Shown: piece by piece, positions 1-35,384 of the stretch
How the letters are laid out: each line of letters begins with the position of its first letter
Position numbering within the stretch: the first letter of the stretch is position 1
Origin: Fibrobacteria bacterium
GTDB lineage: Bacteria; Fibrobacterota; Fibrobacteria; UBA11236
Reading direction: 5' to 3'
NCBI GenBank assembly: GCA_043732185.1
Contig: JAYTHY010000049.1
Span: 1 to 35,384 of the forward strand
DNA: 35,384 bases
Program-made: the position numbers and the translations under genes
The notes under the pieces: generated by a model
Databases searched by the model: none
Seen by the model: only the letters and a program-made list of their open reading frames with translations
Told to the model about the DNA's origin: nothing

Positions 1-207
1 AGTTCCATCAGTACGCTGTGTTTTCAAACCGTTAAGGGTAACCTACAAGTGACTAAATTGGCTAAAAATACCCACTCGATCGCCCGAAGAGCCAAAAAAT
101 TGAAGCACAGGAAAAACGAAAAAATCCGCATGGTGATTCCTATGTCTTAGGGTGTGTTTGCGCAGCTAGGTTACTACTAATTACATCGATTTTCAATGAA
201 AATAGAT

Positions 208-1290
208 TCAGGTTTTCAAGATTTTCATCAAGGAACTATTGATGTAAAAGTTTTCTTTTCCAACCCGGTTTTTTGTCAAGATACCCAACCCCACTAATAG
301 GTCCAAATGGCGGGCTGCGGATTTTCTTTCGACACCGGTATTCCGCACGACAAACTCTACTTTACAATAGGGGTTCTCATATAAAGTCTCAACCAATTCT
401 CTAGAATAGATGCGCGGTATTTCCGATTTCAATTTTTCAATGGTGTCATCGAGTGACGATTTTATTCGGACGATTTTATTCAGTGTTTCTTGAGAGACGT
501 CTGTTAGGCCCTTTAGGATGTAGTCCATCCATTCTTCCCAATTTTCAAGCAAATTGACGTTATTTAAAAGTTTGTAATACTCGCTTTTGCTTTTTGCAAT
601 GTAGGAGCTTAGGTACACGATGGGGATATCCAATATATTTTTCACAAGCAGGTAAAGAATGTTGATCAGCCTACCGGTTCTTCCATTCCCATCATAATAA
701 GGATGTATGGATTCGAATTGATGGTGAATGATGGCAAGATTGATCAAGGTGGGTTCGCATGTATTGAAATACTCCATTAAGTTATCCATCAATCCCGATA
801 TAAATTGGGGCTCAGGTGGAGTATAAATTATTGAACCCGTCTTATCATTGATCAATTGTGTGCTGGGCGTTTTCCGGATTCCAGCACCGTTTCCAATGAG
901 TATCGCCTGCAAATCATCTACATCCTGTCGTCGTAAAAACCCTTTGACCTTTACCATTTCAAAGCCAACTAGAAGCGCTTTACGGTACAGGATGACTTCT
1001 TCCGTTTGCAAATCGGCATTCTTATAATCCGCAGAAATCCCTTGGTAGAGTTTGTCCCGAGTAGTAATGATATTTTCAATTTCCGAACTGTCTTGGGCTT
1101 CTTGTAAAACCACGGCATTGATCAAAATGCTTTGATTCGGAATGATTTTTGCCTGGCCCTTTAATTCGGCCAATGCGGCGCGCGCGGTGGCTTCGGCTTT
1201 CCAGATCGAAAGTGATGAAAAATGCTTTTCTTCTGGGGGAATGAGTGGAAGCTCATTAAAGGGTGCATTCGGTACACATCTTGTTTTCAT
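208..1290 (-). CDS. Fic family protein adenylyltransferase (class II, SoFic-like, probable C-terminal winged HTH)
   Basis: 360 aa. Fic motif HPYYDGNGRTGR; N-terminal inhibitory motif SSEIEN matching (S/T)xxxE(G/N); C-terminal HTH-like segment RKSAARHLDLLVGLGIL. Confidence 0.93.
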   Translation of the reverse strand: MKTRCVPNAPFNELPLIPPEEKHFSSLSIWKAEATARAALAELKGQAKIIPNQSILINAVVLQEAQDSSEIENIITTRDKLYQGISADYKNADLQTEEVILYRKALLVGFEMVKVKGFLRRQDVDDLQAILIGNGAGIRKTPSTQLINDKTGSIIYTPPEPQFISGLMDNLMEYFNTCEPTLINLAIIHHQFESIHPYYDGNGRTGRLINILYLLVKNILDIPIVYLSSYIAKSKSEYYKLLNNVNLLENWEEWMDYILKGLTDVSQETLNKIVRIKSSLDDTIEKLKSEIPRIYSRELVETLYENPYCKVEFVVRNTGVERKSAARHLDLLVGLGILTKNRVGKENFYINSSLMKILKT

Positions 1291-1358
1291 GTACTAAAAA
1301 TACATTAAATGGTACATAAAGTCCATTACATGTACCAAAAATAACATAAACGGTACAT
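1289..1358. promoter_or_regulatory. Two tandem palindromic operator-like boxes ATGTAC(C/T)-N15-GGTACAT upstream of fic
   Basis: 1289-1317 ATGTACT-AAAAATACATTAAAT-GGTACAT and 1330-1358 ATGTACC-AAAAATAACATAAAC-GGTACAT; both spacers are 15 nt, period 41 bp. Confidence 0.7.
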
Positions 1359-1378
1359 ATAAATGGCAGGAATCGAGC

Positions 1379-3484
1379 TTATCCGAGCCCTTTTAGGTAT
1401 TCCGGCAGGCCCGATTCCCTTGCCACTTTATGGCCAACCGCTTCCATAAAGACCTCCCTGGATCCATAAATGCCTGCAAAATATCTGGCTCGGGTAATGG
1501 CCGTATATAGGCTTTCCTTTGTGAGCAGGCGGTTGCCGGATTCGGGCAGGACCAGGAGAACGTGATCGTATTCAGAGCCTTGGCTTTTGTGAATGGTCAT
1601 GGCGAATGCGGTTTCATAATGCGGTAGAAACGTGGCAGGGAAATGCACGAAGCTGTCGCCTCGACGGAAAAATCCCATCGGTCGTCCTTGCAAGCGCAGG
1701 TAAATTCCGACATCGCCATTGAACAAACCTTTGGAATAGTCGTTTTGCAGGATAAGAATGGGCGAGCCATGAAAGCCTTCGGCGGATTTTAAGGACGCTT
1801 TAGGATCCCAGGTGCGGATAAGATTTTCACGGAGGGTTTGATTGATGGTCTCACAGCCGTGCCAGCCTTTGCGAGTGAAGGTGAGGATGCGGGCTTGATC
1901 AAGGAGCGTGAAAAGTCTGGACAGAACCGGTTTGAAGGCTTCCTCCTCCATGGACTTGAAAGTGGACAGCGTAGCAAGTAGTGCCGCATAGGAATCCTGC
2001 CCAAGGTAATGATGTGTGACCCAAGCATCCAACCAAAATTTCCAACTGCTACGGAACTCGATTGGCGATGTCTCGGACGTGTGGGGAAGGAGCAAACGGC
2101 AGCCACCTCCAAAGGACAAGGTATGGCCTTGTTGTACTGGCAAGCTAAGGGCTGGACCCATTTTTTCCAAGGCGCCTATGGCATCTTGGGCATTGATTCT
2201 CTGCGTCACATCCAAGATACCTGCTTCAGACCTGTGGCTGAATTCCAACATTGCGATATTATCGCGTAGGGGATGATGGCTTGCATGCTTATCTGGAATC
2301 AAATCGGCCAGCATGGATCCAGAATCGATGGAAGGCAATTGGTCTTTGTCCCCGAGGAGCACCAAACAAGTGTTTTCTTCCAGGGCATTCAAAAGCCGGG
2401 AGAATACGAATATATCCACCATCGACACTTCATCGATCACCACGAGATCTGCCGGCAAAGGGCGATGGGCGCGGTAGAAATACTCGCCGGTGGAAGGATT
2501 ATAGCGGAGCAAGGAGTGAAGGGTCTCACAGGGTAAGTTGGCAAGGTGCTGGTCGAGATGGAATTCCGTAGACTCAGGGCTAGGATAGCGAATGCTTTCC
2601 AGGCTTCGTTGGATAGATTCCGCAAGCCGCTGGGCGGCCCGGCCGGTTGGTGCGGTCAAACGAATGCGGGGGAAGGGTGGGGGTGTTTCGGATTTGGGAG
2701 AAGGGGATTCGGCAAGACGGACAAACCAGGCTCGAGTCCATGCGCGCAGCAGGTTTGCGGCCAGAGAGGTTTTACCAGTGCCGGGTCCACCGGAAATCAA
2801 TGCGAAGCGTTTGCGCAATGCCAGCCGCAAAGCGGATTGTTGCCCGTCATCGAATGCGATAGACCGTGAATCCGGAGTGAAACCGCGGCGCAGGGGTAAC
2901 CTTTCCAGTACGGTTGCCAGGATGGCTTCCGTTTTTTCCAACGGAGTACTTTGGTCAGGGGCCAAAAGTAAATGTTTCAGCTTTAGACCTACGGCCACTT
3001 CTGCACTGTGATGCTTCTGAAAATAAAGTGCGTCACTGGACTGGATGAGCGGCAAATATTCCGGTGGGGATCCTAATACGGATGCATAGATTCCGGTCAA
3101 ACGGTTTTGCGTAAATTCTTCCACCAAGCGATTTGCCAGCTTGGGGATATCTTCACACGCCTCTAGTAATTGTGGATCCAATTGCGCATCGGTAGCAAAT
3201 AGGTTGGCTGGTGGCGGAGCTGGGAGGCTGATTAGACTAGTCAGAAAATCTTGGCACAATTGCGTTAGGCTTTCTGAGTGCAACCGTATCCGCACTCCTC
3301 CCGCATGAACCGTTTTCAGCAAACAGGCTACAACGGTTGGAAAGGCCAAATCCTGCGGCCGTTCGATGCGACGACACAGAGTTAAAATAAGGGCTGCGTC
3401 GACACCATCCAGAATATCCTTTTCCAGTGCCAGCGCTTCCAGTTTAGGCCAAATGGACGCGTACACTTCCGATTTGGTTTTCAT
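1379..3484 (-). CDS. recD: Exodeoxyribonuclease V alpha subunit (RecD, SF1B helicase)
   Basis: ISGGPGTGKT (Walker A), APTGRAAQRL, TLHSLL, DEVSMVD, GDKDQLPSI, AMTIHKSQGSEY, LYTAITRAR; 4-nt overlap with recB. Confidence 0.96.
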   Translation of the reverse strand: MKTKSEVYASIWPKLEALALEKDILDGVDAALILTLCRRIERPQDLAFPTVVACLLKTVHAGGVRIRLHSESLTQLCQDFLTSLISLPAPPPANLFATDAQLDPQLLEACEDIPKLANRLVEEFTQNRLTGIYASVLGSPPEYLPLIQSSDALYFQKHHSAEVAVGLKLKHLLLAPDQSTPLEKTEAILATVLERLPLRRGFTPDSRSIAFDDGQQSALRLALRKRFALISGGPGTGKTSLAANLLRAWTRAWFVRLAESPSPKSETPPPFPRIRLTAPTGRAAQRLAESIQRSLESIRYPSPESTEFHLDQHLANLPCETLHSLLRYNPSTGEYFYRAHRPLPADLVVIDEVSMVDIFVFSRLLNALEENTCLVLLGDKDQLPSIDSGSMLADLIPDKHASHHPLRDNIAMLEFSHRSEAGILDVTQRINAQDAIGALEKMGPALSLPVQQGHTLSFGGGCRLLLPHTSETSPIEFRSSWKFWLDAWVTHHYLGQDSYAALLATLSTFKSMEEEAFKPVLSRLFTLLDQARILTFTRKGWHGCETINQTLRENLIRTWDPKASLKSAEGFHGSPILILQNDYSKGLFNGDVGIYLRLQGRPMGFFRRGDSFVHFPATFLPHYETAFAMTIHKSQGSEYDHVLLVLPESGNRLLTKESLYTAITRARYFAGIYGSREVFMEAVGHKVARESGLPEYLKGLG

Positions 3485-6400
3485 TCCACTCCTGCATTCC
3501 GCCCAAGAAGGTGAGCGGCCCCAAGCGGGTGGTGAATGCCCGTGGCAGCCATGACCTTGGCCAAGTGCTCCGGAAATTGCGTTTGCATTTGATCCAAGGT
3601 GGGACGAAACGCGAAGATGCCGGATGGGTCCGCGATTCGCATTCCACGCAAGTAGATATAATACAGGCCGCCAAAGTGTATGTCAAAATCATAATCCGGA
3701 ATGAGGCTGCGCAGCCATTTGTCGAGTGCTAGGGAGTAGAGCATGTACTGCAGGTCATATTGGGAAGCTTGTATACTGGCCTCCAAATCGATGCGGTCAT
3801 AGCGTTCTAAATAATTGGATTTCCAATCGAGGAGATAGTAGCGGCCCCGATATCGGAAAACAAGATCGATAAATCCGCCCATGTATCCATCGGGGCCTGC
3901 GTCACCCAATTGTGCTGGGTAGGGAAAAAGAAATTCCATTTCTGGCCGGTAATTGGATACCTGCGTCAAGGCAAAGGCGTCGTCTCCGAAAGGATCGGGA
4001 ATTTTCGCGTGTAAAGTGTTCCATACAACTCCGGTAACCGCTGCCAGCCACGTTTCCTCGAGGCGATAATCGCGCATGCGCTCAGTAATGAGGTCCAGGG
4101 TAGGGCGGTGTAATAGAAGAGCGTCCGGTTCTAATGCTTGCGCGACAACCGCAAAATCTATGTCTTCTAGAATTTCGTGAAACATATTACCGATGTCTTT
4201 GCCTCGTGGCAGAGTGTTGGCCGGATAGGGGGAAGGAAGGGGTTGAACCGATTCTGAGCCTTCGGCGCTGTCCGGTATCTCCTCCGCTACTGGAGATTCT
4301 TCCTTGTCAAAACGGCCTTCCACAGCATCGACGGTTATGCCATGGCTGTGGTGGACAAGCTGGGAATAGGACAAGAGCCGTCGGCGTCGCTTGGAAAAAT
4401 CAGCGGTAGGAAGAGCCAACGGATCGGTTTGGGGGAAATCTGCGAAAAAATATTCCGGCAAGGATCGGAGAGAGAGTATGGATTTGATTTCCGGAACTGA
4501 AGCTTGGGCAGCATCGGGCACCTGGTCCACTTTCGAAAATAAGAACAAGCTAGGGTGGTGGACGGCCGCGGCAAGCAAGGCTTGGCCCACAAAGCCACCC
4601 AATGGACCGAATTGGGTTGTCCCCTGAGGCTTTGGAAATACTGGAACGTATAGTTTGTAGCGCGCCCGGGTCAAGGCAACATAAAAGAGCCGGCGCTCCT
4701 CATTTTCAGCTTCCAACTTATGCGCGGCAATGGCATTGGCATCTTTGGTATCCAACTGGTAGATGGTATTCAGGCCTTCCCGGTATTTAAAATATTCTGG
4801 AGTACGGCCTCTAGATGTACTGGCCAGAAATACGACGGGAAATTCCAAGCCCTTGCTGACATGCATCGTCATCAAGCTCACTTTATGGCCTTCTGAATCC
4901 TCGCGGTGGAAATCCTGTTCGTCTTCGGTGAGGGCCGTCCCAAGGCGCAATTCGCGCAGGGTCCGTACCAATCCTGCCAAGTCAAGACTCTGGCTCAAGG
5001 CTTCCTGAACCAGATTCTGTCCGATATGTTGAAAATCCATGATGACCCGATCACCGTCCGGTTCTAGACTGGCGCGGTAGAGAATTCCGGTGCGGTACAG
5101 CATGGCATGGAAAAGTCGTTGCCAATGTTTGCGTTCCGCCCATTGCGACCAGGATTCAAAAAACGGATGGGTATTTTCAGGCAGGCCCTGCGCAGGAGCC
5201 ACTCCAGCATATCGGAAAAAGCGGGTAAGCAACGCGCGCGCATGTTTTCCTGAATTTCCCGGATCTTCCAAGGATTCGAGTACCGCCAAGAACTCATCCG
5301 CTACTTTGCCGTCGTATAAACCGGCTTCTTTTTCCACTTGGGTTGGAATGCCGACTTGAACGCAGGCTTTTTCCACCCTTCTTTTTTCGGCTCCAGTACC
5401 AACCAGCACACAGATATCGTTCCATTGCAAAGGCCGCAATACTTTTGTGGTTTTATCCATCACTTGAAGCGATTGAGGGTTGGCCATGAGTCGGGATATT
5501 TCGGCCGTGATCCAGGCGTACGCTCTTTTTTGCAAGGTGGCTTTTTTCACATTCAAAGCGGATGAGAAATCCTTGAGAATAATGGGAGCCGGTTGCCCAG
5601 TGCTGTCCAGCGCTTCTTGTACAGGAAGATGGCCGCCTTGCACGGTGACATAGCCCAGTGGATCCGAAGTTGCCGGCAAGAACCAATGCGTATCTTCTGG
5701 GTTTGCCTTCAAGTCATGGAACCACCCTGCCTGGGTGAAAACCGCATTACAAGCGTCAACCACTTTTGCACTGGATCGAAAATTGGTAGCGAGTCCCATT
5801 CCCTGCGCCAAACCTTGTCGGCTCAAGGTGTACAGGGTGTCCCGAGCTGCCAAATAGGTATGGATATCGCCGCCGCGAAATCGGTAAATGGCTTGCTTCG
5901 GATCGCCGATTAGAAACAATGGGTTGGCGGTTCCACTTTCGAGAAAAACCGTTCGGAATATATTCCATTGCAAGGGATCGGTGTCTTGAAATTCATCCAC
6001 CAGGCAATAGCGGTAGTCTTGGCGAAGGATTTGGATGCATTGGCGATTTTTCTGAATGGCATTCCACACATCCTCGATCATGTTATTAAAAGTGAGCATC
6101 CCGTGCACGCGTTTAAAGGCCTGAGTTTTTTCCCGCAAGGATAAAATAACCCGTCGCTGGTTTTCAAAAGCCTTTTTCTCAATTTCAATATCCCGGTCCG
6201 CAACCGCCTTCTGCATTTCAAGAAGTATGTCGATTAGGGCATTCAATAACGGCCACGGTGACGACGGGTACTCGTCAGAATTGGGCAATAAGTAGGTGAA
6301 GGATTCTTTATGGACGGCTCTCAATTTAATGGATTCCAGGTACTGCACCGTGGCTTGCAATCTAGACTCCGCCGGTTGTAATCCGAATTCCGTGGCCAGT

Positions 6401-7206
6401 TTCAGAGCCGCTTCAAGAATCAGTGGACCCTGTTTTTTCAAGCTCGTATTGGAAAATTTTATTTTTCGATACGCCAGTATAAATGGATGCGCCGCTTCCT
6501 GCCCGCTTTCCAATTCCGGGAACAGCTCGGCAATTTTCACCGGACAGTTTCCGATTGTACGGTTAACCTCTGCCAATTTTTGAGCACTGAATTCAGGAAG
6601 CAGTCTATCCCCACGGCTGGGATTGAACTCCTGGGCCAAATGCAAAATCTTTCCTTCCCAAGTGTTCCCTGACTGAAATCCCAAGGATTCTGCCATGGCG
6701 ATAAAGGCTTGTCTGCCGGATTCGCCTTCGCCAGCTTCCGAAATCCAAGTCGTGCGCATTTCTTCTCTGAGCACTTGCTGAAACACTTCTTTGGATTTCT
6801 TTACCAACGTATTTTGAAAAAGGCTTCGGTTTTCAAATGCGTATTTCTTGAGCACGCGATCACAGAAGCCGTGGATGGTATGAATAGAGGCACGATCAAA
6901 TCCCAGTAGCGCTTCTTTGAGGCGACGGGCAATGGCAGTAGGCAAATTTCCCTGCTTCAGTCGCAAGGCGATCCGGTTGCGGATTTTTTCCTTGAGTTCA
7001 CCAGTGGCCTTCTCAGTAAAGGTGAGCACCAGTATTTTTTCCAGATCCAAATCATCACATTCGATCAAAAGACGCAGGATCAGATGCTCGATGGCATAGG
7101 TTTTTCCAGTGCCTGCCGATGCCTCGAATAGACCAGGTTGATTCAAATCCCAGGCTGCTACGACGTCCGGGCAGCCCTCGGAAAGGTATGGGCTAGTTTT
7201 CGGCAT
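3481..7206 (-). CDS. recB: Exodeoxyribonuclease V beta subunit (RecB helicase-nuclease)
   Basis: EASAGTGKT, TFTEKATGEL, TIHGFC, DEFQDTD, IGDPKQAIYRFRGGD, SKGLEFP, YVALTRAR; nuclease motif GFIDLVF..YYLLDWKSN and YDLQY. Start placed at the ATG at 7206 (MPKTSP) to minimise overlap with recC; the ORF extends to 7284. Confidence 0.96.
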   Translation of the reverse strand: MPKTSPYLSEGCPDVVAAWDLNQPGLFEASAGTGKTYAIEHLILRLLIECDDLDLEKILVLTFTEKATGELKEKIRNRIALRLKQGNLPTAIARRLKEALLGFDRASIHTIHGFCDRVLKKYAFENRSLFQNTLVKKSKEVFQQVLREEMRTTWISEAGEGESGRQAFIAMAESLGFQSGNTWEGKILHLAQEFNPSRGDRLLPEFSAQKLAEVNRTIGNCPVKIAELFPELESGQEAAHPFILAYRKIKFSNTSLKKQGPLILEAALKLATEFGLQPAESRLQATVQYLESIKLRAVHKESFTYLLPNSDEYPSSPWPLLNALIDILLEMQKAVADRDIEIEKKAFENQRRVILSLREKTQAFKRVHGMLTFNNMIEDVWNAIQKNRQCIQILRQDYRYCLVDEFQDTDPLQWNIFRTVFLESGTANPLFLIGDPKQAIYRFRGGDIHTYLAARDTLYTLSRQGLAQGMGLATNFRSSAKVVDACNAVFTQAGWFHDLKANPEDTHWFLPATSDPLGYVTVQGGHLPVQEALDSTGQPAPIILKDFSSALNVKKATLQKRAYAWITAEISRLMANPQSLQVMDKTTKVLRPLQWNDICVLVGTGAEKRRVEKACVQVGIPTQVEKEAGLYDGKVADEFLAVLESLEDPGNSGKHARALLTRFFRYAGVAPAQGLPENTHPFFESWSQWAERKHWQRLFHAMLYRTGILYRASLEPDGDRVIMDFQHIGQNLVQEALSQSLDLAGLVRTLRELRLGTALTEDEQDFHREDSEGHKVSLMTMHVSKGLEFPVVFLASTSRGRTPEYFKYREGLNTIYQLDTKDANAIAAHKLEAENEERRLFYVALTRARYKLYVPVFPKPQGTTQFGPLGGFVGQALLAAAVHHPSLFLFSKVDQVPDAAQASVPEIKSILSLRSLPEYFFADFPQTDPLALPTADFSKRRRRLLSYSQLVHHSHGITVDAVEGRFDKEESPVAEEIPDSAEGSESVQPLPSPYPANTLPRGKDIGNMFHEILEDIDFAVVAQALEPDALLLHRPTLDLITERMRDYRLEETWLAAVTGVVWNTLHAKIPDPFGDDAFALTQVSNYRPEMEFLFPYPAQLGDAGPDGYMGGFIDLVFRYRGRYYLLDWKSNYLERYDRIDLEASIQASQYDLQYMLYSLALDKWLRSLIPDYDFDIHFGGLYYIYLRGMRIADPSGIFAFRPTLDQMQTQFPEHLAKVMAATGIHHPLGAAHLLGRNAGVE

Positions 7207-10200
7207 GGATTGGCCCAACGTCTTCTGCATCCGGAAGGAAATTGAAAAACAATTCGAGGCGGGAGCGTATTTTGGCTTCCGCATCTTCCGGCACCTGGGG
7301 TTCTAGGAATTTCATGCTCTCTGACAACGTAAATTCTGGAAAATTTCCTGGGTTTTCTTCTAGTGCATCCAAGGCATCGCGCAATGTTTCGGTATAATCC
7401 AACATGCTGGTAAGCTGGTTTTTTCCAGCCAGGTGTTTTGCAATCAATTCAAAGGGAAGCAAATCGAAATCCATTTCACCCAGCATAGATTCCAGCAATC
7501 GTACTAAATAGGCGCGAGCCTTTTCCGGACCGATTTGGAAGGGTGCCCAATTGCCTTGAGTGTATCCGTTCGTCTTTTCTTTTTTGAAGACATAGTAAAT
7601 GGTGAATGGACCGCTTTGCAACCATCGGCCCAAGTCCGTTTCGGATAAAAGTCCAGAGAGGTAAAAAAGAAAAGCGGGTAGCAAGTGCTTGCGTTTGAAA
7701 CTTCCTGACATGAATACGACAGTCCCGCAACCACCCGTTTCCGGACAACGGAAAAGGCAGGGTAGCGTTCCCTGTATGGCGACGTTCTTGTTCCCGGCTC
7801 GCAACAGAATCGCAGGCACTTGGAGGTCCGGTTTGACCCGCGTGGACAGGCTCGCGCCGCGACCCGTACCCTCACCTATATGGATCCCCGCTTGGCAAAT
7901 TTGGGAAAGAGAGCCTTGGCGCATCGATGCGAAAACATCTTCCAAGGTCGCCAGTATTCCCTCTGCTTTTTCCAGTAACACCTGTTTGTCCAAATCGCGG
8001 AAATATCCTTCCGGCATATAACCGCGTAAGGTCATGTTGTCGTATTCGGAGCGAAAATGCGCGAGGCAATCCTGGGATGTCGTGGACTCCCATGCTTGAA
8101 AGCGTCGCATGACCATATTTTGTAGCAGGTTGAGGTCCATCGGAAATGGACAGGTGAAGGGTTCATCCTCCAGATCCATAGGGTCTTCCTCAACATAATC
8201 GCGAATGCCTAGGCGTTTTTGCAGGGTGTATTGAACCGGATTCTCCAAATAAATTCGGGCATCGTCCAAAGGCATCGCTTGCAATTCCAAAACCTTTTCA
8301 GCCCGAACTTCCGTCCGAACTTCAATAGGAAGGGTCGGAAAGATTTCCGCTGCGATAGAGGCAGGAGCATCACTGCGAAACAGGGTGGAGAAGTTGGGAA
8401 ATCGTTTTTTACCGAGTTCGAGCCATGCCAGCAGTTTTTCTTGGCGAAAGGGATTGGGAGGCGGATTCCAGGGAGCCAGTGAGTCCTGTTTAAACAAAAC
8501 CCCATCGCGCGATAATAAAGGAATGGATGTGGCCTGGAAAGGGATTTGTCCCAGCACACAGGCATTCAAATAATCGACCAATTCATTCAGAACCGATCCC
8601 ATTTGGAAATTTTTGCCCTGTTGGATATCGCGGGAAATATAGCTGAGGCACAGTTTCGTTTCCGTGCACATCAAGGTTTCCAGAAAAATATATCGATTGC
8701 GAGAAGAAGGATTCACTTCCCCAATCACTCTGCGATATTGGCGCAAGTCCAGTGTGGACGCCTCATCGTCTTCCGGAAATCGGCCTTCGCCCAATCCCAA
8801 AATGTAGACGTATTTGAAGGGCAAGGAGCGTAAGGCGGCAAGAACGGAAACATTGACGCCCCCGGAAAGAAACGGTTCTTTACCAGCTTTGAGGTTCTCC
8901 AGATGCGATTGAATCAGACTCATAGGTATCGTAGCTGCTACCTCGGTGGAGGTTGCGTCTGAATTGGGACGCAAGGATTCCAGGTCATCCATACTTGCCA
9001 GGGAAATCAGGTAGCGACGCAGATCCGCTTGAACAAACCCTTCCAACTTCTGATCAGGCGGGAAAGTCAGATACCGTTCAAAAATATCGGCCATGATTTG
9101 CAACCACTCCGCCCAAGGTCTGGTGCGATTTTCCCGAAATGGGGACAGATCACGGTGAAGGCTTTCCACGTTGGTCAGAAAGCCTTGCAGCAGATCCCGA
9201 TCGCCGCTTTTTCCATCCGCCAGCGGCACCTTATTTTCAAAATGCCGCGTGTCCCCAGGTTCGGGAGCTTCCATTACCGTGCCCAATATCAGCCGTTCCA
9301 GTCCATGGCCCCAGGTGTGCAACGCATCCGGCACATACCCGCGTTGACTTCGATCCTCTTCATCATACCCGTGAAAGATGTTTAGCTTGGAAGTCCACTC
9401 GCTAAAGGTTTTAAGGGCACCGACTTCTACTCCGGGGCTATTTTTGAAACACGGGTTGGCGGCCAGGTTGAACAGGTCGCGACGGCTGAATCGGCCTTGG
9501 GCAAGGTCGAAGAGCTGCGTCACTCCACGGGCATACTCGCTTTCCAAGGAGGCGGAGGCATCGGCAAAAGTAAATGGAACTTGACCTCGCGCACCCGGTT
9601 CCTGCTTGCCGAAAACGGCTGCCAATACATGGCGGTAGTCTTGCATCTTGGGTACCAGCACGGCGATATCGTCCGGACGTAGGGTTGGATCTTGAAGGAG
9701 CGCGTGGATGATGCTGTGGTGGACGGTTTCCACTTCACGATGGATTTCCGGGCAGGCGAAGATTTGTAGGCTATCGTCTTGAATCATCCGTTCGGCCTCT
9801 GGAAGCGGGCCCCGCCGGTGTAGGATGGCATTCTGAATTGAACCGAGCACTGTAGACTTCTGTGAATAACGAAAATGTTCAAAGAAGTCGTATTCCGTAA
9901 TCTGGCACCACAGACGAATGTTTTCGCGACCCGGTTTGCCCCATTGGCTGAGCAAAGGATGCTCTTCGGTTTCTGAGGTGAGGTCGGAATTAGGAAGGTC
10001 CTCCGGCAGCTCTTCCGCTTGAAGGGCACTTTTGGAAAGGCGCAATGTGTGCTTTTCCGGCTCTTCCAGTTTTCGCCAATCCGAGTATTTCTGATTGCGA
10101 AAGAGATTCTCTTGCTGTCGGCGATTTTCTCTGGGGGTTAGGACATCCTCCCAATATTCCGCACATGGATTCAGGGAGTAGATGTAAAAATCCGCCTCCC

Positions 10201-11014
10201 GGTCATGGCATATGCGCCCGTCAGCCAGTCGCTGAATGAGTGATCGATGGAAGGAAGACACTTGGGAAAGCCCGAAAAGATGGTAACTGGGAGGTTTCCT
10301 GTCGGGCATCCTGTCCGGTGCCGGTTGGTCCAGCACCATTTCCGCATACTGCGGCAAGGTATACTGGTATTGCCCCTGTTTTTCTCCGAGGCTATCGCGC
10401 AGACCTTGGGTCCGGAATAATTCATGGTAGATTTCCCGCTGCCAACGCTCAAGAGCTGCTACCTGCTTGTGCAAGGAATGCCTGGCGCCCCTTTTGAGAT
10501 TGGGTAGAAAACAATCTTCGCCGTGTTTCCAAGCATAGGCTAACCCATTCTGACCATGCTCCCGCACACGGCTGTACTCATACTCGCGGAAGAAGCCAGC
10601 CAATTTTTGGGAAAGTTGGCACAGCCGCTGCGCATAGAGGCGTTGGCTTCCGGAATCAAATCCAAAATGTTGCAGATACTCCTGCGCAGCTTCCGGTGGA
10701 TGGGTCTGAAGCAAACCAAGGATCAAAAGCTGCAAACCCTGTTCGTCCAAAAGTTTGGCCGGCTTTCGAAAAGCGACGCGATGCTCCGTGTCCAGCGTTT
10801 CCAGTCGCTGCCACAGCATCATCTCCAATCTTTGAAAATCCACATTGGCCAGGACGCCGCGCTTTTCGGCTAGGCGCATTTGTATCCAGCGCTTCATGGC
10901 AGGTGTGGGCGTAGCGATATGCGGAGATTGGAACGGATCGCTCCAATTCAAATTTTGGGAAAGCTTTTCCAATAGGATGGAAGGAGAATTGCTGAAATAC
11001 AGTTTAGCCGACAT
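7193..11014 (-). CDS. recC: Exodeoxyribonuclease V gamma subunit (RecC)
   Basis: 1273 aa. N-terminal LYFSN..LL and MKRWIQMRLA..GVLANVDF, NPCAEYW, LLSQWGKPGRE, REVE, DIAVLVP, RSLPFKYVYILGL, LENPVQ; directly upstream of recB and recD. Confidence 0.94.
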   Translation of the reverse strand: MSAKLYFSNSPSILLEKLSQNLNWSDPFQSPHIATPTPAMKRWIQMRLAEKRGVLANVDFQRLEMMLWQRLETLDTEHRVAFRKPAKLLDEQGLQLLILGLLQTHPPEAAQEYLQHFGFDSGSQRLYAQRLCQLSQKLAGFFREYEYSRVREHGQNGLAYAWKHGEDCFLPNLKRGARHSLHKQVAALERWQREIYHELFRTQGLRDSLGEKQGQYQYTLPQYAEMVLDQPAPDRMPDRKPPSYHLFGLSQVSSFHRSLIQRLADGRICHDREADFYIYSLNPCAEYWEDVLTPRENRRQQENLFRNQKYSDWRKLEEPEKHTLRLSKSALQAEELPEDLPNSDLTSETEEHPLLSQWGKPGRENIRLWCQITEYDFFEHFRYSQKSTVLGSIQNAILHRRGPLPEAERMIQDDSLQIFACPEIHREVETVHHSIIHALLQDPTLRPDDIAVLVPKMQDYRHVLAAVFGKQEPGARGQVPFTFADASASLESEYARGVTQLFDLAQGRFSRRDLFNLAANPCFKNSPGVEVGALKTFSEWTSKLNIFHGYDEEDRSQRGYVPDALHTWGHGLERLILGTVMEAPEPGDTRHFENKVPLADGKSGDRDLLQGFLTNVESLHRDLSPFRENRTRPWAEWLQIMADIFERYLTFPPDQKLEGFVQADLRRYLISLASMDDLESLRPNSDATSTEVAATIPMSLIQSHLENLKAGKEPFLSGGVNVSVLAALRSLPFKYVYILGLGEGRFPEDDEASTLDLRQYRRVIGEVNPSSRNRYIFLETLMCTETKLCLSYISRDIQQGKNFQMGSVLNELVDYLNACVLGQIPFQATSIPLLSRDGVLFKQDSLAPWNPPPNPFRQEKLLAWLELGKKRFPNFSTLFRSDAPASIAAEIFPTLPIEVRTEVRAEKVLELQAMPLDDARIYLENPVQYTLQKRLGIRDYVEEDPMDLEDEPFTCPFPMDLNLLQNMVMRRFQAWESTTSQDCLAHFRSEYDNMTLRGYMPEGYFRDLDKQVLLEKAEGILATLEDVFASMRQGSLSQICQAGIHIGEGTGRGASLSTRVKPDLQVPAILLRAGNKNVAIQGTLPCLFRCPETGGCGTVVFMSGSFKRKHLLPAFLFYLSGLLSETDLGRWLQSGPFTIYYVFKKEKTNGYTQGNWAPFQIGPEKARAYLVRLLESMLGEMDFDLLPFELIAKHLAGKNQLTSMLDYTETLRDALDALEENPGNFPEFTLSESMKFLEPQVPEDAEAKIRSRLELFFNFLPDAEDVGPIHAEN

Positions 11015-11119
11015 GCCGTCCCAGTGTGGCGCTGAAAGCAGCTGCGCCGAGAAGCAATAATAGCTATCGGATGCACATGAATGAAGACAAAAGCTGTCCC
11101 CGGAGCTTTACTTTGAGGG

Positions 11120-11635
11120 CTACGAGCTAGGCTCAAAGTTTAAAAGTACAGAAGTCGGGGTGGTTTCGGCCAATCCAACAACGACATTGTCTAGCACGGC
11201 AAAAGGTAGGTAGGCATCCTGTCTGTTCTGAAATTCCAGCGTCGTTGAGGAACCAGTTGAGGTAAATTCAAATGAAAAATTCTGCCAAAGCAAGCTTGTG
11301 CCAGTATTGGAGAGATTGAACGTACCGGCTAAACTTCCTCCGATCATTACGTCAATAATGCCGGTTCCGTCGCGACCAGACTTTGTGCCCGTTGCACCGG
11401 CAAAATCAACTTCATAGGTCTGCCCAGCTGTGGTCGCAAAAGTTTGCATGATGCCCCCGCCCGAGAAGATGTAGTTTGCCAAATCAACGGCATAGGATCC
11501 ATCCGCAGCGGGTCCGTAGGCATAGGCTAGGGGTGAAAAATATTCAACCCCACTCAGCGTACAAAGTGTACCTACGGCTGTAAACGTGGCGATAATTCCA
11601 ACCTACGGTAGACGTACAATGGACTTGTGTTGCAT
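11120..11635 (-). pseudogene. Probable pseudogene of a secreted DUF642 / galactose-binding-like protein
   Basis: AGGAG RBS, then ATG at 11635: MQHKSIVRLP*VGIIATFTAVG...TLSGVEYF...AADGSYAVDLANY..GGIMQTFATTAGQTYEVDF. In-frame TAG at 11603-11605; the same frame continues into ORF 11120..11482. Confidence 0.65.
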
Positions 11636-11678
11636 ACTGGAGAGCTCCTGGGATGGTGGGTTTTAAAAAGGTGTATTT

Positions 11679-11694
11679 AGCAAAGCCTATGCCG
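11679..11694 (-). promoter_or_regulatory. Sigma54 (-24/-12) promoter
   Basis: Minus strand CGGCATAGGCTTTGCT = GG-N10-GC, close to consensus TGGCAC-N5-TTGCW; about 45 nt upstream of the ATG at 11635. Confidence 0.65.
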
Positions 11695-11846
11695 TACTCA
11701 TTGAGCCGAAGGAGCCTGTTTTATGGAATAATTGGTTTGCCTACATCGGATTTCTGTATTTGTGTAAACAATTTCGACGAATGAGGATACTTTTACACAG
11801 AACGTGTTTTGAACTTCAGCAATTTTCATTCCAGGGAGCCCTAGAG

Positions 11847-13514
11847 ATGGTTTGGCTTAAAGATTTAATTTTTGGGCATTCCGTATCCCATGCAATTTTT
11901 GTTTTAAGCGCTGTGATTACTCTGGGCGTAACGTTTGGGCGCATACGATTATTTGGGATAAGCCTTGGTATTGCCGGGGTTTTGTTTTCTGGATTGGCAT
12001 TTGGGCACTATGGACTTGGAGTTGAACCGGAAATCCTAGATTTTGCGCGAGAATTTGGACTTATCCTATTTGTTTACACCATAGGCATGCAAGTCGGCCC
12101 CAGTTTTTTTGCGTCATTGCGGAAGCAGGGATTACGGCTGAATATGTTGGCAGCGGGCGTGGTTTTCCTTGGCGTTTTGGTGGCGTTGGGGTTGCATTTC
12201 TTTGCCCATTTACCCATCCCTGTAGTTGTCGGTCTGCTTTCCGGAGCCGTTACCAATACTCCCGGCCTCGGCGCAGCACAACAAGCCTTACATGAACGCC
12301 TGCCGAGTGCCGTTAATTCGGTTGAAGTGTCTGGTATGGCCTACGCAGTGGCCTATCCATTTGGCATCCTTGGCACCATTCTATCCATGATTCTCTTTCG
12401 TATTATTTTTCGGATTTCCCCAAAAAACGAAGCGGACGCTTACGAACAGGAAGAATCAACGGCTTCGGCAGTGGCCGAGAATTATAATATCGTGGTTTCG
12501 AATCAGCGTCTCGCTGGAATAGACATTCGAAAATTGTCAGCGATGGTACAGGCGGATTTCGTTGTCTCACGGCTTATGCACGGAGATCATATCGTTGTTC
12601 CCTCGGCGGAAACGAAATTAAATGTGGGAGATATCCTACATGTCGTATGCACCCAAGAAAACGCCCAGAAGCTCGCTATATTGGTAGGTGAAATAACCAA
12701 GCTGGACATTCGCAAAGTGGAAAGCGAGTTGACTTCACGAAGCATTTTGATCACCCGCGGAGAGGCCGTTGGAAAGACGATCCGGGCGCTGGACCTAATG
12801 AATACCTATGGTGTGGCGATTACACGTGTCAATCGGGCCGGCATCCAAATTGTCGCAAAAGCGCGTACGGAATTATGCTTCGGAGATCGCTTAACCGTCG
12901 TTGGTGAGGAAGCTTCAATTATAAAAGTTGCGGCACAGCTGGGCGACTCCATGAAACAACTAAGACATCCAAATATTATGCCTGTGTTTTTCGGAATCAT
13001 TCTTGGCGTACTTCTGGGTAGCATACCGATAACCATACCGGGTATTCCAGCACCGGTAAAATTGGGTTTGGCAGGGGGGCCATTATTGGTTGCCATTGTT
13101 TTAAGTCGCTTTGCCCGTATCGGACCAATCGTCTGGTACCTGCCTCAGAGCGCCAACCTAATACTTCGCGAAGTAGGCATTACTTTATTTTTAGCGAGTG
13201 TTGGAATTAAATCTGGCGGGCACTTTGTGGAAACATTAATTCACGGTGATGGCTTGGTTTGGATGGGCTTGGCTGTTTTGATAACAGCTATACCGCTGCT
13301 CATAATAGGGTTCGTGGCGCGCGCAATGTTCAGGATCAATTTTATGGCCCTATGTGGATTATTGGCTGGTAGCATGACCGATCCGCCAGCCCTTTCTTTT
13401 GCCACCCAAATTGCTAATTCTGATGCCCCTGCCATAACCTATGCCAGTGTATATGCACTGGTTATGTTTCTCAGGATTCTTACTGCCCAAGCCATCGTAT
13501 TATTGTTTACCTAG
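11847..13514 (+). CDS. AspT/YidE/YbjL family putative transporter with TrkA-C domains
   Basis: Duplicated membrane domains (GLILFVYTIGMQVGPSFF, GAVTNTPGLGAA, YAVAYPFG; GGPLLVAI, GSMTDPPAL) flank two soluble TrkA-C-like segments. Start at MVWLKD after GGGAG. Confidence 0.9.
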   Translation: MVWLKDLIFGHSVSHAIFVLSAVITLGVTFGRIRLFGISLGIAGVLFSGLAFGHYGLGVEPEILDFAREFGLILFVYTIGMQVGPSFFASLRKQGLRLNMLAAGVVFLGVLVALGLHFFAHLPIPVVVGLLSGAVTNTPGLGAAQQALHERLPSAVNSVEVSGMAYAVAYPFGILGTILSMILFRIIFRISPKNEADAYEQEESTASAVAENYNIVVSNQRLAGIDIRKLSAMVQADFVVSRLMHGDHIVVPSAETKLNVGDILHVVCTQENAQKLAILVGEITKLDIRKVESELTSRSILITRGEAVGKTIRALDLMNTYGVAITRVNRAGIQIVAKARTELCFGDRLTVVGEEASIIKVAAQLGDSMKQLRHPNIMPVFFGIILGVLLGSIPITIPGIPAPVKLGLAGGPLLVAIVLSRFARIGPIVWYLPQSANLILREVGITLFLASVGIKSGGHFVETLIHGDGLVWMGLAVLITAIPLLIIGFVARAMFRINFMALCGLLAGSMTDPPALSFATQIANSDAPAITYASVYALVMFLRILTAQAIVLLFT

Positions 13515-13523
13515 CCAATTTAA

Positions 13524-15323
13524 ATGGTGGAAGCAGTGGAGAAGAGATTGAATAGCAGTACAGAATTGTCAGCACCTAAAATTTGGAATCGAATTCCATC
13601 TGCGATAAGAGATATTGGAAGTTTTGGCATCACGCCTGGCATGGATCCCCGCCATGCCCGTAACATCATCATCTCCAACTTTGCCTCCTATTCCCATGCC
13701 TTAATCACTTTCCCGTATTACTGGATTTTTAAAGCGTTGGGGGCGACCTGGCTGTCCAGCTTTGTGCATCCACTCACATTATTTTTCCTTTGTATTCCTC
13801 AAATCAACCGACTTGGTTTTACAACGGCCTCGCGAATCCTATTGACTACTGTGCTTAATTTGAATGTCTATCTATACACCGCATCCATCGGGATGGAAAC
13901 TTCGATTCAAAATGTCTTTTTTTTCACATTGGTTTCCCCTCTCATGCTCTTTCGGTTATCAGAATGGCGGAGCATCGCGTTCTGTATTTCGCAACCTTTT
14001 ATATTGTGGAGCTTATTGGTCTGGAAAGGGGCGTGGATCATTCCCCAGACCCATTTTGATGCTTGGGCCTTCCATATCATGAGTCCTGCGATATCTTTTA
14101 CCACAGCGGGAATGCTCTTCTCATGTTTCTTGCTTTTTACAATTTTGGAACAGGCCAGTGGAATCAAGTTAGAGCAAGCAAAGCTTACAGCGGAAAAAAG
14201 TGATCGCGCCAAAAGCCAGTTTCTTGCAATCATGAGCCATGAAATTCGGACTCCCATGAATGGAATATTTGGGGCCATCCAGCTTTTAAATTCGGCATCG
14301 CCCACTGAGAATCAAAAATCTCACCTTGAGTTAATGGAATCGTCGAGTGATCATCTTATGCAAATCCTAAATGATATTCTGGATTTTTCGAAAATGACAG
14401 CAGGAAAATTAGAGTTAGAACAAAAGCCATTTAACCTCCATGATACTCTAAGAAATTCCAAAAACATGTTTGATAAAATGGCGGACGATAAATCTCTAAC
14501 CCTTGAATTGGATATCGGCGAGGCATACCCAACTTGGGTGGTCGGTGATGAAACCCGGTTTCGGCAAGTGGTTTTAAACCTTGTGAACAATGCCATAAAA
14601 TTTACCAAAAAGGGTGGCATACGCATCACACTCAAGAAGTTGGGTGAAACAAGCGTCGAGTGCAATGTTTTAGTATCCGTAGCGGACACAGGCATAGGCA
14701 TGAGCGAGGAAACTATTCAAATATTATTCCATCCCTTTACCCAAGCAGATTCTACAATTACGCGTGAGTTCGGGGGGACTGGGCTCGGTCTTGCCATAAG
14801 CAAACAAATAGCCCTAGCCATGGGTGGGAATTTGTCCGTCCAGTCTACGCCGAAAATCGGAAGTGTATTTAACTTTTCCTGTCGGTTATTGAAGGGAGCC
14901 AAACCCAATTTTCCATTAGCTGAAATTTCTGCCCCATTAAATTCTGTAAACTATCGTGGAAAAAAGGCTTTAATTGTTGAAGACAATTTAAACAACCAGA
15001 TTGTAATCGCGCATATTTTAGGGATATTCGGATTTGAAACTACGGTTGTCAATGATGGGTTTCAAGGCGTGAACGCTGGCGCCGGCGCGCGCTTCGATGT
15101 TATATTCATGGATTTACAAATGCCTGTAATGGACGGCTTCGAAGCTACCCGTATTCTCCGAAGTAATGTACAGTCCGACGAGAGGCTCCTTATTATTGCC
15201 TTAACTGCAAATATCCAAATCGAGGACAGGGAAAAAGGCTTAGCTTCAGGAATCGATGATTTCTTAACCAAACCTTTAATATTGGCCAATCTAACCGCCA
15301 TGTTAAAAAAACATTTGGGATAG
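13524..15323 (+). CDS. Membrane-bound hybrid sensor histidine kinase / response regulator
   Basis: Several N-terminal TM helices; H-box FLAIMSHEIRTPMNG; N-box NLVNNAIKFT; DTGIG; GGTGLGL; receiver domain IVEDN, FMDLQMPVMDG, KP. Confidence 0.93.
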   Translation: MVEAVEKRLNSSTELSAPKIWNRIPSAIRDIGSFGITPGMDPRHARNIIISNFASYSHALITFPYYWIFKALGATWLSSFVHPLTLFFLCIPQINRLGFTTASRILLTTVLNLNVYLYTASIGMETSIQNVFFFTLVSPLMLFRLSEWRSIAFCISQPFILWSLLVWKGAWIIPQTHFDAWAFHIMSPAISFTTAGMLFSCFLLFTILEQASGIKLEQAKLTAEKSDRAKSQFLAIMSHEIRTPMNGIFGAIQLLNSASPTENQKSHLELMESSSDHLMQILNDILDFSKMTAGKLELEQKPFNLHDTLRNSKNMFDKMADDKSLTLELDIGEAYPTWVVGDETRFRQVVLNLVNNAIKFTKKGGIRITLKKLGETSVECNVLVSVADTGIGMSEETIQILFHPFTQADSTITREFGGTGLGLAISKQIALAMGGNLSVQSTPKIGSVFNFSCRLLKGAKPNFPLAEISAPLNSVNYRGKKALIVEDNLNNQIVIAHILGIFGFETTVVNDGFQGVNAGAGARFDVIFMDLQMPVMDGFEATRILRSNVQSDERLLIIALTANIQIEDREKGLASGIDDFLTKPLILANLTAMLKKHLG

Positions 15324-15466
15324 GAAAACCATCTACGAATTGGCAAGAACGCCTGATTTACCTATGCTGTTTACCCATCGGTTTACGGACCAGGCCTCAC
15401 CAAAAAAAGAGTTTCCATGAGTGACGAGATATTTTTGAATTTTTTAGGGCAATAAGAAAAGGCCGA

Positions 15467-16558
15467 TTGGATGGACAAATCGAAACGAAACTGAAATTTG
15501 GAAAGGCTGATGATTTTCAGGTTGAACTCCGTAATCGTGTAGAGGCCTTTTTTCGCGATACGGGACGCGCCCAGCGTGATTGCCCGAAAATGTACCTAAA
15601 GTCGGCAATTATTCTTTCCGCGCTTGTTGCGGGATATTGCCTAATTGTTTTTTTCGCTCGAACATGGTGGCAGGCGCTTCTATTGGCAATCCTCATTGGT
15701 CTTACCATGGCCGAGGTGGGTTTTAATATCCAGCACGATGGCTCGCATCAAGGGTATTCCATCCATCCTTGGATCAACAAGTTGATGGCGATGACATTGG
15801 ATTTAATTGGCGGCAGCTCTTATATCTGGCATTGGAAACACGACATCTTCCATCACACGTATGTCAATATTGCGGGCCATGACGCAGACATCGATCTGGG
15901 TTTTTTTGGACGCTTAAGCCCTCATCAAAAGCACCTTCGATATCAACGCTGGCAGCACATCTACCTTTGGCCGTTATATGGATTTCTGGCCATCAAATGG
16001 CTTCTTTATGATGATTTCCGTGACATCTACACGGCACGGATAGGGAGCCATTCTATCCCAAGGCCTAGAGGTTGGGAAATGGTTTTATTTATCGGAGGTA
16101 AGGTGTCCTTTTTCACATTTGCCTTTGTGATCCCATTGATCTTTCACCCACTTTGGGTGGTCCTGTTATTTTATGCAGTCGTTGCCGTGATTACAGGGCT
16201 TACGCTGAGCTTGGTGTTTCAGGTAGTTCATGTTGTGGAGCAAGCGGAATTCACTTTACCACAGGCTCACTCTGGCCGCATTGAAAAAACATGGGCTGTT
16301 CATCAGGTTGAAACAACGGTAGACTATGCTCGCCACAATCGTGTGATAGGGTGGTTGGTAGGATGCTTGAACTTTCAGATTGAGCACCACCTTTTCCCTA
16401 GGATTTGCCATGTCAATTATCCGGCAATCGCTGAACTGGTAGAGGCCACTTGCAAAGAATTTGGCGTGCGGTATTCACAACATGCTTCGTACACTGCAGG
16501 TTTGGTGTCCCATTATCGCTGGTTGCGTAAGATGGGCGCTGGCGCAGAAACACTATAG
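15467..16558 (+). CDS. Membrane fatty acid (acyl-CoA/acyl-lipid) desaturase
   Basis: Three His boxes: HDGSH, HDIFHH and QIEHHLFP (Q-type third box); hydrophobic segments. TTG start uncertain. Confidence 0.92.
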   Translation: MDGQIETKLKFGKADDFQVELRNRVEAFFRDTGRAQRDCPKMYLKSAIILSALVAGYCLIVFFARTWWQALLLAILIGLTMAEVGFNIQHDGSHQGYSIHPWINKLMAMTLDLIGGSSYIWHWKHDIFHHTYVNIAGHDADIDLGFFGRLSPHQKHLRYQRWQHIYLWPLYGFLAIKWLLYDDFRDIYTARIGSHSIPRPRGWEMVLFIGGKVSFFTFAFVIPLIFHPLWVVLLFYAVVAVITGLTLSLVFQVVHVVEQAEFTLPQAHSGRIEKTWAVHQVETTVDYARHNRVIGWLVGCLNFQIEHHLFPRICHVNYPAIAELVEATCKEFGVRYSQHASYTAGLVSHYRWLRKMGAGAETL

Positions 16559-16581
16559 GGACTAGTTGCGGGGGAAAGCGG

Positions 16582-17859
16582 ATGTTCAAGCACAACCTGA
16601 GTGGCCTCTTTCTTGGTGGCTTACTGATTTTACCCATAAATTCTTCTGCGCAGTCGGCCGTGCCAGTTTCTGTTTCTAAGGCCACCGACTGGACTCGCCT
16701 ATTGACACGCACGGATGGGTGGACCGGAGCAGACGGTATTTTTTCCATTCCACTATCTGGATTTGAAGGTCCAGATAGAATAGATCATTCTAAAACATTG
16801 TTCCTTTTTAGTGATACATTCATTGGACAAGTAGATGTGAACGGAGCGCGCAAAAATGCCCGCTTGATAAATAATTCATTGGCCATTCTGGATGGCCGGT
16901 TACCGGATTCATCTAAAATGCGTTTTCTGTGGGGCAAGGACACAATGGGTTTGGCCAAATCCGTATTCGTTCCAAATACTCCGAATACGCGTGGAAAGTC
17001 AAATTGGTATTGGTTGCAAGATGGTTTTTGCCATAATAATAACGTCTACATTTTCGCATTGGTGGAAACCACGGATTCGACAGGGATGCCTGGATTCAAA
17101 TTTAGGACTTCAGGGATTGCCTTGATAAAAATTCCGTTGGGGCTGGATGGTGAGCCCGACCTTTCCAAACAAATTCAAATGGATGTTCCGCTCTACTATA
17201 AGACAGGAAGCAAGACGGTTAGTTTCGGTAACGGTATCATGCCCAATACCCTTGAAGCAGGTGCGCCGATGCCAGATGGTTATATCTATGTCTATGGCGG
17301 CCAACCCTTATGTGTTGCACGCATCCCTGTCGACTCTATTGAAAATTCTACGCATTGGCTCTTTTGGGATGGGAAAGCCTGGAACACGGACATTGCCGCT
17401 TCAGCAGCACTAGGTGAAGGGGGGTCCGAGCTGAGTGTTACGCCAATCGCGCAGGGTTTTCTGAAAGGGAAATACCTAATGGTATCCATGTCTCTAGAAC
17501 CCAATCTGTATATTAGAATAGGTGAGAGTCCGGTGGGTCCGTTCACGGCCCGCCAAAATGTTTATCTAGCACCAGAATGGAGTCAGGCAGATTCCATATA
17601 CACTTACAACGCGAAAGCGCATCCCAGTCTGTCTGCAAATGGAGATTGGGTTATTTCTTATAATGTCAATACTACCAGCTGGAATCGCGATTTAAAGTTC
17701 GCGGACATTTATCATCCCAGGTTTGTTTCACTTAGATTTGATCCCATAACCGGAATGATGCGCCTCCTATCAGAATTAACCCCACAGCGTCATTTTTATT
17801 GGCGCGTGGACGGACGACAGTTGGGGGAATTCCAAAGACACCAAAGACTTTACCACTAA
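16582..17859 (+). CDS. Secreted DUF4185/DUF5005-like beta-propeller protein
   Basis: Signal peptide ending SSAQ; GWTGADG..SIPL, LFLFSDTFIG, INNS, DGYIYVYG, SPVGPF, YNAKAHP, ISYNVN, YHPRF motifs. Confidence 0.75.
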   Translation: MFKHNLSGLFLGGLLILPINSSAQSAVPVSVSKATDWTRLLTRTDGWTGADGIFSIPLSGFEGPDRIDHSKTLFLFSDTFIGQVDVNGARKNARLINNSLAILDGRLPDSSKMRFLWGKDTMGLAKSVFVPNTPNTRGKSNWYWLQDGFCHNNNVYIFALVETTDSTGMPGFKFRTSGIALIKIPLGLDGEPDLSKQIQMDVPLYYKTGSKTVSFGNGIMPNTLEAGAPMPDGYIYVYGGQPLCVARIPVDSIENSTHWLFWDGKAWNTDIAASAALGEGGSELSVTPIAQGFLKGKYLMVSMSLEPNLYIRIGESPVGPFTARQNVYLAPEWSQADSIYTYNAKAHPSLSANGDWVISYNVNTTSWNRDLKFADIYHPRFVSLRFDPITGMMRLLSELTPQRHFYWRVDGRQLGEFQRHQRLYH

Positions 17860-18383
17860 GTTGGATCCGGAACGGCTTCGAGGGTTCCACGGGAGTCAGC
17901 GGCGGTACCTTGAAAAGCACCATAAATCCGTTCTACCTTGCCTATCACTTTCCATTTCCGCGCTATTTTAAATTCCATCCTACCAGTGGTTCTACGGCTT
18001 TTCGAGTCATCGGCCGGTAGCAAGTCATAATTGAAAGAAATAGTAAAGTATCCAACTTTGCCATCGCGCAATTCAATTTTCTGTCGATGGACGGCTGAAA
18101 TCACGCTGTCGTTTTCCATTATTTTCTCGCCATTCCCTTTTACTTCGCTTTCTTTTTGCTGTAGAAACATTTTCCATTGATAAACGTTGCCTTTGTACTT
18201 TTCCAGGTTGGCAGCTTGGTTTTTAACCGTAAGGGTCCAAATCCCGGATACGTCCGGCGCAAATACAGAGGTGACATTCATAAAATTCATTTTGACGGCA
18301 ACGATCAATCCCAAGGCACCGCAAAGGGAAGTGATTCCTGTCTTGATTCCAATTTTTCTTTTACGATGGGATTTATCGCGCAT
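17856..18383 (-). CDS. Hypothetical membrane-anchored beta-rich protein
   Basis: Basic N-terminus, one hydrophobic segment (ITSLCGALGLIVAV), then PDVSGIWTLTV and alternating beta-strand patterns. Start uncertain. Confidence 0.6.
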   Translation of the reverse strand: MRDKSHRKRKIGIKTGITSLCGALGLIVAVKMNFMNVTSVFAPDVSGIWTLTVKNQAANLEKYKGNVYQWKMFLQQKESEVKGNGEKIMENDSVISAVHRQKIELRDGKVGYFTISFNYDLLPADDSKSRRTTGRMEFKIARKWKVIGKVERIYGAFQGTAADSRGTLEAVPDPT

Positions 18384-18418
18384 CACCACTGTTAAATATA
18401 GTAAATCTACTTTGTTAT

Positions 18419-19153
18419 TTAGTCTCCAAAATAGCGCACAGGCGCCTGCCAATGAACCAGAGCCAAGCTACCCTCTTCTGTCCAAACTTTGTGGTTTGTT
18501 CCAATTGGGCTAAAGAGATAACTTCCGTGGTCGTAACTCCCCGTCTCATCCTCTAAGCTGCCTTCCACGATAAAGGTATGCTCGTTGCCCATATGGATAT
18601 GCTCGGGCAAAGAAGCACCGGGTAGAAAGCGCTGAAGTGCTGATTTGTAATTGCCCGGTTCCCCCTCATATAGGGGAAGCATGAAAACGCCTCTTCGCAA
18701 TTCCTCCCATCCCATTCCCAATGGAAAGGCCATTCCTGTTTGGGACTCAAGTAAAGTCTTGGAATCCATTGCTCCTAAGCCTGGCCGTTTCGTCCGATTT
18801 AAATTAACCGGCAGACGGTGTATAATCATGGAACAGCCTACGAGACTGTAAATGCTTGGACTAAACCCGGCTGAATTAACAATATACGATCCGGGCCCAT
18901 ACTCCTTGGAATCAATAAAAACCTGACCGCTTAAAACAAATACATGTTCATCGCCGGATTGTACGCCCTCCGGTTCAGCACTGCCCTCACTGAACCGCAT
19001 CAAAGTCACCCGGTACCCTTCAAAATCACTGAAAAGTTGGCGGGCATTAATGCCGGGTCGGAACTTCCATCCAGGACCAGTTTCCATCGGGTCATGTTCA
19101 AAATGATATTTATGTCTGGAAGAAACTCTAGGCATCACCGGTGTTACGGGCAT
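18419..19153 (-). CDS. Tandem ChrR-like cupin (cupin_7) domain protein
   Basis: Two cupin repeats: RFSEGSAEPEGVQSGDEHVFVLSG..YGPGSY and RFLPGASLPEHIHMGNEHTFIVEGS..YDHGSY..H. AAAGGA RBS before the ATG at 19153. Confidence 0.82.
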   Translation of the reverse strand: MPVTPVMPRVSSRHKYHFEHDPMETGPGWKFRPGINARQLFSDFEGYRVTLMRFSEGSAEPEGVQSGDEHVFVLSGQVFIDSKEYGPGSYIVNSAGFSPSIYSLVGCSMIIHRLPVNLNRTKRPGLGAMDSKTLLESQTGMAFPLGMGWEELRRGVFMLPLYEGEPGNYKSALQRFLPGASLPEHIHMGNEHTFIVEGSLEDETGSYDHGSYLFSPIGTNHKVWTEEGSLALVHWQAPVRYFGD

Positions 19154-19189
19154 AAATGTATCCTTTCTTTTGACACTGCGGATACACAC

Positions 19190-19205
19190 TGCGAATAACA
19201 TGCCA
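19190..19205 (-). promoter_or_regulatory. Sigma54 (-24/-12) promoter for the cupin gene
   Basis: Minus strand TGGCATGTTATTCGCA = GG-N10-GC, 36 nt upstream of the ATG at 19153. Confidence 0.6.
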
Positions 19206-19311
19206 AAGTAATAAATTGCATTTAATCCTGAAAATGGTGGGTTGTTCTTTACATGTTAAAACAAAAAATGACCATTGGGAACAACATCCATAATGGAATA
19301 CATATCTGAGG

Positions 19312-20991
19312 CTACTCAGGAAGTTTTGTATTCAACGGGCATTCAATTAGAACATTTCGAAGTGCCGCAACGTCAATTGGTTTATGTAAAATTGCCTTCA
19401 TGCCCATTGACAAGCATCGCGTGCGTTCTTCTTCCATTACCCCAGCTGTTAAGGCATAGATTGCGGGTCTATTTTCAGGCGGAGAGTTTTTGAATATGTA
19501 TTCCGTCGCCTCAAAGCCATCCATCTCCGGCATTTGGCAATCCATCAAGATGAGGTCGTATCGTTTGGACTTCATCATTTGGAGCACCTCCAATCCATTT
19601 GCCGCCAAATCTGCGGTATAGCCAAAACTCGCAACAATTTTCATCGCTACAATTTGGTTGACTCGATTATCTTCCGCAATTAAAATGCTCATAGGTTTGA
19701 ATTCCGCTAGGCGATTTTTTGGAACCGATGCCAGATTCGCCGAATCCACTGGAATCGGTTTTAGGGGCGATTCTTCGACACCCTTTTGAGCCAGGTCTAG
19801 CTCCAGAGTAAAGAAAAAAGTGGATCCCTTGCCTTGTTCACTCTTCACCCATATCTGTCCGCCCATGCCCTCGACGAGTCCTTTGGAAATGGCCAATCCT
19901 AGTCCGGTACCCCCATATTTTCGGGATGTGGAACTGTCGACTTGTGAAAAAGACTTGAAAAGTTTGGCCTGTTCCACAATGGAAATGCCGATACCTTGAT
20001 CCCGCACTGAAAAAGTAAGCTTCACATTATGTTCAGAAATGATTTCCTTTTTAACAGCTAAAATTATTTCACCTGATGAGGAAAATTTGATGGCATTTCC
20101 CAGTAAGTTCATGAGGATTTGTGAAAGCCGAGTGGCGTCACCCACAAACCAATCAGGCGATTCACCTGTATCTATTGCAATCCGCAAATTTTTATTTTTG
20201 GCCAAGGGATCCAACACCTGCTGAACCACCTGGATAGCTGATTCCAGACTGAAGGGTTTCGCTTCAAATCCAATTTTTCCAGATTCTATTTTTGAGAAAT
20301 CAAGAATATCGTTTAGGATGGTTAGCAGGATATCGCTGCAATTTCGGATTATTCTAAGATAATCGAGGCTTTCCCGATCCTTTGTAGAATTGATAAGGAT
20401 ATTCGTAATACCGACAATACCATTCATTGGCGTACGAATTTCATGACTCATAGAGGCCAAAAATGTGGCTTTGGCTTTTAGGGCCCGCTCCAATTCTTGG
20501 TTGGTGCGGCGCAGTCGCAAGTGTGCGACAACTTGATGTCCCAGACAGCGCAATGCCGAACGTTGTTTTTCAGTCAGAACCCGGGGCTTATTGTCAATGA
20601 CGCATAGGGTCCCAACATTAATGCCCTCCATTAACTCTAAGGGAATACCGGCATAAAAAACCACATTGGGCGCATTAGTCACCAGGGGATTATCATGGAA
20701 CCGGATATCTTTCCGTGAATCCTCGATTTCAAATAATTCATTGCCAAGAATGGCATGGGCACAAAATGCCAATTCCCGTGGGGTTTCCGCTGCCGCCAAA
20801 CCATGCTTTGATTTAAACCATTGCCGTTCACCATCAATCAAACTGACAAGACAAATCGGTGTATCGCAAATTTGGGAGGCGAGCTCCGTAACGTCATCGT
20901 ACAGAAATTCTGGCTCAGTATCTAAAATACTCAGGTCCTGCAATGCTTTCAGTCGTGATTTTTCGTTTGGTGGTAATGGGGCAGATTGCAT
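19312..20991 (-). CDS. Cytoplasmic GAF-domain hybrid histidine kinase / response regulator
   Basis: GAF (ILDTEPE, RQWFKS, AFCAHAI, RFHDNPLV, FYAGIPL, GTLCVID); H-box MSHEIRTPMNG; HATPase; receiver LMDCQMPEMDG. Confidence 0.94.
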   Translation of the reverse strand: MQSAPLPPNEKSRLKALQDLSILDTEPEFLYDDVTELASQICDTPICLVSLIDGERQWFKSKHGLAAAETPRELAFCAHAILGNELFEIEDSRKDIRFHDNPLVTNAPNVVFYAGIPLELMEGINVGTLCVIDNKPRVLTEKQRSALRCLGHQVVAHLRLRRTNQELERALKAKATFLASMSHEIRTPMNGIVGITNILINSTKDRESLDYLRIIRNCSDILLTILNDILDFSKIESGKIGFEAKPFSLESAIQVVQQVLDPLAKNKNLRIAIDTGESPDWFVGDATRLSQILMNLLGNAIKFSSSGEIILAVKKEIISEHNVKLTFSVRDQGIGISIVEQAKLFKSFSQVDSSTSRKYGGTGLGLAISKGLVEGMGGQIWVKSEQGKGSTFFFTLELDLAQKGVEESPLKPIPVDSANLASVPKNRLAEFKPMSILIAEDNRVNQIVAMKIVASFGYTADLAANGLEVLQMMKSKRYDLILMDCQMPEMDGFEATEYIFKNSPPENRPAIYALTAGVMEEERTRCLSMGMKAILHKPIDVAALRNVLIECPLNTKLPE

Positions 20992-21017
20992 GAATACTCC
21001 GCGAGGGGCTTTTTCGG

Positions 21018-21026
21018 ATTATACCA
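21018..21026 (-). promoter_or_regulatory. Extended -10 promoter element TGGTATAAT for the GAF kinase
   Basis: Perfect TGnTATAAT 26 nt upstream of the ATG, which has a GGAG RBS. Confidence 0.5.
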
Positions 21027-21205
21027 CTCGAATTCTAGATGAAATGGGTCAATTAGGAAAATTTTAGGAAAGGATCATTCCTTTTCCTTGCCTCCTGCAG
21101 TGCATGTTGCACCCTTTACACACATTTTTGTGGCTGGTATTGGCTAAAAAGTCTGGTAAATGAGCGTCGATTTACACTTGTACAATCAGTATAATCTGGC
21201 GAATA

Positions 21206-21958
21206 ATGAAATACCCGGATGTCCTCAAAGCATTTGTCGTGAGATTTCCGAAAGTTTTAGGATTTTTGGAGTGGAGTGGGATAAAACGGGATTCGGAGGT
21301 TTCCACATTTTTTAAGCACGTGCACAAAGGAGACATTGTTTTTGACATTGGCGCAAATGTGGGCCGATTCACGAAACTTTTTTGCATGCTCACGGGTTCA
21401 GGTGGAAAAGTTATTGCCTTTGAACCTGTTTCAATTAACTTCAACAAGTTGACTCAGCTCGATTTTAAAAATCTAGTCGTTTATAAATTGGCACTTTCTG
21501 ATCAATCTGGAGAGTCGACGCTTTACTATCCTCCCACTGATGGCGCCCAAGCCTCCATGGTCAAACAAACATTCGGAAACTGGCGGACTAGTGTTACCGT
21601 GGGTGAAGAGATTTGCGAAATGGATTATTTGGACGGCTTGATGGAAACCAAACAATTGCCCATTCCCGATTTCATAAAAATCGATGCAGAAGGCGCTGAG
21701 CTTAGAATATTGAAGGGTGCCAACAAATTACTGATGAGCGGTTCTATAACTGTTTTTCTGGAATTGAATACGGAGACCTTGAAGTCCTTTGGAATTTCTC
21801 TGGGCCAAATTTGGGACTTATTGCACTCTTACGGGTATACAGTTTTCACTCTGGTAGCCAGAAAGTCGGCTTTCAGAGTCGAAACGCAATTGGATTTGGA
21901 ACGTGGTGTGGCACAATATTTTTCCCCCAATTTGCTGTGCCAAAAAACAAAAAAGTAG
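21206..21958 (+). CDS. FkbM family methyltransferase
   Basis: VFDIGANVG, VIAFEP, ALSD, PDFIKIDAEGAELRILKGA. Confidence 0.92.
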   Translation: MKYPDVLKAFVVRFPKVLGFLEWSGIKRDSEVSTFFKHVHKGDIVFDIGANVGRFTKLFCMLTGSGGKVIAFEPVSINFNKLTQLDFKNLVVYKLALSDQSGESTLYYPPTDGAQASMVKQTFGNWRTSVTVGEEICEMDYLDGLMETKQLPIPDFIKIDAEGAELRILKGANKLLMSGSITVFLELNTETLKSFGISLGQIWDLLHSYGYTVFTLVARKSAFRVETQLDLERGVAQYFSPNLLCQKTKK

Positions 21959-21968
21959 TCTTCGCCTC

Positions 21969-24026
21969 ATGCAGTACTTATTAACTTCGGTATGCTCCTT
22001 ATTCGTTTTGGTTTTCGGTTCCGTTCCTATTGCCTGTTTTTGTGCCCAGAAAAACAATAGCGGCGTATCCTTTGAGAAGAGCGCTGGAAAGCTATTAGCC
22101 TTTTTGACATGCTGGTGTTTTATTGAAGTTTCCTTGGCCATTCTACTCGCTTGCACTGGTTTATTTTCCAACACCATTTCCGTATTGGCCCATCTTGGAT
22201 TGTTTACGGTGGGAATATTTTTATTCCTCGGTAATGGCGGTGTGCTCCTGAGTTTGAGAGACAATACAAGCAATATTAAAATCTCGAAAGTGACCTGGAT
22301 TCTTATCATTCTGTTTTCATTCACTTCACTTCGTTTTTTGTGGAACACGGTTATCTGGCCAACCGTGGAAATCGATTCTCTGAGCTACCACCTTCCTTTG
22401 CTAGCCAAACTTGTGCAAACCGGAAAAATATCTTTCCTAAACCATTATTGGTTTCAGGAACATTATCCACGTCATTGGGAAACGCTGTGCAGCCTTTTCG
22501 CGCTACCTTTCAAAAACGACATGTTCATTCTTTTTCCCAATTTGCTGGCGCGAGTTGTGTTTGCCGTCTCCATAGTAGCCCTGGCTGTTAAGGCCGGTGT
22601 GACTGCTCATCGGGCCATGGCTTCGTCTTTTTTGATTTGCACTATACCGATTATTAATGGTCATATGGAAACCATGAATGTGGATGTACCCTTTGCAGCA
22701 TTTTTTCTGTCGGCTCTGTATTTTTCTTTAGTTTTTTCGGAAACCGGTTCCTGGTCGTACGGTTTTTTATTCGCCATGTCACTGTCCCTATTTATGGGAA
22801 TCAAAAGCACGGGAACACTTTACGGGCTACTGTTGATTGTAGCTATGGTATGGGTGCGCAAGGGAAGAGTGTTTCAAATGAATAAATTAGGTGGACTGGG
22901 TTGGGCGATAGCAGGACTGTTTCTGATTCCAGGCCTGTTTTGGTATGTATTCAATCTGGTCCGATTCGGTAATCCAATGGTTGGAGTACAAATATCCTTT
23001 GCCGGCCATGTTCTTTTTCCTGGATACTATGACCTTGCGCACTTTTCCAACTTGACCTTGCAGCATGTGTTTCATCCTCTTCGCAATGGGGATATCCAGT
23101 TTCTGTTTCATGAAATGTTTTGGGAACTGTCTTTTGGATTTCTTGCAATCGCAGTATTTGCGGTGGTTTTCCTGGTCGATTGTGTTGTCCGGTTCAAGGC
23201 TTTTATCAAGTCGCCATACTCCCCACTCTATTTCATTTTGAGCTGTGGGGCATTGCTCATTTATTACCGAACACCTTTTTCCGGCACTTACAATCCCAAT
23301 GTGAATGCTATGTCCTCGTTTGTAGGGCAAGCTTTTCGGCTAGGGTTTCCTTTCATCGGATTGGTTGCTGTTTTAGGTGCGGTTGGGATGCAAAAATTGA
23401 AAATTCCGGATGGGCTTTTAATGACGCTTGCTTTAGGGATTTATTTTATTTCGAGTAGTAATCATGGAATACCCCGTTTATTTACCAGTGCGGTAATGAT
23501 CATAGTTCTTCTATGGAAATCAGATGCTCTTACACGATTGACCAATTTTGTTATTCAAAAACGAGGATTCTTTTTGATCGTGACAGGTTTCGTTCTTCCG
23601 CTGTTGCTGCTCATCGCTTATTCCCCTCTTGAGGTGACAAGAAACAAGAATCGATTCAAGCGATCGTATGGACCCTTGGTGGATTATGTGGATCACAACT
23701 TGAAAAATGACGACGTGATCGCTTTTCCTATATCGGAAGCCAGCTATATTTTTTGTGGTTCGCATTTTTCCCATTCCGTTTTATATATCCCGTTTCTGCA
23801 TTCCGACTTTCCAGGTTGGGTCAACGCGCTTCGACAAAATAATGTGTCCATCATCGGTATAGGACCTTCCACCGTTGGAACGGAATATGAAACAATCCGT
23901 GCACTCTTAGCTGGTTCACCGGACACCTTCGAGCCCTTATTTGCCACAGCTCCTGGAATGGAACAAGCGCTTTTTCGGCTGAAATTGAGGACCATTGATC
24001 GGAAGCTTGAACAAACCTTACGGTAG
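21969..24026 (+). CDS. Polytopic membrane protein, GT-C (ArnT/PMT-like) glycosyltransferase-like
   Basis: Many TM segments; first-loop DSLSYHLP, YP, NVD, GIKSTG, WYVFNL..FGNP and R.GFP motifs. Starts 10 nt after the FkbM stop. Confidence 0.65.
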   Translation: MQYLLTSVCSLFVLVFGSVPIACFCAQKNNSGVSFEKSAGKLLAFLTCWCFIEVSLAILLACTGLFSNTISVLAHLGLFTVGIFLFLGNGGVLLSLRDNTSNIKISKVTWILIILFSFTSLRFLWNTVIWPTVEIDSLSYHLPLLAKLVQTGKISFLNHYWFQEHYPRHWETLCSLFALPFKNDMFILFPNLLARVVFAVSIVALAVKAGVTAHRAMASSFLICTIPIINGHMETMNVDVPFAAFFLSALYFSLVFSETGSWSYGFLFAMSLSLFMGIKSTGTLYGLLLIVAMVWVRKGRVFQMNKLGGLGWAIAGLFLIPGLFWYVFNLVRFGNPMVGVQISFAGHVLFPGYYDLAHFSNLTLQHVFHPLRNGDIQFLFHEMFWELSFGFLAIAVFAVVFLVDCVVRFKAFIKSPYSPLYFILSCGALLIYYRTPFSGTYNPNVNAMSSFVGQAFRLGFPFIGLVAVLGAVGMQKLKIPDGLLMTLALGIYFISSSNHGIPRLFTSAVMIIVLLWKSDALTRLTNFVIQKRGFFLIVTGFVLPLLLLIAYSPLEVTRNKNRFKRSYGPLVDYVDHNLKNDDVIAFPISEASYIFCGSHFSHSVLYIPFLHSDFPGWVNALRQNNVSIIGIGPSTVGTEYETIRALLAGSPDTFEPLFATAPGMEQALFRLKLRTIDRKLEQTLR

Positions 24027-24095
24027 AATTGAAATGAAAAAATTTTATGCCGGCCTTGTCCCTCTCTATGCATAATAAGTACTTTGAATGCCAGC

Positions 24096-24410
24096 ATGCT
24101 GGTATTTAGTCGGGCAACACATCCAATTATTCGAACGATGGACAAGCTCATCGCATCCGGTTTGATTGTGTATTTGATTGCAATCATTGGTGTTTTTGCT
24201 CCCATTCATAAACATGGCGATTCCCATGGCGCGCATGTCCACGCGGACTGCCAACTTTGCCAAGTCAGTTCCGAATCGGTTACGGCTTCTGTGGGCGGTT
24301 TTGAATTCAAGGCGTACCATACGTTCAGCCCTTTGCTAGTGCAGCGTCTGGAGCCCTGTCTGATTAGCCGTCATGGGTGCTCCGCTTCCCGTGGTCCGCC
24401 TTCCGTCTAA
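24096..24410 (+). CDS. DUF2946-like (CruR/CutF-like) metal-responsive leader / arrest peptide
   Basis: Hydrophobic segment, His cluster HKHGDSHGAHVH, CQLC, C-terminal SRGPPSV. Start is 24096 or 24138. Confidence 0.75.
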   Translation: MLVFSRATHPIIRTMDKLIASGLIVYLIAIIGVFAPIHKHGDSHGAHVHADCQLCQVSSESVTASVGGFEFKAYHTFSPLLVQRLEPCLISRHGCSASRGPPSV

Positions 24411-24529
24411 ATCGAGTTCAACGAAGACAGTAATCCGCGAACGCTATTCTTGGTAGCGGACGAACTGGCACTATTCAAAAATTGGATCCCTTTCAATTTC
24501 CTTCGTTCACTGTTATTCCAGGAGCTTTA

Positions 24530-25600
24530 ATGCGTAGTACGTCGTTTCGCACACAGCGACATATGCTGTTGCTGTCCCTAGCCCTCCCTTTTTGCCTTTG
24601 TGCAGGGATTACCAATCCAGACCTTTCTGCCATTGGCCAGGTGTTAGGCGGGTATACAAATGAGTCCGCCAATACGGATAAAAATGAACCCACGCTGAAA
24701 TTGGGAGAAGCAGAAATTGTTCTTGATGCCTACCTCAATCCCTTCTTTAAAGGTCTTTTGACGTTATCGGGTAATCCGGACGGCATTGGACTTGAAGAAG
24801 CCTACACCACAATGGTCAAAGGACTCCCTTGGGGACTGAGATTGAAAGCGGGCAAGTACCGATTGGGATTCGGAAAGATCAATGAGAGCCATCCCCATGC
24901 GTATCCATTTATTGCGCCACCCAGAAGTTTGGTGGCCTTGTTACCGGGAGGAGCGGATGGATTTAATGAAACCGGCATTCAGGTTTCAGAGTTGCTGCCG
25001 ACGCCGGGCGATTGGGCTTCAACGGTGAGCGTGGATTGGATCGAAGGTGCGCAGTTTCACCCAGGTCAGGATGGGTCCCATTTGGGTTGGCTAGGACGTT
25101 GGTCGAATAGTTTTCTCTTGGGTGAATCAAATGCTTTAGAGATGGGAGTTTCCGCTGCTTCTGGTGACGATTTGGTTAAGCAGAATGAAAAGGCCACGAT
25201 CTGGGGCGGTGATGCGAAAGCAAAATTCTATTTGCCTGGGGCGTCGCAAATTACACTTCAGGTTGAAGGGATACTGAACCAAGGCCATGTAGTAGACACG
25301 ACGGTTCCCGCATCTATACAAATCCAACGACAAAATCGATCTGGACTTGTGGCGCTTGCCGACTATCGGTATCACACGCAGTACAATGGAGGGATTTTAT
25401 TCGAACAATGGGAAAATCCTGGTGTTTCCTCCACGACGGACCGCGCTTATCGGGTCTTTCTTGGTTATGCCGTTCTGGAAGAAAGCACCCTACTACGACT
25501 TGTCTATGAACATTTTCAACCCGAAGTGGGCGAGGCCGTCAACACCGTGTCGCTCCAGCTTTTATTCAGCATGGGACCACACAAAGCCCATCAATTTTAA
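24530..25600 (+). CDS. Outer-membrane beta-barrel protein associated with metal (Zn-type) uptake
   Basis: GGAG RBS; signal peptide; NPDLSAIG, EAEIVL.A.LNPFF, LEEAY, FGKINESHPHAYPF; C-terminal GPHKAHQF. Confidence 0.75.
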   Translation: MRSTSFRTQRHMLLLSLALPFCLCAGITNPDLSAIGQVLGGYTNESANTDKNEPTLKLGEAEIVLDAYLNPFFKGLLTLSGNPDGIGLEEAYTTMVKGLPWGLRLKAGKYRLGFGKINESHPHAYPFIAPPRSLVALLPGGADGFNETGIQVSELLPTPGDWASTVSVDWIEGAQFHPGQDGSHLGWLGRWSNSFLLGESNALEMGVSAASGDDLVKQNEKATIWGGDAKAKFYLPGASQITLQVEGILNQGHVVDTTVPASIQIQRQNRSGLVALADYRYHTQYNGGILFEQWENPGVSSTTDRAYRVFLGYAVLEESTLLRLVYEHFQPEVGEAVNTVSLQLLFSMGPHKAHQF

Positions 25601-25636
25601 ACTTAAACCAGCCACTGGCTAACGAAAGAAATCAAA

Positions 25637-26536
25637 ATGAAAGTTGTATCTCAATGTATTATAGTCCCACTTGCATGGGTCTCTCTAGTCCTCATGCCCG
25701 TTTCAGCCAAAATAAAAATTGCGGCTTCTCTCCCGGATTTGGCTTCCATTGCCGCCACTGTGGGTGGAAGTGAGGTCGACGTTTTTTCGATTGCAAAATC
25801 CAACGCTAATCCACATTTTGTAGAAGTCCTACCCTCCTATATGATTAAAGTATCGCGCGTTGCCATTTATCTCAAGGTCGGCATGTCTCTGGACCAATGG
25901 GCAGATGCGATTATCGAAGGCTCTCGAAACGGGAATATCGATGTGGTAGACTGCTCCGTTGGAATTGATGCATTGGAAAAACCTACAGGAAAAGTGGACG
26001 CATCCATGGGTGATGTCCATCCTCAGGGAAATCCTCACTATTGGCTGGACCCGGCCAATGGGCCCGTTATTGCAGAACGCGTGCGTGCGGCATTAACAAA
26101 GGTGGATCCGGGCCATGCAACTTTATATGCCGACAACGCCAAAAAATTCTCAGAAGAAACCACCCAAAGAATGACGGATTGGAAATCCAAAATGTCTAAG
26201 ATAAATGGGTCGGCCATTATTACCTATCACTCTTCCTGGGTGTATTTCACCAAAGCATTTGGGCTTCGAATCGTTGGCTATGTGGAACCTTTTCCCGGCA
26301 TACCTCCAACAGCCAAACATTTACAAGAATTGGTGGATCGCATTAAAACCGAAAAGGCTGGAATCTTGATCCAAGAGCCTTACTATGGGGATAACGATCC
26401 GAAGTTCCTGGAACGGCAAACCGGTATCAAAGTTTTTCGGTTTACCCCTTCCTGTGAAGGCGTAGGCGCTGGAGAATATCTCAAACACTTCGATGGCATT
26501 ATCAATTCCTTGTCGAGTGCAGGGGGTAAGCAATGA
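25637..26536 (+). CDS. Metal ABC transporter substrate-binding protein (ZnuA/MntA/TroA family)
   Basis: NPHF, GDVHPQGNPHYWLDP, ITYHSSWVYF, EPFPGIPPT..HL. Confidence 0.92.
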   Translation: MKVVSQCIIVPLAWVSLVLMPVSAKIKIAASLPDLASIAATVGGSEVDVFSIAKSNANPHFVEVLPSYMIKVSRVAIYLKVGMSLDQWADAIIEGSRNGNIDVVDCSVGIDALEKPTGKVDASMGDVHPQGNPHYWLDPANGPVIAERVRAALTKVDPGHATLYADNAKKFSEETTQRMTDWKSKMSKINGSAIITYHSSWVYFTKAFGLRIVGYVEPFPGIPPTAKHLQELVDRIKTEKAGILIQEPYYGDNDPKFLERQTGIKVFRFTPSCEGVGAGEYLKHFDGIINSLSSAGGKQ

Positions 26537-27354
26537 TGATCCTTTCCTATCCCTTCACTCTTTCAGCGCTTACGCTCTGTTTGCTCTTGACGAGCGTCCT
26601 TAGTTTTTTCGGCTACCATGTGGTGCGACGAGGCGTTATTTTCGTGGACTTGGCCTTGGCGCAAGTAGCTGCCCTTGGCGCCAGTATCGGCATAATGCTG
26701 GGCTGGGGTGAGCAACATCCGACGGGTAATTTCATGTTGTCCTTGGCCTTCACCTTGCTCGGCGCCATTTTGTTTTCTTGGTTTCGCAATCGATCCAAAC
26801 TTCCCATTGAAGCCTTGATCGGCGTCACCTATGCCGGAGCCATGGCTTTTTCCTTGATAGTCCTGGAGAAAAGCGCCACCGGTTCAGAGGAACTGAAAGA
26901 AATGCTGGTCGGATCGATTTTAACTGTATCGCCATCAGCTTTGCGTTTGGCCGCAGTGTTGGCAATCGGCATTGGCGTGTTGATGTGGTTGGCTCGTAAA
27001 CCATTGTTTATGGTAACGGATGACGCCCAGGCAGCTAAAGGCAAGGGCCTAAAAATCTGGTTTTGGGATTTTCTTTTTTATACGGCATTTGGTGTCATTG
27101 TTACCTTTTCTGTGCGGGTAGCCGGAGTCTTGCTGGTTTTCGCTTTCCTAATCGTGCCCTCATTGGCTTCTATTTTGGCGCTTAATGGGACATGGCGCAG
27201 AATAGGCTTTGGTTGGGCGTTTGGCGCAGTGGGTTGCGTTTTAGGCTTAGAAGGCGCTTTGAGGTTGGACTGGTCAGCAGGACCCTGCATCGTGGCCACT
27301 TTTATTCTCTTACTAGTAGCCGTTGGGTTATTTACCAAATTGCGTGGTCGGTAA
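26533..27354 (+). CDS. Metal ABC transporter permease (ZnuB/ABC-3 family)
   Basis: HVVRRGVIFVDLALAQVAALG, EALIG, LVGSILTV, SVRVAGVLLVFAFLIVP; ATGA overlap with the binding-protein gene. Confidence 0.9.
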   Translation: MMILSYPFTLSALTLCLLLTSVLSFFGYHVVRRGVIFVDLALAQVAALGASIGIMLGWGEQHPTGNFMLSLAFTLLGAILFSWFRNRSKLPIEALIGVTYAGAMAFSLIVLEKSATGSEELKEMLVGSILTVSPSALRLAAVLAIGIGVLMWLARKPLFMVTDDAQAAKGKGLKIWFWDFLFYTAFGVIVTFSVRVAGVLLVFAFLIVPSLASILALNGTWRRIGFGWAFGAVGCVLGLEGALRLDWSAGPCIVATFILLLVAVGLFTKLRGR

Positions 27355-27355
27355 T

Positions 27356-30300
27356 TCAGAAGGAATTTGGGATGAGTGACCAAGGCGTGAAGGTCACCTT
27401 CCCTAAACTTACATCGTCGCTCCAGTCACGGATGCGGGTGTCGACGTTTACTGTACTGGCTGCACCGCTCCAGTAACAATTCAAGGCGTTGAATCCGAGC
27501 GGCGTTCGATTTTCCAAGTCGTATGTCACATTGTTTACGAAATTGCTGCCTGTCATGGACAAGTTTGAAAAGTTCCTGACGAATACTCCGATATCAAAGT
27601 TTTTTACTTCACTGGAATCAAATGTTGTTGTACCTGAAACACTGTTTCCATAGTAGCCGGTAATTTCTAGCCCCATTCCCGTGCCGGCGCCGGAAAACTT
27701 GGCTTTGAAAAGATCCCCGCAGCCGATTTTCACTAGGGGAAGAGTAGATGCGAAAGAGAGCGCCGTTGAACCGATGTTAACTTTGGATTTAGGGAGATCC
27801 ACTACGGTGTTGTTTAAGGTGCATCCCCAAAAAGCCACAGGCCCTTCCGGTGAAGCACCCATGCCAACGGGCGAAGGAACACCCGCTTCCTTGAAAGTCG
27901 ATGAAGTGAGCGTTGTATTCCAAATTGTGAATGTCGAACCGTCGTCGCAGAGCAAGAAAGAGGTATTTGTAACTGAACTGCTGTCCACTTTGATTCCAAG
28001 GTTTAAATTGCTCGACTGGACTGTAGAATTGTTGATTATTGCGGAAATTATCTCGATGAGGATTCCTGTCCCATTTCCGGTCACCGTAAGGGAATCCATT
28101 AGCGTACGGCGTAGCAATAGTTTGGACGGGCCGGAGATGGCTTCTGCCGTAATTTTATTTTTAAGGAATGTGGCGTCATAGACGGTGAGGGTACCAGAAT
28201 TTTGGGTAGGTCCTGCGCCTAAACCATTGTTGCCTATTTGAAGCCCCTCGGGAGCGGATAACATCGCATACCCGATATGTGAATTGGACAAGTTGGATCC
28301 CTCGAATCTCAATGGCGATGCAATGTTCACCGAATCGGCAGCAATGCCAACAGCCGTGAGGCTACCCCCCTTGACCAAAATGGTGTACGGTCCTGAGATA
28401 CTGACTCCCGCACTGAATACTAAATCCACACCGTTAGGTACTACCAAGTCAGCCGTCAAAACATAAGGATTCATGGATTTATAAAAAGTGGTGGAACTTG
28501 ATAAAGTACCACCCACATAGGAAACCGCATGCACTAACAAGGTATCCACGACAAAATTACTGTCATCGTCCCTAACGCCGAATAGGACGGTGCGCGTACC
28601 ACCCTGCGAGACAGTGAATGTTGTGGTGGGGCTGGTGGTGCTTGAATCGTCCCAGGAGCCGTTGTCTTGCCAGTCCCATTTGTACATCACTACAGTTCCG
28701 AAATTTTGAGTTGCACTGCCGGTTAGGGTAAGTGATTGACCTACTCCAATGGTCGTATCCCTTCCTGCGGAAACTGCTGGTGCATCCTTTACCACATTCA
28801 CTACCATGATATCTTTTCCAACTTGGCCGTCGTCGTCAACGACACGCAGGGAACAAATTAATGTAGTAGCCACCTTTGGAGCAATTATTGTGGTGTCTCC
28901 ACTGGCGGCGATTCGGAAAGTGCCAGTGGCGCCTATGTCCCAGGCCCGCTCTACAATGCTGCCGTATACATCAGTACCTTTGCCACTCAGGTGAATGGTG
29001 TCGCCAATGGATACGGTCGTGTCCACACCTGCAAAAGCAGTTGGGGTATCCTTTAAAACCGTGATGATCACCGTATCTACACTTACATTGCCATCGTCAT
29101 CGGTGACCCTTAATATACAAGGCCAGGATGCCGCTGGGATTGATGGAGCCGTGACAATGGTGTCACCCTTGGAGACAGATTTGAAAGTCCCAGTGCCACC
29201 TAAATCCCAAGCCCAAGCGACTATGGTTCCGTATTTATCCGTGCCGTTTCCATGGAGTCGCACCAAGTCTTTGATGGACACGGTGGTATCTTTTCCAGCG
29301 GTGGCTACAGGCGCATCTTTAATTACAGTAACCTTAATGCTGCGTTCGGTGTAATCATTATCGTCATCCGTAACGCGAAAAACTGCGGTGTAGACTCCAA
29401 TCTTTGCATAACTATACACGGGAGCAAAGGGCTTGGTGGAGGTTGAATCCAGTGTTCCATTGCCGTCAAAGTCCCACCCATATCCAATTAATGGCCCGTC
29501 GATGTCCGAACCAGACCCGGTGAATTGGATGGGGTCATTGATGGTCACTGTCGTGTCCGCGCGCACGGCATTGACAACGGGAGATTGATTAATAATATCT
29601 ACTCGACGAAAGTCCGAAGATTCGTTTCCGTCATCGTCCCGCACTTTGAGTCTTGCGAGATAGGATGAGGCGTGATTGTAAACATGTGACACCTGACCCG
29701 TGGTGGAGGAATCGTCAAAGACATCGTCCCCGTCAAAGTCCCATAAATACTGGACTATGCTGCCAAAGGTTTGCGTGGCGGAACCTAAAAAATAAATTTT
29801 GGTATGAATAGGTGCGGCTGTGTCCGGCCCGGCATTGGCCATTGGAGCATCAGTTACATATCGAACGGAAAGACTGTCCCACCATAAAGCGCCTGCCTCG
29901 TCCGTGGCGGCGACATAAATAGTTTGCTTGGTTGCCTTTGTGTTGCTAACAATCACGCTGTCTTTACCAACTTGAGTGGATTCATTTTTAGTTGCGATAG
30001 GAACGCTCTTGTTGTCCGCGTAAAAAACTAATTTGACAATTCTGCGTGTTGGATTGGACCAGGAAGTCGAAACAGTAACAGAGTCACCGATACTCGCAGA
30101 ATCACCGCTTAGGCCAGCGGTTTTCCAGGCGAAAGAGGTGCGGACTTTGGTTGGCGAGGGTGCCTTTATAGTTATTGATTTGGAATAATTGGAGCTTAAG
30201 GTATTGGTTATATCCTGCGATTTTAAACAGTAGGTATATTCCTTGTTTGTAGAATCAAGTGTTGAAGAAAAAAGGGCATCAAGATAAGTGGTATCTTTGA

Positions 30301-31153
30301 CCAAAGCCCCGCCCAAACGCGTTGGAAGAGTAATCGTTGGCAGTGTACGGTACAAAACGTAGCCGGCCAAATCATCCACCTTTACTTTGCGCCAACGCAA
30401 TGTGGCTTTGCCTGTAAGCGTGTCGTAGGTAACTTGGAGGGCAACTGGTGCGGGAGGGGGAAAGGCTGGATCGGCTTCTAATTCACGCGTCAACAGTTTA
30501 GAGGTTTCTTCAGTTTTGACAACAATTCCGGTATCCTGGGTCGTTTTGAATCCGGTTTTCCGATAGGTGACACTATAGTTACCTAGTGGAATGCCGGATA
30601 GAGTGAAGAGGCCAGAATCCGAAGACTCGGAAAAATAGGAAGTGCCGGGAACGTAACATAGAACACCATTGCTGTCGCCTTCTCCGTATAATACTTTGCC
30701 AGAAATCTTGCCGGGTGCCCGCATGGTTATGGTGTTCAATTGAAGTAAGCTTCCTACGCCTTCGTACTGAACACGCTTCATAAAAAAGACCCATTTACCA
30801 TTGCCGAAATTGCTTTGAATATTATATGAACCGGGGACAAGGTTACTGAAAACGAATAGACCAGTACTGTCGGTATGTGCTGAATCTCCACTGCTTTGGA
30901 CCACCATTCCCGTTTTTAACAAAGGTTCATCGGTTTCCAAGTTGGCTTTAACAACGGCGCCCTTTACAGGTGTACCCTCTGGATCAATCAGGATTCCTAC
31001 CAAGCCTTTAGTTGGCTTTCCCTTCCCGCTATCCATGGGGTTGAGATCTTTACCATTGGGGTCGGTTACATTTTTTCCAGTACAAGCATGGACAATCAGG
31101 ATTAGCGTTGCTGCTGCAATTCCTCTTCCGAAGATTCTCAAGTAAGCGCGCAT
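27356..31153 (-). CDS. Large surface lipoprotein: carboxypeptidase-regulatory-like, Fn3-like and five PKD-like domains, then a C-terminal beta-helix-like region
   Basis: Lipobox LIVHA-C; repeats beginning DAP.A.AG.DT with WD(F)DG.G and V.DDDG(N/Q). Start at MRAYL (31153) preferred over 31165. Confidence 0.82.
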   Translation of the reverse strand: MRAYLRIFGRGIAAATLILIVHACTGKNVTDPNGKDLNPMDSGKGKPTKGLVGILIDPEGTPVKGAVVKANLETDEPLLKTGMVVQSSGDSAHTDSTGLFVFSNLVPGSYNIQSNFGNGKWVFFMKRVQYEGVGSLLQLNTITMRAPGKISGKVLYGEGDSNGVLCYVPGTSYFSESSDSGLFTLSGIPLGNYSVTYRKTGFKTTQDTGIVVKTEETSKLLTRELEADPAFPPPAPVALQVTYDTLTGKATLRWRKVKVDDLAGYVLYRTLPTITLPTRLGGALVKDTTYLDALFSSTLDSTNKEYTYCLKSQDITNTLSSNYSKSITIKAPSPTKVRTSFAWKTAGLSGDSASIGDSVTVSTSWSNPTRRIVKLVFYADNKSVPIATKNESTQVGKDSVIVSNTKATKQTIYVAATDEAGALWWDSLSVRYVTDAPMANAGPDTAAPIHTKIYFLGSATQTFGSIVQYLWDFDGDDVFDDSSTTGQVSHVYNHASSYLARLKVRDDDGNESSDFRRVDIINQSPVVNAVRADTTVTINDPIQFTGSGSDIDGPLIGYGWDFDGNGTLDSTSTKPFAPVYSYAKIGVYTAVFRVTDDDNDYTERSIKVTVIKDAPVATAGKDTTVSIKDLVRLHGNGTDKYGTIVAWAWDLGGTGTFKSVSKGDTIVTAPSIPAASWPCILRVTDDDGNVSVDTVIITVLKDTPTAFAGVDTTVSIGDTIHLSGKGTDVYGSIVERAWDIGATGTFRIAASGDTTIIAPKVATTLICSLRVVDDDGQVGKDIMVVNVVKDAPAVSAGRDTTIGVGQSLTLTGSATQNFGTVVMYKWDWQDNGSWDDSSTTSPTTTFTVSQGGTRTVLFGVRDDDSNFVVDTLLVHAVSYVGGTLSSSTTFYKSMNPYVLTADLVVPNGVDLVFSAGVSISGPYTILVKGGSLTAVGIAADSVNIASPLRFEGSNLSNSHIGYAMLSAPEGLQIGNNGLGAGPTQNSGTLTVYDATFLKNKITAEAISGPSKLLLRRTLMDSLTVTGNGTGILIEIISAIINNSTVQSSNLNLGIKVDSSSVTNTSFLLCDDGSTFTIWNTTLTSSTFKEAGVPSPVGMGASPEGPVAFWGCTLNNTVVDLPKSKVNIGSTALSFASTLPLVKIGCGDLFKAKFSGAGTGMGLEITGYYGNSVSGTTTFDSSEVKNFDIGVFVRNFSNLSMTGSNFVNNVTYDLENRTPLGFNALNCYWSGAASTVNVDTRIRDWSDDVSLGKVTFTPWSLIPNSF

Positions 31154-31163
31154 GGACGGTTTC

Positions 31164-31193
31164 ATTATAAAGGTGGAATGTTCATTTTGTCCA
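31164..31193 (-). promoter_or_regulatory. Sigma70-type promoter for the lipoprotein gene
   Basis: Minus strand TGGACA-N18-TATAAT. Confidence 0.5.
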
Positions 31194-31287
31194 TGTATTC
31201 CCTATTCTGGATGTTTTCTGAGGCTGGAAGAGGCGTTTGCTGCTAAACCATGGTTTCCTGCAGCAATTCCAACTATTATTGAATCCC

Positions 31288-32637
31288 ATGTTTACAGCCA
31301 ATACCTACACGCAGAGACGGGAAAAACTAAGGGAAAAAGTCGGTTCTGGTTTGATTTTGCTGCTGGGCCATGAGGACTGCCCCAAAAATTATCCTGCCAA
31401 TGCTTACCCCTTCCGACAAGACAGCAATTTGTTGTATTTTTTTGGCATTGACAAACCGGGCGTAACCGGACTTTTGGATGTTGACGCGAAGCAAGATTTC
31501 CTTTTTGGGCAGGACTGTACTTTAGAGGATGTGGTTTGGACTGGACGACAGCCCTCCCTGCAACAAATGGCCGAACAGGTTGGTGTATTCGAAAGCGGTT
31601 CACTGTCCCAACTTGCGGACAAATTGCAAATGGCTCAGTCCCAAGGACGCAAAATCCAGTTCCCGCCTGTGTACCGAGTTGAGCAGGGTTTAAAATTGGC
31701 CGGGCTACTCAATCAACCCTTTCCTCAAATTTTAAAAACCATTCATGCTGATTTAATTCGCGGCATTGTCGCGCTTAGGTCTATCAAATCAAAGGAAGAA
31801 TGTTCTGAAATTGAGTCTGCGTTAAAGGTTACCCATCAGGCATTTGCGGAGATGGCATTGTCCATTGGGGCCGGTGTCTATGAGTATGAATTAGTAGCGA
31901 TACTGGAAAAGGTATTCTCATCCCATAATCGAGCCGGTGCCTATCCCATTATATTGTCCGTCCATGGTGAAATTCTGCACAATCATGACCATACCAATCG
32001 ATTGCAAAACGGAGATCTGCTCTTGGTGGACGCGGGTGCTGAATCACAGGCACATTACGCGTCGGATATCACGCGTACTTTTTCAGTAGGGGACCGTTTC
32101 TCAACGGAACAAGCAGTGGTGCATGCCCTTGTACAAAAAGCGCAATCCTCAGCAATCGCTGCCATTAAACCTGGTGTACCCTATAAGGAAATCCATTTGC
32201 AGGCGGCCCGTATCATTGCTGAAGGACTCAAAGAAATTGGACTGATGAAGGGAAATATGGAGGAGGCCGTGGCGGCTGGAGCCCATGCGTTGTTTTTTCC
32301 CCATGGCCTTGGGCACATGCTTGGATTGGATGTGCATGATATGGAGGGCCTGGGCGAGGACTTTGTTGGTTATGACCACACGGTCACGCGCAGTGACCAG
32401 TTTGGGCTTGCTCATCTTCGTTTAGCCAAGGCATTGCAACCCGGTAACGTTCTCACGGTAGAGCCCGGCATATATTTTATCCCTGCCCTAATGGATCAAT
32501 GGGAAGCACAGAAAAAGTGTCAAGCTTTTATTGACTATAGAGTATTGCGTAGCTTCCGGAAAGCGGGAGGCATTCGCATTGAGGATGATGTTCTAGTTAC
32601 GGAAACCGGCAGCCGGGTACTGGGAAAAAAAATTTAA
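31288..32637 (+). CDS. pepP: Xaa-Pro aminopeptidase (aminopeptidase P, M24B)
   Basis: YPFRQDS, LRSIKS, ILHN, VDAGAE, YASDITRT, HGLGHMLGLDVHD, TVEPGIYF, GIRIEDDVLVT. Confidence 0.93.
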   Translation: MFTANTYTQRREKLREKVGSGLILLLGHEDCPKNYPANAYPFRQDSNLLYFFGIDKPGVTGLLDVDAKQDFLFGQDCTLEDVVWTGRQPSLQQMAEQVGVFESGSLSQLADKLQMAQSQGRKIQFPPVYRVEQGLKLAGLLNQPFPQILKTIHADLIRGIVALRSIKSKEECSEIESALKVTHQAFAEMALSIGAGVYEYELVAILEKVFSSHNRAGAYPIILSVHGEILHNHDHTNRLQNGDLLLVDAGAESQAHYASDITRTFSVGDRFSTEQAVVHALVQKAQSSAIAAIKPGVPYKEIHLQAARIIAEGLKEIGLMKGNMEEAVAAGAHALFFPHGLGHMLGLDVHDMEGLGEDFVGYDHTVTRSDQFGLAHLRLAKALQPGNVLTVEPGIYFIPALMDQWEAQKKCQAFIDYRVLRSFRKAGGIRIEDDVLVTETGSRVLGKKI

Positions 32638-32652
32638 TCAACCCAAGATTTT

Positions 32653-33456
32653 TTATGGGAGTAAACTGTCCCATTCCAATTCATACCCGCCATACTTCCG
32701 CATATTGATAACGCCGGTGCTGAGCAAGAGATATTGCCCTTTGATCCCTTGTAAATCGCCCTGTACCAGTGGCTCCTTGTCCAGATTTAGTGAGACGGGC
32801 TTTTCTGGGTATTTCAAGACGGGATATTGAAAGCGGTGCTCTTCCGCATCGGATAGTTTTTCTCCCGGTAACCCGGATGGCCAGTTGGAAAAAAGTGCGT
32901 CGCGTTTGCTTTGCAAATCCACTACTTCACCCTGTGATTTCAACATGAGCCGCCAGTTGGTCTTATCTGCCATGACCTTGCTCAACTGCGATTCCACTTG
33001 ACCGGATTCGAGTCTGGTTTTGACTTTTACAATGGGCAAAGCCTGTACGGCGCCTTGATCCATCCAACGGGTTTTCACCTGATGTGAGCGTGTGATGCCC
33101 ACTTTAATTCCGGAAGAGTTGGCCAGGTAGACGGTGTGTTCGATAAAGCAATGAGCCATGCCCCATTCCGGTTCACGGCAAGTGCCCAAGTGATAATGAC
33201 AAGTTTCCGGCCGCACGATGCACATATCGGTTTGAGCCAGCGTTTGCATACAACGGAAACAATAACCCTGTGAGAAACTGGTTTTAGTGGCCTTTCCACA
33301 ATGCACACAGAATATCCGACCGGTGAATCGAAATCGAACGGGTTGACCCAAAAGGGGATTCAATGGGATTTTTATGTCGCCGAGAGGCAAAGCATATTGG
33401 ACGACTTCAGCAGCCGCAGTATGCATTTTATTTATTGTGCCGATGATTGTTTGCAT
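32653..33456 (-). CDS. DUF2797 domain protein (Cys-rich)
   Basis: CVHCG, SFSQGYCFRC, CIVRPETCHYHLGTCRE, HTVYLANSSGIKVGITR, TRWMDQGA, GIKGQYL, NMRKYGGY. Confidence 0.88.
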   Translation of the reverse strand: MQTIIGTINKMHTAAAEVVQYALPLGDIKIPLNPLLGQPVRFRFTGRIFCVHCGKATKTSFSQGYCFRCMQTLAQTDMCIVRPETCHYHLGTCREPEWGMAHCFIEHTVYLANSSGIKVGITRSHQVKTRWMDQGAVQALPIVKVKTRLESGQVESQLSKVMADKTNWRLMLKSQGEVVDLQSKRDALFSNWPSGLPGEKLSDAEEHRFQYPVLKYPEKPVSLNLDKEPLVQGDLQGIKGQYLLLSTGVINMRKYGGYELEWDSLLP

Positions 33457-33742
33457 GGCTGGCCAAGATAACAAGATCCCCCAAAATACGCTTTCGGGCA
33501 ATTACTATTTCGACTCCCTCAATAGGATCGGTAGCATAACTTGAATGATATTTCCAGATCGTTAAAGTCACAGGTTGAAGTCCAGCCCTGGTTACTCGCA
33601 TTGTTGCCCCATTAGTGCCATAAAAAAGGGGTGGGTCGGCAACCCAACCCCCTGGCTGGGTAAACCTTGCATGCAAATTTGGATTCTCACTGACCTGAGC
33701 CGATACAAGAGTTGTTAAAAGTAGAATCAAATTTATCACCAT
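33428..33742 (-). CDS. Small hypothetical secreted protein, possibly a truncated fragment
   Basis: Strong AAGGAG RBS; signal-peptide-like INLILLLTTLVSA-Q; 3' end overlaps the DUF2797 start. Confidence 0.45.
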   Translation of the reverse strand: MVINLILLLTTLVSAQVSENPNLHARFTQPGGWVADPPLFYGTNGATMRVTRAGLQPVTLTIWKYHSSYATDPIEGVEIVIARKRILGDLVILASHANNHRHNK

Positions 33743-33915
33743 TGGCTCCTTAATCGTTCCATTTGAACGGGATTTAATATCGATAAGATTAAACCTAGGT
33801 CAAATACTGCCATAGGAGAAAAAATAAGAAGAGAAAAATTGGCAAATGGAGCATTATTTATGAACCGTGACCGCTCTCACTTCCAGCCCTTGACCAATGG
33901 GCTAGATTCCCTACC

Positions 33916-34134
33916 ATGAAAACTATCATCATGACCCCCGAAAAAGTTGAAGCCCTGATTTGCAAGGAAATCGAGTTTTTGGGGACCATAAAGGCGGAGT
34001 TTTTTCCCACTATTAAAAGGAGCAAGTTTGCACTATTGACAGGGGTATATTTAAGGAAAGAGTTAATTGGGGGAGAGGCTAGTTGGAACAATTTGAAAAG
34101 ACCGACTCAAATCGAGAAAAGACAAAATCAATAG
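33916..34134 (+). CDS. Small hypothetical protein, possibly a phage remnant
   Basis: 72-aa ORF directly upstream of and overlapping the terminase-like pseudogene; TTGACC-N16-TACCAT at its 5' end. Confidence 0.3.
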   Translation: MKTIIMTPEKVEALICKEIEFLGTIKAEFFPTIKRSKFALLTGVYLRKELIGGEASWNNLKRPTQIEKRQNQ

Positions 34135-34584
34135 GAAGGCCGTCTGTTTACGACCGTATCAGCTTAGTAGAGGTTAGCCGGTTCGCAAAGGCTGGACTGA
34201 CAAATGACCAAATAGCCGAACTTTGTGGAATTGCCCCATCAACCCTCTACCTTTATCAAAAGGAATACCCTGAATTTTCGGAGGCCATAAAGGAAAGCAA
34301 GGAAGCCTCAGATAACCGGGTACAGAGGGCTTTATTTGAACGGGCTACCGGGTTAGGTCTGCCCAGAAGAAAAAGTCTTCTATGACACCAGTAGGGGGTT
34401 TTATGTGATCCATACCATTATGTAGCACTATCCTCCTGATCTTACCTCAAAAATTTTCTGGTTAAAGAACCGAAAACCAAAAGAATTGAGATACAGGACG
34501 GTGGATAGCGGGGAAGGTTCAGGAGAGGATGCAAGCCTTCAACTCAGGCTTATTGCCGAAGCAATTCAATACCAAGATGGTTAA
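34083..34584 (+). pseudogene. Phage terminase small subunit-like HTH gene, disrupted
   Basis: GRPSVY..GLTNDQIAELCGIAPSTLY....YPEFSEAIK....DNRVQRALFERATG, then a +1 frameshift near 34352 into VCPEEKVFY..IHTIM*HYPPDLTSKIFWLKNRKPKE. In-frame TAG at 34423-34425; stop at 34582-34584. Confidence 0.8.
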
Positions 34585-34772
34585 GTTAAGGGAATTTAGA
34601 TGCCCCAACAAACCGGCAAGCCGTAGAAATGGGTGCCAGAGTCACTAGGTTTCCAAGGTATTACGGTGAATGCTGAAAGGCATGGGGACATAACCGGATG
34701 AAGGCAGGAATCATTGACCGGAAAGTGGCTTCGACATACTTTTGCACCATGGCTTTCACAAAGAGGGTTTTC

Positions 34773-35384
34773 GTGAAAAGAGTACTGCTATCCGCCGCCC
34801 TGTTTCTCATTCTAATTTCTCAGACATTTGCTCAATCTAATTGGACCACTCGATCTCCTTGGCCAACATCCCAATCTCTGTACTCTGTAACCTGGACGGG
34901 GAGCCAACTGGTGGTAGTGGGGGTTGGCGGCACTATCCTGACTTCCCCGGACGGCATAACCTGGACCGATAGAACTTCGGGAACAACGAAGGAACTGTCC
35001 TCCGTAACTTGGACGGGGAGCCAACTAGTGGCCGTGGGACGTGACGGCACTATCCTGACGTCCCCGGACGGCAATTCCTGGACTGGCAGAATTCCGGGAA
35101 CTACGAAGTATCTGCACTCTGTAACGTGGACGGGGAGCCAACTGGTGGTAGTGGGGGTTGGCGGCACTATCCTGACTTCCCCGGACGGCATAACCTGGAC
35201 CGGCAGAACTTCAGGAACTGGGAGGTCTCTGAACTCTGTAACGTGGACGGGGAGCCAACTAGTGGCCGTAGGAGATACAATCCTGACGTCCCCGGACGGC
35301 ATAACCTGGACCGGCAGAGCTTCGGGAACAACGAAGGAACTGTCCTCCGTAACTTGGACGGGGAGCCAACTAGTGGCCGTGGGA
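34773..35384 (+). CDS. Secreted BNR/Ycf48-like repeat beta-propeller protein (partial, runs off the window)
   Basis: GTG start after GAGGG (alternative ATG at 34749): MKRVLLSAALFLILISQTFA-QSNWTTR, then repeats L.SVTWTGSQLV.VG..GTILTSPDG.TWT; open to the window end. Not listed in the ORF track. Confidence 0.88.
   Translation, partial: MKRVLLSAALFLILISQTFAQSNWTTRSPWPTSQSLYSVTWTGSQLVVVGVGGTILTSPDGITWTDRTSGTTKELSSVTWTGSQLVAVGRDGTILTSPDGNSWTGRIPGTTKYLHSVTWTGSQLVVVGVGGTILTSPDGITWTGRTSGTGRSLNSVTWTGSQLVAVGDTILTSPDGITWTGRASGTTKELSSVTWTGSQLVAVG
34878..35384 (+). repeat. Intragenic 117-bp tandem repeat, more than four copies
   Basis: GTAAC(C/T/G)TGGACGGGGAGCCAACT at 34887, 35004, 35121, 35238 and 35349 (periods 117, 117, 117, 111). 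Confidence 0.93.

Follow-up and report, generated by a model that had tools for sequence, protein, structure and literature searches.

A candidate CruR-like arrest leader, probably zinc-responsive, ahead of a porin–ZnuA–ZnuB operon in Fibrobacterota

Known arrest leaders and the present locus

The closest described systems are regulatory nascent peptides, which we summarize from those sections of the cited papers that deal with them. In CruR (Bp2923) of Bordetella pertussis, a CXXC motif is followed by 45 amino acids, a RAPP motif and three further amino acids, the spacing being 45 ± 1–2, and mutations in RAPP and CXXC lead to a loss of expression or of Cu control (Roy et al. 2022, PMC9426467). 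RAPP and RGPP cause a strong arrest that EF-P does not relieve, CruR itself arrests in vitro, and upstream ORFs (uORFs) of this type are enriched before TonB receptors and Cu-related genes (PMC12992588). In an in vitro experiment on the ADR1a domain, Zn-dependent folding of a His2Cys2 domain released a SecM stall (Nilsson et al. 2015, PMC4571824).

We analysed a window of 35,384 nucleotides from a Fibrobacteria bacterium (UBA11236; assembly GCA_043732185.1, contig JAYTHY010000049.1), whose 4.46-Mb genome is estimated to be 100% complete. An earlier note on this DNA had proposed that it encodes a leader peptide in which CruR-like logic is applied to a new class of target. Profile searches, motif conservation and operon context argue for that reading. 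We put a probability of about 0.6 on the leader being a regulatory arrest leader of the CruR/CutF (DUF2946-like) kind that controls a porin–ZnuA–ZnuB operon, probably in response to Zn.

Like CruR, the leader is a small ORF opening a metal-uptake operon, with an N-terminal export or transmembrane (TM) signal, an invariant CxxC, a spacer of fixed length (43 residues, compared with 45 ± 1–2), an R-A/G-P-P motif 2–3 residues before the stop codon and a long intergenic region (IGR; 119 nt, compared with 162 nt in CruR) (PMC9426467). Unlike CruR, the peptide in the window falls below every Pfam threshold, has an extra conserved HxH...HxD ahead of the CxxC, and precedes a porin and a ZnuA/ABC-3 importer, where CruR precedes a TonB receptor and a PepSY protein. 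The two also differ in that Fibrobacterota is absent from the phyla named in section 10 of PMC9426467, that the metal here is probably not Cu, and that the C>G skew of the window IGR is weak whereas the CruR mechanism is Rho-dependent.

CutF of Rhodobacter capsulatus, a DUF2946 protein, resembles what is proposed for the leader: it is exported as a nascent chain, has a Cys motif and, near its C-terminus, a proline-rich stall site, and exerts post-transcriptional control over the next gene (10.1101/2022.11.11.516240; 10.1101/2025.02.05.636593). However, CutF has CXXXC and PPP where the leader has CxxC and RGPP. Its stall is metal-induced and EF-P-dependent, and melts a stem-loop that masks the Shine–Dalgarno (SD) sequence so that a detoxifying enzyme is switched on; the leader, in contrast, heads uptake genes, and a folding test gave no support for SD unmasking. 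What the leader has in common with ApdA, ApdP and the uORFs catalogued by Fujiwara et al. 2025 is an R-A/G-P-P close to the C-terminus in a small uORF for a secretory or membrane product, although ApdA and ApdP monitor Sec, unlike the role proposed here (PMC12992588). Neither zinc nor Fibrobacter occurs in the main text of that paper, and the searched parts of its supplements contain neither 'zinc ABC transporter' nor 'metal ABC transporter substrate-binding'. The ADR1a–SecM experiment is a precedent for the proposed mode of sensing, as Zn bound by a nascent His2Cys2 domain close to the tunnel exit pulls on, and releases, a proline-dependent arrest. It differs in being an artificial fusion with an optimum tether of 24–26 residues, compared with 46 in the leader (C55 to Pro101), and in the order of the ligands, which is Cys-Cys...His-His in ADR1a and His-His...His...Cys-Cys in the leader (PMC4571824).

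Architecture and conservation of the leader

The features of the locus are collected in Table 1, with leader residues numbered from ATG 24096; the other candidate starts are TTG 24084 (108 aa) and ATG 24138 (90 aa). The hydrophobic segment, His cluster, CQLC and RGPP described in the earlier note are all present, as is the 119-nt distance to an operon for an outer-membrane protein (OMP) and ZnuA- and ZnuB-like proteins. RGPP is not strictly terminal as described there, and the spacer, given as roughly 40 residues, is exactly 43. The head reads H38-K-H40...H49-A-D51-C52-Q-L-C55. Every row of a leader alignment contains the hydrophobic segment, for which we infer an N-in/C-out orientation by the positive-inside rule. 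An AlphaFold2 (AF2) model of the leader has three helices, one of them covering residues 10–37, with pLDDT 90–94 across residues 11–30.

Table 1. Coordinates of the candidate leader and the operon behind it, as positions in the window
Feature	Position	Strand	Basis or detail
Leader ORF	24096..24410	+	104 aa from ATG 24096; TAA stop 24408-24410
Hydrophobic TM/export segment, residues 18-37	24147..24206	+	Sequence; N-terminus ahead contains R/K
Candidate metal-binding head, H38-x-H40...H49-x-D51-C52-Q-L-C55	24207..24260	+	Conservation in 37 sequences
43-residue spacer, CxxC to RGPP	24261..24389	+	Fixed length, poorly conserved sequence
Candidate arrest motif, R99-G-P-P102	24390..24401	+	R, P, P invariant in relatives
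S-V tail (2 residues) and stop codon	24402..24410	+	Sequence
119-nt intergenic region	24411..24529	+	3' part G-poor, pyrimidine-rich; AGGAG before ATG 24530
Porin-like outer-membrane beta-barrel, 356 aa	24530..25600	+	AF2 model and Foldseek
Periplasmic metal-binding protein of the ZnuA family (cluster A-I), 299 aa	25637..26536	+	PF01297, E 2e-46
ZnuB-like metal permease of the ABC-3 family, 273 aa; closes the conserved unit	26533..27354	+	PF00950, E 2.4e-33

The combination of motifs is more than chance, because it is fitted by a single frame in the genome. Among the 29,433 stop-to-stop frames of at least 60 aa in the whole 4.46 Mb, eight carry R[AG]PP within their last 14 residues, and only the leader ORF adds a CxxC exactly 43 residues upstream.

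Within the genus, relatives of the leader occur in 13 of 14 genomes, or in 12 of 13 when the unpublished G011 is set aside; across the phylum they are found in 46 of 296 Fibrobacterota genomes and 20 of 70 genera. Ahead of the homologous operons CxxC and R(A/G)PP show no variation and are always 43 residues apart, in 15/15 genus/family ORFs and in 13/13 phylum-level ORFs, the latter found with a pattern that permitted 35–55. Across 37 leader sequences C52, C55, R99, P101 and P102 never vary, and conservation is at least 90% at H38, H40 and H49; motif position 100 is A or G, rarely S. The mean frequency of the top residue is 0.65 in the head, 0.29 in the spacer and 0.94 in R[AG]PP. The tail after the motif is two residues long in 14 of the 15 genus/family ORFs (four in L013), and 1–10 residues at the phylum level.

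The substitution pattern indicates that the peptide is under purifying selection. Of 10 pairs computed (an 11th, of unequal length, was left out), the six that are gap-free have dN/dS of 0.17–0.39; the other four range from 0.37 to 1.04, three of them unreliable owing to unaligned indels in the His loop.

Relationship to DUF2946

The window ORF has no Pfam match at E<=1 and no match to the DUF2946 profile, PF11162, at E<=10, and a six-frame search of its own genome with PF11162 returned nothing. The profile does match 18 of 20 close relatives at E<=10 (best 5.3e-5) and 22 of 37 phylum-wide relatives at E<=0.01 (best 2.3e-5), with no other family recurring and with the matches spanning the part of the model from the CxxC to the C-terminus. 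These relatives score below or near the gathering score of 23.7 bits, and a weak single match means little, as at E<=1 the profile also matches 9 of 14 control genomes. A precomputed PF11162 match exists for 5 of 59 database relatives. The search for DUF2946 suggested in the earlier note is thus positive for the relatives and negative for the window ORF itself.

The traits of DUF2946 that the leader displays are the CxxC, the C-proximal R(A/G)PP, the TM segment, the position as first gene and the long intergenic distance, and its spacing of 43 lies at the edge of the CxxC–RAPP range given in PMC9426467 (45, within one or two). On these sequence grounds we file the leader as a divergent, CruR-like relative of DUF2946 outside formal Pfam membership.

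Operons behind the leader

The first gene behind the leader has no Pfam or NCBIfam family match. Its AF2 model is an all-beta barrel (pLDDT 80.8) for which Foldseek ranks Omp32, OprP and OmpF-type porins highest (E 5e-10, TM about 0.6), and H121, H123 and H351 are invariant. The genes for the substrate-binding protein (SBP) and permease that follow are the sole PF01297 gene and the sole PF00950 gene of the genome, and the operon encodes the only cluster A-I metal ABC importer of the organism. A convergent gene from 27356 adjoins the permease gene. The operon thus has the SBP and permease of a ZnuABC-type system without a dedicated ATPase: it contains no ABC ATPase gene, and the ZnuC-like ATPase of a related locus finds only generic ABC ATPases, 30–34% identical, in the window's genome. 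In four phylum-level leader loci an ABC_tran gene lies inside the operon.

The leader is the first gene at every locus. It precedes porin–ZnuA–permease genes in 10/10 genus/family loci, and among 17 distinct phylum-level leaders 10 stand before porin–ZnuA genes, 6 before a TonB receptor (with ExbB/ExbD/TonB) and 1 before another gene. Two operon types are therefore headed by the leader, porin–ZnuA–(ATPase)–permease and TonB receptor–ExbBD–TonB, and flanking genes show no synteny in any of 30 leader loci. The different target class proposed in the earlier note is borne out against the targets named for CruR homologues in the passages of PMC9426467 that deal with them, being a porin with a ZnuA/ABC-3 importer here, with TonB receptors at paralogous loci.

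Which metal is sensed

Cluster A-I SBPs with three His and an acidic residue bind Zn and those with His2-Glu-Asp bind Mn or Fe, with exceptions. In the SBP of the operon H60, H128, H134, H198 and E247 are invariant, with H60, H134, H198 and E247 as the candidate ligands. Its best PDB sequence match is the Mn-binding MntA, the Glu of which aligns with His198; the same residue aligns with His in 6r3z. In the alignments the second and third matches, 6r3z and 6ru4, which we take to be an Fe(II)-binding protein, have His at the third ligand position. In NCBIfam the window SBP comes closest to AztC, a Zn protein, scoring 93 bits where the cut-off is 350. AztC is the best NCBIfam match, below cut-off, for all six SBPs scanned, and the Mn protein MntC is the second. 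One leader-associated TonB receptor has ZnuD as its best match, at 5e-37, compared with 5e-7 for the copper receptor, again below cut-off.

Provided that the device works at all, Zn(II) is the most likely metal, although we place the odds only slightly above even. That the genome, estimated as complete, has no other ZnuA/ABC-3 system also speaks for Zn. That the metal is not copper is plausible on circumstantial grounds: the three-His site of the SBP, the sub-threshold AztC and ZnuD matches and the added HxH...HxD in the head. The earlier note had already expected a metal different from Cu. All of the family matches lie below curated cut-offs.

A leader of the same CruR-like type could instead sense copper, Mn, Fe(II), Ni or Co, which we consider unlikely. 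Its sub-threshold homology is to a family in which the members studied so far, CruR and CutF, are Cu-responsive (PMC9426467; 10.1101/2025.02.05.636593), CxxC is a classic Cu(I) motif and is recognised as Cu-binding in PMC9426467, and the MntA and MntC matches of the SBPs would fit Mn. However, the Cu-linked families named in section 10 of PMC9426467 do not include ZnuA/ABC-3 importers, and the terms ZnuA, ABC-3 and zinc were not found in its text and supplements; nor do the sections of that paper on DUF2946 describe the HxH...HxD of the leader as conserved. The third ligand position of the SBP is His and not Glu, and the one associated receptor scores far higher against ZnuD than against the copper receptor.

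Proposed mechanism

In the model that we favour, with a CruR-like arrest leader probably responding to Zn, the ribosome translating the leader would arrest at R99-G-P-P102; going by CruR and ApdA (PMC12992588), Pro101 would occupy the P site and Pro102 the A site. The TM segment would then lie 64–83 residues, and the His/Cys head (H38–C55) 46–63 residues, from the peptidyl-transferase centre, so that the fixed 43-residue spacer would bring the head to the tunnel exit or slightly past it. Because CruR and the leader both head uptake genes, the expected logic is that metal relieves the arrest and turns the operon off. Without metal the arrest would persist and the parked ribosome would keep the operon on, either by keeping Rho from loading or terminating within the 119-nt IGR, for which CruR is the precedent, or by holding the mRNA open, or both. 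Metal bound to the head would make the nascent chain fold or compact and pull on the arrest motif, as in ADR1a–SecM; the released ribosome would finish and leave, and the uptake operon would shut off.

The fully specified version is more tentative, and we judge it possible but somewhat short of even odds: a zinc-sensing nascent chain whose His3/Asp/Cys2 head folds around Zn(II) at the tunnel exit or translocon and thereby releases the stall, shutting off the ZnuA/ZnuB importer here and a ZnuD-like receptor at paralogous loci. If true, this would be the first arrest peptide that responds to Zn. It would act phylum-wide at the post-transcriptional level, in place of Zur or alongside it, and would be a natural counterpart of the ADR1a–SecM experiment.

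Purifying selection on the peptide could also reflect a stable small membrane protein that aids the transporter, for instance as a periplasmic metallochaperone or an accessory subunit, with R(A/G)PP as a structural or interaction motif. The hydrophobic spacer of many phylum-level homologues resembles a second TM helix, which would suggest a membrane hairpin, and the three helices of the AF2 model and the lack of a predicted RNA switch linking the stall to the next gene (see below) are in line with this. We nevertheless regard it as improbable. A structural role leaves unexplained why the spacer is invariant in length yet free in sequence, why R(A/G)PP is held so strictly near the C-terminus and why two unrelated operon types, for an ABC importer and a TonB receptor, share the leader. 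Moreover, RAPP and RGPP are arrest-prone and counter-selected in proteomes (PMC12992588), and CruR is undetectable as a protein and predicted to be poorly structured (PMC9426467).

A leader that responds to membrane insertion or secretion in the manner of SecM/MifM, or to the periplasmic thiol-redox state through CxxC oxidation, rather than to metal is very improbable: although it has an N-terminal TM segment, Sec/YidC is what most of the known RAPP-type arrest peptides monitor (PMC12992588, PMC10987492) and the CutF model invokes disulfide formation and translocon pulling (10.1101/2025.02.05.636593), no Sec, YidC or Dsb gene lies downstream in any leader locus examined, and the conserved His and Asp around the CxxC point to metal ligation.

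Intergenic region and read-out

The IGR in the window contains no intrinsic terminator and no Rfam family or riboswitch, so neither competes as an explanation. The distance from leader to operon is 87–274 nt in 33 of 34 loci and 33 nt in the remaining one (L095).

SD unmasking by the stall, as in CutF or SecM, was considered as a read-out and gained no support. In a test that consisted of thermodynamic folding prediction with the footprint of the stalled ribosome forced to be unpaired, the mean predicted probability of an unpaired SD over 30 loci was 0.36 both with and without the footprint. The window locus gave 0.30 in both states, and the gain exceeded 0.1 in 4 of the 30 loci. RNAalifold found no consensus structure in the leader loci, and duplexes between post-stop and pre-SD segments were barely better for cognate than for non-cognate pairs (-9.8 vs -8.6 kcal/mol).

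Rho is encoded in the window's genome (a Rho_RNA_bind gene). The IGR has more C than G in 23 of 34 loci, a bias that is absent in distant loci. GC-rich relatives within the genus show a clear rut-like skew (C 32–42%, G 21–26%), and the window IGR a weak one (24% C, 19% G; +18% in the best 50-nt stretch). Two Fur-family regulators are encoded elsewhere in the same genome and could be transcriptional controllers of the leader operon.

A conserved leader ORF in a single reading frame

Nucleotides 24084-24410 of the forward strand read as a single open frame, which holds the leader ORF with its parts as listed in the table. The earlier note had made RGPP the C-terminus of the peptide; the motif is instead C-proximal, with S-V and TAA coming after it. 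The 119-nt gap between the leader stop and the next gene was confirmed, and the start codon of that gene, ATG 24530, is preceded by the Shine-Dalgarno (SD) sequence AGGAG.

Features of the leader and of the operon behind it, with the mean frequency of the top residue for four parts of the leader
Feature	Position	Strand	Description	Mean top-residue frequency
Leader ORF	24096-24410	+	ATG to TAA, 104 aa	
Leader N-terminus	before residue 18	+	short, contains R/K	
Hydrophobic (TM) segment	residues 18-37	+	20 residues	0.40
His/Cys head	residues 38-55	+	H38-K-H40-GDSHGAHV-H49-A-D51-C52-Q-L-C55	0.65
Spacer	between C55 and R99	+	43 residues	0.29
Candidate arrest motif	24390-24401	+	R99-G-P-P102 (R[AG]PP)	0.94
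Leader tail	to stop	+	S-V, then TAA	
Intergenic region	24411-24529	+	leader stop to OMP start	
OMP	24530-25600	+	porin-like protein	
SBP	25637-26536	+	ZnuA family	
Permease	26533-27354	+	ABC-3	

The possibility that the leader is a chance ORF is rejected by its rarity in the genome and by its coding conservation. We scanned the whole 4.46-Mb genome (completeness given as 100) and found R[AG]PP within the last 14 residues in 8 of 29,433 stop-to-stop frames of at least 60 aa; a single frame of the 29,433, the window leader, combines R[AG]PP with a CxxC exactly 43 residues upstream. By the Nei-Gojobori method, dN/dS was 0.17-0.39 in six gap-free pairs of leaders and 0.37 for L007-L018. The values for L008-L009 (1.04), L005-L006 (0.50) and L091-L092 (0.64) are unreliable because the His-loop lengths differ and the fixed window left them unaligned, and one more pair was left out for unequal length.

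A six-frame search located the leader in 13 of 14 same-genus genomes (12 of 13 without the unpublished genome G011), the sole genome without a match being 86% complete. With the leader alone as query, a word-indexed protein search returned only the leader itself, an exhaustive search of representative proteins returned six proteins, and profile searches with the leader family returned 59 and 28 proteins, nearly all unnamed. A scan of genome contigs gave ten loci, none additional to those from the genome searches, and a metagenome scan gave six. The 296 Fibrobacterota genomes include 46 with a match to a profile of 20 sequences; the matches reach 20 of 70 genera, and among the high-quality genomes they number 26 of 172.

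No sigma-70-type promoter was found by consensus scan of 23900-24700. Genus relatives have in common AAATGTAAGTTTATATT, which ends about 12 nt 5' of the leader ATG and lacks a Shine-Dalgarno sequence (80 nt upstream compared in 14 loci). Such a sequence points to a -10 element, with a 5' UTR that is very short or a transcript that is leaderless. At 24069-24076 the window carries TGCATAAT, 19 nt 5' of ATG 24096 and 7 nt 5' of TTG 24084.

A fixed spacer between the His/Cys head and R[AG]PP

The expectation that CxxC and R(A/G)PP would be conserved ahead of homologous operons held throughout. All 15 genus- or family-level ORFs have CxxC (always CQLC), exactly 43 residues and then R-A/G-P-P, with a tail of two residues in 14 and of four in one. 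At the phylum level, we searched 14 loci with a pattern that permitted spacers of 35-55 residues and found 13 ORFs in 12 of them; both motifs are present in all 13, with S also occurring at position 2 (RSPP in L066), the spacer is 43 residues in every case, and tails range from 1 to 10 residues. Across an alignment of 37 leaders, C52, C55, R99, P101 and P102 are invariant and H38, H40 and H49 are at least 90% conserved, with a consensus head of HHHxDGxxHxDCxLC. The 43-residue spacer is kept across sequences with only 16-44% identity to the window peptide. Its length is thus fixed while its sequence is free, and the spacer is therefore a ruler.

The spacer is strongly hydrophobic in many phylum-level homologues (L061, L062, L065, L075, L081, L084 and others) and polar in the window, at the same length; the hydrophobic version in distant homologues is likely to form a second TM helix. 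One contig carries tandem leader-like ORFs (L066:1174-1482 and L066:1913-2230), with RSPP and RAPP and a spacer of 43 in each.

Relationship to CruR and the DUF2946 family

CruR of Bordetella pertussis and CutF of Rhodobacter capsulatus, both Cu-responsive leaders, belong to DUF2946 (PF11162) (for CruR, PMC9426467). That paper places CruR 162 nt upstream of a TonB receptor gene, reports that RAPP mutations abolish downstream expression and that CXXC mutations abolish Cu control, and models Cu as relieving arrest, after which Rho-dependent termination follows (PMC9426467). A later paper describes arrest of CruR at RAPP in vitro, with RAPP and RGPP as the most robust EF-P-refractory variants (PMC12992588).

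The window leader itself has no Pfam match; its relatives do match DUF2946. At E ≤ 0.01, 22 of the 37 relatives match PF11162, the best at 2.3e-5, and matches to any other family occur in one member at most; in the set of 20, 18 match at E ≤ 10 (best 5.3e-5). Precomputed matches exist for 5 of 59 database relatives, and one source name is 'DUF2946 family protein'. Genome-level matches span model positions ~45-117, the part from CxxC to the end. Because a six-frame PF11162 search at E ≤ 1 also matches 9 of 14 control genomes, lone weak matches are not evidence, whereas recurrence across members is. The window peptide shares every architectural feature of the CruR/DUF2946 family but falls short of the profile threshold, and it is for this reason that we call it a divergent relative of the family, putatively CruR-like in its working.

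Operons behind the leaders

The order leader-OMP-ZnuA-permease is found in all ten genus- or family-level loci with enough flank. In the window, the SBP belongs to the ZnuA family (PF01297, E = 2e-46) and the permease to ABC-3 (PF00950, E = 2.4e-33), and they are the sole PF01297 and sole PF00950 genes of the genome. The OMP, of 356 aa, has no Pfam or NCBIfam family; its structural model is a beta-barrel (pLDDT 80.8) which, among PDB structures, matches porins best (Omp32, OprP and OmpF-type; E = 5e-10, TM ~0.6). In an alignment of OMP homologues His121 and His123, which form part of an HPHA motif, are invariant, as is His351, close to the C-terminal ...GPHKAHQF. All of these could possibly be metal-selective. 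The porin family, otherwise unannotated, also occurs in Bacteroidota clusters according to the Atlas.

No ATPase gene is present in the window operon, the next gene being a convergent one at 27356, and an ATPase gene is also missing from the operon in all ten genus- or family-level loci. A ZnuC-like ATPase query from L076 found only generic ABC ATPases, 30-34% identical, in the window's genome. The convergent gene (27356-31165) encodes a 1269-aa secreted-looking repeat protein, and 5' of the leader (21206-24026) lie genes for an FkbM-type methyltransferase and a 707-aa PMT_2-like membrane glycosyltransferase. Neither the 707-aa nor the 1269-aa gene has a homologue in any of 30 related loci. 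Two Fur-family regulator genes are found elsewhere in the genome (G000:C88:48010-48354 and G000:C59:74699-75082).

Among 17 distinct phylum-level leaders, ten precede an OMP homologue and a ZnuA-family gene, six a TonB-dependent receptor and one (L070) something else. Of the ten OMP-ZnuA operons, four encode both an ABC ATPase and the ABC-3 permease and four, like the window, the permease only; in L074 neither was seen in the fetched part of the locus. L082:918-5506 runs leader, OMP, ZnuA, ABC-3, second ZnuA, ABC ATPase and a further ABC-3-like match, which reads as a tandem pair of cluster A-I systems, with one ATPase, headed by a single leader. The TonB-receptor operons mostly continue with ExbB/ExbD/TonB genes, and where a genome carries two leaders, as in L075, one heads each operon type.

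Candidates for the sensed metal

To our knowledge, metal-sensing arrest peptides have so far been characterized for copper alone (CruR and CutF), and the CxxC motif together with these relatives points to Cu and against Zn. In the SBP, H60, H134 and H198 are invariant, as is E247, and H198 is aligned to the Glu ligand position of the Mn-binding MntA; three His ligands are the rule for Zn-binding proteins of this type, with exceptions. Against NCBIfam, the window SBP and five others all score best with AztC (Zn), every score being far below the cut-off. One leader-associated TonB receptor matches ZnuD at 5e-37 versus 5e-7 for a copper receptor model, below the cut-off, and the remaining four receptors gave weak matches to heme/transferrin-type models. 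The head offers three conserved His and one Asp in addition to the two Cys. If the device does sense a metal, this circumstantial evidence gives Zn slightly better than even odds.

Metal-responsive RAPP uORFs are already a known kind. What is new is a Fibrobacterota branch in which most members fall below Pfam thresholds and every named record but one among the profile-search matches is a 'hypothetical protein', its HxH...HxDCxxC head and invariant 43-residue ruler, the porin plus ZnuA/ZnuB as putative leader target and, probably, a shift of ligand. Standard annotation misses this branch, whose leaders have an extended His/Cys head and would control an ABC importer of zinc type that has a dedicated porin. 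A literature search turned up no relevant account of an arrest or leader peptide that responds to Zn, nor of a uORF ahead of ZnuA in Fibrobacter; it covered the supplementary tables of PMC12992588 in part, and Fibrobacterota uORFs may already be among their entries. Zinc goes unmentioned in the main text of that paper. If the ligand is Zn, the arrest-peptide paradigm reaches a second metal, and about 100 codons plus a 119-nt spacer would form a compact natural system for the conversion of ligand binding to force at the peptidyl-transferase centre. The 43-residue ruler is a clean, testable quantitative constraint. Zn regulons of uncultured phyla may be mis-predicted by Zur-box searches alone.

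Geometry at the proposed stall

At the stall, the nascent chain would be 101 residues long, with C55 lying 46 residues and the TM segment 64-83 residues from Pro101. An earlier study gives about 30 extended residues as spanning the tunnel (PMC4571824), which would put the head at the exit or past it; with a helical spacer, the head would sit in the vestibule. An AF2 model of the leader has helices at 53-63 and 72-93, at a pLDDT of only 57-75. Cytoplasmic sensing, as proposed for CruR, and translocon sensing, as proposed for CutF, are both possible with this geometry. The tunnel study also describes a His2Cys2 domain whose Zn-dependent folding close to the exit releases a SecM stall, half-maximally at ~1 µM Zn (PMC4571824).

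Possible read-out of the stall in the intergenic region

Because the downstream genes serve uptake, CruR polarity is the economical expectation: the apo-peptide would stall and turn the operon on, and metal would release the stall and turn it off. There is no Rfam family in 23800-24800, and a consensus scan of the plus strand in 23900-24700 gave no intrinsic terminator. Rho is encoded in the genome, and the intergenic regions of GC-rich genus relatives, at 32-42% C versus 21-26% G, are compatible with a rut site. The skew is weak in the window (C 24% versus G 19%), the best 50-nt stretch reaching +18% directly 5' of the SD, and the distant loci have no C>G skew.

A helix between the leader stop codon and a pre-SD block was rejected as a general mechanism, being convincing in 6 of 34 loci and absent from the window. 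In those six (L009, L007, L008, L011, L012 and L015), the stop codon plus 5-6 nt pairs over 8-9 bp with a block that lies 17-23 nt upstream of the following start codon. The helix is TGAACCGA/TCGGTTCA in three loci and TGAATCGA(T/A)/(A/T)TCGATTC in the others, and the changes between loci (C:G to U:A, U:A to A:U) are compensatory. RNAalifold found no pairs in 17 aligned regions from leader end to next start, in a MAFFT alignment that misplaced the pre-SD block, and cognate and non-cognate post-stop/pre-SD duplexes differed little (-9.79 versus -8.56 kcal/mol). Stall-dependent unmasking of the SD, as in CutF or SecM, was not supported: SD accessibility, computed once for the free mRNA and once with the footprint of a stalled ribosome kept unpaired, had a mean of 0.36 versus 0.36, the rise exceeded 0.1 in 4 of 30 loci, and the window was unchanged.

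In L018 and L091, a different post-stop segment, absent from the window, pairs with the SD itself (CTCCGG/CCGGAG versus CTCCAG/CTGGAG). In the genus intergenic regions, a conserved GTAAC...GTTAC hairpin (alignment columns ~220-260) precedes a (G)CATCCCTC block that lies about 45 nt upstream of the OMP start. In the same place, at ~24455-24505, the window has GCTA..TAGC and GGATCCCTTTC.
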